Shown here piece after piece: positions 1 through 64,000 of a stretch of DNA of 64,000 nucleotides. Both the position numbers and the translations under genes were made by a program. Numbering within the stretch: the first letter of the stretch is position 1; the number at the start of each line of letters is the position of its first letter. Origin of the DNA: an uncultured Candidatus Saccharibacteria bacterium (lineage in GTDB: Bacteria; Patescibacteriota; Minisyncoccia; Phycocordibacterales; JAKFXT01). The notes beneath the pieces were generated by a model that was given only the letters and a program-made list of their open reading frames with translations, was not told the origin of the DNA and searched no databases. The DNA is taken from assembly GCA_964385825.1 (NCBI GenBank), contig CAYLPX010000001.1:84493-148492 (forward strand). Reading direction: 5' to 3'.

Positions 1-1017
1 TTTACTTTCTCCTATCCAGAATGGCTGGTGCTTGAAGTTGGGGCTGATCATCCAGGAGATTTAACAAAGCTCATGAAGTGGGTGAAGCCAGACATGGTAG
101 TTGTCACCCGTTTTCCAGCTATTGCTCCACATGTGGAGTACTACAGTGGAATGGAGGCTTTAATTGAAGAAGAGTCACAGCCAGTGTATGCACTTAAAGA
201 TGGCGGCATATTGATACTAAACGACGATGATGAACGGGTGGTGGCGCTGCGGGAAAAAGTACGTGGAGCGAAAGTTATAACGTACGGTACAACTACAAGA
301 GCGAATGTAGTAGGCAGGGGGGACGATATTTTCTATGGCAGTGATGTTGAGGGAGTAGTGCCACTCGGTATTACGTTTAATGTTGTGGCGAAGAGTGAAG
401 AGGTTCCTTTTGTGATCCATGGAGCACTTGGTGTACAACAAATGTACCCAGTATTAGCAGGTGTTGCAGTGGGTACTGCGTTTGGAGTAGAGCTCAAGGC
501 GTTATCTACTCGGTTCGCTGGTCACAAAACTCCAGCCGGGCGCATGCGCATCATTGAAGGACTGAAGGGCACTACGATCATCGACGATTCGTATAATTCT
601 TCGCCGACTGCCGCCGAGTATGCACTTCTCACTTTAGGAAGAGTGAAAGGCAAACGACATGTCGCAGCGCTCGGCAGCATGAATGAATTAGGGAGTTATA
701 GTGAGGAGGCGCACAAAGAGCTTGGAAAACTTGCCGCGGAGTATGCTGATATGCTCGTGACGGTAGGGGATAAGGCGCGCGGTATTGCTGAAGGAGCGCT
801 TAATGCTGGAATGGATGAAAGTACTATTTTTCAATTTGAGGATTCTCGTGAGGCGGGTAAGTTTTTGGAAGGAACGCTACAAGAGGGGGATATTATTTTA
901 ATTAAAGGATCACAGGGCGGAGTGCGCATGGAAAAAACAGTTGAGGAAATAATGGAACACCCAGAGGATAGAATGAAGCTTTTAGTGAGACAGGAGGGGG
1001 AGTGGCAAACAAGATAG
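1..1017 (+). CDS. murF: UDP-N-acetylmuramoyl-tripeptide--D-alanyl-D-alanine ligase MurF, C-terminal part (5' end outside window)
   Basis: The frame is open from base 1. Mur-ligase central and C-terminal motifs are present (ELGANHPGE-like region, DDSYNSSP, GSMNELG). Stop is TAG at 1015-1017. Confidence 0.8.
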   Translation, partial: FTFSYPEWLVLEVGADHPGDLTKLMKWVKPDMVVVTRFPAIAPHVEYYSGMEALIEEESQPVYALKDGGILILNDDDERVVALREKVRGAKVITYGTTTRANVVGRGDDIFYGSDVEGVVPLGITFNVVAKSEEVPFVIHGALGVQQMYPVLAGVAVGTAFGVELKALSTRFAGHKTPAGRMRIIEGLKGTTIIDDSYNSSPTAAEYALLTLGRVKGKRHVAALGSMNELGSYSEEAHKELGKLAAEYADMLVTVGDKARGIAEGALNAGMDESTIFQFEDSREAGKFLEGTLQEGDIILIKGSQGGVRMEKTVEEIMEHPEDRMKLLVRQEGEWQTR

Positions 1018-1073
1018 TCTTTATTTTTATAGAAATTCTGTTATAGTGAGCCATGTTTCGTAAGGAGAAATAA

Positions 1074-1148
1074 GGCCCTATCGTCTAACGGCTAGGACGG
1101 CACCCTCTCACGGTGCAAATCGGAGTTCGATTCTCCGTAGGGTCGCCC
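1074..1148 (+). tRNA. tRNA-Glu (anticodon CUC)
   Basis: Cloverleaf built by hand. Acceptor GGCCCTA pairs with TAGGGTC. D stem is GTCT/GGAC. Anticodon stem GCACC/GGTGC carries loop CTCTCAC. T arm is CGGAG-TTCGATT-CTCCG. Discriminator is G. Confidence 0.85.
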
Positions 1149-1153
1149 CAAAC

Positions 1154-1184
1154 AAAAACCACTCTTTCTTTGAGTGGTTTTTGT
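1154..1184 (+). terminator. intrinsic terminator downstream of tRNA-Glu
   Basis: Hairpin aaaaaccactc-tttcttt-gagtggttttt with a trailing T run. Confidence 0.6.
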
Positions 1185-1269
1185 TTGGTTGGGTCTAGGA
1201 GAATCGAAAGACGGAGCGCGACGGCGCGAGTCGGGGTCGCGTAAAAACTAGCAAAGTTTTATGCGTGAC

Positions 1270-1289
1270 CGATTCTCCGTAGGGTCGCC
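1270..1289 (+). repeat. 20-nt direct copy of the tRNA-Glu 3' end (T-arm 3' half plus acceptor 3' strand), about 120 bp downstream of the tRNA
   Basis: cgattctccgtagggtcgcc is identical to 1128-1147. The downstream copy ends in gcca. Confidence 0.7.
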
Positions 1290-1359
1290 AATATGGGAAA
1301 ATAAAGTAGTTTGACTTATAAAAAACTAACTTTCACTTAATATCGATAGAAAATGATAA

Positions 1360-1386
1360 CCGCCGGCGCGCTTTGCGCGCCGGCGG
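1360..1386 (-). terminator. GC-rich hairpin terminator for the minus-strand small gene
   Basis: ccgccggcgcgc-tttg-cgcgccggcgg palindrome immediately 3' of the 1405..1623 ORF on the minus strand. Confidence 0.5.
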
Positions 1387-1404
1387 GCTGGTTGGTGGGA
1401 GTGA

Positions 1405-1623
1405 TTACCGCTCCCCGAGGAAAAAGGTACGGCGCCGCTTCTTGCGGTCAAGCAAGAGGATGCATGTCCCCGATATTCCCGTGATGAATTCCGCAAAGAG
1501 GAACCAGAAATCTGTTTCCGTCTCTGGATACCCTACGAAAAATGGGCTGGAGTCCATGAGCTGGGCATGGACCAGAAAGAAGGCTGCGACGGTGATACCG
1601 ATCGCGATTATGCGGCTCCGCAT
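1405..1623 (-). CDS. hypothetical small (72 aa) membrane protein encoded in a GC-rich patch
   Basis: ATG at 1623 is preceded by AAGGAGAG. There are two hydrophobic segments and a basic C-tail. Local GC is clearly above flanking DNA, and a hairpin lies downstream. Confidence 0.45.
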   Translation of the reverse strand: MRSRIIAIGITVAAFFLVHAQLMDSSPFFVGYPETETDFWFLFAEFITGISGTCILLLDRKKRRRTFFLGER

Positions 1624-1693
1624 GTTTCTCTCCTTGAGTTATGCTACTAATTAGTAGCCTAACTCCAACTACCCAAAAGTCAATTGTTTTTCA

Positions 1694-1733
1694 CCAAGAT
1701 TTAATTCCAGCGATAGCTGGAATTAAATCTTGG
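1694..1733. repeat. perfect 18-bp-stem hairpin (ccaagatttaattccagc / gctggaattaaatcttgg, loop gata), about 80 bp upstream of the ABC transporter start
   Basis: Exact inverted repeat read directly from the sequence. A second 16-bp palindrome gctactaattagtagc lies at 1643-1658. Confidence 0.6.
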
Positions 1734-1814
1734 TTCTTGGTCGTTTACCACTCCTTTTTGTGACTGATTATGGAGATTTAGTTTATTTTAGAGCGTTGCT
1801 ATATAATTATTTTT

Positions 1815-3608
1815 ATGGCGTCTGAAAAAACTACAACTACCAAAGGAGATTTCAAAAAAGGATTAAAGGCTATCATATTTCGTCACCTCAAACCATATAG
1901 ACGCGAAATAAATTTACTTTTAATACTCGGATTGATTTCCGCAGTACTTAATGGTTTTGTTCCTTTTGTAACTGGCCGCTTTTTTGATGCACTCATACAT
2001 ATGTCCCAGGGGGTAGCAGAGGTTAAATTACTTACTCCCTGGATTCTCTTTTTTATACTATGGTGTGTAATACAGTTTTTGGTAAATATTGTTGACTGGT
2101 ATATACAAAAGGTTAATAGACACATTGATAATAAAAGCCATTTTGGAATTCAGGCTGCAGGGCTCGCTCATCTTTTACGTTTACCCATGAGTTTTCACAA
2201 AAAAGAAAGAAGCAACGGATTAATTCAAAAAATAAGTGATGTTAGTTGGCGAGTCGCAAGTATGGGAAATACCGTACTTAGCCTTGTACCAAGTTTTATT
2301 AGTGTGTTTGTCGGCATACTTCTTTCTTTTACGCTTAATATAGTATTGGCTTCAGTGCTCTTGGTAGGTATGGTAGTTTATGCAATAATTCTTTTCCGTT
2401 TGGTTTTGCCGACCGCCGAATTAAATAAAAAAGGACATGAAGTTTGGAATAAGGAGTGGGATGCCGCTTCAGCTTCGGTCCAACAAGTAGAAAATGTTAA
2501 GCAGGCAACGGCGGAAGATTATGAAGAGAAAAAAATTACAGAAGGACTGGCTAAGAAGACGTATGGTATTTGGATTTCTCTCGCAAATCGTTGGAGTACT
2601 ATTGGAGGACTACAAAGACTCGTTGTTTTTGTAGTGCAGGTAACAATTTTTGTTTTGGCTATTGGGTATATTCAAAAAGGGATACTGACCGTAGGAGAAC
2701 TTATTACTTTCAATGGCTATGCGCTCATGATTTTGGGACCAATAGTTTCTTTGGGATACAACTGGCAGAATATTCAAAATAGTATTATTGCTGCAGCATT
2801 AGCCGAAGATATTTTTGGAGCAGAAACAGAAGTTTATAACAAAAATTCTAAAGAGAAAAACAAAATAGTTGAGGGAGTGGTAGAGTTTAGAGATGTAACA
2901 TTTCGTTATGCAAAAGATCAGCCAATAGTGCTGGATAAGGTAAGTTTTACAGTGGCAAAAGGAGAAGTAGTGGCGCTTGTGGGTAAAACAGGGGTGGGCA
3001 AGAGTAGTCTCATTGGATTATTAGGAGGATACTTTTTTCCAACTGAAGGCGAGGTGCTTATAGACGGCGTATCAACGAGAGAATTAAACCTAATTGATCT
3101 TCGCAGTAGTATGGCTACCGTACCGCAAGAAGTAGCGCTCTTTAATGATTCTATTAAAAATAATATAAAATACGGTTCGTTCTCTGTGTCGGATAAGACA
3201 TTGCTTCACGCAGCCAAAGAAGCTCATGTAGATGAGTTTGTGGAAAAGTTTCCTGAGAAATACGAACAAGAAGTGGGGGATAGGGGGGTTAAACTATCTG
3301 TTGGACAAAAGCAGCGCGTGGCTATCGCGAGAGCAATGCTACGTGACCCGAAGATTCTTATACTTGATGAGCCAACAAGCGCACTTGATATTGAAACAGA
3401 ACATTTTATTACAGCCTCGCTTGAAAAGCTAATGAAGGGACGTACGACGTTTATTGTGGCTCATCGTTTAAGTACAGTGCGTCGTGCTGATAAGATTTTG
3501 GTAATTGAAGAGGGAAAAATAGTTGAGGAGGGGAATCACGAAACTCTTATTAAAAAGCGTGGTGGAGTGTACAAAAAATTACACGAATTACATATTGGGC
3601 TCGCATAA
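1815..3608 (+). CDS. ABC transporter, fused permease/ATP-binding protein (MsbA/exporter type)
   Basis: N-terminal 6-TM domain. Walker A GKTGVGKSS, signature LSVGQKQRVAIARA, Walker B ILILDEPTSALD. Confidence 0.9.
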   Translation: MASEKTTTTKGDFKKGLKAIIFRHLKPYRREINLLLILGLISAVLNGFVPFVTGRFFDALIHMSQGVAEVKLLTPWILFFILWCVIQFLVNIVDWYIQKVNRHIDNKSHFGIQAAGLAHLLRLPMSFHKKERSNGLIQKISDVSWRVASMGNTVLSLVPSFISVFVGILLSFTLNIVLASVLLVGMVVYAIILFRLVLPTAELNKKGHEVWNKEWDAASASVQQVENVKQATAEDYEEKKITEGLAKKTYGIWISLANRWSTIGGLQRLVVFVVQVTIFVLAIGYIQKGILTVGELITFNGYALMILGPIVSLGYNWQNIQNSIIAAALAEDIFGAETEVYNKNSKEKNKIVEGVVEFRDVTFRYAKDQPIVLDKVSFTVAKGEVVALVGKTGVGKSSLIGLLGGYFFPTEGEVLIDGVSTRELNLIDLRSSMATVPQEVALFNDSIKNNIKYGSFSVSDKTLLHAAKEAHVDEFVEKFPEKYEQEVGDRGVKLSVGQKQRVAIARAMLRDPKILILDEPTSALDIETEHFITASLEKLMKGRTTFIVAHRLSTVRRADKILVIEEGKIVEEGNHETLIKKRGGVYKKLHELHIGLA

Positions 3609-3615
3609 AAAAACA

Positions 3616-3637
3616 GAGCGCGCATTGCTGCGCGCTC
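3616..3637. terminator. hairpin between convergent genes (ABC transporter and the 3642..3830 ORF)
   Basis: gagcgcgca-ttgc-tgcgcgctc. Confidence 0.45.
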
Positions 3638-3641
3638 GGGA

Positions 3642-3830
3642 CTAATCCCAGATTGGAGGCATGTTACCAGTGTCCTCTGGCAATCCCTCGGTGCCCGTAG
3701 GTGTTTCGAGGGCATCAAGGCCATTCTGATGTATGAACTTCTTTCCCGACCCATGTTCACTAGGAGGGGTATTGGCTGCAGCTGGCGAGGGACTTCCGTC
3801 TCCAACTGCTGGAAAAAAAAGTTTCTGCAT
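3642..3830 (-). CDS. hypothetical small protein (62 aa), GC-rich island gene C
   Basis: ATG at 3830 has GAGGGG 7 nt upstream. An upstream hairpin gagccgcg..cgcggctc (3852-3872) separates it from gene B. Confidence 0.35.
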   Translation of the reverse strand: MQKLFFPAVGDGSPSPAAANTPPSEHGSGKKFIHQNGLDALETPTGTEGLPEDTGNMPPIWD

Positions 3831-3884
3831 TTTCATTCCCCTCATGAAAGCGAGCCGCGGGTTGCGCGGCTCGGGTGTGCGGGG

Positions 3885-4220
3885 TCAGTCAGCCTCGGCG
3901 GGGGCTAGCCCGTAAAACTCGGCTTCGTGACGGTGTTCTACTGCTGTCAGTTTTCCACCACGCAGCCACGGCTTCAGCACCTGGAACTCAGCCTGTTTCC
4001 TGCTGAGTGCTTCTCCTGCGAGCCGTTTCATTTCGCAGGCCATGGCAGCATTGCCCATCATGCGAATCTCGGCCGAACGTGTTGTTCGCGCCGAACCGCT
4101 CATGCCGACCAGGAATTCATCCAAAAGCTGGCTCATTGCCCGGCGAGTATTGCCGTTGCATTCCGTGACGAGCTCTTTGGCTCGACTCTTCACAATTTCA
4201 TCTTGGTTCTTGCTTTTCAT
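3885..4220 (-). CDS. hypothetical protein (111 aa), GC-rich island gene B
   Basis: ATG at 4220 with GGGAGGAAG SD. Codon usage has high GC3, unlike neighbouring genes. Its own terminator follows. Confidence 0.5.
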   Translation of the reverse strand: MKSKNQDEIVKSRAKELVTECNGNTRRAMSQLLDEFLVGMSGSARTTRSAEIRMMGNAAMACEMKRLAGEALSRKQAEFQVLKPWLRGGKLTAVEHRHEAEFYGLAPAEAD

Positions 4221-4401
4221 GCCACTTCCTCCCAAGGAAAAAACGACGATTGAAAAACATACCAGTAACGCTGAAAATAATTATACTACTAACCCCCCAA
4301 ATGTCAAATACTGCTATGGGGGTAAAAATAGGAGGGAAAATAAAAGGGGCGCGGCCGGATATTCTCGGTCGCGCCCTGGGGTGTCGTTGCATGTTGCCCT
4401 T

Positions 4402-4812
4402 TCAGCGAACCAGTGAAAGCCGGTGTCGCACACTTTTTTCGGAGGGGAGCACCTGGGTGGTTGCGCCCATTTTGAAGTTCTGGTGCACCCACGTTTCGAT
4501 TTCCCACAGGAGTTCCGGCAGGGGCGTGATGGCGCCATTCTCGGAGCGAACCATGGGGAAGTGGATGCTCAGAATCCAGGACCCGTCAGGGCCGCGTACA
4601 AGTTCGCTCGCCGCCTCGTAGGCCCGCAGTTCACGTCGGAACTTTTCGGTATCCCTTCTGTTGGCGTGGCCAGGGAGAGGGATGCGGCAGCCCACACGAG
4701 CCTCCTTTTCGAAGTTGGCGGGGAAGTAGATCTCCGCTTCAGCGCCCGACTTGTGGAGAAGCCCTCGTACTTCCCGTACGAAAGCTCTCCAGACAGACAA
4801 TATGATTTGCAT
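4402..4812 (-). CDS. hypothetical protein (137 aa), GC-rich island gene A
   Basis: ATG at 4812 with GGAGG 5 nt upstream. It is followed on the minus strand by hairpin 4347-4376 plus a T-rich run. Confidence 0.5.
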   Translation of the reverse strand: MQIILSVWRAFVREVRGLLHKSGAEAEIYFPANFEKEARVGCRIPLPGHANRRDTEKFRRELRAYEAASELVRGPDGSWILSIHFPMVRSENGAITPLPELLWEIETWVHQNFKMGATTQVLPSEKSVRHRLSLVR

Positions 4813-4886
4813 ACAAGCCTCCATTAAATGGTGGGTGGGAACAGGTGTTACTGGTTAAAAATAGTACAATAGAAGGGTGTATAAGT

Positions 4887-4919
4887 AAACCCCTCCGGCG
4901 CAAAGCGCCGGAGGGGTTT
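4887..4919 (-). terminator. intrinsic terminator of yqeY (perfect 15-bp stem)
   Basis: aaacccctccggcgc-aaa-gcgccggaggggttt. Confidence 0.6.
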
Positions 4920-4934
4920 ACCAACCTTACTTTT

Positions 4935-5381
4935 TTAAAACAAGGTTTCTACCACTTCCTTAACTAGGGCGCCATCAGCAGCCCCCTTAAGTTCTTTCAT
5001 AAGTGCCCCCATGAAAATACCCATTTTAGATTTATCGGTTGCGCCAAGCTTTTCTTTGAGCTCTTTTGCTATTTTTTCTATTTCATCGCGTCCCATTTGA
5101 GCTGGAAGATACACCTCAAGAAGTTTCAGTTCAGCTTGTTCATTTTCTACCAGGTCAGTGCGCCCACCTTTAGTGAACTGCTCTATGGAGTCTTTGCGCT
5201 GCTTCACTGCGCGCTTAACCACCGCTAATTCTTCCTCGGGAGTGAGTTTGTCCTGTGGGGTGCGGCCTTTGGCCACGAGCTCATTGGTAAAAGCAGAAAG
5301 GAGTCCGCGAATAACATTTAGTTTTACCGAGTCTTTGGCACGCATAGCATCCTTCATTTCTTCACGTAGTTTCTCTTGCAT
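4935..5381 (-). CDS. yqeY: GatB/YqeY domain protein
   Basis: Full-length similarity to the YqeY family (C-terminal GatB-like helical domain). Confidence 0.8.
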   Translation of the reverse strand: MQEKLREEMKDAMRAKDSVKLNVIRGLLSAFTNELVAKGRTPQDKLTPEEELAVVKRAVKQRKDSIEQFTKGGRTDLVENEQAELKLLEVYLPAQMGRDEIEKIAKELKEKLGATDKSKMGIFMGALMKELKGAADGALVKEVVETLF

Positions 5382-5470
5382 AGAGGTTTATTTTATTGGG
5401 TTATATAGTACTTATCTTAGCAAAAATGAGGGTAATCGTGAATGCGGAAGGCTCGTGTTAAAATAACGGA

Positions 5471-6562
5471 ATGTCTACAACCACTATTGTTATTATCTTT
5501 GTTGCACTCCTTTTTCTACTCCTTAATGGCTTTGCTTTTTGGGCAGTACTTCGTCGTATGGGTACTAAAGATGAGGGGGAGGGGGATAGTGGCATGAAGC
5601 TCTTACTTGAGCAAATGAATGAGCTTACGCGTCGCCAAGGTGACCTTACGAGCATGATGGATAAGAAGTTGCTTGAAAGCTCCCGCGCCATGACCGAGTC
5701 ACTTCACCGTACCGGTGAAACTACTACGCGTATTATTACTGATATTACCGAGAAACTCACCCGACTCGACGAAACCAATAAACAGGTAGTCTCTTTTGCT
5801 GATCAACTTCAGTCTCTCCAGGATATTTTGAAGAACCCGAAACAGCGAGGAATACTTGGTGAGTATTATCTTGAAACACTACTTAAAAATGTACTGCCTC
5901 CTGGGGGGTATCAAATGCAGTATGGGTTTAGCGATGGAGAGATAGTTGATGCAGTGGTGTTCGTGCAGGATAAGATTATACCTATAGACTCTAAGTTCAG
6001 CTTGGAGAACTACAATCGCTGGGTAGAGGAGAAGAACGAACTTGAGAAAATCCGCTTTGAGAAAGTGTTTGTCAACGACCTCAAACTGCGCATACAAGAA
6101 ACTGCTAAATATATTCGCCCGGGAGAAAAGACCATGGACTTCGCGTTCATGTTTATCCCGCATGAGGCTATTTACTATGATTTACTGGTGAACAAAATCG
6201 GCGGGGTAGATGAGAGTAGTGACAACCTTATTCAAAGAGCGGCTACAAAATATAAAGTAATTATTGTTTCTCCTACTTCGTTCCTCGCGTACCTTCAGAC
6301 GGTGCTTCAGGGACTTAAGGCACTAGCCATAGAGGAGAAGGTGGTTGAGGTCATAAAGCGAGTAGGAGAACTTGGTAAACATATGAAGAGCTATGAAGAG
6401 TATCATGGCAAACTCGGAAATGCGCTTGGAACAGTGGTGAATCACTTTAATGCATCAGGTAAGGAGTTTAAAAAGATAGATAAAGATGTGATGCGTATCA
6501 CCGGCGAGAGTATGGATATAGCGACTATTGCACTTGAGGGGCCTGAAAAAGATGTGGAGTAA
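5471..6562 (+). CDS. rmuC: DNA recombination protein RmuC
   Basis: N-terminal TM segment, a long coiled coil and a C-terminal RmuC nuclease-like domain. Confidence 0.85.
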   Translation: MSTTTIVIIFVALLFLLLNGFAFWAVLRRMGTKDEGEGDSGMKLLLEQMNELTRRQGDLTSMMDKKLLESSRAMTESLHRTGETTTRIITDITEKLTRLDETNKQVVSFADQLQSLQDILKNPKQRGILGEYYLETLLKNVLPPGGYQMQYGFSDGEIVDAVVFVQDKIIPIDSKFSLENYNRWVEEKNELEKIRFEKVFVNDLKLRIQETAKYIRPGEKTMDFAFMFIPHEAIYYDLLVNKIGGVDESSDNLIQRAATKYKVIIVSPTSFLAYLQTVLQGLKALAIEEKVVEVIKRVGELGKHMKSYEEYHGKLGNALGTVVNHFNASGKEFKKIDKDVMRITGESMDIATIALEGPEKDVE

Positions 6563-6780
6563 ATAAAAAAAGCCGCCCTTCGCAGGACGGCTCAATGCAG
6601 GGGATCTTCCTGCTTTGATGCAACGCGTACAACATGCCCTCCCGAGCATGTTGGCATACTACAGTATTTAACAGTAAATAAAAGGAGGCAGGCTCGGGGG
6701 AGCCCACCTCAAGGGGAAGGGTAGATGAAGACCCTTACGTCAGAAGAGGAGTCAACTGACGCTCTTTAATAGTACTATAA
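6563..6780 (-). ncRNA. candidate structured RNA (about 220 nt) ending at a minus-oriented terminator
   Basis: The 530-bp gap has no ORF and is moderately GC-rich, with five or more stable hairpins. Hairpin 6571-6592 is followed by a U7 run only on the minus strand. Confidence 0.2.
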
Positions 6781-6784
6781 AATT

Positions 6785-6868
6785 AAAAAAAGAGGGCGGC
6801 CGTGTGAAGGTCGCCCAAATCCATCCTTGCGGATGGTGGAGGAGACTGGGTGTTCCAGTTAGGTAGCA
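6785..6868 (-). ncRNA. candidate small RNA (about 85 nt)
   Basis: Extended -10 TGtTATAGT lies on the minus strand (plus 6875-6883). Hairpin CCATCC-gcaa-GGATGG is followed by terminator GGGCGACC..GGCCGCCC plus a U7 run on the minus strand (plus 6785-6816). The RNA contains CUCCUCC. Confidence 0.25.
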
Positions 6869-7055
6869 CAGTCCCATAGCTAGGACTATAACATATATAG
6901 CTCGTGCAAAATTATCTCAAAATAAATAATTAAAAAAGTAAAGGCCTGTGTGTCACTAAATGGCAGAGAATTGGCTTAAAGGGAAGTCTCCCCCTAGTCT
7001 GGAGTATTTGGGGGCTAGGCTTAAATTTGATTGAATATTGCCCCCTGGGGGATAC

Positions 7056-7083
7056 TTGCAAACCGGCTAGTTTTGTGTAGAAT
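7056..7083 (+). promoter_or_regulatory. sigma70-like promoter of rplU (TTGCAA-16-TAGAAT)
   Basis: The -35 and -10 hexamers are read directly. The predicted start lies only a few nt before the rplU ATG. Confidence 0.4.
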
Positions 7084-7092
7084 ACGTGAATT

Positions 7093-7449
7093 ATGGCTAC
7101 AAAGAAAGCTACAACTAAGAAGGCCTCATCCGACGAATTCGCCGTTATTTTTACTGGTGGAAAGCAGTACAAAGTCTCTGTGGGCGAGAAGATTGATATT
7201 GAAATTATGAAAGGGGACTTCAAGGAGGGGGATAAGGTCGTTTTTGATAAGATTCTCATGGTGGATGATGGCAAGGATACAACAATTGGTGCTCCATATA
7301 TAAAGGAAGCTAAGGTTGAGGGTAAAATCACTAAGATTGCTAAGCATGATAAGGTTATGGTAACGAAGTACAAGGCCAAGAGCCGCTACCTTAAAACCAA
7401 CGGGCACCGCCAGCCATTTTTTGAAGTAGAAATCACTACTCTAAAATAA
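7093..7449 (+). CDS. rplU: 50S ribosomal protein L21
   Basis: AVIxTGGKQYKV motif and full-length L21 similarity. Confidence 0.9.
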   Translation: MATKKATTKKASSDEFAVIFTGGKQYKVSVGEKIDIEIMKGDFKEGDKVVFDKILMVDDGKDTTIGAPYIKEAKVEGKITKIAKHDKVMVTKYKAKSRYLKTNGHRQPFFEVEITTLK

Positions 7450-7454
7450 GAAAT

Positions 7455-7484
7455 AAAAAAAGCGCGCCGCGAGGCGCGCTTTTG
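7455..7484. terminator. bidirectional terminator after rplU
   Basis: aaaaaagcgcgcc-gcga-ggcgcgctttt. Confidence 0.6.
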
Positions 7485-7508
7485 CGCTATGAGGCCCCCC
7501 TTGGGCTA

Positions 7509-7874
7509 CTAGCCTCTCCTGCGCAGGTGATGAGTCAGTGCCATGACACTGAAAACAAGGGTTGATATGTGGAAGGTGCAGTAGGCAATACTCCCGGCCA
7601 GCAGCCACACAACCATGTGGCTAAGAAGTTGCACTACAATGTCCGGATGCTCCATCCCCACATTCTTGATTGAAAGAATACCAATCAGGAACAATAGTGC
7701 ACAGTACACAAGGACAACCCTTTCCCCAGCCGTTTTCGCAGTTATCTCCTTTTCCGGGGCTAAATGTACAACCAGGATGGTGAGCCCCCAGAGGAGAAGC
7801 CCGAGATGGACCCCTCCTGTGGTGGCAATGATGACGAAGGTCTGGATTGACCAAGCAAATTCAAGCTCACTCAT
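7509..7874 (-). CDS. hypothetical polytopic membrane protein
   Basis: ATG at 7874 with AAGGAAGG SD. About 4 TM segments. It is translationally coupled to the upstream gene with a 1-nt gap. Confidence 0.5.
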   Translation of the reverse strand: MSELEFAWSIQTFVIIATTGGVHLGLLLWGLTILVVHLAPEKEITAKTAGERVVLVYCALLFLIGILSIKNVGMEHPDIVVQLLSHMVVWLLAGSIAYCTFHISTLVFSVMALTHHLRRRG

Positions 7875-7875
7875 C

Positions 7876-8223
7876 TCACACCTTCCTTTTTCGTACGAGG
7901 AGCAGAACAATGACAGCACTCCCGATTACGAGATATGCTCCTAAGCTGACAATGAGGCCATCTAAAAGAGCGTTCCCGATCATTTCCCCGCTCGGAGGAC
8001 CCACACCCTCATGGTGCGTGAGGCGGGTATAGGAATGAGTGAAGAAGACCCCGACGCTGAAGACGCCGGCGATGAGTAGCTGGAATTTCCCCCGCGTAAG
8101 TTTCAAAAAAGTCCTTACCTCCGACAGAATTGCGTCGATCCCGAAGGTAAAGGGCATTCCCATCACAGCAAGGGCCACAATCACTTTCCCGTGACCCGCA
8201 AGTACTTCCAAGATTTCAGGCAT
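7876..8223 (-). CDS. small membrane protein, possibly Mrp/Mnh antiporter subunit G-like (weak)
   Basis: ATG at 8223 with GAGGAG SD. Two or three TM segments. The motif YTRLTHHEGVGPPSG resembles the MnhG YxRxHAAGKxxTLG region. Confidence 0.35.
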   Translation of the reverse strand: MPEILEVLAGHGKVIVALAVMGMPFTFGIDAILSEVRTFLKLTRGKFQLLIAGVFSVGVFFTHSYTRLTHHEGVGPPSGEMIGNALLDGLIVSLGAYLVIGSAVIVLLLVRKRKV

Positions 8224-8291
8224 GGTGCCACTCCTCAAGGTTCAAAACAGATTGCATTAAAACACTAAAATACTGGTATTACAAGAAGAGA

Positions 8292-8909
8292 CTATGAACG
8301 ATTACGTAGAGCACTTTTAATAGTTTCGCTATCGGTGTATTCAACTTCAGAGCCAGTTGAGAGTCCGCGGCCAAGGACTGATAGCTTAATTTTGTATTGT
8401 TCACTTAATGGCTTAAGAAGTGAAGTAAGGTAGGAAATAGTATTCTCACCCTCAGCGTTAACCGCAAAAGCAAAAATAACTTCTTTGAGTACTCCGCTTG
8501 TGGCGAGGGTTTCTACATGTGTAAGACAGGGAGTGGCCCGTACTTTTTCTTCAGGATTTTTTTCAAGTATGGGGACAGTTCCGCCAAGTACGAAGTAGTA
8601 GCCACTGTAAGCTCCACTCTTTTCAATATTATCCAAATCTATGTCTTTTTCTACCACCATAAGGAGGCTCTGATCCCTATCGGCATTGCGACAGATGGGG
8701 CAAAGGGGGTTCGTGGTATTCCCGTTGTAGAACCTAAAACAGTTTTTACAGACGCGAATTTCTTTTTTAATGGCTTTGATGAGTTCCGAGAGCTCGTCAA
8801 GATAGCTACTGTTGCGGGAAAGCAAAAAATACACAAAGCGTTTTGCTTGGCGTGGCCCAATACCTGGGAATTCACGGAACTTAGCAGTGAGGGAGTCAAT
8901 GGCAGACAT
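8292..8909 (-). CDS. recR: recombination protein RecR
   Basis: N-terminal HhH (GIGPRQAKR), C4 zinc finger CKNC...CPIC and Toprim domain. Confidence 0.9.
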   Translation of the reverse strand: MSAIDSLTAKFREFPGIGPRQAKRFVYFLLSRNSSYLDELSELIKAIKKEIRVCKNCFRFYNGNTTNPLCPICRNADRDQSLLMVVEKDIDLDNIEKSGAYSGYYFVLGGTVPILEKNPEEKVRATPCLTHVETLATSGVLKEVIFAFAVNAEGENTISYLTSLLKPLSEQYKIKLSVLGRGLSTGSEVEYTDSETIKSALRNRS

Positions 8910-8959
8910 AGGGGGAGTTTATAGCAAAACAGATTATAGTTTATAGTGAAAAATAAAAG

Positions 8960-10402
8960 CTAGAAGGATTCCGCGGCGCTATTATTAGCGTCACTAAAGG
9001 CTCCAAAATCATTTTTATCGATGGAAAGAAAGGTAGTTTTCTTCTCATCAAAGTAAAGATCAACTTTACCGGTGGGACCATTGCGGTGCTTTTCAACCAA
9101 GATCTCAGCAATGTTTACTTTGTCTGAATCTTCTTTGTACTTATCTTCGCGGTGAATAAACATCACTACATCAGCATCCTGTTCAATAGAGCCGGAATCA
9201 CGAAGGTCAGAGAGGCGAGGTTTACCCCCACGTTGCTCTACAGCACGAGAGAGCTGTGAGAGCGCGAGTACTGGCACATCAAGGTCACGGGCCAAATGTT
9301 TGAGCGAGCGAGAAAGTTCGGTTACTTGTTGTACAGCAGAATCAGAGTTACGGGTGTTAATAGGGGTCATGAGCTGGAGGTAATCAACCACAATTAAACC
9401 AAGGCCACCCTCACGCTTCATCCGACGGGCCACAGAGCGCATCTTAAGAATATTGTTACCTGGTTGATCATCAATAGTGATAGGAGCTTTAGAGAGTCGG
9501 TCAAGTGAATCACGAATACGGTTGAAGTCTTCGTCGAGTGAAATATTACCAGTACGCAAACTCCACGCATTGACGCGTGATTCAGCAGCAATCATACGAT
9601 CTACGAGCTGCTCATTACTCATTTCAAGAGAGAAGATGCAGACAGGGTTTTTATGAAGTGTGGATGTTTGACGGGCGATATCAAGGGCTAGTGCAGTTTT
9701 ACCCATTGAAGGACGAGCAGCGAGAATGATGAGATCAGACTTCTGAAGTCCGGCTAGCATATTATCCAAATCCTTAAAACCAGTTTTGATACCACGGACC
9801 TCATTTTTGTTCTGGTGCAATTTTTCAATACGCTCCCAAGCGTCCCCCAGTACATTTTTTAGCTCTATGAATTTCTTCGCGCCTCCCGCATTGTTGGTGA
9901 GTTCAAAGAGTTGATGCTCAGCTTTTTCAAGGAGCATTTCAACTTCTTCATTTTCTTCATATCCAAGATCGTTGATGCCTTCAGCAGCTTCAATCAAAGC
10001 ACGCATCATAAACTTTTTGTAAATGATATCCGCGTAGTACTTAATGTTGGAAGCAGAAGGTACGCTATTTACAAGATCTGTGAGATACGCAGCTCCACCA
10101 ATTTGGTCTAATTGACCCTTCTCGCGCAACTTTGAGGATAGTGAAAGTAGATCAATAGGATCGCTCTTGCTGTAGAGCTCCAACATGCTGGAGAAAATCA
10201 TGCGATGCTTTTCGGCGTAGAAACTTTCAGGACTGATAACGTCAAGCACATCTATCATGGCGTCAGGTCGAAGCATAATAGCTCCGAGGAGTGCGCGCTC
10301 GGAATCAATGTTCTGTGGAGGAACACGAAGACGAGCTAGGTCGTAGCGGGTTTGTTTCCCCTCATAGGTTGGTCTTTGGTTTTGTTTGAAGTCACGCGCC
10401 AT
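8960..10402 (-). CDS. dnaB: replicative DNA helicase DnaB
   Basis: DnaB N-terminal domain and RecA-like core with Walker A ARPSMGKTA. Confidence 0.9.
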   Translation of the reverse strand: MARDFKQNQRPTYEGKQTRYDLARLRVPPQNIDSERALLGAIMLRPDAMIDVLDVISPESFYAEKHRMIFSSMLELYSKSDPIDLLSLSSKLREKGQLDQIGGAAYLTDLVNSVPSASNIKYYADIIYKKFMMRALIEAAEGINDLGYEENEEVEMLLEKAEHQLFELTNNAGGAKKFIELKNVLGDAWERIEKLHQNKNEVRGIKTGFKDLDNMLAGLQKSDLIILAARPSMGKTALALDIARQTSTLHKNPVCIFSLEMSNEQLVDRMIAAESRVNAWSLRTGNISLDEDFNRIRDSLDRLSKAPITIDDQPGNNILKMRSVARRMKREGGLGLIVVDYLQLMTPINTRNSDSAVQQVTELSRSLKHLARDLDVPVLALSQLSRAVEQRGGKPRLSDLRDSGSIEQDADVVMFIHREDKYKEDSDKVNIAEILVEKHRNGPTGKVDLYFDEKKTTFLSIDKNDFGAFSDANNSAAESF

Positions 10403-10498
10403 TAGTAAGATTCTACCACGAGCAGAATTAGAGAAGGGAAGGGAAAAAGGGTCTAAACAGGGGAAAGACTGTGCATAATCCGGTTGAATGACAAGGCT

Positions 10499-10528
10499 AT
10501 TGCTAAATAGTAAAATATGTTATATAAT
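10499..10528 (+). promoter_or_regulatory. sigma70-like promoter (TTGCTA-18-TATAAT, TGt extended -10) for the GC-rich small gene
   Basis: Hexamers read directly. The 5' leader is about 55 nt. Confidence 0.4.
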
Positions 10529-10588
10529 ACAACTCAGTAAGTTTTTCCGATCAACCTTTTGTGGCCTACGGGCCGAGGAGTAAAGAGG

Positions 10589-10891
10589 ATGTTCAATCTC
10601 GTCAATGCCAATCCCGAAAGGGATACCACGCCAGTCGTTCACGTAGAGCGGCTGGCGGACATCATTCACAGCATGCTGGGGGCGAGGATTGTATATCGTC
10701 CTTGGGAAGTGGCAGGGCCGTCCGAGCAGGATGAAATCCTGCTGCAGAAGGCGGAAGAAATCTGCGTGGTCACCGTGAAGGCGGGAGATCGCCGTCAGGC
10801 CTTTGAGGTCCATAACCTTGGGGCCCAATTCATCGGGCTGGTGAAGATTTTGAGTCAGCAGACCGGCTTCGAGTACCGCGCGGTATTCTGA
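10589..10891 (+). CDS. hypothetical protein (100 aa) in a GC-rich islet
   Basis: ATG is preceded by GAGGAGTAAAGAGG. Local GC is clearly above flanking DNA. A canonical terminator follows immediately. Confidence 0.45.
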   Translation: MFNLVNANPERDTTPVVHVERLADIIHSMLGARIVYRPWEVAGPSEQDEILLQKAEEICVVTVKAGDRRQAFEVHNLGAQFIGLVKILSQQTGFEYRAVF

Positions 10892-10909
10892 GACGGTACT
10901 CGGGTGGGT

Positions 10910-10942
10910 GCGCGCAGCAATGCGCGCATTTTTTTATTTTTT
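10910..10942 (+). terminator. intrinsic terminator (gcgcgca-gcaa-tgcgcgc plus T run), shared with the convergent cysS 3' end
   Basis: GC hairpin followed by TTTTTTTATTTTTT. Confidence 0.65.
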
Positions 10943-12310
10943 ACTAACTTTTGTGCCTTCTGGGGTGTCGTCCAAGGAATAACCCATTCCTGCAATTTCA
11001 CTGCGAATGGCGTCAGAGCGAGCAAAATCTTTTTTCTCTCTTGCCACTTCACGTTCTTTGAGTAAGTTTTGTACTGCAATCGGTAGCTCCAACTCTTCTT
11101 CTTTTGCAGTTTTGTCCAAGTGAAGTCCGAGTACTTCATCAAACTTTAGAATTGTCGCTCTTTTATCAGCATCGGATATATCAGATTTTAAAACTTCAAA
11201 CACAAGGGCGAGCGCCTGTGGGGTACCAAGATCATCATCAATAAATTTTCCAAATTTCTCAATACTTGCTTTGTCGGGTGAACCACCCTCCGGCAGGGCG
11301 CTTACTGTTTTGCAAAGGTTGGTATATGCAGTTTGGGCACCCTCTAGTGCCTCAAAGCTGAAGTTCATTGGAGAGTTGTAACGAGATTGTAGTAAAAGAT
11401 ACCGGTATGCAAGTGGGGAAATACTTTTTTCAATAAGTGTCTTGAGGGTAATAAAGTTGTCTCCTGATTTGGCCATTTTTTCTTCTCCCATATTAAGGTG
11501 TGCATTGTGTAGCCAATAGTTCACATACTTTTTATCAGTAGCCTTTTCGGATTGAGCGATTTCGTTTTTATGATGGACGGGAATGTGGTCAATACCACCA
11601 GTATGAATATCAAATGGCTGCCCGAGGTATTTCTCACTCATGGCAGAACATTCTATGTGCCAGCCAGGGAACCCTTTACCCCACGGAGCATTGTACCCAA
11701 GCTCCTCGTTAAATTTCCAGAGAGCAAAGTCACGAGGATTTTTCTTCTCACTATTAGTTCCAATGCGGGAATGCTCGTCGTCTATGGTTGATGCGCCGCC
11801 GAAGTTGTCGTACGAAGGAAAGGTACTTGTATCAAAATAGAGTCCATCGTTGGTGCTGTATGTTGCTCCTTTATCAACAAGTTTTTGAATAAGGCTAATG
11901 TCTTCTGGGATATGGTCACTTGCAAAAGGGAAATGTTCAGGGGTTTCTATATTAAGCGTTGTTAAATCTTCCTTAAATCTTTCAAAATAAAAATCTGCTA
12001 TTTCGCGCATAGCTACAAGGGTCATGGGCTTTCCTTCGCGCTTAAGAGCCCTTGTCATCTTATCGTCGCCATCATCCCCATCACTTGAGAGGTGACCAAT
12101 ATCAGTTACGTTTATAACTTGAGTTACTTTATACCCGTGCCACTGTAGTGCGCGGCGAACTGTGTCTGCAAATACATACGAGCGAAGGTTGCCGATATGG
12201 GCATAGTTGTAGACGGTAGGACCGCAATTATACATACGGACTTCGCCTTCGGTAATAGGCTTAAACTCCTCTTTTTGCTTAGTTAGGGTGTTATAGAAAA
12301 CTAGACTCAT
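10934..12310 (-). CDS. cysS: cysteine--tRNA ligase
   Basis: HIGH motif (HIGN) and KMSKS (KMAKS), with full-length CysRS similarity. Confidence 0.9.
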   Translation of the reverse strand: MSLVFYNTLTKQKEEFKPITEGEVRMYNCGPTVYNYAHIGNLRSYVFADTVRRALQWHGYKVTQVINVTDIGHLSSDGDDGDDKMTRALKREGKPMTLVAMREIADFYFERFKEDLTTLNIETPEHFPFASDHIPEDISLIQKLVDKGATYSTNDGLYFDTSTFPSYDNFGGASTIDDEHSRIGTNSEKKNPRDFALWKFNEELGYNAPWGKGFPGWHIECSAMSEKYLGQPFDIHTGGIDHIPVHHKNEIAQSEKATDKKYVNYWLHNAHLNMGEEKMAKSGDNFITLKTLIEKSISPLAYRYLLLQSRYNSPMNFSFEALEGAQTAYTNLCKTVSALPEGGSPDKASIEKFGKFIDDDLGTPQALALVFEVLKSDISDADKRATILKFDEVLGLHLDKTAKEEELELPIAVQNLLKEREVAREKKDFARSDAIRSEIAGMGYSLDDTPEGTKVSKK

Positions 12311-12488
12311 AAATATGAGTGTATCGTAAAAAATAGGAATTGTAACGTGCTTTAAAAATCTTCAAAACTTTATAATTTTGAGTATAGTTCAAGGCGCGAG
12401 TAGTTTTTACGACTAAGCTGTAGATGGGCTACTGCGCATGAGTAAAAGCTAGAAGCAACGCAGAAATACACCAAAAGTATAAGTTTTA

Positions 12489-13403
12489 CTACAACCAGTG
12501 TTTGTGCTTGAAATACGCAAACATCCCAATAGTCACTGCCACCATAATACCTAAAATATCATAGAAGCCCGTCGCATCGCTCACAATGGGAGTTACGGTG
12601 GTATTCATACCGAAGATTCCGGCAATTAAAGAAAGTGGGAGCATGATAAAAGATATGAGCGCGAGGACTCGCATAGTTTCATTTTGCTTGGTTGAAAGCA
12701 AGGAGTCGTTGGTGGCGCGGAGTTCATTCAACGTGTCAGTATTTGACTCTATAGCACTTTGTACTCGAGAGTAGGCACCCAAAATAGCCTGGACGTAATA
12801 ATTGAAATCTTCGCCAAAGAATTTGCGTACGGCAAGTTCAAGGGAAGCCAGTACTTCATCGTGTAAGGAAAGGGCTTGTTTAAATTGTAAAATCTCGCGA
12901 GCCACTTTAGAAAGTTCAAACACCATTTGACGTTCATTGCCCATAAAAATGCGGTTTTCGATAACCTTGAGCCTATCAGTAACATAGTCTAATTCATGTG
13001 TTAGGGACTTATAGAGTTTCTTAATCATGTGGAAGAAAATGTATCCCGCATGATCTCCTAAACTTTCTTTCTCTAAAATAGCGTTCACCTCAAATACTTT
13101 AGAGAATTTGTGTAGCGCATCTATAGAGTCGTAATGTGTAGTGATGAGAAAGTTCTTGCCGATGACAAAATCTATTTCCTGATTTTGATCTTGGCCATGT
13201 GAGTGGTGGAGAGCGGGGAAGTGGAGGATGAGGTAAATATAATTTTTATATAAATCCACCTTTGGTTTAAGGCTCGGTGTCATGAGATCCTCTGCTACTC
13301 GTGGGTCAAGGCCGTAGGTAGCCATAACCTCACGCACCTCTTCTATAGAAGGGGAAGAGAGATCAATCCAAATTAACTCTTTGTGTGTGTAGCGGGTAAT
13401 CAT
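12489..13403 (-). CDS. corA: magnesium/cobalt transporter CorA family
   Basis: Cytoplasmic domain, two C-terminal TM helices and a GMN motif. Confidence 0.85.
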   Translation of the reverse strand: MITRYTHKELIWIDLSSPSIEEVREVMATYGLDPRVAEDLMTPSLKPKVDLYKNYIYLILHFPALHHSHGQDQNQEIDFVIGKNFLITTHYDSIDALHKFSKVFEVNAILEKESLGDHAGYIFFHMIKKLYKSLTHELDYVTDRLKVIENRIFMGNERQMVFELSKVAREILQFKQALSLHDEVLASLELAVRKFFGEDFNYYVQAILGAYSRVQSAIESNTDTLNELRATNDSLLSTKQNETMRVLALISFIMLPLSLIAGIFGMNTTVTPIVSDATGFYDILGIMVAVTIGMFAYFKHKHWL

Positions 13404-13443
13404 AGATAAGAGAGGGGTCTATGCATTATATAGAAGGAGCTTC

Positions 13444-14769
13444 TTGTTGGTAAGGGGGCTCTTCTGTATAATGCATAAGTATTTCTTTTTTTGTTCAATG
13501 ACTCCAAAATCTCATTTCAAATTATATGTGCTGCCGACCATCTTGGCCGGTCTTTTAATTGCCGGAACTTTTTCACTCGGTGTGTATATAGGTAGTCGTC
13601 ATGCAATGGCTTCGCTTCCCCTTGTAACAACTAGTAGTGGGGCAAAGGTTGATATAGATGCATTTTGGAAAGCATGGGGAATATTGAATGAGCGGTTTGT
13701 GGGTGATGCGATACCAAAAGATCAAGATAAGGTGTATGGAGCTATTGCTGGGCTCGCTGCGTCATATAAAGATCCGTACACGGTCTTTTTCCCACCAGTT
13801 GAGTCTAAAGCTTTTAATGAACAGGTGAGTGGTGCATTCGAAGGAGTGGGTATGGAAGTTGATATAAAAGCGGGAGTGCTCACGGTAGTGGCACCTATTA
13901 AAGATGCTCCAGCAGATAAGGCAGGAATGCTTACGGGAGACCATATTATAAAAATTGATGGCAAGAATACTGCAGGACTTGCGGTTGAAGATGCTATTAA
14001 ACTTATAAAAGGTAAGAAGGGGACAACTGTAGTGCTCACAGTAATTCGGGCAAGTAGAAAAGATCCTTTTGATGTTTCAATCGTTCGTGACACTATAGAT
14101 ATCCCTTCAACTAAAGCGGAGATGCGCAAAGATGGAATCTTTGTCATCAGTATTTATAGTTTCTCGGCTCCTTCATATATTAAGTTCCGTGAGGCCCTCC
14201 GTCAGTTTGTAGAAGCAAAGAGCGATAAACTGATTATTGATTTGCGTAATAACCCAGGTGGTTACTTGGAGGCAGCGGTAGATATTGGCAGCTGGTTCTT
14301 GCCACAGGGGAGTGTGATTGTGAGCGAGGATTATGGTAAGGCTAAAGAACCGCTTTACCACAGAAGTACTGGCTACAATATTTTTAACGATAAGTTGAAA
14401 CTCATTATTCTCATTAATGGCGGCTCAGCCTCAGCTTCTGAAATTTTGGCTGGTGCACTTCATGATCACAATAAAGCACGACTACTTGGAGAAAAAAGTT
14501 TCGGAAAGGGGTCTGTGCAGGAACTAATTCCCATCACATCTGACACGTCTCTTAAGGTGACTATTGCTCGTTGGCTCACTCCGAATGGCACTTCTATTTC
14601 TCACCAAGGGATCGTGCCTGATATTGTGGTGCCCATGACGTTTGATGACTTCAAGGCTAAGGGGGACATTCAAATGGCAAAGGCAGTGGAAACTTTGCTT
14701 AAAGAATCTGCTACCTCTTCCACAGCTTATATACTAAACGCCCCACAATTTACAGTAACAGGACACTAG
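13444..14769 (+). CDS. ctpA: carboxyl-terminal processing peptidase (S41 family, PDZ-containing)
   Basis: PDZ domain and the S41 catalytic region GGSASASEILAGAL...FGKGS. Signal/TM at the N-terminus. Exact start is uncertain. Confidence 0.85.
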   Translation: MLVRGLFCIMHKYFFFCSMTPKSHFKLYVLPTILAGLLIAGTFSLGVYIGSRHAMASLPLVTTSSGAKVDIDAFWKAWGILNERFVGDAIPKDQDKVYGAIAGLAASYKDPYTVFFPPVESKAFNEQVSGAFEGVGMEVDIKAGVLTVVAPIKDAPADKAGMLTGDHIIKIDGKNTAGLAVEDAIKLIKGKKGTTVVLTVIRASRKDPFDVSIVRDTIDIPSTKAEMRKDGIFVISIYSFSAPSYIKFREALRQFVEAKSDKLIIDLRNNPGGYLEAAVDIGSWFLPQGSVIVSEDYGKAKEPLYHRSTGYNIFNDKLKLIILINGGSASASEILAGALHDHNKARLLGEKSFGKGSVQELIPITSDTSLKVTIARWLTPNGTSISHQGIVPDIVVPMTFDDFKAKGDIQMAKAVETLLKESATSSTAYILNAPQFTVTGH

Positions 14770-14838
14770 GCCTTCCGTGGACAGGTGGTAGTAAATACGT
14801 TACTATCCTCTTATTATTATCCGTTTACTTATTCTTAT

Positions 14839-15282
14839 ATGAAGGTTGTATTTCTACAGGATGTCGCGCGTATCGCACACAAATATGATATTAAAGAGGT
14901 TTCTGGAGGTTATGCTTCCAATTTTCTATTTCCACGAAAATTAGCTGTTGTTGCAACCCCAGAAATGATCTCAAAAGTAGAGGGAGAGAGGGCAAAGCAA
15001 AAGGATCTACAGAAGATGCAGGAAGAGTTACTTATGAAAAGTCTCGCTACGCTTGAGGGAACAGTCATTACTTTAAAGGAAAAGGCGAATGAGGAAGGAC
15101 ATTTGTACGCTAAAGTGCAAGCTCCTGAACTTATTAAGGCTCTAAAGGCACAAGCCGGTATAGACTTACAATCTGATCACTTAACTTCTAAGGAGCCACT
15201 TAAGGCGGTGGGGGAACATACAGTAGACATTGAGGTACAAGGTAAGAAGTCTTCGTTTAAGGTTGTTATTGAAGCTTTGTAG
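14839..15282 (+). CDS. rplI: 50S ribosomal protein L9
   Basis: Begins MKVVFLQDV and has the L9 N- and C-domain pattern. Confidence 0.85.
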   Translation: MKVVFLQDVARIAHKYDIKEVSGGYASNFLFPRKLAVVATPEMISKVEGERAKQKDLQKMQEELLMKSLATLEGTVITLKEKANEEGHLYAKVQAPELIKALKAQAGIDLQSDHLTSKEPLKAVGEHTVDIEVQGKKSSFKVVIEAL

Positions 15283-15287
15283 AGAAA

Positions 15288-15324
15288 CAAAAAAACCGGC
15301 GCCCTAGGGCGCCGGTTTTTTTTG
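15288..15324. terminator. bidirectional terminator between rplI and rpmA
   Basis: aaaaaaaccggcgccc-tag-gggcgccggtttttttt. Confidence 0.65.
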
Positions 15325-15326
15325 TT

Positions 15327-15599
15327 TTATTTAACGTGAGCGACTTTCTTGAGAATTGTCTTACCGTCAAAATGAGTCTTGCGAGTAGTACCAAATGAAA
15401 CCAACCCTTCCTTTAGAGCATAAAGAGTATGATCTTTTCCGATGCCCACATTGAGTCCTGGGAGAATACGTGTACCACGCTGGCGGATAATAATAGCGCC
15501 GGCTTTAGCTTTTTCTCCAGCATAAAGCTTCGTACCCAAATACTGGGCGTTTGAGTCTGTCAGGTTTTTGGCGGAACCTCCCGCTTTCCTTGTTGCCAT
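15327..15599 (-). CDS. rpmA: 50S ribosomal protein L27
   Basis: Full-length L27 similarity (GGSAKN...GxKxxxG). Confidence 0.9.
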
Positions 15600-15623
15600 A
15601 GCTTAGTTTGTAGTTAGTTCAGA

Positions 15624-16154
15624 GTGGTTTATAGTAGTAAGAGGAATTGTGTAATTCCAAGCGCCACACGAACAACAATGCAGACTACTATAAAGGAATT
15701 GGAGGAAAATAGCAAGGTAGGGGGTGGGGGAAGCATCCCTTGGGGAGTCTCTCATAAAAATGGCTTAAAATATGGGTTTTTAGCCATTTCTGAGGAGGTA
15801 TACCTCGTCAGTATCATTGTTTTGGTTGGACTGCTTGGGTTTGGACTCGGACGACTTTCGACTCGAGAGGAAAAAGTGAAAACCCCAGTAAAACTCATAA
15901 CTTCTGATGCTACTGCACAGGTGGCGCAGGTTTCCTCAAGTATTAGACCCACCGCTTCACCTATTACCGCAGAAGAAGTGCATGGAGCTTCTCCGGCGGT
16001 CGGCACAGAAGTAGTGGCTTCAAAGCAGGGGAGTAAGTATCATTATCCCTGGTGTCCGGGAGCTTCTAAGATTATCGCGGCTAACAAAATAACTTTCGCC
16101 TCAGAAGCGGAGGCAGAGAGCGCAGGATATACTAAGGCCAGTAACTGTAAGTAA
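15624..16154 (+). CDS. hypothetical membrane-anchored protein with a C-terminal Cys-containing motif (YHYPWCPG...AGYTKASNC)
   Basis: Single TM segment and a Ser/Ala-rich linker. The conserved-looking C-terminal about 40 aa resembles a small metal-binding module. The start is probably the internal Met at 15678. Confidence 0.45.
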   Translation: MVYSSKRNCVIPSATRTTMQTTIKELEENSKVGGGGSIPWGVSHKNGLKYGFLAISEEVYLVSIIVLVGLLGFGLGRLSTREEKVKTPVKLITSDATAQVAQVSSSIRPTASPITAEEVHGASPAVGTEVVASKQGSKYHYPWCPGASKIIAANKITFASEAEAESAGYTKASNCK

Positions 16155-16178
16155 GTTTTTCATATATACTATAAACCT

Positions 16179-16778
16179 ATGATTGCATTAGACATTGAAG
16201 CTTCAGGCGTGGATTACCATAAAAACTCCATTATAAGTATAGGGGCACTTGATCTGGAAAACCCTACTAATAGGTTTTATGGAGAGTGTCGTGTGTGGGA
16301 TGGGTCTCATATTGCAGAGGATACGATGGTTTTTTTGCAAATGACTGAAGAGCAGTTTCGGGATCCTACGAAGCAGAGCGAGGCAGAATTACTTGTGAAA
16401 TTTTTAGCATGGTGTGAGGGGGTGCGAGATCGAACTTTTTTAGGTCAAAATATTTCATTTGATCGGGACTATATAAAAGCTGCTTGTGAACGTATACACC
16501 ACGACTATCCTTTTGCGCACCGAACGGTAGATACCCACTCTCTTTGTTATATGCACATGGTAAAGAGGGGAGTTACTCCACCCTTTAATGAAGAACACCA
16601 CCGTACTGCCCTTAATTTGGATGCTATTCTCCTGTACTGTGGAATTCCTGAAGAGCCTCAACCCCACAATGCATTAACAGGAGCGCTTTCTCATGCTGAG
16701 GTGGCCTATAGATTACTCTATGACAAAAAGTTTTTGCCAGAATTTGATAAGTTTGAAATTCCGTGGCAAAAGGCGTAG
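16179..16778 (+). CDS. DEDD-family 3'-5' exonuclease domain protein (DnaQ-like)
   Basis: Exo I motif IALDIEASG and an HNALTGAL Exo III-like motif (partly degenerate). Confidence 0.5.
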   Translation: MIALDIEASGVDYHKNSIISIGALDLENPTNRFYGECRVWDGSHIAEDTMVFLQMTEEQFRDPTKQSEAELLVKFLAWCEGVRDRTFLGQNISFDRDYIKAACERIHHDYPFAHRTVDTHSLCYMHMVKRGVTPPFNEEHHRTALNLDAILLYCGIPEEPQPHNALTGALSHAEVAYRLLYDKKFLPEFDKFEIPWQKA

Positions 16779-16789
16779 GATACTACCAT

Positions 16790-16999
16790 ATGGAACATAA
16801 TCTAAAAAAGAAACTTTATTTATCAGTAACAGATAGGAAAATTGCTGGTGTTCTCGGGGGTCTTGGAGCATATTTCGAAATTGACTCAACTTTGCTCCGT
16901 TTAGCCTTCCTGCTCCTTTTAGTCTGCACCGCTTTTTTCCCAATGACTGTTTTCTATCTTCTTGCGTGGGTGGTTATCCCTGAGCAATCAAACTCATAA
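16790..16999 (+). CDS. PspC-domain membrane protein
   Basis: The DRKIAGVLGGLGAYFEIDSTLLRL PspC signature followed by one TM segment. Confidence 0.6.
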   Translation: MEHNLKKKLYLSVTDRKIAGVLGGLGAYFEIDSTLLRLAFLLLLVCTAFFPMTVFYLLAWVVIPEQSNS

Positions 17000-17011
17000 T
17001 TAGAAAGTGTT

Positions 17012-17039
17012 AAAAAAACTGTCCAAAGACAGTTTTTTG
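17012..17039. terminator. bidirectional terminator
   Basis: aaaaaactgtc-caaa-gacagtttttt. Confidence 0.6.
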
Positions 17040-17084
17040 TTTTTAATATTGGAAGTAGTTTGTGTGTTATACCCACTCCTTTTA

Positions 17085-17100
17085 GTCGGGATATTGGGAG
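17085..17100 (-). repeat. degenerate copy (15 of 16 nt) of the tRNA-Pro 3' end, 25 bp downstream of the tRNA
   Basis: gtcgggatattgggag compared with gtcgggatactgggag at 17123-17138. Confidence 0.5.
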
Positions 17101-17123
17101 CGTTACGTCTTTTCAAAACCCTG

Positions 17124-17195
17124 TCGGGATACTGGGAGTCGAACCCAGTGTTATGTGCACCCCATGCACATGTGTTACCGGTACACTATACCCCG
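17124..17195 (-). tRNA. tRNA-Pro (anticodon GGG)
   Basis: Minus-strand cloverleaf. Acceptor CGGGGTA pairs with TATCCCG. D stem is GTGT/ACAC. Anticodon stem TGTGC/GCACA carries loop ATGGGGT. T arm is CTGGG-TTCGACT-CCCAG. CCA is not encoded. Confidence 0.85.
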
Positions 17196-17298
17196 ACAGG
17201 ATTTTTAAAAGCCAGAATTTTTTAATTGTATACAATATAAAAAAATTCGTTCTGTATGTCCACTAAGTAAAGAAGTTTACTTAGATGGCTATCCAGAA

Positions 17299-17335
17299 CC
17301 CCCATGCACGTGTGTTACCGATACACTATACCCCG
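17299..17335 (-). repeat. copy of the tRNA-Pro 5' half (acceptor 5' strand through the anticodon loop; about 35 nt, 2 mismatches plus 1 extra C), 108 bp upstream of the tRNA and 3 nt from the stop of the adjacent gene
   Basis: cccatgcacgtgtgttaccgatacactataccccg compared with 17161-17195. Confidence 0.7.
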
Positions 17336-17338
17336 TAC

Positions 17339-17893
17339 TTATTGCTCAATAGTATAAGACTTATAAAGCGTAACTGGAAGTCCCGCAGCTTCAGCTTTTT
17401 TTATAGTGTCACCAGTACCATAACTCTTGTTTACATGGAAGGCATAGACTTCATCGGAAAAAGTAACTTCTTCAATATGTCGTAGATCATACTGGTCTTG
17501 GGTTATGTCCCCACTGTCTTTGCGTACTTCAAACATTGAACTTGGATTTCTTTGTTTTATTATTTTTAAAATATACTCAATGTTATCTATGTCAGCATCA
17601 GTAATAGTTTCTGGTTTCCAGTTTTTGCGATAGTCAGCGATGAAATGGTCGAGTCGAGCAGGGATAAAGATGCGGATGCGGGTGCAGTCAGGGTTCAATT
17701 TTACAAACTCGTCCATAGCGAAATAGTCTACGCCGGTAGCTCCTCCAGTGACAAGGCCATCACCACGTTCAAAAACTTTGCGGGCCGCCTCGCGCACGTC
17801 TTGCTCCACTTCTTTATTCCATAGTCGCCATGACCCAGTGAAAATTACCCAGCGCATAAGGTATGAAAATACCATATTTTTGCCATTTTTCAT
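17339..17893 (-). CDS. DprA/Smf-like (SLOG-type) Rossmann-fold protein, single domain
   Basis: VIFTGSWRL, GDGLVTGGATGVDYFAMDE and IRIFIPARLDHF match the three conserved DprA/LOG Rossmann motifs. ATG at 17893 lies directly after the DoxX terminator. Confidence 0.45.
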   Translation of the reverse strand: MKNGKNMVFSYLMRWVIFTGSWRLWNKEVEQDVREAARKVFERGDGLVTGGATGVDYFAMDEFVKLNPDCTRIRIFIPARLDHFIADYRKNWKPETITDADIDNIEYILKIIKQRNPSSMFEVRKDSGDITQDQYDLRHIEEVTFSDEVYAFHVNKSYGTGDTIKKAEAAGLPVTLYKSYTIEQ

Positions 17894-17908
17894 AGAGGTG
17901 CTGAGATA

Positions 17909-17939
17909 CAAAAAAACCGGAGAAGACCCCGGTTTTTTT
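17909..17939. terminator. bidirectional terminator (aaaaaaaccgg-agaagacc-ccggttttttt)
   Basis: Read directly. Confidence 0.6.
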
Positions 17940-17960
17940 GTTTTGAATGTCAGCTTCGGA

Positions 17961-18425
17961 CTACATTCCCATACCGCCAGTCATGCCGCGGTTCATCATT
18001 TTGTTGTCCATGCTCATCTTGTCAGCACCATGTTTTGCAACAAGGAGAAGGCCACCGATGATTGCTAGGTTCTTGAGAGCGCTTACCCAATCAACTTGGA
18101 AAGGAACTCCAGCTGGAGCTAGCATACTGGTGTGAACAATAAGGGTTGCTATAACGGTGAAGATAATAAGCATCCATGAAGCAAGGCGTGTCTTGTAGCC
18201 AGCAAGGAGTAGAAGCGCTCCACCGAGTTCAAAGACTACTGCAAGGAGTGCCCAAGCTGTACCAGGGAGCACTTTAAGCGCTGTACCTAGGTTGCTTGCA
18301 AGACCAGAGAAGCCCATGACTTTCTGATAGCCTGCCATAATAAAAACTATCGCTATAAATACGCGAGCAATAACTGGAGCCCACATATCTACCTTATCGC
18401 ACCACATCTTACACTTTTCCATCAT
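17961..18425 (-). CDS. DoxX-family membrane protein
   Basis: Four TM segments and a DoxX-like AGYQKVMGF segment. Confidence 0.55.
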   Translation of the reverse strand: MMEKCKMWCDKVDMWAPVIARVFIAIVFIMAGYQKVMGFSGLASNLGTALKVLPGTAWALLAVVFELGGALLLLAGYKTRLASWMLIIFTVIATLIVHTSMLAPAGVPFQVDWVSALKNLAIIGGLLLVAKHGADKMSMDNKMMNRGMTGGMGM

Positions 18426-18587
18426 ATAGATACTTATAATTAATATTCAATAATGAGAGTATTATACTCTAAAAAATGAAGTTGTGGGGCAGGGGAGTGG
18501 ATAAGGTTTATGCTTGGCGTGGCATTTACGAAAATATATTTTCGTGTCGTTATGCCGCCATAAAGAGATGGTGTTATACTTTACTGC

Positions 18588-19130
18588 ATGAAAAAGAAGA
18601 CAGGAGCTGTTAGAAGGGATTCGCAAATAACAGGCTACTGGCTTATGAAGTCAGAGCCGGAAGAGTATTCTTTTGAAGATCTAGAAAATCATAAAAATGG
18701 GGGACGGTGGGATGGGGTACGGAATTACCAGGCCCGGAATTTCCTTCGGGATATGAAGGTTGGGGATAAAGCCCTCTTTTACTACTCCAGCGTTAAAGTT
18801 CCGGCCGTAGTCGGCGTAGCGACCATTGTAGGGGCTCCATATCCCGATCCTACGCAGTTTAACCCCAAGAGTAAGTACTTTGACCCAAAGGCCACAAAAG
18901 ACCGTGCCATATGGGTTTCTAGGGATTTGGCACCTGTGGATAACTTTTTAAGGGGTAAGGAGGGTAGGGGAGTAACGCTCCCCCAAATGAGGGCGAATCC
19001 TAAGCTTTCAGGTATGAGGCTTCTTGCGAGGGGTAACCGGCTCTCAGTTATGCCGGTTACTAAGGCCGAGTTTGAAGAAATAGTAAAAATGGCCAAAAGG
19101 AAGCTCCGGGACCCCCTCTTTTGGGATTAA
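18588..19130 (+). CDS. EVE (PUA-like) domain protein
   Basis: YWLMKSEPEEYSFEDL...WDGVRNYQARNFLRDMKVGDKALFYYS is a classic EVE/DUF55 signature. Confidence 0.65.
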   Translation: MKKKTGAVRRDSQITGYWLMKSEPEEYSFEDLENHKNGGRWDGVRNYQARNFLRDMKVGDKALFYYSSVKVPAVVGVATIVGAPYPDPTQFNPKSKYFDPKATKDRAIWVSRDLAPVDNFLRGKEGRGVTLPQMRANPKLSGMRLLARGNRLSVMPVTKAEFEEIVKMAKRKLRDPLFWD

Positions 19131-19257
19131 GGATGCGGGAATTAATACCTAGCTTGATAAAATTTCGATAGTCTAGTCGAGTAGAAAATCGTGAAACTAT
19201 GGCTCTGTAGAGCCATTTTATGCCTATTGACACCCCCCTAAAATCCTTGTCTAACCA

Positions 19258-19286
19258 TTGACAAAATAAACCAAAGGTGATACAAT
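19258..19286 (+). promoter_or_regulatory. near-consensus sigma70 promoter TTGACA-17-TACAAT driving the 19359 gene
   Basis: Read directly. The leader is about 65 nt. Confidence 0.5.
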
Positions 19287-19358
19287 AATAACAAATCAGA
19301 GTATACCTCTGGTTCTTTCATTTAAGGCTGATCAATTCAATTTCGGAACAACTTAAGT

Positions 19359-19952
19359 TTGAGGGCCAAGCGCCGCATCCCTAAGTGCCTTCTATGGAGA
19401 TTACGAGCTAATAATTGGCTTATTTTAGGAATAGCAACAGGAATTCTTCTCTTCATCTCTAACGCTACTAATAATAATGCTGAAGCCGCTCTACAACCTG
19501 TAGTAGCTACAACTTCAGTTAAGGTAGTAGTTAAAGATAAGAACCCAGTACGTTCAGAATCAAATAAGGGAACTCTTAAGAAAGAAACCCCAGTAGTATT
19601 GTCAGCAAGTTCGACCGAAGTTATCGTTCGTGCGTACTTTGAGGACATACCACAGTTAGCTGAAGTTTCTCGTTGTGAATCAGAATTTCACCAGACTAAT
19701 AAGGATGGAACCATCTATCGTGGTGAAGCCAACCCTAAAGACGTTGGTGTGATGCAAATCAATGAATTCTATCACGCAGAAACTGCAAAGAAGCTTGGTT
19801 TTGACATCTACACGCTAGAAGGAAATATGGCCTATGCTCGTTATATCTACGAGAAACAAGGTATAGCTCCGTGGAGCGCATCAGCTCCATGTTGGAACAA
19901 AAAAGTTTCCCAAATCAATCTAGTCTCAAACGGGCTTGCACTCAATAAGTAA
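19359..19952 (+). CDS. secreted lysozyme-like / SLT-type transglycosylase domain protein
   Basis: Signal peptide. CESEFHQ...GVMQINEFYH matches the SLT-type E-S...GxMQ catalytic motif. The start uses TTG. Confidence 0.45.
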   Translation: MRAKRRIPKCLLWRLRANNWLILGIATGILLFISNATNNNAEAALQPVVATTSVKVVVKDKNPVRSESNKGTLKKETPVVLSASSTEVIVRAYFEDIPQLAEVSRCESEFHQTNKDGTIYRGEANPKDVGVMQINEFYHAETAKKLGFDIYTLEGNMAYARYIYEKQGIAPWSASAPCWNKKVSQINLVSNGLALNK

Positions 19953-19964
19953 AAGACCCAAAAC

Positions 19965-19995
19965 AAAATCCTCCGGCCAAAAGTCGGAGGATTTT
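19965..19995. terminator. bidirectional terminator (aaaatcctccg-gccaaaagt-cggaggatttt)
   Basis: Read directly. Confidence 0.6.
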
Positions 19996-20086
19996 GTTTT
20001 GGAAAACTACACGAAATACAGGGGGATCATGGACGGGGACATGGGTTTTATAAGTTTCCTTCTCTAGTACTAATGTTCGCACAATA

Positions 20087-20196
20087 TATCTTTTGCGTAA
20101 ATAACTATAGGCTATGCCGAGGAGAAAAACTTATCCACTTCCCCGTCTGTAGTAATTTTTTAGTTTGGACGCGGTTCGTTATTTACGCAAAAGATA
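20087..20196. repeat. 18-bp perfect inverted repeat (tatcttttgcgtaaataa / ttatttacgcaaaagata) with a 74-bp spacer, followed by a nested 11-bp inverted repeat gcatgttgtgc/gcacaacatgc (20199-20241) and three copies of gcacaaNat
   Basis: Exact matches read from the sequence. No convincing ORF spans the region. Confidence 0.6.
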
Positions 20197-20306
20197 GCGC
20201 ATGTTGTGCAACAAAGGGTTCCCCTATATCGCACAACATGCTTGGCAAAAAACCTTCTAATTGCATGAATGTTTTTTGCTTAAAATGCACTTAAAATTTT
20301 AATACA

Positions 20307-20333
20307 AAAACAGGGGAGTCTCTCCCCTGTTTT
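20307..20333. repeat. palindromic hairpin aaaacaggggag-tct-ctcccctgtttt, copy 1 (immediately 3' of the 2-TM gene stop; acts as a bidirectional terminator)
   Basis: Identical to copy 2 at 21496-21530 except for one loop base. Confidence 0.7.
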
Positions 20334-20335
20334 AA

Positions 20336-21457
20336 TTAGTCACCAGTTTTTTGAGTTTTAAGTAGATTTACTAACTCTAGTATTAATTGCTTATCATATT
20401 TAATTTTGTTCTCAATTACCGGCTCCGTAAAAATTACGTTTAAACTTCTTAATAATATTGGATCTTTTGCGGGCTCATTTGATGGAAATTGATTTCTCAG
20501 ATTTATCATTGTCTGAGTCGCAACATCTTTAAAGGAGTATGCCTCATAAAGGCGTCGATGGTTTGAATATTGTTGTGCGCTGAAAATAGTAAAGTAAGCT
20601 GGAATTAGAAGAATAGCGAAATGTAAAAGGGCTGATCCTATACTTATATTCTCACCGCTACGTATTAGTAATAGTAAACTAAGGGCAACAATTGTTGCTC
20701 CAAACAATGAGCTAAGCAGGAGCCAAAATATAGAGCCACTAGGATACGGGATTTTAAATTTATTAAAAAATGGGGTCTTTAGCCAATTAATTTTAAGTGT
20801 TTTGTGTTCTGCGGCTTTTTTAGCCGAATCAGTTGCATTTGCTTTTAATATTAAACTCACTGCCTCCTTATCTTTTTCAATTAAGTCCCTTGCACGTTCT
20901 AAGGCTAGTTTAATTAAATCCGCATTCTCAATTAATTCATCGATTAGCTCCTCTGTTGGTGAAAATTTATTTTTTAATTCTGTAAGTTCAGCTGCAATAT
21001 TTTTAATATTATCTTTTTCAATATCCCACTCATTTTTAAAAGATTTTAAAATTACATCGTATTTATTTTCGAATAAATCTTCAATAAAATTTTTATCTAG
21101 AAAGTCTGATTGCTGGGTGAATAAAAAATGATAACGGCCTAAGCTATTATAAATTTCAACCTCAAGACCTTTTAAATCATTAATTAATTCTTGTCTACGA
21201 GGTACATCTAGGAATGTAATAACTCTACTATCGATAAAGGTGAGTAAGGATTGAAGGGAATTGTTAATTTGGCTTTGAATTGTTGCTGGGAGTGTGCTAA
21301 TTATCTGATTTGATACTATATTGTCAAAAAAACTTTTTAATCTTTTAAAAACTGGTTCAGTATCGCTAAGGTCGCCAGTGGGACCAAGATCTTTTCTACT
21401 AAGTCTTGCCCAGTCAATTAAACCATAGCGCTCAAATTTTTGGTATATATCTTGCAT
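20336..21457 (-). CDS. hypothetical protein (about 373 aa). N-terminal 230-aa helical cytoplasmic domain, two TM helices and an 80-aa C-tail. Very AT-rich codon usage.
   Basis: Long ORF with local GC near 30%, well below neighbouring genes. TM segments are WLLLSSLFGATIVALSLLLLI and LLHFAILLIPAYFTIF. The start is ATG 21457 or TTG 21463. Confidence 0.55.
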   Translation of the reverse strand: MQDIYQKFERYGLIDWARLSRKDLGPTGDLSDTEPVFKRLKSFFDNIVSNQIISTLPATIQSQINNSLQSLLTFIDSRVITFLDVPRRQELINDLKGLEVEIYNSLGRYHFLFTQQSDFLDKNFIEDLFENKYDVILKSFKNEWDIEKDNIKNIAAELTELKNKFSPTEELIDELIENADLIKLALERARDLIEKDKEAVSLILKANATDSAKKAAEHKTLKINWLKTPFFNKFKIPYPSGSIFWLLLSSLFGATIVALSLLLLIRSGENISIGSALLHFAILLIPAYFTIFSAQQYSNHRRLYEAYSFKDVATQTMINLRNQFPSNEPAKDPILLRSLNVIFTEPVIENKIKYDKQLILELVNLLKTQKTGD

Positions 21458-21495
21458 ACTCAATTTAGTCGAAGTCTACACCTGTCCTAAAAAAA

Positions 21496-21530
21496 GTCAA
21501 AAACAGGGGAGCCTCTCCCCTGTTTTTGAC
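21496..21530. repeat. palindromic hairpin gtcaaaaacaggggag-cct-ctcccctgtttttgac, copy 2, with a partial third half-repeat tcccctgttt at 21531-21540
   Basis: Direct repeat of the 20307-20333 element flanking the AT-rich gene. Confidence 0.7.
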
Positions 21531-21551
21531 TCCCCTGTTTGTTCTTTTAAA

Positions 21552-21872
21552 CTATTGGCCTAAATCTACCTTTGGTGGATCAATGGCTGTGGGTCTGCCA
21601 GCCTTGAGATCCTCTAAGGCCCCAATGAATGGAGTCCAGATAAGCTTGATGAAAACGTCGTTATAGAGGTAGGTAGCAGGTTTTTCTAGGTAGTGGGACC
21701 AGATGCCTACACTAAGATCTCTAACATAACCAAAGTTACTCTGACCAGTTGGTGAGTCTACGATACCCTTGAGGCTAATGCCAAAATAGCTGATTGAAAG
21801 CAGGGCGATAATAAGGAGTACGAGAAGGCCGATGATTCCTTTATTTGTTTGACGAGCACCAACTTGATTCAT
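21552..21872 (-). CDS. hypothetical small membrane-anchored protein (106 aa)
   Basis: N-terminal TM segment and a conserved-looking soluble domain. No family recognised. Confidence 0.4.
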   Translation of the reverse strand: MNQVGARQTNKGIIGLLVLLIIALLSISYFGISLKGIVDSPTGQSNFGYVRDLSVGIWSHYLEKPATYLYNDVFIKLIWTPFIGALEDLKAGRPTAIDPPKVDLGQ

Positions 21873-21920
21873 ATCGATATTTTATAGCAAAGGTGTCTTG
21901 TTACCAACAAAGTTCTCCAC

Positions 21921-23264
21921 TTATAAATAAAGCATTGGGTTAAGGTAGGCCTTGTAGTCTGCAACGGGTACAGTGTAGGTGCCGCTGCAGATTTTACTTT
22001 TAAGACTAACGACGCGTACACCTTGAGAAGCAAAAAGTCCAAAGTGTAAGTGTGGCCCTGTAACGTAACCAGTTGAACCCGAGTAGCCGATCAGGTCTCC
22101 AGTTTCTACCTGATCTCCCGCTACGGCCTTAATTAGTGAGAGGTGCGCGTAGACAGTTGAGAGTCCGTTACCGTGTTTTATAAAAACCCACTTTCCATAA
22201 GAGGCTCCTGGACAAACGGTATCCGTATTCCCAGTGCCAACAACCATACCAGCAAGCGCCGCATACACAGGAGTACCCACATAGGCCTTGAGGTCTATAC
22301 CATTGTGACCCTTACCACCGTAGGCTCCGTTATGAGCCTTAGCGAATTCGGTATCGCCAAAGAGTTGCGTAACTACGAACTCTTTAAGTGGTGAATGGAG
22401 CACTTTGGCTGGAGTTGGGTAGCTACTCGGGTCAATGGTAAGTTTCAGTTGGGATTCATAATCATCAAGCTCCTTCTGCAGTGCCAGTCGTCTAGTTTCG
22501 CTTTCAGCCACCATTTTTTTGTAGGTTGCTTCCGTATTCTTACTTTGAGTGAGTAGCTCGTTTGTTTGGCTCTTGTTTATTTCAACGATTTTTTTCTGAT
22601 CGGCTAACTGTGCGCGCAAACTAATAAGTTCACGTTTCTTTTTTTCGGTACTGGTTTTAGTGTTGGTAAGATCAGTTTTGGCAGCAGAGAGTTTAGTTAC
22701 TTGGGTTTTGATACCGCCTTGAAGCTCTGCTAATTGGTTCTCGGCATTCCACGCCTCGGTGATGCTCTTTTGGCGAAGAAGTGTTTCTACAAAGGGAGTA
22801 GAGTCATTTTCGTGTAGCCGCATAAGTGATGCCCGAAGACCATCAAGCTCTGTGTTTATGGCATCTTCTTTGTTTGAAATCTGACCGGTTAAACTTTCTA
22901 TAGATAGGGTGGCCGCATCTATTTTATTCTCGGTGATTGAGATATCAGCAGCCAGTTTTTTGCGATTGAGTTCAAGCACGGTTAGGGCACTTTGGAGGGT
23001 TTTGCCTTGCTTGTTGGCTTTTTGCATTTCATCTTGGAACTGCTTTATATTGCGCTCAAGGTCAGCGATGTCTTTGTTCTTTGCGTCGATTTTGGCTCGC
23101 AGTTCATCAACAGGGTTCGGTGCTTCAGAAATGGTTACTGGTGTTGTGCTACTTGTATCAGTACTCACTGTTTCAGCAAGAAGTGTATATAGTGGGAAGC
23201 AAAAGGTGCTTGATACTAGCATACCGAGAAGGAAGTGTGTCTTTTTCGGTAGTAGTGTACGCAT
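21921..23264 (-). CDS. M23-family peptidase with N-terminal coiled coil (EnvC/LytM-like)
   Basis: Signal peptide, a long coiled coil and the C-terminal LytM motifs HNGIDL...GSTGYVTGPHLHF. Confidence 0.8.
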   Translation of the reverse strand: MRTLLPKKTHFLLGMLVSSTFCFPLYTLLAETVSTDTSSTTPVTISEAPNPVDELRAKIDAKNKDIADLERNIKQFQDEMQKANKQGKTLQSALTVLELNRKKLAADISITENKIDAATLSIESLTGQISNKEDAINTELDGLRASLMRLHENDSTPFVETLLRQKSITEAWNAENQLAELQGGIKTQVTKLSAAKTDLTNTKTSTEKKKRELISLRAQLADQKKIVEINKSQTNELLTQSKNTEATYKKMVAESETRRLALQKELDDYESQLKLTIDPSSYPTPAKVLHSPLKEFVVTQLFGDTEFAKAHNGAYGGKGHNGIDLKAYVGTPVYAALAGMVVGTGNTDTVCPGASYGKWVFIKHGNGLSTVYAHLSLIKAVAGDQVETGDLIGYSGSTGYVTGPHLHFGLFASQGVRVVSLKSKICSGTYTVPVADYKAYLNPMLYL

Positions 23265-23270
23265 AGGCTT

Positions 23271-24698
23271 TTAATTGGGCATAGTAGTAGAGAGGAGGCT
23301 GAGTGCGGTAGTAAGGCGCAGAAGGGTTTCAGTTTTGCCAAGTACGTGGGACAGGGTGAATGGGTCGGCAGATTTTTCTTTTCCGGATAGGGCAAAGCGA
23401 AGTGGCCAGAGTACCTGTGCCCTCCCCGCCTCTGTAGCATAGTCCCACAAGGTGTTTTTAACGGTATCTTTATTCCAAGCAGTTTCATCAAGCGCTTCTA
23501 GAAACTCTTTAACTTTTTTCAAATGCCCCGCTGTACTTTCGAGAGTAACGGACTCCCCTTTTTTTGCTTTGGGTAGTAACTGCTGTACTTCAAAGGTTGG
23601 CTTGGCGAAGAAGTAGGTTAAGTCCCCTTCTTCAGCAAGCGTTGTTACATCGTTAAATGTATTGATTCGCTCTTTGATATCGGGAAGAGCGCGGCTGAAA
23701 CGTTCCTCGTTCCATTCAGGGAGTGCTTTTATAGAGTCAGGTAGAAAGATGAGTACCTGTTTTTTAAAATCACTATCAGAAAGTTTTTTAATATGTTCAC
23801 GGTTAAACCAAATTAGTTTTTCAATATCAAAGATAGCACCGGCCTTCTGAATTCGCTCAAGAGTAAAAGCTTCTACCAGTTCCTCACGGGTAAATACTTC
23901 TTGAGTAGTTCCTGGATTCCAGCCAAGAAGCGCTAGATAGTTTATAAATGCATCAGGGAGAATACCCATCTTTCGGTACTCTGAAACCGGGACTGAACCA
24001 TTGCGCTTACTCAGTTTTGAACGATCGCTGCCGAGGATAAATGGGAAGTGACAGTATGTTGGGCGGGGTGCTCCGATAGCTTCTTGAATTAGGATTTGGC
24101 GGGGAGTGTTGTAGATACCATCTTCTCCACGAATGATGTGAGTAACCCCCATTTCGAAATCATCTATAACCACAGCCAAGTGATAGAGCGGTTCCTCAAT
24201 AGTGCGTGCAATCACGAAGTCCCCTAGCTCAGTTGTGTCCACATTAATTTCTCCACGTAAAAGATCGGTAAAGGTTACAACCTTATTCGGGTTCTTAAAG
24301 CGAATAACCCGTTTGGTGTCATGTACTTCTCTAGGGCTTCCATCTTCCTCTTCGTCTTCACCTTCGCTCCCTTCTCTCTCGTTAATGACCGTACTTTCCT
24401 CTGAAAGATAAGCTTTGCCCTCTCCCAGCATTTTTTCAATATGTTTTTGGTAAATGAGAGTGCGCTCAGACTGATGGTAGACTTCACTGAAGGTAAGGCC
24501 AAGCCATTCTAGGGTTTCAAAAATATTTTGCTCGTACTCCTTTTTTGAACGAGCTTTGTCAGTGTCTTCCCAACGAAGAATAGTTTTACCACCATTCTTT
24601 TTAGCAAAGAGATAGTTAAGGAGTGCAGTTTTTGCCGTACCTACATGTATGAGGCCAGTTGGACTTGGTGGGAAACGGGTAATAATAGACATAGGCAA
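23271..24698 (-). CDS. gltX: glutamate--tRNA ligase
   Basis: PSPTGLIHVG (HIGH) and KLSKR (KMSKS). Contains an acidic insertion EREGSEGEDEEEDG. Confidence 0.9.
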   Translation of the reverse strand: MPMSIITRFPPSPTGLIHVGTAKTALLNYLFAKKNGGKTILRWEDTDKARSKKEYEQNIFETLEWLGLTFSEVYHQSERTLIYQKHIEKMLGEGKAYLSEESTVINEREGSEGEDEEEDGSPREVHDTKRVIRFKNPNKVVTFTDLLRGEINVDTTELGDFVIARTIEEPLYHLAVVIDDFEMGVTHIIRGEDGIYNTPRQILIQEAIGAPRPTYCHFPFILGSDRSKLSKRNGSVPVSEYRKMGILPDAFINYLALLGWNPGTTQEVFTREELVEAFTLERIQKAGAIFDIEKLIWFNREHIKKLSDSDFKKQVLIFLPDSIKALPEWNEERFSRALPDIKERINTFNDVTTLAEEGDLTYFFAKPTFEVQQLLPKAKKGESVTLESTAGHLKKVKEFLEALDETAWNKDTVKNTLWDYATEAGRAQVLWPLRFALSGKEKSADPFTLSHVLGKTETLLRLTTALSLLSTTMPN

Positions 24699-24707
24699 AA
24701 TGGTGTA

Positions 24708-25838
24708 TTAGTTAGTCTCGTGTGAGAGTGCAATGGTAAAAATAGCACGAGCCAACTTTTCGGCTGCGTCTCCCTTGTGAAATGCCTTGGCGGCTTCGTG
24801 CATACGCTGTCTCCCTTCAGTATCAGCCATGAGACGGTTGATTTCGTAAAGAAGGAGGTGTGGAGTAAGGTTTTTTTCTTCAATAGCAATACCGGCATTA
24901 CTTCTTGCATAGGCAAAGGCATTTTTAGTTTGATCGTGACTGATATCCTCTGGGATAGGAATGACAATTGCAGGAACTCCCCATGAAGCGATTTCAAAAA
25001 GGGATGATCCAGCTCGGCTAACCACTAAGGAAGCCACTCCGGCGCTCATGCGCAGAGCCAGTTCGTTGAGGTAGCTAAAGGGTTTGTAGCGAGTGATATT
25101 AGGATTGCCTTCAAGTACAACTCCTGCAGTTCCAGCCACTTCCTTAAAATTTTTCTCACCAGTTTGATGAATAATCTGATAATTTTCCAAAAGCTGTGGT
25201 AAGCATTCAAGAAGAGCGCTATTTATTTTTTCAGCTCCTTGTGATCCACCGAGAATTAGGATAGTTGGGATACTTGGATCAAGCTTCAGAAAATCATACG
25301 CACCTTCTTTAATTGGTACCATAACATCCTTGCGTATAGGGAGTCCCGTCCAGACAGCTTTTCCTTTGGGGAAGTATTCAGCAGCTTCTGGGTAGGCAAC
25401 GGCAATTTGAGTAGCGAACTTACCTGCCCAAGCATTAACTCGGCCGGGTTTAGAATCCGATTCATGGATAATAACGGGAATACGGAATAGTTTGGCTGCA
25501 AGAAGTGCTGGGAAACTCCCCGCTCCACCCTTGCCAAAAACAACGTCGGGGTAAATAGCAAAAACGGAATACATAGCTTTCAAAACGCCAGCCGCAGTCT
25601 TGAATAGGTCAAAAAAGTTAGCAATGGAGAAGTAGCGACGGAGCTTCCCTACTGGGGCATAAATATAGGTTATATTGTTTTCAAACAAAAGCCGGCTGTC
25701 GTAGGGGGTTGGTGACATGAAATAAAGCTCAGGCGGTAGCGTATGCTCCGCCTTTGACATTTCTTGTATTTCCTTGGCTACTGCAATAATCGGGTAAAAA
25801 TGCCCGCCAGTAACCCCTCCTGCAAAAAGAATTTTCAT
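24708..25838 (-). CDS. murG: undecaprenyldiphospho-muramoylpentapeptide beta-N-acetylglucosaminyltransferase MurG
   Basis: N-terminal GGTGGH motif and GT-B fold similarity. Confidence 0.9.
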   Translation of the reverse strand: MKILFAGGVTGGHFYPIIAVAKEIQEMSKAEHTLPPELYFMSPTPYDSRLLFENNITYIYAPVGKLRRYFSIANFFDLFKTAAGVLKAMYSVFAIYPDVVFGKGGAGSFPALLAAKLFRIPVIIHESDSKPGRVNAWAGKFATQIAVAYPEAAEYFPKGKAVWTGLPIRKDVMVPIKEGAYDFLKLDPSIPTILILGGSQGAEKINSALLECLPQLLENYQIIHQTGEKNFKEVAGTAGVVLEGNPNITRYKPFSYLNELALRMSAGVASLVVSRAGSSLFEIASWGVPAIVIPIPEDISHDQTKNAFAYARSNAGIAIEEKNLTPHLLLYEINRLMADTEGRQRMHEAAKAFHKGDAAEKLARAIFTIALSHETN

Positions 25839-25948
25839 GAGAATTGATGAAAACTGCGGTTTTTAAGTAGCAAACAGTAAGTATGTGTTCCGAGCCAATG
25901 CGTACCAACAGTGGCCATAATTATAGCAAAAAGTAGCCTTTTTTTCAC

Positions 25949-27067
25949 CTATTTCTTGGTACTATGACGAGAAATACTGAGGAGTATACCGGCTTCCGCA
26001 AGAGCGGTGAGTAGTGCTGTTCCCCCTTGGCTTACGAAAATAAGAGGCTTACCGGTTAGTGGAAAAAGAGCCAGCATAGAAGCAATATTTAAAAGGGATT
26101 GTGCACTAATTAGGGTTACTATTCCCACCCCAAGCAGTATGCCGAATAGATCAGGAGCATGGATTGAAGTGCGTATTCCGCGTAAGGTGAAGGCTACAAA
26201 AAGAAGAATGAGGAAAGCACTCCCAATAAAGCCGAACTCTTCTCCCGTTACAGCAAAAATAGAATCACCCACTGGCTCTGGCAAGTATTGGAATTTTTGT
26301 ACACTTTGCCCGAATCCTTTTCCAAAAAGTCCTCCTGATCCAATTGCTATGAGGGATTGGTTCACTTGGTAGCCCGCTCCCCTAATATCAGCTTTTTCAA
26401 AATTGACGAAGGTCATAATGCGCTCCTTCACATAGGGCCTTGCCATAATAATTATTCCCCCTCCCAGTATCGCTATGACAACAAGCATTAAAATATAGCG
26501 CCATGGGCAGCCGGCTAGGAAAAGCATAGCAAACCCCGCTATACCCATAATGAAAAAATCGATTGTATCAGGTTGGAGGAGGAAAACAGCGCCAGTTATG
26601 GCTGTCAGAATTATAAATGGCATAAGCCCTAGTTTGAAAACCTGACTCTGATTTTTGATAGTGGAGAGCCAGGTTGCAAGATAGATAACAAAAGCGATTT
26701 TAAGTAACTCGCCAGGTTGGAATGAAATAGGACCAAACTCCAGCCAGCGGGTAGCCCCTCCGTGGGTAACTCCAAAATGAGGGATAAAGACAAGCGCAGT
26801 TAAGGCAAGTGCTCCCACGAAAAAGTAGAAGGCGTATTTGCGCCAAAAGCGATATGGAATAAGTGAAGTAACAAATAGGGCTACTCCTCCAAAAAGGATG
26901 CCATACACAAACTGTTTGATAACAACAGCACCAAATTGAGCCCCTTCACGAGCCAAAAGACCCATTGAAGCAGAAGAAAAGATAATGAACCCCGTAGTAA
27001 TCAGTATTAGTAAGATACCAAACAGTAACTTATCCGGTGCGTGGGTGCTCCGCATGGCGTTATCCAA
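25949..27067 (-). CDS. ftsW: SEDS-family peptidoglycan polymerase FtsW/RodA
   Basis: Ten TM segments and SEDS conserved blocks. It sits in the murG-ftsW-mraY context. Confidence 0.85.
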   Translation of the reverse strand: MDNAMRSTHAPDKLLFGILLILITTGFIIFSSASMGLLAREGAQFGAVVIKQFVYGILFGGVALFVTSLIPYRFWRKYAFYFFVGALALTALVFIPHFGVTHGGATRWLEFGPISFQPGELLKIAFVIYLATWLSTIKNQSQVFKLGLMPFIILTAITGAVFLLQPDTIDFFIMGIAGFAMLFLAGCPWRYILMLVVIAILGGGIIIMARPYVKERIMTFVNFEKADIRGAGYQVNQSLIAIGSGGLFGKGFGQSVQKFQYLPEPVGDSIFAVTGEEFGFIGSAFLILLFVAFTLRGIRTSIHAPDLFGILLGVGIVTLISAQSLLNIASMLALFPLTGKPLIFVSQGGTALLTALAEAGILLSISRHSTKK

Positions 27068-28130
27068 TTAGGGCAAGGGCCATGCCAAGGATTGCGAATA
27101 CGACTCCCACAATCCAGAAGCGCATTACTACTTTGTACGGTGGCCAACCAATAGCTTCAAAGTGGTGGTGAATCGGAGCAACAAGAAAAACTTTTTTCCC
27201 TCTTAATTTTTTGGAGGTTACTTGGATAATATCTGAAAGGGTTGTCACAATAAGTGGTAAGGCAATAACTGGAAGCACAATAAGACCATGTCCACCTCCC
27301 AAGCTGTCTGTCATGAAGGCAACAACGGCCAAGGTTATAGTGAGGCCCATCATACCGGTTTCTGACATGTAAAAGCGTGCCGGAGGAATATTGAACCAGA
27401 GGAAGGCCAGTATTCCGCCGACTACTACAAGGCAGAATGCAGCTAGGTTAATTTGGTTTTGGTAATACGCAATACCGGCGTAGGCTGCAAACATGGCTGA
27501 GAAGATTCCACCGGAGAGGCCGTCTATGCCATCTATCACTCCCCCTGAATATATGCCGATAACCACGAGGACAAATAAAGGTATGAAAGCAATTCCTAGG
27601 TACCAATCACCAAGCACTGGTAATCCAATTGAGGCAACTCCGAGTTTGTAGTAAAACCACAGAGCGCAAAGTAAACCGATAGTTCCAACTATGAGCAATC
27701 TCTTTTTTAGCGAAAGACCTCCTGCTATGTGGTCTCCCCCACCCTTCACTTCAAGATAGTCGTCAATAAGTCCAAAGAGCGAGCCAACAATAAGGACAGC
27801 GAGTGGAATCCATGTTTGGTTACGGCTGATAAAATCTAATTTAGAAAAAGTTTCGCCTCCAAGTATGTGACTTAAAAGCATGAGAAGGAGTGCTGTTAGG
27901 AAGACAGAAACCCAGACTACCACCCCCCCCATTTTCGGAGTGCCTACTTCTTTGTGTTTATGTAATTCGTTAAAAATGGGTGTAGCACTACCTGAGAGAT
28001 CTACTTTGCCCGATTTTTTCTTCCACATCTCGTTTTTGTAGAGGTAGTTGGTCAGAATGGGGGTGAACGCTACGCCTATGGTGAAAGCAAGGGTAAAAGG
28101 GATAAATAGTTTTACAATGTCTATAATCAT
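27060..28130 (-). CDS. mraY: phospho-N-acetylmuramoyl-pentapeptide transferase MraY
   Basis: Polytopic protein with the HHHFE motif. Confidence 0.9.
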   Translation of the reverse strand: MIIDIVKLFIPFTLAFTIGVAFTPILTNYLYKNEMWKKKSGKVDLSGSATPIFNELHKHKEVGTPKMGGVVVWVSVFLTALLLMLLSHILGGETFSKLDFISRNQTWIPLAVLIVGSLFGLIDDYLEVKGGGDHIAGGLSLKKRLLIVGTIGLLCALWFYYKLGVASIGLPVLGDWYLGIAFIPLFVLVVIGIYSGGVIDGIDGLSGGIFSAMFAAYAGIAYYQNQINLAAFCLVVVGGILAFLWFNIPPARFYMSETGMMGLTITLAVVAFMTDSLGGGHGLIVLPVIALPLIVTTLSDIIQVTSKKLRGKKVFLVAPIHHHFEAIGWPPYKVVMRFWIVGVVFAILGMALALIG

Positions 28131-28156
28131 AGTTTTTTCAGTATAGCATGCACTAT

Positions 28157-28735
28157 TTAGGCTTCGGTTGTTGATTGCCCAGTCTCTCGGAGATCTTCCT
28201 TCTTACTCGCTTCTTTGCGGGCTTCAATTTCAGCTCGAGTGGTTTCGTACTCTGGTAACTCCTCCACGCTTCCAATCCCAAGGAATGAAAGGAGTTCAAA
28301 GGTTGGTCGGTACTTGAGGCTACGCTTATCCGTTTCGTGTTCAATGCGCTCAACTAACCCGCGCATGAGGAGATTGCGAAGAATAAAGTTGGAATTAACC
28401 CCCCGAATGTAGTCTATTTCACTTCTTGAAACTGGCCCTAAGTACAGCACGATTGAAAGCGTTTCAAGCCCTGCGCGGCCCAAATCTTTGTGAAGTTCTT
28501 CTTTAATGAATTTTTCAATGATGGGTGCCGCTTCTTTGTGCGTACCGAGCATAACTTCCCCATCCTTTTGAATGAGGGCAAGTCCACGATTCTCTAAGGT
28601 TGCAGCTAATGCTTCTATAGCTTCGCTTACTTTTGACACCTCTTCTCCGGTTAGCTCGGAAAGCTTTTTAAGGCTAAGAGGCTCTCCTTTAAAGAAGAGA
28701 ATAGATTCAATGAGTGAAGAAAGTGGTAGGGACAT
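28157..28735 (-). CDS. scpB: segregation and condensation protein B
   Basis: Tandem winged-helix ScpB pattern. Confidence 0.8.
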   Translation of the reverse strand: MSLPLSSLIESILFFKGEPLSLKKLSELTGEEVSKVSEAIEALAATLENRGLALIQKDGEVMLGTHKEAAPIIEKFIKEELHKDLGRAGLETLSIVLYLGPVSRSEIDYIRGVNSNFILRNLLMRGLVERIEHETDKRSLKYRPTFELLSFLGIGSVEELPEYETTRAEIEARKEASKKEDLRETGQSTTEA

Positions 28736-28737
28736 AG

Positions 28738-29466
28738 TTATGAAATGGTTGGGACCCCGATCTCTGCGGTTTCCATAGTAATATCGCTAAATCGGTCTTC
28801 TTGGGTTACTGCTATAATACCCTGCTTTACTAACTCTAGCATAGCAAGAAACCCTACAATGACATGTACTTTCTCGGCTCTCTCTCCCCCAGCAAATTGC
28901 TTGAAGGAGGTCCTCAAATTGCTCTGTATACGAGTGACTAGTCGTTCTATCATTTCTTCTATACTAACCACTTTTTTAACTATGGCTTGAGGGATAAGTT
29001 CCTTAATTGGGATTGCAAGTAGCACTTTCTTGATACTCTCTCTAATTGAGGATGGGGTGATTGTTTCCTCCGGAGAAAAAATAGGGTTAACTACTTTTTG
29101 CTCAGATTTACTAAATATTGGGGTTTTGCCAAAACGCTCCTTGATGTGGAAACTTAGGGCGCGCATACGCTCTAGAGTTTTCAGGCGCTCTTCAAGGTCA
29201 GCCACATCAGCACTTTCCTCCATGGTGAGTGAGAGATTGGGTAGGAGGGATTTTGACTTTATTAACAGGAGTGTTGAGGCCACAAGAACAAAGTGTGCAA
29301 TATGAGGTATCCCTTCCTCCTCTAGGTTTTTTACATGTTCAATAAAGTCATCGGTAACGCTTGCTAGTGAGATGTCGTTGATATGAAGCTTACGCTTTTC
29401 TATGAGATCAAGCAGCAGATCGAGCGGTCCTTCGAATTGTTCCAAGTTTACTTTAAAGGCTTCCAT
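28738..29466 (-). CDS. scpA: segregation and condensation protein A
   Basis: ScpA N-terminal LDLLLDLIEK motif. Confidence 0.8.
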   Translation of the reverse strand: MEAFKVNLEQFEGPLDLLLDLIEKRKLHINDISLASVTDDFIEHVKNLEEEGIPHIAHFVLVASTLLLIKSKSLLPNLSLTMEESADVADLEERLKTLERMRALSFHIKERFGKTPIFSKSEQKVVNPIFSPEETITPSSIRESIKKVLLAIPIKELIPQAIVKKVVSIEEMIERLVTRIQSNLRTSFKQFAGGERAEKVHVIVGFLAMLELVKQGIIAVTQEDRFSDITMETAEIGVPTIS

Positions 29467-29516
29467 ACGGTTTAATGCTTACTATAACGGGTTTAGACCC
29501 TTCGGGCAATTGTGTA

Positions 29517-29545
29517 TTGCCAAATAAGGGGTTTTGTCCTATAGT
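29517..29545 (+). promoter_or_regulatory. sigma70-like promoter TTGCCA-17-TATAGT for the GC-rich small gene/RNA
   Basis: Read directly. The leader is about 65 nt. Confidence 0.4.
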
Positions 29546-29616
29546 GAAATTTGCTGTTCAATTTTGGAAGGCGCGACCAATAAAAATTCGCGTCACCGAG
29601 TATAGGAGGGTCAGGA

Positions 29617-29874
29617 ATGACCGAGTTGGCAAGAAACCTGCCGGATAGTCCGGCGCGGTGCAATTGTGCCCCAGGGCACAGTCGTTGCGCTGGCAAGACC
29701 AGCAAGAACACGTGCCCAGGCATGGCAGTAACGCCCGTTCGGTGCGTTTCGCGGCACATGGACAAGGGGGTGGTGGGGTTTCGCCTGACAGTTTCTGTTC
29801 GGGCAGACGAGACCACCCATTTCGTCAGGTCGAACTGGCAGGGCGCAACCCCCGAAATCGAAGCTCGGGCCTGA
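29617..29874 (+). CDS. hypothetical Cys-rich small protein (85 aa) in a GC-rich islet (alternatively a structured ncRNA)
   Basis: AGGAGGG lies 6 nt before the ATG. The N-terminus reads CNCAPGHSRCAGKTSKNTCPG. A strong terminator follows. Composition is low-complexity, so protein coding is not certain. Confidence 0.35.
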   Translation: MTELARNLPDSPARCNCAPGHSRCAGKTSKNTCPGMAVTPVRCVSRHMDKGVVGFRLTVSVRADETTHFVRSNWQGATPEIEARA

Positions 29875-29888
29875 ATCGGCAATTCGGA

Positions 29889-29918
29889 AGCCGCGGCGTA
29901 CGCCGCGGTTTTTTTTAT
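29889..29918 (+). terminator. intrinsic terminator (gccgcggcg..cgccgcgg plus T8), abutting the aspS stop
   Basis: GC hairpin followed by TTTTTTTTATTT. Confidence 0.65.
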
Positions 29919-31244
29919 TTACTTACTGAGAAGTGTGTCTATGCGGTTAATGTCACGAGGGAAAAGTGTGGCTTCTTTTACATTAGCAAGGCCCAAAAAT
30001 TTCTGTGTTAAGCGTTCAAGTCCGATAGCAAGTCCTCCGTGTGGTGGCATACCGGTATCAAAGGCTTGGAGATAGAACGAGAATAGTTCTGGGTTAAGCC
30101 CCTTGTTTTTAAGGCCCTCAAGCATGAGCTCTCTGGTGTGGCGACGCTGTCCCCCGGTCGTTATTTCAACTCCACGGAATAGTAGGTCAAAGGACTTAGA
30201 AAAGCCTTTATCATTTTCATCCTCGTATGTGTAGAAGGGGCGCTTAGTAATTGGATAGTGAGTGATAAAAATAAAATCAGAATTATGTGTTTTCTTAGCC
30301 CACTCACAGAGCTGCCTTTCATGTTCTGGTTCAAGGTCTGGCTCCCCTACTGCTTTACCGCCAAACTCCTTCTCAATAAGTTCCTGGGCCTCGCGGAGTT
30401 TCATGGTAGGGATATTTTTTGGTACTACAGGGATTTCTGCAGCAAGAAGGGCGAATTCCTTTTCGCACGTGTTATGTAGATGCTTTGTTATGGCTATCAT
30501 CATGTCATTTTCAAGGCGCATGATATCTGTGTGGTCTTTAATAAAACCAAACTCTAAATCAAGAGAGGTGTATTCATTGAGGTGGCGGGAGGTGGCATGT
30601 TTTTCTGCTCGGAACACATTACCAATAGTGTAAACTCGTTCAAATACTCCCACCATAATCTGTTTGTAGAGTTGTGGTGAGGTAGCAAGACCGGCTTTGT
30701 GACCAAAGTGATCAATAGCGTATATAGCGCTTCCCCCCTCGGCATCACCCCCTACAATTTTAGGACATTGGAATTCTGTAAAACCGTTACTATCTAAAAA
30801 AGCATGAAAAGCTTTAATGATTTCACTTTGTACTTTAAAGATCGCATGACTCCTTTCACTGCGAAGGGTGTAGGGTTGGTTATCAAGAAAAGTATCTATA
30901 TTAAGTTCAGTACCGAGTTCAAAAGGTACTTCTGCCTTAGCAAGTACGCGTATAGCTTTTATTTCAAGTTCAATTGAACCATTCATAACTCCAGCCTTTA
31001 CCATTTTCTCTGGTCGTTTGTTTACCTGTCCCTCTATTTCAACTACCCATTCTGGTCGGAGGGTTTGTGCCACAGTGAGTGCTTCTTCATGGCTTGGCAA
31101 CACCACTCCTTGTACTAGGCCCGTGGCATCACGTATATCAAGAAAGATGAGCTTACCATGATCACGACGAATATGTACCCAGCCCTTTATGAGTGCGGTC
31201 TCCCCTACTTTCTTTTCTAAATCTTGAATAAATGTTCTTTGCAT
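29919..31244 (-). CDS. aspS: aspartate--tRNA ligase, short archaeal/type-2 form (class IIb)
   Basis: N-terminal OB fold (GWVHIRRDHGKLIFLDIRD). Class II motifs FRAE...RH and GLAIGLERL. At 441 aa it lacks the bacterial GAD insertion. Confidence 0.8.
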   Translation of the reverse strand: MQRTFIQDLEKKVGETALIKGWVHIRRDHGKLIFLDIRDATGLVQGVVLPSHEEALTVAQTLRPEWVVEIEGQVNKRPEKMVKAGVMNGSIELEIKAIRVLAKAEVPFELGTELNIDTFLDNQPYTLRSERSHAIFKVQSEIIKAFHAFLDSNGFTEFQCPKIVGGDAEGGSAIYAIDHFGHKAGLATSPQLYKQIMVGVFERVYTIGNVFRAEKHATSRHLNEYTSLDLEFGFIKDHTDIMRLENDMMIAITKHLHNTCEKEFALLAAEIPVVPKNIPTMKLREAQELIEKEFGGKAVGEPDLEPEHERQLCEWAKKTHNSDFIFITHYPITKRPFYTYEDENDKGFSKSFDLLFRGVEITTGGQRRHTRELMLEGLKNKGLNPELFSFYLQAFDTGMPPHGGLAIGLERLTQKFLGLANVKEATLFPRDINRIDTLLSK

Positions 31245-31247
31245 AAT

Positions 31248-32225
31248 TTAAAGTGTTACCCCAACAAGATCACGAACCTTCTCCATTGTTTGTTTTGCTT
31301 TAGCGCGCGCTCGCTCTCCTCCTTGCGCCAGAACTGAGGCAATAAGCGAACTATCATTTCGGATCTCCTCATAACGGTTTCGAAGTGGGGTCATAAAGTT
31401 CTGCATATTCCCAAACAATATATCTTTAGATTCTTTGTATCCAATTCCCCCCTTTTGATAGCGCTCGGTTAGTGTTGCAAGATCATTTTGGCTAAAAAGT
31501 TTGTGATAGGTAAAAACAAGATCGGTGGCAGGGTCTTTTGGTTCCTCTACGCCTTTTGAATCAGTAGTAATACTCATAACAGCTTTGCGTAATGTTTCCT
31601 CGTCAGCAAAGAGTGGAATAATATTGCCGTAACTTTTACTCATTTTTTGTCCATCAATACCTGGAATGGTTTGAACAGTCTCATCAATAAAGGCTTCTGG
31701 TATTACAAAAGCTTCTCCGAAAGTACTATTGAACTTTTGGGCAGTATCACGGGCTATCTCTATATGTTGTTTCTGATCAGCTCCAACTGGAACAATATGT
31801 GCCTGTTCAATTAAAATATCGGCGGCCATTAAGAGTGGGTAATCAAAAACACCGACATTAATTTCCTTATTCTTTGCTTCAGCGTCCTTGAAGGCGTGTG
31901 CTCGCATAAGGTATGGCATGGTCGTTATGCAATTGAATATCCAAGCTAGTTCGGTTACTTGAGGAACATCGGATTGCTTATAGAGAGTAACTTTTTCAGG
32001 ATTAAGACCAATAGCCAAATACCCCGCCACGGTGTCTTTAATGATGTTTTGCATCTCCTCTTTATTTTGGAGGGTGGTTAGAGAGTGTAGGTCGGCAACA
32101 AAGATGTTGCAATCATAGGAATCCTGGAGGGTTAGGAATTGGCGCATGGCTCCAAAATAGTTGCCAATATGGAGGGTTCCGGTCGATTTGATACCAGAAA
32201 CTAAGGTTTTTTTAGCGGTTACCAT
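31248..32225 (-). CDS. trpS: tryptophan--tRNA ligase
   Basis: HIGH motif (TLHIGN) and KMSKS, with full-length TrpRS similarity. Confidence 0.9.
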   Translation of the reverse strand: MVTAKKTLVSGIKSTGTLHIGNYFGAMRQFLTLQDSYDCNIFVADLHSLTTLQNKEEMQNIIKDTVAGYLAIGLNPEKVTLYKQSDVPQVTELAWIFNCITTMPYLMRAHAFKDAEAKNKEINVGVFDYPLLMAADILIEQAHIVPVGADQKQHIEIARDTAQKFNSTFGEAFVIPEAFIDETVQTIPGIDGQKMSKSYGNIIPLFADEETLRKAVMSITTDSKGVEEPKDPATDLVFTYHKLFSQNDLATLTERYQKGGIGYKESKDILFGNMQNFMTPLRNRYEEIRNDSSLIASVLAQGGERARAKAKQTMEKVRDLVGVTL

Positions 32226-32276
32226 AGGCGCTATACTAGCAGAAATAAGGGGTTTTTCAAAACAGCAAAGGAGGGG

Positions 32277-32999
32277 CTAGTGTTTGCTTTGCGTAAAAAA
32301 ACGCTTGGGTAAAAGGTACATGAGGAGGGTTATTGAGCCTGCCAAAACAGCTAGTGAAAGCCCCAAAAGATTTTGGACTGAATTGATTGAAATATGGATA
32401 AGAAAACCTGCTGTACCAAGGAGAAAGCCAACGGCGCTTAGGGTTAGTAATTTAAAGCGGCCATAAGAATCTTTCAGTAGCATGGCTGCTTCATAGAAAA
32501 TAACACCCCAAAGGTATCCGTAGATGAAAAAGGTTAAGCCAACGAGCCAGCGGACTATTGGGTTTGCAACCCAAGTCATAACTCCGAGCTCATTAACTAC
32601 CGGTAGTCTAAAATCATAAAAAAGGAGTGCCGTTGAGAAGATGGTAATAATGCCAACAGTAATAATACCGAGTACTTCTTCTTTTTCGGAAATAATGGAA
32701 CTGGCCATAAGACGAAGTAATCTGAAACCAACCATGAGAGCACAAAGAGTTAGGGTAGTACCGATAATGTAGGCGTAGGCAAAAAGAAGCATATTGGAGG
32801 CGTCAATAAAGTACGGCACTACGAAACAGACACACCGAAGAGAAATAAAAGTAAAGAAAATACCCGCTGCAAGCACAGCTTCATTTCGGGTGCGGTGGTA
32901 GGAAATGAACATGTAGCTTGAAGCACAGATAAAACAAAAGCCAGTTATGGCTGACGCCAGTAAACTTAGGGGGGCGTGTAATATTTCAGTTAGCATCAT
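32277..32999 (-). CDS. hypothetical polytopic membrane protein (7-TM-like)
   Basis: About 7 hydrophobic segments. It overlaps the histidine kinase stop by 4 nt, so it is in the same operon. Confidence 0.5.
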   Translation of the reverse strand: MMLTEILHAPLSLLASAITGFCFICASSYMFISYHRTRNEAVLAAGIFFTFISLRCVCFVVPYFIDASNMLLFAYAYIIGTTLTLCALMVGFRLLRLMASSIISEKEEVLGIITVGIITIFSTALLFYDFRLPVVNELGVMTWVANPIVRWLVGLTFFIYGYLWGVIFYEAAMLLKDSYGRFKLLTLSAVGFLLGTAGFLIHISINSVQNLLGLSLAVLAGSITLLMYLLPKRFFTQSKH

Positions 33000-34648
33000 A
33001 CAGTTTTAGCAAAATTAGTAACAGTGTTGGCTCTGATAGCCTCGCTATCCTCCAAAAGTTCTACAAAGAAGGTGGTTCCCTTCCCTATTCCTTCTGATTC
33101 TATCCAAACTCGGCCCTTATGTCCTTCTACAATTTCTTTCACAATATAAAGCCCGAGCCCCGTACCGATAACGTTCACTTTGTTAGCATCTTTGGCTCTT
33201 GAGAATTTTGCAAAGAGAACGGGTATGGTTTCTTTATCAACTCCAATACCAGTGTCTGCAATAGATAGTATAATCTTTCTCTCAGCTCGCTTTTTAGTGA
33301 GGCGCACCGCAATACTCCCCTTAGGGGTATATTTAATGGCGTTGTCTATAAGGTTAACGGCAACTTGGCGTATTTTACTAATGTCGGCTTTAACAAGATA
33401 GGGAGTGAGGTGATCAGTACTAAAAGTGAGCACAAGGTCACGCTGTGTAGCTGATGCTTTCTGTTCTTCAACTACGCTCTTTACGATTTTCTCAAGATCC
33501 ACGGTTTCAAACTCATACTTCATGCGACCCTGTTCAATGCGCGAAACATTGAGGAAGTCCTCAACCATCACTACAAGTGATTGGCAGGATTGGAACATTT
33601 TATCCACCGCTTCGTTGATGGCAGGAGGGACCTTGCCATAGGACCCATCTAAGATGAGCGAAGCGTAACCCTTAATAGCGGTTAGTGGGCTGCGGAGTTG
33701 GTGTGAGGCAATCGAAACGAATTCAGACTTTAGTTTATCAAGTTCTTTAAGGCGATCGTTGGCGCGTGCTAGATCAGTGGCTAGTCGCTCGATTTCTTCG
33801 CGTGACTCAATTTCCTTCATAACACTGCGGATAAGGAAGACTCCAGAAATAATTGTCGCGATAAGAAGGCCTGAAGTTATAAGTTGATCTTCGGTAGTTG
33901 GTGAAACTAGAATACGAGAGAATAAGAGTCCCCAGATAGCAAAAGTGAAAAGCTCAGCAGACACCACTTTTATATTAAAGAGGTGGTGTCGCAAAATAGC
34001 GTAGGTAATGATTATCGGATAGAGCGAGAAAAGAATAAGTGGGTATGGTGGAATAGGAATGTTAAATGTTAAAAGGAAGACACTTCCCCCACCGATAAAA
34101 CCAGCTGTTGAAGAAAATAGTACGTACCCAAGACGTGTTTTTTCTGTTCCCTTTACCTTACCGATTGAAATAAAAAGAATTATTTCTGCTACTAGTACAA
34201 TGATGAAAAAGTAGGCCGTGAAGTATATATAGAGTGGACCTGCATCAGGTGCAAAGGCCAGTGGGCTTTTGGGAAAGACGTCACGCACGAATAATAAACT
34301 TTTACTAACGAGGAGGAAAAAGACTGCCAGGAATGAAAAAATAATCGTGAGTGGCAGGTATTTTTTATTGGTGTTGGTTAGACTAATGATGAAGTAGAAG
34401 TAAAGGACAGGAATTAATATTGCTCCAAGATGAAGGATCCAGTCACTTTCTATAGCGGAAGTTCTACTGCTAGCAACAAGCATAGAAAAATATCCGAAAC
34501 TCCAAATAGCGGTTACTAGATTAAGGAGCATCCAAGCCCTATTTTCCTTTTTCTTGCTATCACTAAAAAATACAAAGGCACCGGATGCTATGGCGACTAA
34601 TCCACCAAGGAAGAGTGAGATATTGAAATAGTTAAGTGATTCAAGCAT
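32996..34648 (-). CDS. sensor histidine kinase with an N-terminal multi-TM sensor
   Basis: HisKA H-box SHQLRSPL and a HATPase_c (G boxes DTGIGV, GTGLGL). Confidence 0.85.
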   Translation of the reverse strand: MLESLNYFNISLFLGGLVAIASGAFVFFSDSKKKENRAWMLLNLVTAIWSFGYFSMLVASSRTSAIESDWILHLGAILIPVLYFYFIISLTNTNKKYLPLTIIFSFLAVFFLLVSKSLLFVRDVFPKSPLAFAPDAGPLYIYFTAYFFIIVLVAEIILFISIGKVKGTEKTRLGYVLFSSTAGFIGGGSVFLLTFNIPIPPYPLILFSLYPIIITYAILRHHLFNIKVVSAELFTFAIWGLLFSRILVSPTTEDQLITSGLLIATIISGVFLIRSVMKEIESREEIERLATDLARANDRLKELDKLKSEFVSIASHQLRSPLTAIKGYASLILDGSYGKVPPAINEAVDKMFQSCQSLVVMVEDFLNVSRIEQGRMKYEFETVDLEKIVKSVVEEQKASATQRDLVLTFSTDHLTPYLVKADISKIRQVAVNLIDNAIKYTPKGSIAVRLTKKRAERKIILSIADTGIGVDKETIPVLFAKFSRAKDANKVNVIGTGLGLYIVKEIVEGHKGRVWIESEGIGKGTTFFVELLEDSEAIRANTVTNFAKTV

Positions 34649-34653
34649 AGCGA

Positions 34654-36315
34654 TTATTCTATAGCTACTTGAGGTAGGTATTTATTTCCCAGTTCGGTGA
34701 AGTCCTTTGCCTGACCGATAAGTTCAGCTAACTTTTTCTGGGTTGGGTATGAAATATTTGTTCCATGATGTGGTTCGATATGAATGTCGCCTCTATACGC
34801 AAGCCCCTGTTGTCTTGCCTCGCTAAACGCCCTCAATTTACCCTCAAGAGCATAAAGAGCTGATTGGGGTGAAGAGCAGGCTACGTGTGGATTTTTTATT
34901 CCATGAACGCTCCAGCCTTCTGGAATATGTGAGGGGTTAATATAGCCATGCCAGTGTGAGAGGGCCATACCATGCTTCATTATATGCTCAAGAAATCTAT
35001 TAGTAGGGTCAGTGTAGTTAAGAATAGAAGCAATAATTGCGTTTCCCACACTATGAGCAAGCATTACGCCAGTATCAAAAGAAGGTTTGTAATCTTTCTT
35101 AAAGACCACCCCCTTTGGTGCCTGTATGTACATAATCCCATTTTTAAGACCGATTTTAACCACGTCTTTAATTGGGTCCATGTTGGTTTTATTGGCTCCT
35201 GATCGCTGACTAATGAGCCAAACTTCTGGTACCTTGAGTGCAAATTTTCCTTCTTTAATTTCAATAACGATATACATATCATCACCCACATAGAACAAGT
35301 CTTCTTGGGGTGGGTTGCCGCCCAATTCTTTTGCTATGTTTGCAAAAGGTATGAGTGGCGAAGGCATAACCGGCATTTGGTTAGCAAGAAATCCATAGCT
35401 CATACCGGTCCGATGATCGAGATGGAGCTGGCCAATCCAAGCATAAAACTTATTACGGAATGGAAGGTCGGAAATCTTTTTTCCCGGAGGATACATGGAG
35501 AATGATTCAAAAAGTGGCCCACTTTCAACAAGGTCACGCACAAGCGGGCTATGTACACTGTCTGTCGAGTCAAAAGGTTTTTGTATAACTGTAAAATCCG
35601 AAAATCGGTATGGTCGAATGGGGGCTGCAATTTTAGGTAAAAGACCGTACAACACATCGTGTTTAAAATTACTTTTAAGCTTATAGAAAGGATGTGAAGC
35701 ATTGAAGTTATAGACAACCCAGTTTTCTTTATCAACCACTATGACAATATTGGTCATATGGAAGGCAAAGAGTCTCATGGCAGTGTCAAAGTGGTCATAG
35801 AAGTTACTCTGCTCGGTGATGGTTTTCGGTTTATCGAGAATAGTTATAACCGAGCTCAATCTAAAGCTTGAAGCCACATCTATCGGCATGTGCCCCATTT
35901 CATTTTCTCCAAGTGCAATAACTGAAACACCAGGGCGAATACGATGCTTTTTAAGTATGCCTTTAATAGTTTTGCTATCGATGTATACGCGATCAGTTTT
36001 CCCTCTAGTTTTTTCAAAAAGATACAATACGTTATTACTAAGGCTGGCAAGGAGTCGTTTTATTCGCTTTTTTGTCGGGACATTTTCAAGCGCCTCTCTG
36101 TAGGGAATAATTCTAACCCCAAGTTCTATTAGAGTTTCTTCTAACTGTTTTGCAAACGCCAGAACGGGGGCACTAAGTGTTGTAAGGTTTTGAATGGGAT
36201 AAAAGGAAAGAATTACCTGTTTGGCCATTTGTTTTGGCTCCTTTTCCACCCCCTCTTCAAGGCCTAATATAGTTTGAATTGTTTTTTCACTAAGCATAGA
36301 CATGTATGTGTTCAT
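34654..36315 (-). CDS. hypothetical 553-aa soluble protein, His-rich C-terminal region (HWHGY, EPHHG)
   Basis: Long intact ORF that overlaps plsC by 26 nt (translational coupling). No family recognised. Confidence 0.5.
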   Translation of the reverse strand: MNTYMSMLSEKTIQTILGLEEGVEKEPKQMAKQVILSFYPIQNLTTLSAPVLAFAKQLEETLIELGVRIIPYREALENVPTKKRIKRLLASLSNNVLYLFEKTRGKTDRVYIDSKTIKGILKKHRIRPGVSVIALGENEMGHMPIDVASSFRLSSVITILDKPKTITEQSNFYDHFDTAMRLFAFHMTNIVIVVDKENWVVYNFNASHPFYKLKSNFKHDVLYGLLPKIAAPIRPYRFSDFTVIQKPFDSTDSVHSPLVRDLVESGPLFESFSMYPPGKKISDLPFRNKFYAWIGQLHLDHRTGMSYGFLANQMPVMPSPLIPFANIAKELGGNPPQEDLFYVGDDMYIVIEIKEGKFALKVPEVWLISQRSGANKTNMDPIKDVVKIGLKNGIMYIQAPKGVVFKKDYKPSFDTGVMLAHSVGNAIIASILNYTDPTNRFLEHIMKHGMALSHWHGYINPSHIPEGWSVHGIKNPHVACSSPQSALYALEGKLRAFSEARQQGLAYRGDIHIEPHHGTNISYPTQKKLAELIGQAKDFTELGNKYLPQVAIE

Positions 36316-36970
36316 TCTGTGTTTCCATTATGGCACGAGCAGTCTCCCGATAATACGCGGGGTCTTCTGTGTGGCTGTGTATATCGTACTGAGGCTTACC
36401 GATACGTACTTGAATATGGCGTTTTCTACCGAGCAACTCTCGAAGCGTAATTTTATAAGCCCCGGTTATGGTGACGGGGATAATAGGAGCATGTGAGACA
36501 CTGGCTAGATACACCACTCCCCCATGAACATCGCCAAGGGAGCCAGTTTTGCTAATTCTGCCTTCTGGGAAGATGCAGACAGTGTTCTTTTCCTTAAGTA
36601 GCTTGATATGATTCTTTAATGACTCGCGGTAATCCTTGAGCCCGGATTCTGCGGGGTAAGCCCCCCAAGCTTTAAAGAAAAACCCGCCATAAAAGAATTT
36701 CCGCATCCCCTTAATTGAGGCTAGATAATTTTTTCTGGAGACATAAAAGAGCGGCGCAAGCGATGATAAGCATGGCAGGGCGGCTCGCACAAGTATAGGG
36801 TCGAGCTCACTAATATGATTTGAAGCAAAAATAACAGGAGGTTTTACAAGCCGTAGGTTTTCAAGCCCCACAACTTCAAAGTGAATGAAATAATTTAGCA
36901 ATAGTCTTGTTGGAATCCACGCGGTTGATTGCAACACTTTTGGTATATATAGTTTCAGGGCCTTTTTCAT
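36290..36970 (-). CDS. plsC: 1-acyl-sn-glycerol-3-phosphate acyltransferase (LPLAT family)
   Basis: NHISELDP (HX4D) and FPEGRIS motifs. Confidence 0.8.
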   Translation of the reverse strand: MKKALKLYIPKVLQSTAWIPTRLLLNYFIHFEVVGLENLRLVKPPVIFASNHISELDPILVRAALPCLSSLAPLFYVSRKNYLASIKGMRKFFYGGFFFKAWGAYPAESGLKDYRESLKNHIKLLKEKNTVCIFPEGRISKTGSLGDVHGGVVYLASVSHAPIIPVTITGAYKITLRELLGRKRHIQVRIGKPQYDIHSHTEDPAYYRETARAIMETQNEHIHVYA

Positions 36971-36994
36971 ACTGATAGATAGCGTGTTTTCGCT

Positions 36995-37483
36995 CTAGGA
37001 TGATCGTTTGGAGGTTAGGAAAAGCGCAAGGAAAGAGGCAACAACCCAATAGAAAAAGATATTAGGAATGCCTAAGAACTTTTTAAACGTTGGTAGATAT
37101 GGGAATACAGTTTCGCCTCCAAGTAGCGCGTTAAGGCAGAGCGTTGCAAGGCCAATAATTGCAATTGATAGAACAATTGCTTCAAAAATTCTTGGGATTG
37201 AGCTCCAGGAGAAGACAGCCGAAATCACCCGACGCAGGGCGAAAAAGAATAGAAGGCTACTAACCACAAAGAAACCAATGTGTACTAGGTTTTTATCAGT
37301 AGCGGCACCTAGATTTCCCATGAGCAGTGTGGGGAGTGGAGAAATCGTTCCTAGGAAATAACTTATAAAGAGAGATAGAAAGAGGGTGACCCCAGCACTT
37401 TTGCCAAAGTAGAGCAACCACGAAAAAAGTGTTGCGAACGCCACAATAATAACAAGAATATCAAAAGGCATACCAAAGAACAT
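36995..37483 (-). CDS. hypothetical membrane protein
   Basis: Five hydrophobic segments. No family recognised. Confidence 0.45.
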   Translation of the reverse strand: MFFGMPFDILVIIVAFATLFSWLLYFGKSAGVTLFLSLFISYFLGTISPLPTLLMGNLGAATDKNLVHIGFFVVSSLLFFFALRRVISAVFSWSSIPRIFEAIVLSIAIIGLATLCLNALLGGETVFPYLPTFKKFLGIPNIFFYWVVASFLALFLTSKRSS

Positions 37484-37531
37484 AGTAATATTTTTTACTT
37501 TTAAAGGTAACTATATTGTAATACAACTTTA

Positions 37532-38596
37532 CTAAATCCCCTCACCTTTTAGTTTTTCCACAAGCTCACGAGCCTGCTTGCTTAATTTTTGTGGCATGGC
37601 AATAGCAATTTTTATAAGAAGATCTCCACGGTGGTTCTTATCAATAGGGACACCCTTTCCTTTTACGCGGAGTATTTCACCAAAACCAATACTTGAAGGA
37701 ACTGTTACTTTAAGTGGTCCCTCAACACTGGCAACACTATACTCACCCCCAAGAAGCGCATCGCTTAATTTAATTGAAAGTTCGGTGATAAGATTATTCC
37801 CGTCGCGATAGAGTTTGGGATGTGGTTTAACATGAATCTTGATGTAAAGGTCGCCTGAGGCTCCGCCCTGTGCCGCTTCTCCGCGGCCCTGCATGCGAAT
37901 AACTTCACCATTATCAATCCCCGCTGGGACAGAAATTGAAAGTTCTTCTTGTTTGCGGAGAACACCTTCCCCATGGCAAGCAGCACATTTCTCTTTTGGT
38001 ATTTTCCCGCTTCCACGACAGGTGGTACAGGCACGGACAACACTCACCTGACCAAAGAAAGAGCGTTTTGTTTCGTGGATCTTTCCATTACCATTACAAG
38101 TTTTACAAACCTGCATCTCAGTTCCCTTTTTTGCCCCACTCCCCGAGCATGTGTCACATACACCAAGTTTTGTTAGTAAAACTTTACGCGTAACACCAAA
38201 CACTGATTCTTCAAAGGTCAATTCAAGGTCAATAGAAATATCCCGTCCTCGTGGTTTGCTTTCCCGTCCTCCTCCAAACATGTCGCCGAAAATATCGCCC
38301 AAATCCCCGAAGTCAAAGTTTTGTCCTCCAGTAAAACCAGAAAAATCAAAGTCCCCAAAGCCTTGCGGGCCTGGTCCCTGCGAGCCGGAAAAGGTTTGGC
38401 CATAGGTGTCATACTCAGCCCGCTTTTTTTCATCTGAGAGGATGGAGTAGGCTTCACTAATTTCTTTGAACTTAGCGTCGTCCCCTCCCTTTTTGTCAGG
38501 ATGATATTTATGTGCGAGTTTGTGGAAGGCCTTTTTAACTTCCTCTTTGTTGGCCTTCTTGTCTACCCCTAGAATGTCGTAATAGTTTTTTGCCAT
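37532..38596 (-). CDS. dnaJ: chaperone DnaJ
   Basis: J domain with HPD, a G/F region and four CxxCxGxG zinc-finger repeats. The start is taken at MAKNYYD. Confidence 0.9.
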   Translation of the reverse strand: MAKNYYDILGVDKKANKEEVKKAFHKLAHKYHPDKKGGDDAKFKEISEAYSILSDEKKRAEYDTYGQTFSGSQGPGPQGFGDFDFSGFTGGQNFDFGDLGDIFGDMFGGGRESKPRGRDISIDLELTFEESVFGVTRKVLLTKLGVCDTCSGSGAKKGTEMQVCKTCNGNGKIHETKRSFFGQVSVVRACTTCRGSGKIPKEKCAACHGEGVLRKQEELSISVPAGIDNGEVIRMQGRGEAAQGGASGDLYIKIHVKPHPKLYRDGNNLITELSIKLSDALLGGEYSVASVEGPLKVTVPSSIGFGEILRVKGKGVPIDKNHRGDLLIKIAIAMPQKLSKQARELVEKLKGEGI

Positions 38597-38626
38597 GAAT
38601 TGATTATACACAAACTAATCTTGATG

Positions 38627-38667
38627 TAAAAAACTCCTTAACCATTTTTGCTTTTAAGGAGTTTTTT
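38627..38667. terminator. bidirectional terminator after dnaK
   Basis: aaaaaactccttaa-ccatttttgctt-ttaaggagtttttt. Confidence 0.6.
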
Positions 38668-38681
38668 ACTTGTTTTATAGC

Positions 38682-40574
38682 TTATTTAGTGTCTGTTGAT
38701 TCCTCGCTAGTGCCCTCTGGAGTATCCGTTTTCGCCTCTTCACTTTGCGGGGCTGCACTTCCCTGTTCTTTGTAAAGTGCCTCACCAATCTTTGAGAGCT
38801 CAGTACTCAGTGCCTCAGTAGCTGCTTTAAGTGCCTCAGCCTCTCCTTCGCGTACCTTTTTAACTTCAGCTATTTTACTTTCAATACCAGCTTTCATTTC
38901 AGGTGTGACTTTATCAGCATTATCCTTAAGTGATTTCTCCGCGGTGTAGACAAGCTGATCTGAGGAATTACGAAGTTCGGCCAATTCCTTTTTCTTAGCA
39001 TCTTCTGCACTGTAATTTTCAGCATCTTTGCGCATACGTTCGATTTCTGCATCCGATAGGCTTGAACTTGCTTCAATGCGGATAGTCTGCTCTTTCCCAC
39101 TAGCCTTATCCTTTGCTTTCACTTGTAGGATTCCATTTGCATCAACGTCAAAGGTAACTTCAATTTGCGGCATATTACGTGGAGCTGGTGGAATACCGTC
39201 AAGGATAAATTGGCCGAGGCTTTTATTATCAGAGGCCATAGGGCGATCTCCTTGGATAACATGAATTTGTACTGAGGTTTGATTATCAGCTGCTGTTGAG
39301 AATACTTGAGAGTGTGACGTTGGAATAGCTACATTACGCTTAATGAGGGTTGTATTAACTCCACCTAATGTTTCAATACCGAGTGAAAGTGGAATAACAT
39401 CAAGGAGGAGGATGTCCTTCACATCTCCCTGCATGATTCCAGCCTGGAGTGCTGCACCAGCAGCCACAACTTCATCAGGGTTGATAGACTTGTTAGGCTC
39501 CTTACCAAAGAGTTCCTTCACAGCCTTTTCAATGGCTGGCATACGAGTCTGTCCACCTACAAGAACAACCTCATCAATTTCATTCACTTTAAAAGGAGAG
39601 GCTTCAATAGCACGCTTGGTGATTTCGATAGAACGCTCAATAAACTCACGAGCCAACTCCTCAAGCGTTGCTCGACTTAGCTTCATTAGTAAGTGTTGAG
39701 GTCCTGAAGCACCAGAGGTAATAAAAGGAATATTTACTTCAGTTTCTGTAGTAGTTGAAAGCTCGTGTTTCGCCTTTTCAGCAGCCTCATCGAGTCTCTG
39801 AAGGGCTAGTGGATCGGTTGAAACATCAATGCCACTTTCCTTTTTATACTCATCGGCTATGTAACGAATAATCTTGCGATCAATATCTCGTCCTCCAAGG
39901 TGGCTATCCCCATCGGTAGACTTTACTTCAACCGTATCATCTTCCCCAGCGATTGATACTTCAAGGATTGAGATATCAAACGTTCCGCCTCCAAAGTCGT
40001 AAACGGCAATTTTCTCATTCTTCTTTTTGTTAAAACCATATGCAAGGGCGGCCGCGGTCGGTTCATTAATGATGCGTCGTACGGTTAGTCCAGCAATAGC
40101 CCCAGCATCTTTAGTTGCTTGCCTTTGAGCATCATTGAAATATGCTGGAACTGTTATGATTGCTTCGGTTACTTTCTCGCCAAGCTTGCTCTCAGCATCA
40201 GCTTTTAATTTTGAAAGGATCATGGCTGAAATGGCTTCTGGTGAATACCAGTCAGTTCCCATCTGTATCTTTACTCCCCCATTGTCAGCTTTCTCTACTT
40301 TGTAGGGAACATTTTTCTTATCACTTTGTACAGCTGCTTCATCAAATGAGTGGCCAATGAATCGCTTAATACCATAGACGGTGTTAGTTGGATTGGTGAC
40401 TGCCTGACGTTTAGCTAGCTGCCCAACTAAGCGCTCCCCTGTTTTAGAAAGCGCCACAATAGAAGGAGTGGTACGAGCACCTTCAATATTCTCAATAATA
40501 CGTGGTTCACCATTTTCAATAATGGCTACTGCTGAGTTGGTTGTACCAAGATCAATACCTAAGATTTTTGCCAT
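38682..40574 (-). CDS. dnaK: chaperone DnaK (Hsp70)
   Basis: [16 protein letters not shown] and full-length Hsp70 similarity. Confidence 0.95.
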
Positions 40575-40597
40575 AGTTTTTATGTTAGTGAATAAGT

Positions 40598-41212
40598 TTA
40601 TTGTGCAATTTTGCCGACAACAACACGTGCTCCACGGAGCACCTTGCCTTGTAGCATAAATCCTTTTTGTAATACTGCAACTATTTTGCCATCATCTTCT
40701 TTTACTCCAACTTCCCTTGTTTCAACGGCCTCATGGAGTGAGGGGTTAAACTCTTCGTTAAGTGGATTGATGACGGTAAGTCCCCGTTGCTTTAGGACAT
40801 CAAGAAGCATGGTGTAAATATACTCAATTCCCATTCTCCAGGCGCTATCCACCTTCTCCCAAACTTCCTTATTGGCCATAGCACTATCAAAACTCTGTAG
40901 TACGGGAATTAGATCCTCTATAAGACCCAGGGTTGCGAATTTAACAAGATCCTTACGCTCTTCCTCCTGCTGCTTTTTAACGTTAATGAACTCCGCTTTA
41001 CTTCTCTGCCAGCCGGCAAGATACTCCATCTTCTCTTGCTCAGCAATTTTCAATTTTTCCCGAAGTTTTTTGAGCGCTCCTGTAGTGAGCTCCTCCTCGT
41101 CCTCTAGCGATATGTCCTCGTTTGTGTCTTCCCCTCCAAAGTTAAGTGTTGATTCAGGGTCGAGTTCTTCCCCATCTTGTTTTGAAGCGTCTTTTTTCAT
41201 AATAGTGGTCAA
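40598..41212 (-). CDS. grpE: nucleotide exchange factor GrpE
   Basis: Coiled coil plus the C-terminal GrpE beta domain, in a grpE-dnaK-dnaJ arrangement. Confidence 0.85.
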
Positions 41213-41286
41213 GTTAAAAAACTAATGTCACTTTGTAACACGAGAAGCCTAAGAAAGAATTGTAAAGGCTGAAAGTTGGAGTGCAA

Positions 41287-41703
41287 TTAACGCTTACTCC
41301 ACTGTGGAGCCTTGCGAGCTTTTTTAAGCCCGAACTTCTTGCGTTCTTTGCGACGAGGGTCGCGCTTTAGGAAACCAGCTTGCTTAAGCTCCTTGCGGAG
41401 GGTTTCGTCAAATGAAGTTAATGCGCGGGCAATTCCATGGCGAATAGCATCAGCTTGAGCGCGGATCCCGCCACCAACAACCTTTGCTGATACCTCAAAT
41501 TGCTTGGTCTCGGCATTTTGGCTAAGTGGACTTAAGACAGTTGCTTGCTGCTCGGCAATAACAAAGTAATCATTAAGGCCTTTACCATTAACCACAACTC
41601 CTTGCTTGGTAGCTTCTGTGATGCGCACACGAGCAATAGCGCTCTTGCGGCGACCAATTCCTTCTATGTATCCTTTAAGAGTTTTTGTTGACATATTATT
41701 CAC
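41287..41703 (-). CDS. rpsI: 30S ribosomal protein S9
   Basis: C-terminal ...KKARKAPQWSKR and full-length S9 similarity. Confidence 0.9.
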   Translation of the reverse strand: MNNMSTKTLKGYIEGIGRRKSAIARVRITEATKQGVVVNGKGLNDYFVIAEQQATVLSPLSQNAETKQFEVSAKVVGGGIRAQADAIRHGIARALTSFDETLRKELKQAGFLKRDPRRKERKKFGLKKARKAPQWSKR

Positions 41704-42046
41704 TGATTTCTAGGTTAAGAAGCATAGTATCACGATGCTTGTTTTTTGGAAGCATACGAGAAACAGCATGCTTGATAACTTCACCATACCCCTTGGTATC
41801 AGCTACGCGCTTTGCGGTCATTTGAGTGATACCACCTGGGTAGCCAGAGTAACGGGTGTGAAGAATACCTTCAAGGCGAGTCTGTGTAGCATTAAGCTTA
41901 CTTGCATTAGTAATAGTAACTTTGGCTGTAGGCGCAAAGTGCTTTCTAAATGTTGGACTATCCTTACCCATGAGAAGTGTTGCTACTTCGGTTGCAAGGC
42001 GTCCGAGTTTCTTTCCTGTCGCGTCGATAGTGTGAGTTTTCTGCAT
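41696..42046 (-). CDS. rplM: 50S ribosomal protein L13
   Basis: DATGKKLGRLAT motif. ATG at 42046 lies 4 nt after the rplQ stop. Confidence 0.85.
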   Translation of the reverse strand: MQKTHTIDATGKKLGRLATEVATLLMGKDSPTFRKHFAPTAKVTITNASKLNATQTRLEGILHTRYSGYPGGITQMTAKRVADTKGYGEVIKHAVSRMLPKNKHRDTMLLNLEISE

Positions 42047-42050
42047 ATAT

Positions 42051-42404
42051 TTATACAAATTCAATAACAGCTTGCTTACTACCATCCTTAATACGAGGAG
42101 AAAGCTTGGTAATGCGAGTGTAGCCACCAGCGCGTTTCTCGTAGCGAGGAGCTAAGGTTTTGAAAATCTTTTCAACACTTGCGCGACCACTTCCAAGTCG
42201 TGCTAGCACAAGGCGGCGGTTAGCAACAGAATCAGCCTTTCCTTTGGTTACTAGTTTTTCTACGAATGGGCGGAGCTCTTTTGCTTTAGCCTCAGATGTA
42301 GTGATTTTCTCACGGATAATGAGAGAGCGGGCCAAAGAGCGGATGAGGGCTGTCCGACCCTTATCTACTAGTCCAAACGCTCGACCTTTTTTGTGGTGAC
42401 GCAT
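42051..42404 (-). CDS. rplQ: 50S ribosomal protein L17
   Basis: MRHHKKGR... full-length L17 similarity. Confidence 0.9.
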   Translation of the reverse strand: MRHHKKGRAFGLVDKGRTALIRSLARSLIIREKITTSEAKAKELRPFVEKLVTKGKADSVANRRLVLARLGSGRASVEKIFKTLAPRYEKRAGGYTRITKLSPRIKDGSKQAVIEFV

Positions 42405-42412
42405 ATATGTGC

Positions 42413-43369
42413 TTATTTAAGAGTTACTCCAAAGCCTGCTAACATTTTCTTAATTTCCTGCATACCCTTACTGCCAAGTCCGTCAATATCAAGTATGTCC
42501 TCTTCCTTCTTTCGAGCAAGACCACCTAAAGTACGGATGTTGGCGGTGGTTAGGGCGTTAATGGTGCGAGGAGAAAGATCTAAGGTTTCAATGCGCGTCT
42601 TTAGCATATCAGGATCAATAGAGCTTTCTTTTTCAGTGTTCGTAGGAGTTGGCTCACTGTGGTGGAGTGAAAGGTCTTCTTCCTTAAAGCCGATAATGGC
42701 CTTAAGCTGATTGATCATAATTTCAATAGATTTCTCAAGTGCCTCATGTGGAGTGATGATACCATCAGTCTCAATAAAAATCTTAAGACGATTAAAGTCG
42801 GTACGATTACCAACACGCATGTTTTCTACTTCGTAGTTCACACGGCGGATTGGGGTAAAAGAAGCATCGAGGGCGATAGTACCAATATCAACTTTTTCTT
42901 TTTGAAGATTTTCCTTTGAAACATAGCCCATTCCCTTTTCAACACGAAGTTCAGCTTTGAAAGCAACCTTACCAGTAACTGTAGCAATAACTTGATCTTT
43001 GTTGATGATCTCAACCTGACCAGGTGCCTCAATATCCTTAGCGGTAACTTCCTTTGGACCCTTAACATCAATAGTAAGAGTTTGTGGTTCGTCAGTTAGC
43101 ATCTTAATGCGCACACGCTTGAGGTTAAGGAGGATAGTAATAACATCCTCTTTAACACCCTCTAGGGTTGAGAACTCGTGACTCACCCCTTCAATCTTTA
43201 CATGAGTAATAGAGGCTCCAGGAAGGCTAGAGAGGATAATGCGGCGAAGTGAGTTACCAAGCGTGTGTCCGTACCCAGGGTAAAGACCATCTATTTCGTA
43301 GCTTCCACTTAGCTCTGACTCCTCTACCACCTTTGGTTTTGAGGGAAGAATGACATTAATATCTGACAT
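42413..43369 (-). CDS. rpoA: DNA-directed RNA polymerase subunit alpha
   Basis: N-terminal dimerisation domain and C-terminal CTD HhH, within the conserved rpsM-rpsK-rpsD-rpoA-rplQ order. Confidence 0.9.
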   Translation of the reverse strand: MSDINVILPSKPKVVEESELSGSYEIDGLYPGYGHTLGNSLRRIILSSLPGASITHVKIEGVSHEFSTLEGVKEDVITILLNLKRVRIKMLTDEPQTLTIDVKGPKEVTAKDIEAPGQVEIINKDQVIATVTGKVAFKAELRVEKGMGYVSKENLQKEKVDIGTIALDASFTPIRRVNYEVENMRVGNRTDFNRLKIFIETDGIITPHEALEKSIEIMINQLKAIIGFKEEDLSLHHSEPTPTNTEKESSIDPDMLKTRIETLDLSPRTINALTTANIRTLGGLARKKEEDILDIDGLGSKGMQEIKKMLAGFGVTLK

Positions 43370-43435
43370 ATTTTTTTACTATTTAAACAATTGCTAATTC
43401 TACAATAATTTTAAACAAAAGGCAATTTTTACGGC

Positions 43436-44044
43436 TTAACGGCTATAGAACTCAAGGACTGGCACCAAATCGTATGCAAGCTCACTTCTTACATATACTG
43501 GTGTACCTACCACCTTTCCTTCTGCCCGGTCGGCATTAAAAGAAACCCAAGAAGGGGTGGTATGGTCTTTGAGTTTAGCTGCAAGCTCAGTAAAGAGCAC
43601 ACTCGTCTTACTACCCTCACGTACAGAAACCACATCATTAGCTGATACAACAAAAGAAGGAATGGTTACCTTGCGACCATTTACCATGATGTGACCATGA
43701 GAAACAAGCTGGCGGGCCTTGCGACGGGTGTTAGCAAGTCCCATACGGTACACAGTATTATCAAGGCGGCTCTCAAGAGAGCGGTAGAGAGTTTCAGCTG
43801 GGTTGCTACTCTTCCCTTCCATAGCTTTGGTAATGTAGTTCTTAAATTGCTTCTCCGTAATCCCGTAGGTGAAACGAACGCGTTGCTTTTCAATAAACTG
43901 CTTTGCGTAGTCACTCTTTGGTGCTCGGCGCTTGCCAGAACTTTCTGAGCGAGCCTGTGAAAGTTGAAAACGCTGTGTTTGGAGTTGCTCAAACACTGAT
44001 GATCCAAGACGCTTTCCTATTTTATACTTTGGTCCAATTTTCAT
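43436..44044 (-). CDS. rpsD: 30S ribosomal protein S4
   Basis: S4 domain ([10 protein letters not shown]) and C-terminal ...EFYSR. Confidence 0.9.
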
Positions 44045-44058
44045 ATGAGATTTTTACA

Positions 44059-44493
44059 TTAAATGCGACGAGGCTTAGGTGGCTTTGGTCCATTGTGTGG
44101 AACAGGGGTGATATCACGGATTGAAAGAAGACCAATACCTTTTCCAGAAAAGGCGCGAATAGCCGACTCGCGACCAGCTCCAACTCCTTTTACTACTACA
44201 TCAACTTCACGAACACCAATAGCAGTAGCTTTTTCACCAATAAGTTCACCTACCTTAGCAGCAGCAAAAGGAGTTCCCTTTTTGGCTCCAGCAAACCCGA
44301 GTGAACCGCTTGAAGAAGAGCAAATAGCATTCCCCTTTTTATCGGTTAAAAGAACGCGGGTATTGTTGTAGGTGGAGGCAACATAGAGGACACCCGTATC
44401 AATCTTCTTTTTAGCGGCGCGCGCTAAAGACTTGGCCCGGAGTCCCTGGTCAACTTCACCTCCACTTTTACTTGCTACTCGTTTTTTACCCAT
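44059..44493 (-). CDS. rpsK: 30S ribosomal protein S11
   Basis: C-terminal ITPVPHNGPKPPKPRRI. Confidence 0.9.
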   Translation of the reverse strand: MGKKRVASKSGGEVDQGLRAKSLARAAKKKIDTGVLYVASTYNNTRVLLTDKKGNAICSSSSGSLGFAGAKKGTPFAAAKVGELIGEKATAIGVREVDVVVKGVGAGRESAIRAFSGKGIGLLSIRDITPVPHNGPKPPKPRRI

Positions 44494-44518
44494 ATTGGTT
44501 TAATGTTTTTAATGTTGA

Positions 44519-44902
44519 CTATGTCTTAGATTCCTTACGACGACCGCTTCCCATTGTCTTACGAACATTTCCACGTACAGTTCGAGAATTAGTTTTAGTG
44601 CGTTGTCCGCGACTTGGTAGGTGTTTCGCATGACGGCTACCTCGGTAAGTCTTTATATCCTTGAGGCGCTTAATATTGGCTTGAACAATACGCTTTAGAT
44701 CCCCTTCTATTTTATAGTCTCTTTCAATGATAGTTCGGATGGCTTGCTCATCACTTTCTTTCAAATCCTTTGCTTTAGTGTCAATTGAAACTTTAGCTTC
44801 CTTAAGGATTTTGCGGGCGCTGGTAGTACCAATACCGTAGAGAGCCGTGAGCGCGTACTCCATACGCTTATGTTCGGGAAGTGTTATACCAAGGATTCTC
44901 AT
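44519..44902 (-). CDS. rpsM: 30S ribosomal protein S13
   Basis: MRILGITLP...ALTALYGIG. Confidence 0.9.
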   Translation of the reverse strand: MRILGITLPEHKRMEYALTALYGIGTTSARKILKEAKVSIDTKAKDLKESDEQAIRTIIERDYKIEGDLKRIVQANIKRLKDIKTYRGSRHAKHLPSRGQRTKTNSRTVRGNVRKTMGSGRRKESKT

Positions 44903-44930
44903 AATAGAAATAAATAAATGTTTTTATAGA

Positions 44931-45044
44931 CTAGCCCTGACGTTGCTTGTGACGAGGGTCAGCGCAAATAACGTGCACCCGCCCCTTGCGGCGGACCATT
45001 TTACATTTGGTACAAATCTTTTTAACTGAAGCACGTATTTTCAT
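44931..45044 (-). CDS. rpmJ: 50S ribosomal protein L36 (37 aa; not in the ORF track)
   Basis: Hand translation gives [37 protein letters not shown]. Confidence 0.8.
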
Positions 45045-45050
45045 GTGTAT

Positions 45051-45275
45051 TTAAAGTCTCCGTACAATTTTGCCTTTTGAGAGATTGTAAGGGTCAATTT
45101 CTACCTCAACCGTATCACCCACAAGGACGCGAATACGGTGTAATCGCATACGACCAGAGAGATACCCTAGCATGGTCTCCCCGCCTTCTTGTAGTTCAAT
45201 ACGGAAAAGAGTATTAGGCAGTGCTTCAATAACAGTGCCTACTTTTTTCTCCTTACTCTCTTTTTCGTTACTCAT
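45051..45275 (-). CDS. infA: translation initiation factor IF-1
   Basis: S1-like fold with GTVIEALPNTLFRIEL...GKIVRRL. Confidence 0.85.
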   Translation of the reverse strand: MSNEKESKEKKVGTVIEALPNTLFRIELQEGGETMLGYLSGRMRLHRIRVLVGDTVEVEIDPYNLSKGKIVRRL

Positions 45276-45473
45276 TATGGCTTTTACGGAACAATGCCCC
45301 ATAGAATAACAAAAAACCTTTTAAGCGTCAAATGTGAGAAACAGTAAAACGGCTCTTTGTAGAGCGGTTTTTGTAGGATTGAATATAGCACAAAAAGTGG
45401 CTTAAAACCATTTTTGGCATTGGCACCTCTTTGGCCCTTCAGGAATGCTAAAATATGGCCTAAAATAAGGGTT

Positions 45474-46883
45474 TTATCGGATTATAATGTCGCTGTTGAT
45501 AATATCTATCTTCTCACTATCTTCAGGAAGGGTTGATTTCCAGGCTGGTCTAATCGAAACCTCGGCCTTCTTTATTCCCTCATAATTCTTAAATATCTCA
45601 TTAACTTTATTTTGTGGTACACCAGATAAGTCCTTTTTTAGTTTCTCGCTATCGTATAGCCAGGTCAATGTTGTTGTGCCAGAAAGAGTAAACGGCAAGT
45701 TACCACTATTCCAAGGGGCTGTTTCAAGACTGTCCGGTGAGAAGGTTAGGTTTTGGAGGTTGAGTGAGGTGAGTGGTGCCCCTTTATAATCAGGCAGGGT
45801 ATTTTTGGCGATAAACATAGCGAGTTCATCCTTTTTAAAAAGAATGGCATGAAGGCTAGCTTTCATAGATATTTCAGTATCCTCTGGCTTAGAGAGAAGT
45901 GTGTAGGTGGTATATACAGCGCCATCGTAAAGGAGGAAGCCGGCTGGAACCTGTTCTTTGGCCTTATTAACAAGCTTACTTTTGAGTGAGGTTTTAAGGT
46001 CAGCTTGGCCTGCTTCAAGGTCGTGGGCACTAGCAGTTTTAATAGTGCCTTTCATACCACCCTGCATTTCAGTTTTTGAGCGGCCATAAATAGTGCTATA
46101 GCGTGGGTCACCCTTAAATCCAGGAATGGTAAAGTCAGCAAGCCCAATATTGTACCCTTCTCCTGCAGTATCTGCATTGGCGACGACCTCTACACTTCCT
46201 GGGGTTGTCCCTTTTTGTGCAGGTACTACTACAGAATTATCAATGCGGAATATTAAGTTATCTCCCGTTTCAAGACGGGTATTACGCACAAGCCGTTGCG
46301 ATTTGCTGGTTTTGTTAAAGATAACTACCTTACCGCTCGCTCGGCGCTCAATGACTTTTTCTCCTGTTGAGGGTACGGATTTCTTATCGGTATCTTCAAG
46401 GGTGAGAACCGTGAAGGCTAAGTCACCAGCTTGTGGATTCTTTTTGGCGGAGAAAGAATTTTTAAGTCCAACATCTTCAGTTTTTTGGGTTACGGTTATG
46501 AGAGCCCCAACATTTAAGAAAAGGTAAAGGAAGTACACAAGTACTATGGCAACTATAAATCCACCAAAAGAAGCAATTCTAGTTATACGCTTTGAATAAG
46601 AATGTATGCTGTCTGTTGAGGGAATGGCAGGGTTCGGCAGATCGGGACTGATATTTTCAGTTGGGTACTGTGGTTTTTGAACCGGCGTTTTTAAAAATGA
46701 ATTTCCGCTGGCCATGCGCTCTTTTGCCTGTTCGCGGAGCGGCAATCGGGGTGTACTGCTTTGTGGTGAGGTAGGAATGGGGGGAAGTTTTTTGCGCCTT
46801 GAAGGAAGCTCAATATCACGAATACTTCTTTTTTCGCTGGGGGGCACAATATCTTCTATTTGTGGTTTTTTCATGGCTGCCAT
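45474..46883 (-). CDS. hypothetical membrane-anchored protein (Pro-rich cytoplasmic N-terminus, one TM segment, large extracytoplasmic domain)
   Basis: Intact 469-aa ORF. No family recognised. Confidence 0.45.
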   Translation of the reverse strand: MAAMKKPQIEDIVPPSEKRSIRDIELPSRRKKLPPIPTSPQSSTPRLPLREQAKERMASGNSFLKTPVQKPQYPTENISPDLPNPAIPSTDSIHSYSKRITRIASFGGFIVAIVLVYFLYLFLNVGALITVTQKTEDVGLKNSFSAKKNPQAGDLAFTVLTLEDTDKKSVPSTGEKVIERRASGKVVIFNKTSKSQRLVRNTRLETGDNLIFRIDNSVVVPAQKGTTPGSVEVVANADTAGEGYNIGLADFTIPGFKGDPRYSTIYGRSKTEMQGGMKGTIKTASAHDLEAGQADLKTSLKSKLVNKAKEQVPAGFLLYDGAVYTTYTLLSKPEDTEISMKASLHAILFKKDELAMFIAKNTLPDYKGAPLTSLNLQNLTFSPDSLETAPWNSGNLPFTLSGTTTLTWLYDSEKLKKDLSGVPQNKVNEIFKNYEGIKKAEVSIRPAWKSTLPEDSEKIDIINSDIIIR

Positions 46884-46905
46884 ACTACTAGTTTAACATG
46901 GGAGG

Positions 46906-48150
46906 TTAGCTCTTTTTGGGGGGATAAAGTTCCGGAAGAGTTTCTTTGGCTGCGGCGGCGAATGAGGCGCTAATAGCCAATATGGTGTCGAAACGAATAT
47001 CAAGACTAAAACTAACTGAGTCAGCAAGGAGGGCTGTATCAACAAGATTTACATTAAAACCATTAGGCACTAGTGTTTGACTTGCAAATCCATGGGCTGC
47101 ACTTATTTCGGAGAAAATGTCTTTAAGGTCAGTGTCTACCAGAAGATATAAATCAGGGGGAACAGAAGTTTCTTCTGTAAGATTGATTAAAGATCTTTCA
47201 AGGTATACCAGCCATTCAGCTTGGGCTTGCTTTATGAGTGGTTCAAGCTTTATTCGCTCTGGCTCGCTAAGTTTTTTGTCATGGTAGAGCCCAAGGCGGG
47301 TTAAAGCATCTTCGTTTGTAGTGCTAAGTTTTTGTGCGATAAAACGTACGAGAGAGTATTTACCATATGGGAAAGACACGGTTTCAAGTAGCGCATGATT
47401 ACGAACAAGCGAAACTTCGGAAACTTCGCTTCCTATTGTCATAAACAGAAAATCTGATTCAGCATCTATACGGTTGCGAAGCGCAATGAAAGCGGCTAGG
47501 GAGAGGGGTTCCACGGAAACTTTGGCAGGGGTATACTTGCGTACTAACGTAGTAATCCCCTCAAGCACAGCTGGATCTATTGAGGTTCGGAATGCAGAAA
47601 TAGTAATATCTGATGTTTCTCTGTTGTAGGGGTCAGTAACATGATAGCCATTCACTTTAATATCAATAATACGTTCGTGAACGATTGTTGCATTATCCCC
47701 CACTAGCTCATTTTCATGTGCAGAAAGTGACGCCTTCTTTTCAACTTTAAGTAAAGAATCAACAAAATGGGGTGTTACTACGAATTCCTTTTCGTTTTTG
47801 TGATGAATAAGGGTCGTGTGTGAAAGATAGTAAGGAGCAGCAAGGATGCAGCAGACCTCATCAGCAGCAAGTAATTCATGGTCACGTTTATTCTTTTGAA
47901 GAATGCGGGCTATTTGCTCTAGTACTTGCCCAAGGGATTGCAAGGCTGTGGTTACAATATCAGGACTATCTTTTTCACTCACCCGTTGTTCGCCGAGCAC
48001 GGTATAGAGGATGTGTGGTTTGCCACTGCGCATTTCAACAACGGCTCCACGGCAGTTACCGCGTCCAATATCGAGATAGAGGACAATTTTTAAAGGAACA
48101 GTTCTTGTGCCGCTTAAAGTATTAAGAAAAGGAAAAAAACCCATGAACAA
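46906..48150 (-). CDS. actin-fold ATPase-like protein (FtsA/PilM-like, weak)
   Basis: N-terminal LDIGRGNCRGAVVE resembles the FtsA/PilM phosphate-1 motif. Overall similarity is weak. Confidence 0.3.
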   Translation of the reverse strand: MFMGFFPFLNTLSGTRTVPLKIVLYLDIGRGNCRGAVVEMRSGKPHILYTVLGEQRVSEKDSPDIVTTALQSLGQVLEQIARILQKNKRDHELLAADEVCCILAAPYYLSHTTLIHHKNEKEFVVTPHFVDSLLKVEKKASLSAHENELVGDNATIVHERIIDIKVNGYHVTDPYNRETSDITISAFRTSIDPAVLEGITTLVRKYTPAKVSVEPLSLAAFIALRNRIDAESDFLFMTIGSEVSEVSLVRNHALLETVSFPYGKYSLVRFIAQKLSTTNEDALTRLGLYHDKKLSEPERIKLEPLIKQAQAEWLVYLERSLINLTEETSVPPDLYLLVDTDLKDIFSEISAAHGFASQTLVPNGFNVNLVDTALLADSVSFSLDIRFDTILAISASFAAAAKETLPELYPPKKS

Positions 48151-48202
48151 ATTATAACAGGAGAAGCTGTTAGCTTGTAGTTTTGGGTGTTAGTAGAGAA
48201 AA

Positions 48203-48906
48203 CTAGTCGTTGTTAGTATTTATTTCGGCTAAGCATTTCTTCTGAAGGAAGTCATAGTCTATTTTTTCACAGAGTCTTGCATTTTTAGTATGGATGGCAA
48301 TATTTCCATAGCAATTATTTTTTGCTATTTCGTAAGCACCATAGTGTGCTAATGGTCTTGCTTCACATGCTGCGACTTGATTGGTTAAAAGGCCGAAATC
48401 ACTGTAACACTGGTCTATAGCATCTTCCTGAGTTGTGGTCATAATTTTCTGCCTTTTTTCTTCAGATCTGCTCATAAATCCTTCACCACTTTGATCGCAT
48501 AAATGCATGTCATTTTTTGCAATCGCAACTGCTCGTATGCAATCTTCCTTTAAGTATCCATTTGTAAAAGTTTTACAAACACTAACAGAATTCATTTTAC
48601 TTGCAACTGATACTTGGCACTGTCCTTGCGCAAGCGAGGTTTTCCCAATAGGAAAATCAGAATCAAGCAAAACATAAGGAGTGGGAGCTGAACATTGATA
48701 AAATTCTTTCTCAATTTGAGATCCCACAGCTGCAGCATCATAGCCCGAATTACTAAGAATATTATTAATTACAGTATCTGCTACAATAGTGCTATTTTCC
48801 TTAGCCGCTACGATATTTAGTTTATAAGGTTTTGAAGAATATCTTATATAAAAAAAGTGCTTACAAAAATAATTGCAACTAAGGTTAGTAAAATATTTTT
48901 CTTCAT
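48203..48906 (-). pseudogene. secreted Cys-rich protein gene interrupted at a T7 homopolymer (signal-peptide ORF 48844..48906 is -1 out of frame with the body 48203..48727)
   Basis: MKKNILLTLVAIIFVSTFF then a stop. The body frame (YIRYSSKPYKLNIVAAK...GSQIEKEFYQC...) is open across the tract. One extra T, or a -1 slip on T TTT TTT, fuses them. Confidence 0.4.
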
Positions 48907-48909
48907 ACT

Positions 48910-50664
48910 TTAGTTGAGTACTGCTTTGATACGACGAACACCAGCTGAAACTGCTTCTTCTTTTTGGATACTAAAAGCACCAAGGGTTCCGGTATTTTCT
49001 ACATGGGGACCACCACAGAACTCTAAACTGAAGTCCCCTATTTTGTAGACGCGTACTGTGTCACCATACTTTTCTTCAAAGAGTCCGATAGCTCCCTTCT
49101 TCTCAGCTTCGTCTTTCGGTAGATCTTCAAAGGTAACTGGTAGTCCTGCTTTAATTTGTTCATTCACCAATACTTCCACGGCCCTTTTTTGTTCATCAGT
49201 CATTTTCTCTGGGTGGGCAAAGTCAAAGCGAAGACGCTCGGTAGTAATGTTGCTTCCCTTCTGGGCAACGTGTTCACCAAGGATAGTTTTAAGTGCTTTG
49301 TGTAGTAGATGAGTTGCGGTGTGGTATTTTACGGATTGCTCGCTGGTATCAGCAAGACCACCTTTAAACTTTTTCTCCGAGCCCATGCGAGAAATGTCTT
49401 GGTGTTTTTGCATTTCTTCTTTAAACCCCTCCTCATCTATTGCAATACTGCGCTCATGAGCCAGCTCTCGAGTCATTTCAAATGGGAATCCATACGTGGA
49501 GAAAAGCTTGAAAGCTTCTTTTCCGGTAATCTTTCCGGTTGAAAGTTTAGTAAACTCTTTCATGCCATCAAGGAGGGTACGACGAAACCGTTTTTCTTCT
49601 TCCAATATTTCTTCTCGGATGACATTGCTTTCACTTTCAAGGTTTGGATAAGTTACTTTGTATTTTTCAATAACTGGGGCAACGAGGTGAGCGATATCGC
49701 CTTCTTTAAACTTTAAAATATCAGCAAAGCGGATGGCACGACGCAAAAGTCGGCGAAGTATGTACCCTTGATCAGTATTGGATGGTCGTACTCCATCAGC
49801 AATAAGGAAAACGCTGGTACGAATATGATCAGCCACTACGCGTATTGCTTTAACATCATGTTCTAGGGCGAAGTCTTCAATTTTCTGGATAAGAGGTTCA
49901 AAGATATCGGTATCATAGGCTGTTTTCTTGCGCTGCATAACAGCGGTAATGCGCTCAAGCCCAGCCCCCGTATCTACATTTTGTTGTGTGAGCTTTCCAA
50001 CAACCTTACCACCCTCTTTCTTGTACTCCATGAATACATCGTTCCAAATCTCAATAACATCTTCACGTTTCATGGCTGCAAGAAAAGCTTCTTTGTCTAA
50101 GTCGCCAAGACCCTTTTCAGTCATGTCGTAGAACATTTCCGTATCTGGTCCACAGGGGCCATTATCCCCTGGACTCCACCAATTATCTTCGGCAGGCAAA
50201 AAGTAAATACGCGCTTCGGGTATGCCGAGGGATTTCCAAATAGCCGGAGCTTCTTCGTCACGCGGAGCATTATTGTCTCCTTCAAATACAGTTACATACA
50301 GGCGTGTTGGATCAAGACCAAGTCCCTCTTCTTTTGAGGTAAGGAATTCAAAACTCCATGTGATAGCATCTTTTTTAAAATAATCGCCGAGTGACCAGTT
50401 CCCCATCATTTCAAAAAAAGAAAAGTGTCGCAAATCACCAATGTCTTCAAGATCACCAGTTCGGACACACTTTTGAACGTCAGCAATGCGCTTACCTAAA
50501 GGGTGTGGCGCCCCCATCAAAAAAGGTACCAGTGGTTGCATTCCGGCAGTATTAAAAAGCACTGAAGGGTCATTTTCCGGTACTAAAGAGGCTGAGGCGA
50601 TAATGGCGTGCCCTCTTTTTTTAAAAAAATCTAGGAACCGGGAGCGGATTTCGTTGGATTGCAT
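48910..50664 (-). CDS. alaS: alanine--tRNA ligase, short form (584 aa; catalytic, tRNA-recognition and editing-core domains; no C-Ala domain)
   Basis: N-terminal class II core FLDFFKKRGH, and the editing motif HTATHLLHKAL. Confidence 0.85.
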   Translation of the reverse strand: MQSNEIRSRFLDFFKKRGHAIIASASLVPENDPSVLFNTAGMQPLVPFLMGAPHPLGKRIADVQKCVRTGDLEDIGDLRHFSFFEMMGNWSLGDYFKKDAITWSFEFLTSKEEGLGLDPTRLYVTVFEGDNNAPRDEEAPAIWKSLGIPEARIYFLPAEDNWWSPGDNGPCGPDTEMFYDMTEKGLGDLDKEAFLAAMKREDVIEIWNDVFMEYKKEGGKVVGKLTQQNVDTGAGLERITAVMQRKKTAYDTDIFEPLIQKIEDFALEHDVKAIRVVADHIRTSVFLIADGVRPSNTDQGYILRRLLRRAIRFADILKFKEGDIAHLVAPVIEKYKVTYPNLESESNVIREEILEEEKRFRRTLLDGMKEFTKLSTGKITGKEAFKLFSTYGFPFEMTRELAHERSIAIDEEGFKEEMQKHQDISRMGSEKKFKGGLADTSEQSVKYHTATHLLHKALKTILGEHVAQKGSNITTERLRFDFAHPEKMTDEQKRAVEVLVNEQIKAGLPVTFEDLPKDEAEKKGAIGLFEEKYGDTVRVYKIGDFSLEFCGGPHVENTGTLGAFSIQKEEAVSAGVRRIKAVLN

Positions 50665-50688
50665 AATAGAGAGATTTTACCACATTGG

Positions 50689-51252
50689 TTAGTTGGGTAA
50701 AAATGCCGCTTTGGCTTGCGTTAAAACCTCTCTATGCATCATCACGAGTGGAGCTTCTTTGCCAAGTTTTTCTTCAATGATTGCAAAAACCTCATCATGG
50801 AACCAGGCATATTGCGTAGGGTCCTTAATCAAAATCTTCTCAGGGTTTTCAAGAGCGCTTAAAAGATTATGGATTTTGTCAGCCGAAGCAATGAGCGCAG
50901 TATCTTCCCCAGCGTTTTTTAATTTCCCTATATAGAGCTCTTTGCGTGCACGCCATGAGGAGAGATGCTTATCCTTTTTTAAAAGTTCAGTCACGGTTAA
51001 AACTAGAGAGGCCACACGCTTACCTAAGTGCTCTTCTATTTTTTGTAAGGGATAATCAGTGTCCTCAAGTATGTCGTGGAGGAGGGCGGCTGAGATCACC
51101 TCTTCATCGGTACTGTGGTTACTTACCATACTCGCAACTGAGTAGAGGTGGCTGACATAAGGTAGTGGGTAATCATAGGCAGCGCGGTATATGCCGTCGT
51201 GGGCAGCCGTAGCTATTTTAATCGCTTTTTCTATTCTGGGAGTGTAATTCAT
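50689..51252 (-). CDS. HD-domain phosphohydrolase, RelA/SpoT-type (p)ppGpp hydrolase-like
   Basis: AAHDGIYR...HLYSVASMV...ALLHDILEDT matches the Rel/Spo HD domain signature. The start is taken 4 nt after the UDG stop. Confidence 0.6.
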   Translation of the reverse strand: MNYTPRIEKAIKIATAAHDGIYRAAYDYPLPYVSHLYSVASMVSNHSTDEEVISAALLHDILEDTDYPLQKIEEHLGKRVASLVLTVTELLKKDKHLSSWRARKELYIGKLKNAGEDTALIASADKIHNLLSALENPEKILIKDPTQYAWFHDEVFAIIEEKLGKEAPLVMMHREVLTQAKAAFLPN

Positions 51253-51256
51253 TAGG

Positions 51257-51862
51257 TTAAAGGAATTGCTGGAGTATAGAAAAGTCACGTTTCAGTTCAT
51301 CCTTTGTTTTATTGTTATACACGGCAACAGCTGGATGGTAAAGGGGAATGATTTTGACTTCTCCATAGGAAGTTTGAGCTTTGAACACTTTGCCGTGAAT
51401 TTTACTAATGGGTGCAAGGTCACTTTCGAGGTTGAATTTTTCCATAATGTACTTCATGGAATATCGACCTAAGGTAGCTAAAACCTTTGGCTTGATGATA
51501 GTAATTTGTCTATCAAGAAATGGGCCATAGACAGATATTTCTTTTGGTGTCGGGTCACGGTTTTCTGGCGGTCGGTCTTTTACAATATTAGTTATATATA
51601 CTTTTTCACGTGGGAGTTTAATAGAAGCTAGTAGTTCGTCGAGCACACGGCCAGAGGCCCCGCAAAATGGTTTTCCCGTTAGGGCTTCGTTTTTACCAGG
51701 AGCTTCACCTATAAACATAATGGAAGTATCAAAACTTCCTTCGCCGATGACGGGGAACACTTTATTTTTAATACGTTCGGCATAAAGAGGAGAGTTTTTA
51801 AGCACTAAAATTTCATCAGAAATTTCTTTCATATAAAGCTCCTTTTCCTCCCTTTTTTTCAT
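51257..51862 (-). CDS. uracil-DNA glycosylase, family 4
   Basis: GEAPGKNEALTGKPFCGASG motif. Confidence 0.8.
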   Translation of the reverse strand: MKKREEKELYMKEISDEILVLKNSPLYAERIKNKVFPVIGEGSFDTSIMFIGEAPGKNEALTGKPFCGASGRVLDELLASIKLPREKVYITNIVKDRPPENRDPTPKEISVYGPFLDRQITIIKPKVLATLGRYSMKYIMEKFNLESDLAPISKIHGKVFKAQTSYGEVKIIPLYHPAVAVYNNKTKDELKRDFSILQQFL

Positions 51863-51895
51863 AGGGTTAGTATACCAAAATGTAAAACCCGCTTG

Positions 51896-52336
51896 TTAGG
51901 CGGGTCTTCCTCCGTGGTCGCGGTTTGGTCGGCAGGGTGAACTTACGCGGTCCGGTCCCGCGTGTCCAGTTGCCGGGTTGGCGGCGATTGCCACACCGTC
52001 AGTGCGGCGCCGCGGTGGATCACGTGAATGGGACATGGGACGCTCGACTTTTCGAGTGACTGCGAAAGCTTCTACGGTCAAAAGGGAAATGTCAGGCGAT
52101 GGTAACACTGGCAGATCGAAGCCAAGGCGAAGCTCGTGCTCCTGCTTTGGCTCGGACTCAGTGAGTACCACTACTGGCAAGTTCGTCAGCTCTTTGATGA
52201 GCCTTAATTCTTGCCCGCCTTCGAGCGTTTGCGCGTCAACAATGACTTGTATGCCGCGCATATGTGCGAGAGCCTCTAGGGCTGCCAAATCAAACGGCCC
52301 AAGAAGGCCGCTACTGATGAGCAATACGCGCATCAT
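51896..52336 (-). CDS. hypothetical protein (146 aa), GC-rich. N-terminal part weakly resembles a degenerate receiver domain, followed by an Arg/Pro-rich tail.
   Basis: ATG ATG at 52336 with AAGGAGG 4 nt upstream. Promoter TTGTCA-17-TATGCT (minus strand, 52375-52403). Terminator hairpin at 51887-51905. PVVVLT-like block is present but the acidic pocket (DD) is absent. Confidence 0.4.
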   Translation of the reverse strand: MMRVLLISSGLLGPFDLAALEALAHMRGIQVIVDAQTLEGGQELRLIKELTNLPVVVLTESEPKQEHELRLGFDLPVLPSPDISLLTVEAFAVTRKVERPMSHSRDPPRRRTDGVAIAANPATGHAGPDRVSSPCRPNRDHGGRPA

Positions 52337-52438
52337 GGTGCCTCCTTTGTGGGTTGTGTACGAAACTAAAAAAGAGCATACCAGCAAAGCCCCCTTTTGA
52401 CAAGGAGATACGGTATAAGGAAGGTGCAAGCACAATAC

Positions 52439-52472
52439 AGTACGCATTCTCCCAATTGGGAGAATGCGTACT
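52439..52472. promoter_or_regulatory. perfect 34-bp palindrome agtacgcattctccc-aatt-gggagaatgcgtact upstream of the GC-rich gene promoter
   Basis: 15-bp arms with a 4-nt centre, read directly. There is no adjacent U run on the minus strand, so it is more likely an operator or protein-binding site than a terminator. Confidence 0.5.
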
Positions 52473-52516
52473 AAAATATTCCTTTTTTTATAAACTATAA
52501 ACTTCTCTGATACAAA

Positions 52517-52786
52517 CTACTTTATCGCTCCTTCTGCTTTAAGTAAGGCTCTCTTTTTCTCGGGGCCACCGCGGTTGTATTCTCCGATCTTGCCGTCACT
52601 CCGTATAACGCGGTGGCATGGCACAGAGGGGTCGTAATTATTTTTCATAATGGTTCCAACGGCCCTAGCCGCACCAGGATTACCAGCGTGCAGAGCAACC
52701 GCTCCGTAAGTCATAGTTTTCCCTTTGGGGATACTTCTAACCACTTTACGTACCCGTTCTTCAAAAAGAGTCTCTTGTTTTTTCAT
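52517..52786 (-). CDS. methylated-DNA--protein-cysteine methyltransferase, DNA-binding/catalytic domain only (89 aa)
   Basis: The PCHRVI active-site motif is retained. Confidence 0.75.
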   Translation of the reverse strand: MKKQETLFEERVRKVVRSIPKGKTMTYGAVALHAGNPGAARAVGTIMKNNYDPSVPCHRVIRSDGKIGEYNRGGPEKKRALLKAEGAIK

Positions 52787-52789
52787 AGC

Positions 52790-53569
52790 TTACTTTTTCT
52801 TGCGCAAATTCGCATCAGCCATGGCAGCTGCTTTGCGATAGGCACAGTATTGGCAGGTCTCACTGGGGTTTGGTAATTTTTCTTCTAGCAAACACTGTTT
52901 AATTTGTTTTAGTGTTTCTGGAATCCAGGATGGATCTCCTTTGTATGGTAACAGCACTACATCAAACTCTAGTTTGGCATCAAAGGCTTCCCTATCCTGC
53001 TTACCATTTACATACACAAAGTAACCAGTCTCTGATACTTTGAAGCCATTCTGTCTAAAGAGCCACTGATAGACTTCCATTTGCCTCTTGTATCCTATCT
53101 GCCATTCAGCATCGAGGTTTATTTCAGCCTCAGCGTCAGCCTTACTAGTTGCTTTGTAGTCAGCAATAATAAGTTCACCTTCTGGGTTTACCCACACATC
53201 ATCTATCCCACCGCGGATAATAAGATTTAGTTCCTTATCTAAATATTTTATGCCGTTGCGAAGGGCATCACGCCATTCATCCATACGATCGTCTTGTAGC
53301 GGCACAGCATCAAGGCCGTAGCTCTCAAGTAATGGATGCTTACTCTGAGCTTTGCGATGAATATCAAATTCTTTTTTAAGTAAGGCATCAACGGCATTGT
53401 TAAGGGTGAAGGGAAAAGAATCTGGTCGACCTATACCAAGTCGGCGATCAAGATAAAAGCAGCGAGCACACTCAAGAAAGAGGTCGATTTTGCTACGAGA
53501 AAGTTCAAAGGGCTCCTTACTTTCTGGATTAAATATTTTGTAAGTTTTAACTTTATAGAGAAATGCCAT
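52790..53569 (-). CDS. PD-(D/E)xK nuclease with Cas4-like Cys4 cluster (RecB-family exonuclease fold)
   Basis: GGIDDVWVNPEGELIIADYKAT gives a D...E.K core. Cys pairs CARC (N-terminal) and CQYC (C-terminal) match the Cas4/AddB Fe-S arrangement. Confidence 0.55.
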   Translation of the reverse strand: MAFLYKVKTYKIFNPESKEPFELSRSKIDLFLECARCFYLDRRLGIGRPDSFPFTLNNAVDALLKKEFDIHRKAQSKHPLLESYGLDAVPLQDDRMDEWRDALRNGIKYLDKELNLIIRGGIDDVWVNPEGELIIADYKATSKADAEAEINLDAEWQIGYKRQMEVYQWLFRQNGFKVSETGYFVYVNGKQDREAFDAKLEFDVVLLPYKGDPSWIPETLKQIKQCLLEEKLPNPSETCQYCAYRKAAAMADANLRKKK

Positions 53570-53616
53570 GGAGCAATAGGTAAAGTAATAAGCGGACAAA
53601 CAAAAAGAAAGCAGGC

Positions 53617-54117
53617 TTACTCTATGGGGTCGTGGCGAAGCTTTTCTTCAACTCCCCAGAGGGTAGAGAAGATAAAAAGGGTGAGCAGGGTTGTCATAAC
53701 AGCAATGGTGTAATAACCAAAAGCTACTGCAATACCTATACCATTAGCTACCCACATACCGGCAGCAGTAGTAACTCCTACCACTCTGTTGTCGTGGTAA
53801 ATGATGATTCCTCCACAAAGAAATCCTATACCCATCACAATACCAGCGGCCATACGCATCGGGTCGAAGTTGGTAAAGCCAATGAAGCGTTCTGTAGCGA
53901 GGAGTGAAATAATAACTAGAAGACAGGATCCCAAAGAAACGAAAGCGTATGTACGCATCCCCACCATTTTGTGCGATAGAGTACGCTCGGCTCCAATAAT
54001 GGCTCCAAGCCCCACCGCCGTTACCAGTTTTATAATAAGAGGAAGATTGGTAGTAAGGTAGGTTGCAAATGGTTCTGGGATCATAAATAGTGAGTTAATT
54101 ATAATGTATTTTGACAA
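53617..54117 (-). CDS. MgtC/SapB family membrane protein
   Basis: GAIIGAERTLSHKMVGMRTYAFVSLGS signature and four TM segments. Confidence 0.7.
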   Translation of the reverse strand: MSKYIIINSLFMIPEPFATYLTTNLPLIIKLVTAVGLGAIIGAERTLSHKMVGMRTYAFVSLGSCLLVIISLLATERFIGFTNFDPMRMAAGIVMGIGFLCGGIIIYHDNRVVGVTTAAGMWVANGIGIAVAFGYYTIAVMTTLLTLFIFSTLWGVEEKLRHDPIE

Positions 54118-54938
54118 AGAACCTTTCCTTCTTCAAGTACTTTGTTCATTTTTGCTTCACTCATGCCAAGTTTTTGAAGTGCTTCTCTATTCTCCCCTAC
54201 TGATTTGCAAAGAACAACCCCACCATTTAGGAGGTTAAGCTTCTCCTGCTTGTTTAAGGTAGTAAGACAGGTTATGGGATGTATTCCAGTTTGCTCTATA
54301 AGGTCTTGCAGGTTACCAAAACGTGGATAGGTCCAACTAAGTACCTTCATACCCTTACAATTGGCATACTGTACTGCCTGCTTAGTGAACTTAGTGTTGG
54401 TGATAAGCCATGCTTCGTCCACCGGTCGCTCGCCGCGCTCCGCTCGATACTTTTTAATATCGTCAATGCGAGAGTTTACATAGAGAGCCACTTTAACATC
54501 AGATTTAATACCGAGTTGGTTGTGATACTTTACTTCTCCCAAGATAGATTTTTGTTCATTTTCAGCCACTAGGTCTACTTCATGTTCCACGCAGGAGCCT
54601 TGGAGTACGACACCAGTTTCAACTTTAAAGCCCTTGGCCTTAAATATTTCTCCTATAAAATCCTCAAAAGGAAATCCTGATGGACCGAGCTCCATAACCG
54701 CACGTTTTAGTGAGTAACGCATAGCTGCAGGCTTTTCCAGTGAGCGTAAGTGGTCATAGGCTAGTTTGTAGATTAGGCCGGTAGGCATGCCGGGTTTTAT
54801 CTCGCTTTTGACCAGCTTAACGACAGCTGTAATTGATTTGTCATTAGCGCCAGAGCGGTGGAGGGAGTGAATGAGCTTGCTTACATCGAAAGCTTCTAGC
54901 TCACCATTTTCTTTCATGACGAGAAGTGGTTTTTTCAT
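54099..54938 (-). CDS. ATP-cone domain fused to a restriction-endonuclease (Mrr-like PD-(D/E)xK) domain
   Basis: An N-terminal ATP-cone (as in NrdR, about 90 aa) is followed by FEDFIGEIFKAKGFKVE...EVDLVAENEQKSILGEVKYH. Confidence 0.55.
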   Translation of the reverse strand: MKKPLLVMKENGELEAFDVSKLIHSLHRSGANDKSITAVVKLVKSEIKPGMPTGLIYKLAYDHLRSLEKPAAMRYSLKRAVMELGPSGFPFEDFIGEIFKAKGFKVETGVVLQGSCVEHEVDLVAENEQKSILGEVKYHNQLGIKSDVKVALYVNSRIDDIKKYRAERGERPVDEAWLITNTKFTKQAVQYANCKGMKVLSWTYPRFGNLQDLIEQTGIHPITCLTTLNKQEKLNLLNGGVVLCKSVGENREALQKLGMSEAKMNKVLEEGKVLCQNTL

Positions 54939-54951
54939 TTACTGTAGTATA

Positions 54952-54986
54952 GCAAAAAAAATGCCCGGCGCAGAACTCGCGCCGGG
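54952..54986 (-). terminator. strong minus-strand intrinsic terminator (cccggcgc-agaactc-gcgccggg plus a U8 run)
   Basis: Read directly. It terminates the transcript coming from mnmA. Confidence 0.65.
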
Positions 54987-55195
54987 ACTTGCTCGTTTTG
55001 AGGCTTGATTCAGCCTCTTTGCGTGTTGCATGCACTGATTGCGACAAGGGCCGCAAGGGTGCAGAGCAGAAAGAACGACCTGTACTGTGCAGGGCAGACC
55101 ATCCCCGCCGGGCCACATTGATACGTTTGGGGGCCTGTGGAAAGCCCCCCGATTCCTGCGTGCATGCCCATCTCCTTTGTGTTGAGACTTTTTTA
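54987..55195 (-). other. 209-nt GC-rich structured element between the mnmA stop and the terminator (3' UTR or independent sRNA)
   Basis: There is no plausible ORF; the candidates overlap mnmA or are low-complexity. Hairpins include gaggct-tgattc-agcctc and gggggc-tttccaca-gccccc. Local GC is clearly above flanking DNA. Confidence 0.3.
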
Positions 55196-56263
55196 TTATA
55201 CACCAGCTTCTAAAATAGCTCCACCAAGACATATATCTCCTTGATAAAAAACAACTGATTGGCCGATGGGGGCAAGGAGTGGCTCTTTGAAGGTGACAGT
55301 TTTGTTTTCAGTGTTTAGGATGGCAGGATAAAAATCGCCATGGTACCTAATTTGCGCTTCACAAGTTATTTCTTTCTCCCTATTTCCGCGAAGTATCAGA
55401 TTGCTTAGCTTGTAGTGTGAAGTATTGCTAGTAGCTTCCTCGGGGTTTTCTGAAACGGTTATGGTATTTTTCTCTATATCTTTCGCAATCACATAGTATG
55501 GTTTATCGAGGGTTGTTTTTTTAGTGATAGTAAAACCATGTCGCTCCCCCAGAGTATATAGCACAGACCCCTCATGAGTTCCTATGTCTTCTCCCTGTTC
55601 GTTTAGTACTAAGCCTTCACTTGTTGTAATGAAGTGCTTTAGAAAACTTTTCATATCAACATTGCTTACAAAGCAGAGGCCTTGGCTGTCCTTTTTGGTT
55701 GCTGTTACAAGATTAGCCCTTTCAGCAATTTTGCGAACTTCACTTTTTAACATTCTCCCAACGGGAAATAGGGTGTGAGCAAGAATGTCCTCAGTAAGTG
55801 TCCAGAGGAAGTAGACTTGATCTTTACCCGCATCTTTTGCCTTGAGTAACTCTAACTGTGGACTAATTTGTACGTAGTGGCCAGTTGCAACAAAATCAGC
55901 ACCCTCATTCCTAGCCCAATTATAAAAAGCCCCGAACTTTACTTCTTTGTTACAAAAGACATCAGGGTTTGGGGTCCTACCCTTTTGGTATTCAGCGAGG
56001 AGGTAATCAATTACTCCTTCTTTGTATTCCTTCTCTAAGTCTAGGGTTTTAAAAGGAATATTGAGCTTGGCGGCTACACGCATGGCGTCCAGTCGATCTT
56101 CCCTCCAGGTGCAGGGCACAAAATCTGGCTGCCAGACTTTTATGAACACACCAGTGACGTCATACCCAGCTTTTTTGAGCAGGTAGGCTGAAACAGAGCT
56201 GTCCACTCCGCCTGAGAGTCCCACATATACTTTTTTTCCTCGTCCTTCTTTCATGCGAGGCAT
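55196..56263 (-). CDS. mnmA: tRNA-specific 2-thiouridylase MnmA
   Basis: PP-loop SGGVDSS and full-length MnmA similarity. Confidence 0.9.
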   Translation of the reverse strand: MPRMKEGRGKKVYVGLSGGVDSSVSAYLLKKAGYDVTGVFIKVWQPDFVPCTWREDRLDAMRVAAKLNIPFKTLDLEKEYKEGVIDYLLAEYQKGRTPNPDVFCNKEVKFGAFYNWARNEGADFVATGHYVQISPQLELLKAKDAGKDQVYFLWTLTEDILAHTLFPVGRMLKSEVRKIAERANLVTATKKDSQGLCFVSNVDMKSFLKHFITTSEGLVLNEQGEDIGTHEGSVLYTLGERHGFTITKKTTLDKPYYVIAKDIEKNTITVSENPEEATSNTSHYKLSNLILRGNREKEITCEAQIRYHGDFYPAILNTENKTVTFKEPLLAPIGQSVVFYQGDICLGGAILEAGV

Positions 56264-56269
56264 CTTACC

Positions 56270-57262
56270 CTAATTTGCGGCGTTAAGGTAGCGGCGCTTG
56301 TTTGTTAAATGTTCTTCGTACGTTGTTGCGTAGTAGAACGATCCTCCACGACTGGTAAGATAAAAAAGATACTTAGTTGGTTTAGCGGAAAGAGCGGCCT
56401 TTATAGATTCAAGTCCAGGATTTGCAATCGGAGTTGGTGGAAGTCCTTTATATTTGTAAGTATTGTACGGCGATGTTGTGGCAAGATCTTTGGTCGTTAG
56501 TTCATAGGTATTTTTACCGAGCGCATAGTCTAAAGTTGAATCAACCTGTAGAAGCATTCCGACGGCAATACGCTTCCATAAAATGCTAGCTACGTTTTGT
56601 CTGTTTTCAAAGTTTTGGGCCTCCTTTTCTAGAATTGAGGCCATGGTCACCACATCATGTAAGCTTTTACCGAAGCTCCGCACTTCTTTGTTGAGCGGAT
56701 CAGTTTTTTCTTTAAAGGTACTTTGCATAGTAGTAATAACTTCTTTGGCATCAGCGGATTGTAGAAAGAAATAGGTGTCAGGGAATAAGAAGCCCTCAAG
56801 AGGTGTGCCGAGGGTTATGAAGTCTTTTTCATTGCAGAGTGGAAGGGACTTGGCGCAGAGAGCGGCCAACTCGCGCACAGCAAGTCCTTCAGGAAAGGTA
56901 ACGCGGATAGATAGCAACTGATGGTCTCCATGTGCAAGACGGCGAGCGACTTCCACTAAGTTTTGCTTATGATTAAAAAGGTACCCTCCGGCCAGTACCC
57001 CGTTTGAACCGCTAAGTTTAACTATCATAGAAAAGAGGACTGTTGAGCGGATAATATGTCTGCTTTTGAGTAATTCGGCAGCAGCTACAACTGAACTATC
57101 TTTAGGGATAATGACCATATCATTTTCTGGAAAGTTGAGTGGTGCCGCCAAAAACATTCCATAAGCTACAAAGCTAACAAACAAAAGAGCAAGAACAACT
57201 CTGGCAACCGTTTTGGGTATAGCAAGATAAAAACGAATAACGAGTTCCTTCGGTTTATGCAT
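56270..57262 (-). CDS. mltG: endolytic murein transglycosylase MltG (YceG family)
   Basis: N-terminal TM segment and a YceG-like domain. Confidence 0.75.
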   Translation of the reverse strand: MHKPKELVIRFYLAIPKTVARVVLALLFVSFVAYGMFLAAPLNFPENDMVIIPKDSSVVAAAELLKSRHIIRSTVLFSMIVKLSGSNGVLAGGYLFNHKQNLVEVARRLAHGDHQLLSIRVTFPEGLAVRELAALCAKSLPLCNEKDFITLGTPLEGFLFPDTYFFLQSADAKEVITTMQSTFKEKTDPLNKEVRSFGKSLHDVVTMASILEKEAQNFENRQNVASILWKRIAVGMLLQVDSTLDYALGKNTYELTTKDLATTSPYNTYKYKGLPPTPIANPGLESIKAALSAKPTKYLFYLTSRGGSFYYATTYEEHLTNKRRYLNAAN

Positions 57263-57265
57263 AGT

Positions 57266-58522
57266 TTAGTGCGGCAAATTAGTTGGAGCATCTGCCCTAC
57301 GCGAGGTAACACGATTAATCATCGGTGTTTGTAGTGTTGAACCAATAGGGTGGAAAATAGTGGCCATCTCTTCGGTGTTTAGAATAATAGGATGTTCTTT
57401 GTGTGGATTATAAAAGAACATACGACGACGATAAGCATCAACTGCATGGTGTTTAATTTTATCCTTACGGATATCTCTAAAGTCTTGCCATGGATAGTCA
57501 AAGGGGTCAGCTACATGGTTAACTGTAAAACCATTTAGATTTGTTGAGTTGTACTGCTTCATTAAAGTTAAAAGGGTTGCAATACGTCCCCCATTAAACT
57601 TTTCTGGTTCAGCAAAGTAGATTAGGCGTATACCCACATCAAAGGCAATTTTAGAAACGCTTCGTTCAATAGCCGCAAAAAGATCGGCTTCTCCTTTGGT
57701 GGGGATTCGTTCGAATTCAACTTGCTTATCACCTTGAGTTTTTGTCTGTGCGAGCATTTTGGCACGAAGTTCTGTAATAAGCGCCTTACCTTCCTCCTCA
57801 AGTGTTGTCTCACCAAACCATGTTCCATGCTTATGTTTTTTCTTGTGAGCAGTAAATACAATTTGGTACCATGCGTACTCTCCTTTTTGAAGGGTGCTTA
57901 GGTATTCAAGAAGGTGTGAGAATGGATCTATTTTGAACTCCTCTTTGGGATCCTTATCAAGCCCATAGTCCACATAGGTTTTGATTGGATATGGGTCTGG
58001 TTTCGTTAGGCCAAAGTTGTTACACCAAACCAAAAATTTCTTTTTATTATAATGAGGCATCATGTCGGTGTAATCCTCTACTTCATTTATCTCTATATTG
58101 GGATACTGCCCGTAAAACTGTGCCTCAACAAGATTTTTGAATGAAGCGCGTGTCCAAAAGTAAAAGTGAATGTTGCCCTCAAAAGAAACAATTTCAATTG
58201 AGTACCACGGACGCATTTTCCCGTCTATATACTTTGCGTACCAACTTCCCTCTCCCCCTGTCTGGTGGAGGTTGGATAACACTAGTTCCATAGCAAGTGG
58301 AGATTTGAATACTTCTGGAGGAAATTTTAGCTCAAGGAGGACGTATTTTTGCTTAGCAATAAAATCTGAGCGGATATAGACAATCCAAATATTCCAAAAC
58401 CCTATGCCAAGGGCTATTGGGAGCCAGACTGGTGAGGCAATAAACAGATAATGAAGCAGGGCACCAAACCAGTCGCTATAAAAGACTCCGAAGAGTGGCT
58501 GCCAAAAATCAGTAGATCCCAT
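57266..58522 (-). CDS. hypothetical membrane protein (2 TM segments plus a large soluble domain)
   Basis: Intact 418-aa ORF. No family recognised. Confidence 0.5.
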   Translation of the reverse strand: MGSTDFWQPLFGVFYSDWFGALLHYLFIASPVWLPIALGIGFWNIWIVYIRSDFIAKQKYVLLELKFPPEVFKSPLAMELVLSNLHQTGGEGSWYAKYIDGKMRPWYSIEIVSFEGNIHFYFWTRASFKNLVEAQFYGQYPNIEINEVEDYTDMMPHYNKKKFLVWCNNFGLTKPDPYPIKTYVDYGLDKDPKEEFKIDPFSHLLEYLSTLQKGEYAWYQIVFTAHKKKHKHGTWFGETTLEEEGKALITELRAKMLAQTKTQGDKQVEFERIPTKGEADLFAAIERSVSKIAFDVGIRLIYFAEPEKFNGGRIATLLTLMKQYNSTNLNGFTVNHVADPFDYPWQDFRDIRKDKIKHHAVDAYRRRMFFYNPHKEHPIILNTEEMATIFHPIGSTLQTPMINRVTSRRADAPTNLPH

Positions 58523-58571
58523 ATAGCAATATTGTAACGCACAGTTGTAAGTTTAGTGAAATACTCAAAGG

Positions 58572-58603
58572 AAAAACCCTCCGCCAAATGGCGGAGGGTT
58601 TTT
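58572..58603 (-). terminator. intrinsic terminator (accctccgcc-aaat-ggcggagggt plus a T run)
   Basis: Read directly. Confidence 0.6.
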
Positions 58604-58612
58604 CGTGGAGTG

Positions 58613-59650
58613 TTACGCAGCTACGTATTTTCCTTCTTTATTTTTCTTGAAAAACTTAGGGTTCTGGAGATTAACTGAAATAGTATTTTCTTTCACATAA
58701 CGCTCCTTCAAAACCTTCTCTACAATTTCTTGCTTGGTAAGTGGGCCGTGTTTCTTAATGATTTCGCGGATAACATCTTTTACAACACCAGCGGCATATC
58801 CCCATTCTGACAATGCATACAATCCTCGTCCAACCAAAACAAAACGTTTATCCTTAATAAGTTCGTTGTGGCAAGTAGCAACATGAGCTTCACGATCAAA
58901 AAGTTCTTGAATAGCCTTAGCAACTTCGGTGAAGTGCATAGGAGATCCATGACGACGAATAGCAAGATAGGCAAAATCACGCATACCCTTCGCTTTAATG
59001 TTAGCTGAATGAGCTGCTCCCCACTCCCCAAGTGGGTTACGATTTATTTTCTTAGAAAGTGAGAGCCAGCGCTTAGCAAGTTCTTTATCCTTATACTCTT
59101 CAGAGACTTCTTTTAGTTCATTCAAAAAGGTATCTATCATTTCAGCTTCAGGAATAAGAGCATCGTCTTCAAGTGACTCATAGAGTCTCTTAAGGGATCC
59201 TTCGATCTTGTTAGCGAGCGTATCGTCAGTAAACCAGCGGTGGTGGAAATGCTCATCCTCCTTGCGCTTCTTAAAAGCGTCTCCAAGCACAAGCATAAAA
59301 TGAATACAGTTTTGTGTGCCTGGATCATCGCTAATTGCCTTAAGGAAATGCGCTTCAGAGACAATAGAGCCCATTTCTTTCATGGCGCGAGCAAGATCAG
59401 AAAGAGCTTCAACTTCTTTGGTATAAGCCGGAGACTTACGGATTACACCAAAAGAGTAGTTTTCGATTTGGCGAACACGCTCACGAGTGATTTTGTAGGT
59501 CTTACCAATGCTTTCAAGGGTCATGTGCTCAGAGGTTTTACCAAGTCCGTAACGGTTGGTGATAACGTCCCGAGCACGTAGAGGAAGCGCCCCGAGGAGG
59601 CGCTTAACGACTTGCTTTGGCTTAAAATTAAGTGTGACCTTCATAATCAA
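58613..59650 (-). CDS. sigma-70 region-4-like HTH domain protein with a C-terminal winged-helix-like domain (putative transcription factor)
   Basis: LKRLLGALPLRARDVITNRYGL...TLESIGKTYKITRERVRQIE is a strong match to the sigma70 region 4 signature. Regions 2 and 3 are absent. Confidence 0.55.
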   Translation of the reverse strand: MIMKVTLNFKPKQVVKRLLGALPLRARDVITNRYGLGKTSEHMTLESIGKTYKITRERVRQIENYSFGVIRKSPAYTKEVEALSDLARAMKEMGSIVSEAHFLKAISDDPGTQNCIHFMLVLGDAFKKRKEDEHFHHRWFTDDTLANKIEGSLKRLYESLEDDALIPEAEMIDTFLNELKEVSEEYKDKELAKRWLSLSKKINRNPLGEWGAAHSANIKAKGMRDFAYLAIRRHGSPMHFTEVAKAIQELFDREAHVATCHNELIKDKRFVLVGRGLYALSEWGYAAGVVKDVIREIIKKHGPLTKQEIVEKVLKERYVKENTISVNLQNPKFFKKNKEGKYVAA

Positions 59651-59742
59651 TTTGTGTTGTATTTATACGTTTTAGCACTTAGTTGTGGAATAGTCAAGTC
59701 CTCCCTGTTAGTAGCTATTTTTGCCTTTTTCCACAGCTGTTT

Positions 59743-59865
59743 TTACTTTTTAATGAGGTCTATCCAAGGGCCATGGAGGGTCAGGACTAATACCCAAGCG
59801 GGAAACATCACAATCCCTCCTACAATAAAAACCCCAAAACGTATGATTTTACCGACTGTCTCCAT
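59743..59865 (-). CDS. possible 40-aa small membrane protein (METVGKIIRFGVFIVGGIVMFPAWVLVLTLHGPWIDLIKK)
   Basis: Hand-translated ORF starting 4 nt after the leuS stop. It has one hydrophobic helix and no clear SD. Confidence 0.25.
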   Translation of the reverse strand: METVGKIIRFGVFIVGGIVMFPAWVLVLTLHGPWIDLIKK

Positions 59866-59868
59866 AGG

Positions 59869-62751
59869 TTAGATAATGATATTAAGAACTTTGCCTGGAA
59901 TGTAAATGGTACGCTTTATTTCTCCCGCTATCCACTTAGCAATGGAATCTTCCCCTTTGGCCGCTTTAAGTGCCTCTTCTACAGGAGCTTCACTACCTAC
60001 AGTAATAACCCCACGGGCTTTTCCATTGATAGAAACAGAAATAGTGACAGTATCAGTCTTTAAGTATTTAGGATTAAAGACAGGCCACTTCTCGAGGTGA
60101 ATTGATTTCTTATTTCCAAGTTCTTGCCAAAGTTCCTCTGTTACATGTGGGGCAAATGGAGCAAGAAGACGCAGGAATATTTGATACTGCTCTCTTGTTA
60201 CTGTTGGATTATGCTCCATTTCATTGAGTAGAATCATGAGCTGGCTAATAGCCGTATTCATTTTAAGCCCCTCAATATCCTCACTAACCTTTTTTATGGT
60301 TTTGTGAAGTAACGGTAAGAAAGCTTCGGTATTGTGGTTCCGACAATCACGGCAAGTTTCCTTAAGTGGAACTCCAATATAAAACTGCCCAATGTTAAAT
60401 ACCCTTTCGATGAATCGCCTGGAGCCAGCCATGCTGTCTCCATCCCAGGCAATAGGTTGATCAAATGGTCCCATGAACATTTCAAAGAGACGTAGTGTGT
60501 CAGCTCCCAAAGTTTCAACGATAGTATCGGGGTTAATAACATTACCCTTTGATTTGGACATTTTAGCACCACCCTTAGCTAAGATAAGGCCATGACTTGT
60601 ACGCTTTTTATAGGGTTCACTAGTTGGAACAAGCTTTAAGTCGTAAAGAAACTTATGCCAAAAACGTGAATACAAAAGATGGAGTGTGGTGTGTTCCATT
60701 CCCCCGTTATACCAATCAACCGGCGTCCAGTAGGAAAGAGTTTTTTTACTCGCAAACTCTTTTTTATTTTGTGGATCGGCGTAGCGTAAGAAATACCATG
60801 ATGAGCCAGCCCACTGTGGCATGGTGTCTGTTTCGCGTCTTGCTGGACCCTTACACTTTGGGCAGGTAGTTGTTATCCACTTCTCCATGAGAGAAAGCGG
60901 TGACTCTCCAGTACTGGTTGGTTTGTAACTTTTAACTTTAGGAAGGACAACGGGGAGATTTTTTTCGGGTACAGGGACAATGCCACAGGTTTCGCAGTGA
61001 ATGATTGGTATTGGTTCACCCCAGTAGCGCTGACGAGAAAAAATCCAGTCGCGTAATTTGAAGGAAATTTTCTTTTTGCCTAAAGTTGCTTCTCTAATTT
61101 TTACTTTAGCCTCTTCGCTGGTAAGCCCGGTGAAGGGGCCAGAGTTAATGAGGACGCCGCTTTCGGTGTACACACTATCTTCCTTCTCCCACCGTGCTAG
61201 CCAATCAGCAAGTTCAGCATGAACTACTTTTGGATACACTATTTCTTCCTTACTGAACCATTGTAGATCGTAAGCATCCCCCTCTTCTTTGGTTCTCTCT
61301 ACTACAGTCTCATCAAGCAAATCAAACATGACGGCTTGTGTGAAAGCTATACGATTCTGATCTTTATGAGCAGCAAAATATTCTGCGCGTACCTGTCCTC
61401 CTAAAACTTTTATAAACTTTAAGTTTGTGTACCCTGTTTCTTCCGCCACTTCTCTTTTAGCAGCAGTTACAACATCTTCCCCGGCTTCTACCCCGCCCAT
61501 AGGAAAAGTAATCCAGGGCTGGGCTTTCCATTTGAGGAGTAAGTATTTATTGGTCTGGGGGTTACGAACAATGCAGTGAACATTTTGTCTTTCAACAACT
61601 CTTTTACCTTCTCGTGGTGGGTTGTTTTGATCGACTCGATTTGGTACCACTACTTCTTTTATGGGAAGATTGTGAGCTTTGGCAAAAGCGTAATCACGTT
61701 CATCATGCGCGGGAACGGCCATAATGGCCCCTGTTCCATAATGTGCTAAGACATAATCCGCTATAAAAATTGGCACTGTCTCTTTTGTGCCGGGGTTTAT
61801 GGCTACAACACCCTCAAGCTGTACACCCGTCTTTTCTTTGCCTTCTGCTGTTCTTTCAATATCCTCCTTTGCAAGCGCTGCCTTTTGATATGCTTCCAAA
61901 GCCCTTTGATTAGTAATAGCTGGTGCTAATACTTTTAAGATGGGATGCTCTGGAGCAAGTACAACATAAGTAGCGCCAAAGAGCGTGTCTGGCCTTGTAG
62001 TAAAAACTTCAAGTTTGGCTAATACATCCTGGCCCGCATTAGCAATAGGAAAGGTTAGTAAGGCCCCTTCGCTTTTTCCTATCCAGTTACGTTGCTGGAT
62101 TTTAATTTTTTCTAAATAATCAACAGAGTCTAGATCTTTGTCCAAGCGCTCAGCATATTTAGTAATAGCAAGCATCCATTGCTCTCGCTCACGCTTCTCG
62201 GTTGGTGTTCCACAGCGCTCGCACTTCCCATCTATGACTTCTTCATTAGCTAAGCCCACCAGATCCTTCGGACACCAATTAACTACGGTACGAGCTTTGT
62301 AGGCTAAACCCTTCTTTAGTAACTGTAAAAATATCCATTGCGTCCATTTGTAGTAAGCCGGATCGGTAGTATTAACCTCACGACTCCAGTCAAAAGAAAA
62401 ACCAAGTCTTTGGAGTTGCTTACGAAAATTGGCTATATTTTTCTTGGTTTGAATGGCGGGATGAATACCTGTTTTAATTGCATAGTTTTCAGCCGGAAGT
62501 CCAAAAGCATCCCAACCAATCGGAAAAAGTACGTTATACCCCTCGCCTCGCCGTTTGCGAGCGACAATGTCCATAGCGGTATTGCTACGAATGTGACCAA
62601 CGTGTAAACCCTCTCCCGAAGGGTATGGGAACTCAATAAGACCGTAGAATTTTTTAGTTTTTGAGGGGAAGTTGGCCTTACCAAGGTTTTCCTTCTTCCA
62701 AACTGCCTGCCATTTCTTTTCAATCCTTTTGTGGTTATAGGTTCTAGCCAT
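59869..62751 (-). CDS. leuS: leucine--tRNA ligase carrying an inserted NUDIX hydrolase domain (about aa 371-531)
   Basis: HIGH (HVGH) and KMSKS are present. The TTRPDT editing region is intact. The insert contains a complete Nudix box GGVEAGEDVVTAAKREVAEETGY. Confidence 0.9.
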   Translation of the reverse strand: MARTYNHKRIEKKWQAVWKKENLGKANFPSKTKKFYGLIEFPYPSGEGLHVGHIRSNTAMDIVARKRRGEGYNVLFPIGWDAFGLPAENYAIKTGIHPAIQTKKNIANFRKQLQRLGFSFDWSREVNTTDPAYYKWTQWIFLQLLKKGLAYKARTVVNWCPKDLVGLANEEVIDGKCERCGTPTEKREREQWMLAITKYAERLDKDLDSVDYLEKIKIQQRNWIGKSEGALLTFPIANAGQDVLAKLEVFTTRPDTLFGATYVVLAPEHPILKVLAPAITNQRALEAYQKAALAKEDIERTAEGKEKTGVQLEGVVAINPGTKETVPIFIADYVLAHYGTGAIMAVPAHDERDYAFAKAHNLPIKEVVVPNRVDQNNPPREGKRVVERQNVHCIVRNPQTNKYLLLKWKAQPWITFPMGGVEAGEDVVTAAKREVAEETGYTNLKFIKVLGGQVRAEYFAAHKDQNRIAFTQAVMFDLLDETVVERTKEEGDAYDLQWFSKEEIVYPKVVHAELADWLARWEKEDSVYTESGVLINSGPFTGLTSEEAKVKIREATLGKKKISFKLRDWIFSRQRYWGEPIPIIHCETCGIVPVPEKNLPVVLPKVKSYKPTSTGESPLSLMEKWITTTCPKCKGPARRETDTMPQWAGSSWYFLRYADPQNKKEFASKKTLSYWTPVDWYNGGMEHTTLHLLYSRFWHKFLYDLKLVPTSEPYKKRTSHGLILAKGGAKMSKSKGNVINPDTIVETLGADTLRLFEMFMGPFDQPIAWDGDSMAGSRRFIERVFNIGQFYIGVPLKETCRDCRNHNTEAFLPLLHKTIKKVSEDIEGLKMNTAISQLMILLNEMEHNPTVTREQYQIFLRLLAPFAPHVTEELWQELGNKKSIHLEKWPVFNPKYLKTDTVTISVSINGKARGVITVGSEAPVEEALKAAKGEDSIAKWIAGEIKRTIYIPGKVLNIII

Positions 62752-62780
62752 AGTTACTTGATATTACTAAAGAGATACCA

Positions 62781-62826
62781 AAAATCAAAACCCCTCCCCA
62801 AACTTGGGGAGGGGTTTTGATTTTTT
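62781..62826. terminator. bidirectional terminator (16-bp stem atcaaaacccctcccc / ggggaggggttttgat)
   Basis: Read directly. Confidence 0.65.
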
Positions 62827-63793
62827 AGTCTATAGTAGGGTCCACCGGTGTTTTCCCTCTTGTCTTATAGATATCGGGATCTATGGTCCGGGAGAAACAA
62901 TAATTTCCCGCTGGATGCTTCCAATTATCCCCCTCAAGACCCAATTGTGGATAGCTGGCGTAGGTATTGGTGGATGGATAGGCACGATCATTACTTGCTT
63001 TGTTAAATGTTGCACAAATTTCAAAAGAATTAGCCCCTTTTACTGTGTAGGTATACGCCTCTCCTCTTTGCTTATCAACAGGAATACTGCCATAGCCGAG
63101 GGTGTCCTTTGTTTCAGCTAACGTTGTTGGCAACTTACTCTTGTTTTGCCAGTAACTCACCACCTCAGTTTGGATATTCATAAGATCAGTAACCTTTTGA
63201 TTATCAAAACCAAGCAATCGAGCAGTCATTGGAGACCCGATTATGAAGAAGCCACTCACCACACTTCCGAGGACTATAAGTACAGCAACTATACCGAACG
63301 TGTGTCCTTTGCGTGGACTTGCTATATAAGCTCCGCGAAGGTCAAGAAGATAGTAATAGAGAGTTAGTCCGGCAATAATAAGCACAGCTAAGACCTTATA
63401 GAGGAATCGGCTAGTCACCTCTCCATTCAGGAAGGTATTAATAAGTGTGATGAGGTCACCTATAACAAGCGCGGCAGCCAAAAAAAGTGTGAGGAATAAG
63501 AGCCACTTGCGGACTCCAACATCTTTGCGCGCTGGATCAAGGCGAAGTTGCTTGTTCTGGTAGTATGAAAGTCCAAGGAAAACTGGAAACAGTACCATGA
63601 GCACCGCAAGTGAAAATCGAACAGCACCTGAATAGGGATCGTAATAATACGGCATGTCAGTTAGTGCGTCTGGGAATAAATAATCTACATAGTTGAACAG
63701 TAAAGCGAGAAGACTTCCTACTGAACTATAAAGAGTGCTGATAATAGCTAGATAGACGAAAAAGTCTTTAGCAGTTGATTTTGTTGGTTCCAT
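62825..63793 (-). CDS. hypothetical membrane protein (4-5 TM segments plus a C-terminal extracytoplasmic domain)
   Basis: Intact 322-aa ORF. No family recognised. Confidence 0.5.
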   Translation of the reverse strand: MEPTKSTAKDFFVYLAIISTLYSSVGSLLALLFNYVDYLFPDALTDMPYYYDPYSGAVRFSLAVLMVLFPVFLGLSYYQNKQLRLDPARKDVGVRKWLLFLTLFLAAALVIGDLITLINTFLNGEVTSRFLYKVLAVLIIAGLTLYYYLLDLRGAYIASPRKGHTFGIVAVLIVLGSVVSGFFIIGSPMTARLLGFDNQKVTDLMNIQTEVVSYWQNKSKLPTTLAETKDTLGYGSIPVDKQRGEAYTYTVKGANSFEICATFNKASNDRAYPSTNTYASYPQLGLEGDNWKHPAGNYCFSRTIDPDIYKTRGKTPVDPTID

Positions 63794-64000
63794 ATTTATT
63801 AAGTCTAGTACTATTCCATGAGGACTTCATGAATTGTCATTAAGTATAGCAAATTTTATTAGCCAAGTGTTACTTGGGTGGAAAACCTAAATAGGTAAGA
63901 TAGCCGAATTTTTGCAAAATCGGGTAATAGATGAGACCTGCCCCCTTCCAAATTATTGCCTGCACAGTCAAAAGTAAAAGTACAAATGGATAACGAATGT

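Follow-up and report, generated by a model that had tools for sequence, protein, structure and literature searches.

The leuS gene considered here encodes a leucyl-tRNA synthetase (LeuRS) whose editing domain contains a Nudix domain, which raises the question of what such a domain is doing inside an aminoacyl-tRNA synthetase. The gene lies in a window of 64,000 nucleotides, the whole stretch of DNA that was analyzed, from a Patescibacteria (CPR) genome. To our knowledge, bacterial aminoacyl-tRNA synthetases seldom carry an added enzymatic domain. One precedent on a class I synthetase is NCBIfam model NF040702, [quoted passage not shown] which is known to us by its model name alone and, judged by that name, differs from the LeuRS-Nudix protein in its host (IleRS), its fold (GNAT), and its chemistry. 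The literature searched describes no LeuRS-Nudix or other synthetase-Nudix fusion, and a predicted catalytically intact Nudix domain in the LeuRS editing domain is new in that respect.

The host synthetase and its insert

The leuS gene is a single intact ORF on the minus strand (59869..62751, stop codon included) that encodes a bacterial-type LeuRS of 960 amino acids; all of the features located below are on the same strand. The product scores 982.4 bits against TIGR00396 (leuS_bact), above the curated cut-off of 548.4, and its full-length AF2 model (pLDDT 88.3) matches LeuRS structures at TMt values of 0.8-0.85, with 2bte and 4arc among the best matches. The motifs quoted in the sequence-only reading were all recovered by translation: the HIGH signature, present as HVGH (residues 50-53; 62593..62604), the threonine-rich editing motif TTRPDT (residues 251-256; 61984..62001), the editing-site sequence AHDERD (residues 348-353; 61693..61710), and the KMSKS signature (residues 730-734; 60550..60564). 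Among 98 sequences, H50, G52, H53, T251, T252, R253, T256, H349, D350, R352, D353, K730, S732, K733, and S734 are invariant, and M731 is conserved in at least 90%. The anticodon-binding domain (Pfam PF08264) comprises residues 812-926 (59974..60318). The protein is a bacterial LeuRS that is complete apart from the insert and has the same full class Ia architecture as the enzymes from Thermus thermophilus (1h3n/2bte) and Escherichia coli (4aq7/4arc), having in common with known bacterial LeuRS the HIGH and KMSKS signatures, CP1 with its TTRPDT and AHDxRD motifs, and the anticodon-binding and C-terminal domains. In the alignment, T. thermophilus residues 585-634, a segment preceding KMSKS that we take to be the leucine-specific domain, have no counterpart in the window LeuRS.

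The Nudix module (residues 371-531; 61159..61641), which includes an N-terminal extension (NPPREGKxVER) and a C-terminal helix, is located in a CP1 loop that has the "IKEVV" strand on one side and the "GVLINSG" strand on the other, and translation places the flanking sequences LPIKEVVVP and GVLINSGPF at 61642-61668 and 61132-61158, respectively. Of the CP1 editing domain (PF13603), the N-terminal part extends from residue 221 to residue 370 (61642..62091) and ends at the insertion point; the profile match itself covers residues 221-376, corresponding to profile positions 1-148 of 185, with 206 bits. On alignment with 1h3n, residues 368 and 525 of the window LeuRS correspond to T. thermophilus residues 362 and 374, and a Nudix domain of approximately 156 residues therefore replaces the 11-residue CP1 loop 363-373. 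In L049, a patescibacterial LeuRS that lacks the insert, the linker is approximately 25 residues long and the PF13603 match is complete. The 1h3n alignment and the L049 linker bear out both statements of the sequence-only reading, that the protein has about 160 residues in excess and that the linker of canonical LeuRS is short. The LeuRS sequences in the PDB skip the segment without aligning to it, and its identification as a known CP1 extension of LeuRS was rejected.

The search against Pfam NUDIX (PF00293) that the same reading had proposed for residues 371-531 gave a significant match (64 bits, E = 1.3e-17); within the whole protein, the match comprises residues 388-517 (61201..61590; 60 bits, E = 3.3e-16, gathering cut-off 21.1). 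The AF2 model of the insert alone has a pLDDT of 94.1 and the alpha/beta/alpha Nudix fold, and stand-alone homologues of 160-180 amino acids span the same extent. The segment is an autonomous Nudix domain of approximately 155 residues within the CP1 editing domain of a complete LeuRS, a conclusion of which we are almost certain. It is also a complete domain, as had been claimed.

Some relatives have a stand-alone Nudix copy immediately upstream of leuS, and a mis-join of the two genes is conceivable in principle. Nevertheless, there is next to no chance that the architecture is an artefact or a mobile insertion, whether an assembly chimera, a frameshift-joined neighbor, an intein, or DNA inserted recently by horizontal transfer. 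The insert is internal and continuous in frame with the LeuRS sequence that flanks it, its GC content (0.429) equals that of the remainder of the gene (0.430), and its fold is that of a Nudix protein and not an intein. The architecture, a LeuRS with an internal Nudix domain, recurs in >120 independent assemblies. The window LeuRS is 100% identical to the representative P0001, whose 90% cluster is found on 9 contigs. Artefact, intein, and recent transfer were rejected on these grounds.

The predicted active site and its nearest relatives

The Nudix box GGVEAGEDVVTAAKREVAEETGY (residues 419-441; 61429..61497) fits the definition GX5EX7REUXEEXGU (PMC10148737) at every position, and its description as canonical holds on translation. 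G419, G420, R433, E434, and G440 are invariant, and each of E425, E437, and E438 is retained in 119 of 120 homologues. All box residues are retained in 90% of the copies at the same LeuRS site, the window copy included. From this conservation the LeuRS-borne domain appears to be catalytically intact and is apparently active. A non-catalytic Nudix fold, kept as a structural brace, as an NrtR-like ligand sensor, or as a surface that binds RNA or protein (compare CFIm25 and MRP-L46), is very unlikely, given the full box and the near-complete retention of E434, E437, and E438. Downstream of the box, the subfamily signature HKDQNR (residues 462-467; 61351..61368) has K463, N466, and R467 invariant in the 120 homologues; in diverse family alignments, the lysine and asparagine are invariant, and the arginine is invariant or nearly so. 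The signature has a putative role in binding the polyphosphate chain.

The nearest characterized relatives are RppH/NudH and the Nudix Ap4A hydrolases. RppH is the closest named family by fold, sequence profile, and NCBIfam models, but the insert is not a member of it. Identity to RppH/NudH (E. coli; 4s2x, 7sp3, and 6d13) is just 17-20%, the insert has a different signature (VER..W..W.TF..GG, HKxxNR, and EE..H..W) together with the N-terminal extension, and it is embedded in a synthetase, whereas RppH is free or bound to DapF. Against the RppH/NudH equivalogs NF001934-NF001938, the insert scores at most 28.5 bits and a stand-alone member (P0234) 39.8 bits, below the cut-offs of 116-259; in the comparison with E. 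coli RppH/NudH, NCBIfam scores are 26-40 bits and the cut-offs 116-118. RppH models match 26 of 28 subfamily members, as compared with 4-6 for MutT models; the weak NCBIfam matches include MutT, NudI, and NudB.

This relationship raises the possibility that the domain acts on tRNA ends. Brought by the body of the synthetase or by an anticodon-binding domain, a tRNA would lose the polyphosphate or non-canonical cap (ppp, Np4, or NAD) at its 5' end to the Nudix domain. The module is on CP1, which takes the tRNA acceptor end during editing, as LeuRS-tRNA complexes show (for example, 2bte and 4arc), and two complete genes, P0215 and P0248, encode a ProRS-type anticodon-binding domain and a Nudix domain of this subfamily and nothing else. 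On the other hand, bacterial tRNAs are normally left 5'-monophosphorylated by RNase P, we know of no capped or triphosphorylated tRNA in these organisms, and the box is partly degenerate in the ProRS-associated copies. We regard an activity of this kind as improbable.

Profile matches to the Nudix Ap4A hydrolases (lupin 1f3y/1jkn, human NUDT2, Caenorhabditis elegans 1kt9, and Aquifex aeolicus 3i7u) are confined to the N-terminal 70 residues. In the Nudix ApnA hydrolases, the X-loop that follows the box contains a conserved tyrosine (PMC5389931). A candidate equivalent in the insert is Y458, which lies at +17 from the box and which the model puts in a strand. Tyrosine is not strict at this position, which is Tyr in 76 and Phe in 42 of 120 homologues, and the residue that follows is Phe in 90 and Tyr in 26. 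The proline that is conserved in a loop downstream of the box in ADP-ribose pyrophosphatases (PMC5389931) is absent from residues 442-505. The SQPWPFPxS sequence found downstream of the box in NADH pyrophosphatases (NudC/NUDT12; PMC5389931) does not occur in the insert, and NudC/NUDT12 profile matches are limited to the box region. The Enterococcus faecalis MutT/Nudix protein 2azw (20% identity) is free-standing and gives no functional information because it is a structural-genomics entry without an assigned substrate.

Distribution in and beside synthetase genes

The insert belongs to a distinct, uncharacterized Nudix subfamily whose members are found mostly within or beside aminoacyl-tRNA synthetase genes. 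An insert-only query of a word-indexed protein database gave 3 matches, and the subfamily was collected by exhaustive search of representatives. It is nearly confined to the insides or the neighbors of synthetases of both classes: members are part of LeuRS (in one to three copies in relatives), of ProRS, and of the fusion with a free anticodon-binding domain, and others abut leuS, thrS, and argS. A possible route to the embedded state would lead from a separate gene upstream of leuS (P0234 type), through the combination of an upstream and an embedded copy (P0143 type), to an embedded copy with no upstream gene, as in the window. In a metagenome scan for stand-alone contexts, the strong matches were all LeuRS-embedded copies. 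Many of the LeuRS-Nudix proteins are annotated as "class I tRNA ligase family protein," and one LeuRS is misnamed "RdgB/HAM1 family pyrophosphatase."

The Nudix-in-LeuRS architecture is conserved in much of the Patescibacteria. Some GTDB MAGs that have it are labeled Clostridia, Bacilli, or Muribaculaceae; the labels "Bacilli" and "Muribaculaceae" are unreliable because the LeuRS concerned are 61-68% identical, and our claim is for Patescibacteria. The correlation between divergence of the insert and of the LeuRS core is 0.14-0.18 over a narrow range of identities and is for that reason uninformative on vertical inheritance. Site-specific nearest-neighbor clustering is more useful than this co-divergence.

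Related synthetases carry other hydrolases. The LeuRS P0205 contains a Ham1/RdgB ITPase (197 bits), and its cluster of six members is found on seven contigs; P0023 contains an HAD phosphatase, and P0044 and P0113 contain an alpha/beta Ser_hydrolase, all at sites that differ from the Nudix site. An IleRS-like gene includes His_Phos_1. An ASCH-like stretch noted by eye in P0205 was dropped, having no Pfam support at E<=0.001. In a sample of 12 lineages, stand-alone Nudix members were observed 4 nt downstream of fpg/nei (3 contigs), between pyrG and an IMPDH-family gene, upstream of purB, and near nrdDG. The fpg/nei product is the 8-oxoG repair partner of MutT. These neighborhoods, the house-cleaning type of the hydrolases at other sites, and the weak matches to MutT, NudI, and NudB are consistent with a general sanitizer of the nucleotide pool, of the MutT-like or NTP-pyrophosphatase type, that has no mechanistic tie to leucylation and for which LeuRS is a scaffold. 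In these reduced genomes, such a domain would have settled in loops that tolerate insertion, within a protein that is essential and made constitutively. However, many kinds of host protein would then be expected, rather than a subfamily found almost exclusively in or beside synthetases, and MutT models match far fewer members than do RppH models. A general sanitizer is possible but on the whole unlikely.

Proposed clean-up of synthetase side-products

The confinement of the subfamily largely to synthetase genes and their neighbors suggests an unrecognized clean-up activity that is attached to synthetases. Aminoacyl-adenylates formed by a synthetase can pass on their AMP, with ATP, another polyphosphate, or RNA with a 5'-triphosphate as the acceptor, giving Ap4A or Ap4N. 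The on-board Nudix domain would cleave these asymmetrically to ATP or NTP and AMP, and the synthetase's own side-products would be kept from building up in a cell whose other nucleotide-metabolizing enzymes are very few. We propose tentatively, at somewhat less than even probability, that the Nudix domain disposes of Ap4A and Ap4N made by the synthetase. A version directed to RNA, and not to free nucleotides, would be a synthetase-borne quality control, in which an RppH-like Nudix domain removes 5' polyphosphates or Ap4-type caps, possibly installed by the synthetase from the adenylate, from tRNA brought by CP1, by ProRS, or by the free anticodon-binding domain; it seems decidedly improbable.

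The presence of the subfamily in ProRS, in the anticodon-binding domain fusion, and beside leuS, thrS, and argS suggests a real link between synthetases and nucleotide-pyrophosphate hydrolysis. If Ap4A and Ap4N are disposed of locally, the question of whether synthetase-made Ap4A is signal or damage would become directly testable with a natural fusion. If the RNA-directed version were true, it would represent a third kind of proofreading or repair step within aminoacyl-tRNA synthetases. In these reduced genomes, several hydrolase domains (Nudix, Ham1, HAD, and alpha/beta hydrolase) have LeuRS as their platform, and this bears on how house-cleaning is organized in minimal cells.

Leucyl-tRNA synthetase and its embedded domain

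The leuS gene is a single, intact ORF of the minus strand (window 59869–62751) that encodes a protein of 960 residues. The host enzyme is a member of the bacterial LeuRS family (982 bits against TIGR00396, cut-off 548); in Pfam searches it has catalytic and anticodon-binding domains together with an editing domain (PF13603) in which residues 221–376 match profile positions 1–148 of 185. Translation of the minus strand bears out all of the motifs listed in the sequence-only reading, namely HVGH (62593–62604), TTRPDT (61984–62001), AHDERD (61693–61710) and KMSKS (60550–60564), as well as the flanking sequences LPIKEVVVP (61642–61668) and GVLINSGPF (61132–61158) and the Nudix box GGVEAGEDVVTAAKREVAEETGY (61429–61497). 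Class I signatures and editing-site motifs are conserved in an alignment with 98 relatives, nearly every position being invariant, and the host LeuRS therefore looks fully functional, as judged from its sequence. The alignment with Thermus thermophilus LeuRS (1h3n) passes from residue 584 to residue 635 of that enzyme; the intervening 585–634, about 50 residues that we take to be the leucine-specific domain, have no counterpart directly ahead of KMSKS (residues about 728–734, window 60550–60570). Upstream of leuS, a hairpin that is strong and rich in GC, with a T run after it (AAAAATCAAAACCCCTCCCC AAGT TTGGGGAGGGGTTTTGATTTTT, minus strand, window about 62781–62824), begins directly past the stop codon of a DUF5671 gene, so leuS probably has its own promoter.

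Residues 371–531 correspond exactly to window 61159–61641. The claim that a NUDIX domain lies within LeuRS was checked against PF00293, which matches residues 388–517 of the whole protein (E = 3.3e-16, 60 bits) and scores 64 bits with the insert by itself (cut-off 21.1); the segment does not correspond to a known CP extension. In the alignment with 1h3n, residues 368 and 525 are equivalent to residues 362 and 374, and about 156 residues, close to the 160 first estimated, stand where that enzyme has a loop of 11 residues in its CP1 editing domain. The short linker expected of LeuRS without the insert is thus present in T. thermophilus and also in an insert-less Patescibacterial LeuRS (locus L049), where it has about 25 residues and the PF13603 match is complete. 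An AF2 model of residues 365–536, built with a 100-sequence alignment, has a pLDDT of 94.1 and a pTM of 0.87, and its structural matches are Nudix hydrolases, in agreement with the proposed fold. The model of the full-length LeuRS (pLDDT 88.3; TMt 0.8–0.85 against bacterial LeuRS structures) agrees with this model in the secondary-structure elements of the insert, and both linkers are at high confidence.

Two other groups of genes in the window have unusual domain compositions. AlaRS (48913–50676, minus strand) has only 588 residues, comprising the catalytic domain and tRNA_SAD, and ends without the C-terminal domain; an overlapping downstream ORF of 255 residues (48206–48970, minus strand) has no Pfam match, and a gene for an HD_4 protein of the ppGpp-hydrolase type (50692–51291) lies just upstream. 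An unusual fusion of ATP-cone, Mrr-type restriction-endonuclease catalytic and AF1548-like C-terminal domains (54102–54938, minus strand) adjoins a PD-(D/E)XK/Cas4-like nuclease gene (52793–53647).

Conservation and range of the insert

Alignment with relatives, as proposed in the sequence-only reading, recovered the insert, with PF00293, in all 120 of the best homologues (50–79% identity); those that are named belong to Patescibacteria, Paceibacter, Moraniibacteriota or Paceibacterota. Residues Gly419, Gly420, Arg433, Glu434, Gly440, Arg388, Lys463, Asn466, Arg467 and Trp498 are invariant in this alignment, Glu425, Glu437, Glu438 and Glu490 are retained in 119 of the 120 sequences, and Trp413 in 118. 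Mean pairwise identity is 48% for the insert as compared with 66% for the LeuRS core, and 30 of 161 columns versus 334 of 799 are at least 90% conserved. By these alignments, the insert is evolving faster than the core, and its catalytic positions are clearly under purifying selection. The GC content of the insert is 0.429 versus 0.430 for the remainder of leuS, and the architecture was recovered many times in scans of GTDB genomes and metagenomes; the likelihood that it is an artefact is vanishingly small. LeuRS with a Nudix insert at the same site is also present in MAGs labelled "Bacilli", "Muribaculaceae" or "Clostridia" (loci L034, L038, L040, L041, L042, L046; L024, L026, L031). These labels cannot all be right because the "Bacilli" and "Muribaculaceae" proteins are 61–68% identical to each other. 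With the labels of several MAGs inconsistent, we claim the architecture for Patescibacteria only.

A synthetase-associated Nudix subfamily

With the insert as query, an exhaustive phmmer search through 1.84 billion representative proteins gave 556 matches at E ≤ 1e-3, of which 186 reach E ≤ 1e-10, and 108 of the 148 top representatives contain LeuRS core sequence. The module occupies three sites in LeuRS (323 instances): site C, past the HDxRD motif, which is that of the window (241 instances, 218 with a full box), site A, ahead of CP1 (19), and site B, within the N-terminal portion of CP1 (11). The nearest relatives of a copy are mostly at the same site. The catalytic glutamates are invariant or nearly so at site C, which argues against a non-catalytic module, a reading that we consider very improbable. 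Some LeuRS orthologues have three copies (P0090, P0111, P0124, P0126, L007) and others two (P0012, P0013, P0017, P0018, P0044, P0045, P0113 and others); in many of the additional copies the box is degenerate, GGxExGQT..AAxAEIxEETGY.

By comparison with an insert-less ProRS, an archaeal-type ProRS (P0247; L092 2906–4837) carries the module between its anticodon-binding and C-terminal domains. This fusion is one sequence, supported by three related representatives that combine an anticodon-binding domain with the Nudix domain. P0215 (L090 197–952) and P0248 (L091 4001–4744) are complete, contig-interior genes for proteins of about 250 residues composed of a ProRS-type anticodon-binding domain and the subfamily Nudix domain and nothing else; an insert-less proS is 1.3 kb from P0248. 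Such proteins, together with the position of the insert on CP1, would fit an RppH-like action on the 5' ends of tRNA or other RNA, but bacterial tRNAs normally have a 5'-monophosphate and we regard this role as unlikely.

Free-standing members (160–180 residues) have the family signature, including an N-terminal extension in common with the insert. Their gene context was inspected in 12 lineages, a small sample. On three contigs (including L048, 3451–3936 and 3939 onward; L049, 492–977 and 980–3217; and L050), P0234 lies 2 nt ahead of a leuS that lacks the insert. P0143 is separated by 1 nt from the leuS that follows it, which has an embedded copy as well, and P0276 is 104 nt upstream of thrS. 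P0173 follows argS after 12 nt and is itself followed, about 600 nt further on, by an IleRS-like gene whose insert is a His_Phos_1 domain. If about 20 of every 600–1000 genes encode synthetases and the lineages are assumed to be independent, an immediate synthetase neighbour in 4 of 12 has a rough binomial probability of 0.001–0.006. The gene order at the P0143 locus (DUF5671, Nudix, leuS, Sigma70_r4/HARE-HTH) is the same as the synteny of the window. leuS occurs in three arrangements: without the insert but preceded by a stand-alone gene, with both the preceding gene and an embedded copy, and, in the window, with the embedded copy alone. They suggest that the embedded domain may have come from a gene neighbouring leuS. 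We conclude that the subfamily is distinct, uncharacterised and synthetase-associated.

The IleRS-like gene (L096 5094–8498) encodes a large class I synthetase (PF00133, Anticodon_1, DUF5915) with an inserted His_Phos_1 histidine-phosphatase domain in precomputed Pfam annotation. It adjoins argS and the stand-alone Nudix gene, and the locus also contains thymidylate kinase, a second Nudix gene and dUTPase.

Proposed function and relation to known families

Other stand-alone members are 4 nt downstream of fpg/nei (P0204, three contigs), between pyrG-like and IMPDH-family genes (P0273), upstream of purB (P0277) and near nrdDG (L030); the neighbours of P0275, P0274, L014 and P0215 are uninformative. 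The first four of these neighbourhoods are consistent with a general sanitiser of the nucleotide pool that is parked on LeuRS, as are LeuRS relatives with other inserted enzymes: a Ham1/RdgB ITPase (P0205, residues 984–1167; a cluster of six members seen on seven contigs), a HAD phosphatase (P0023, 653–808) and an alpha/beta Ser_hydrolase (P0044, 750–905; P0113, 441–598). A generic enzyme should not, however, be tied so consistently to synthetases, and we find this explanation possible but rather doubtful.

The preferred mechanism, held tentatively and at somewhat less than even probability, is that the insert would hydrolyze adenylate-derived Ap4A/Ap4N on board the synthetase. It is favoured by a combination of the canonical, conserved box, the Nudix fold and the additional invariant basic or polar residues (Arg388, Lys463, Asn466 and Arg467) with the pattern of specificity motifs and the literature on Ap4A and RppH. 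The insert sequence lacks the ADP-ribose (proline) motif and the NADH motif SQPWPFPxS (PMC5389931). The residue at +17 of the box is aromatic, Tyr458 (Tyr in 76 and Phe in 42 of the 120 homologues), and by its sequence position may be the counterpart of the tyrosine of ApnA hydrolases. Ap4A, of which synthetases are a main source, is cleaved asymmetrically by Nudix enzymes including RppH, and Np4A caps, which LysRS can install on RNA in vitro, are removed by RppH (PMC10148737).

The insert belongs to the Nudix superfamily; its scores fall below the family cut-offs for RppH, of which it is not a member. No account of a fusion between a Nudix domain and LeuRS or another aaRS turned up in full-text literature searches, and databases give only the Pfam domains and labels like "class I tRNA ligase family protein". 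One LeuRS of the P0205 cluster is named "RdgB/HAM1 family non-canonical purine NTP pyrophosphatase" at NCBI. What appears to be new is a LeuRS with an embedded domain of catalytic type and its uncharacterised, synthetase-associated Nudix subfamily. The arrangement elaborates on known parts, and the substrate of the insert is a proposal. The fusion, which would surprise a synthetase specialist, makes dinucleoside polyphosphates derived from synthetases directly accessible to experiment.
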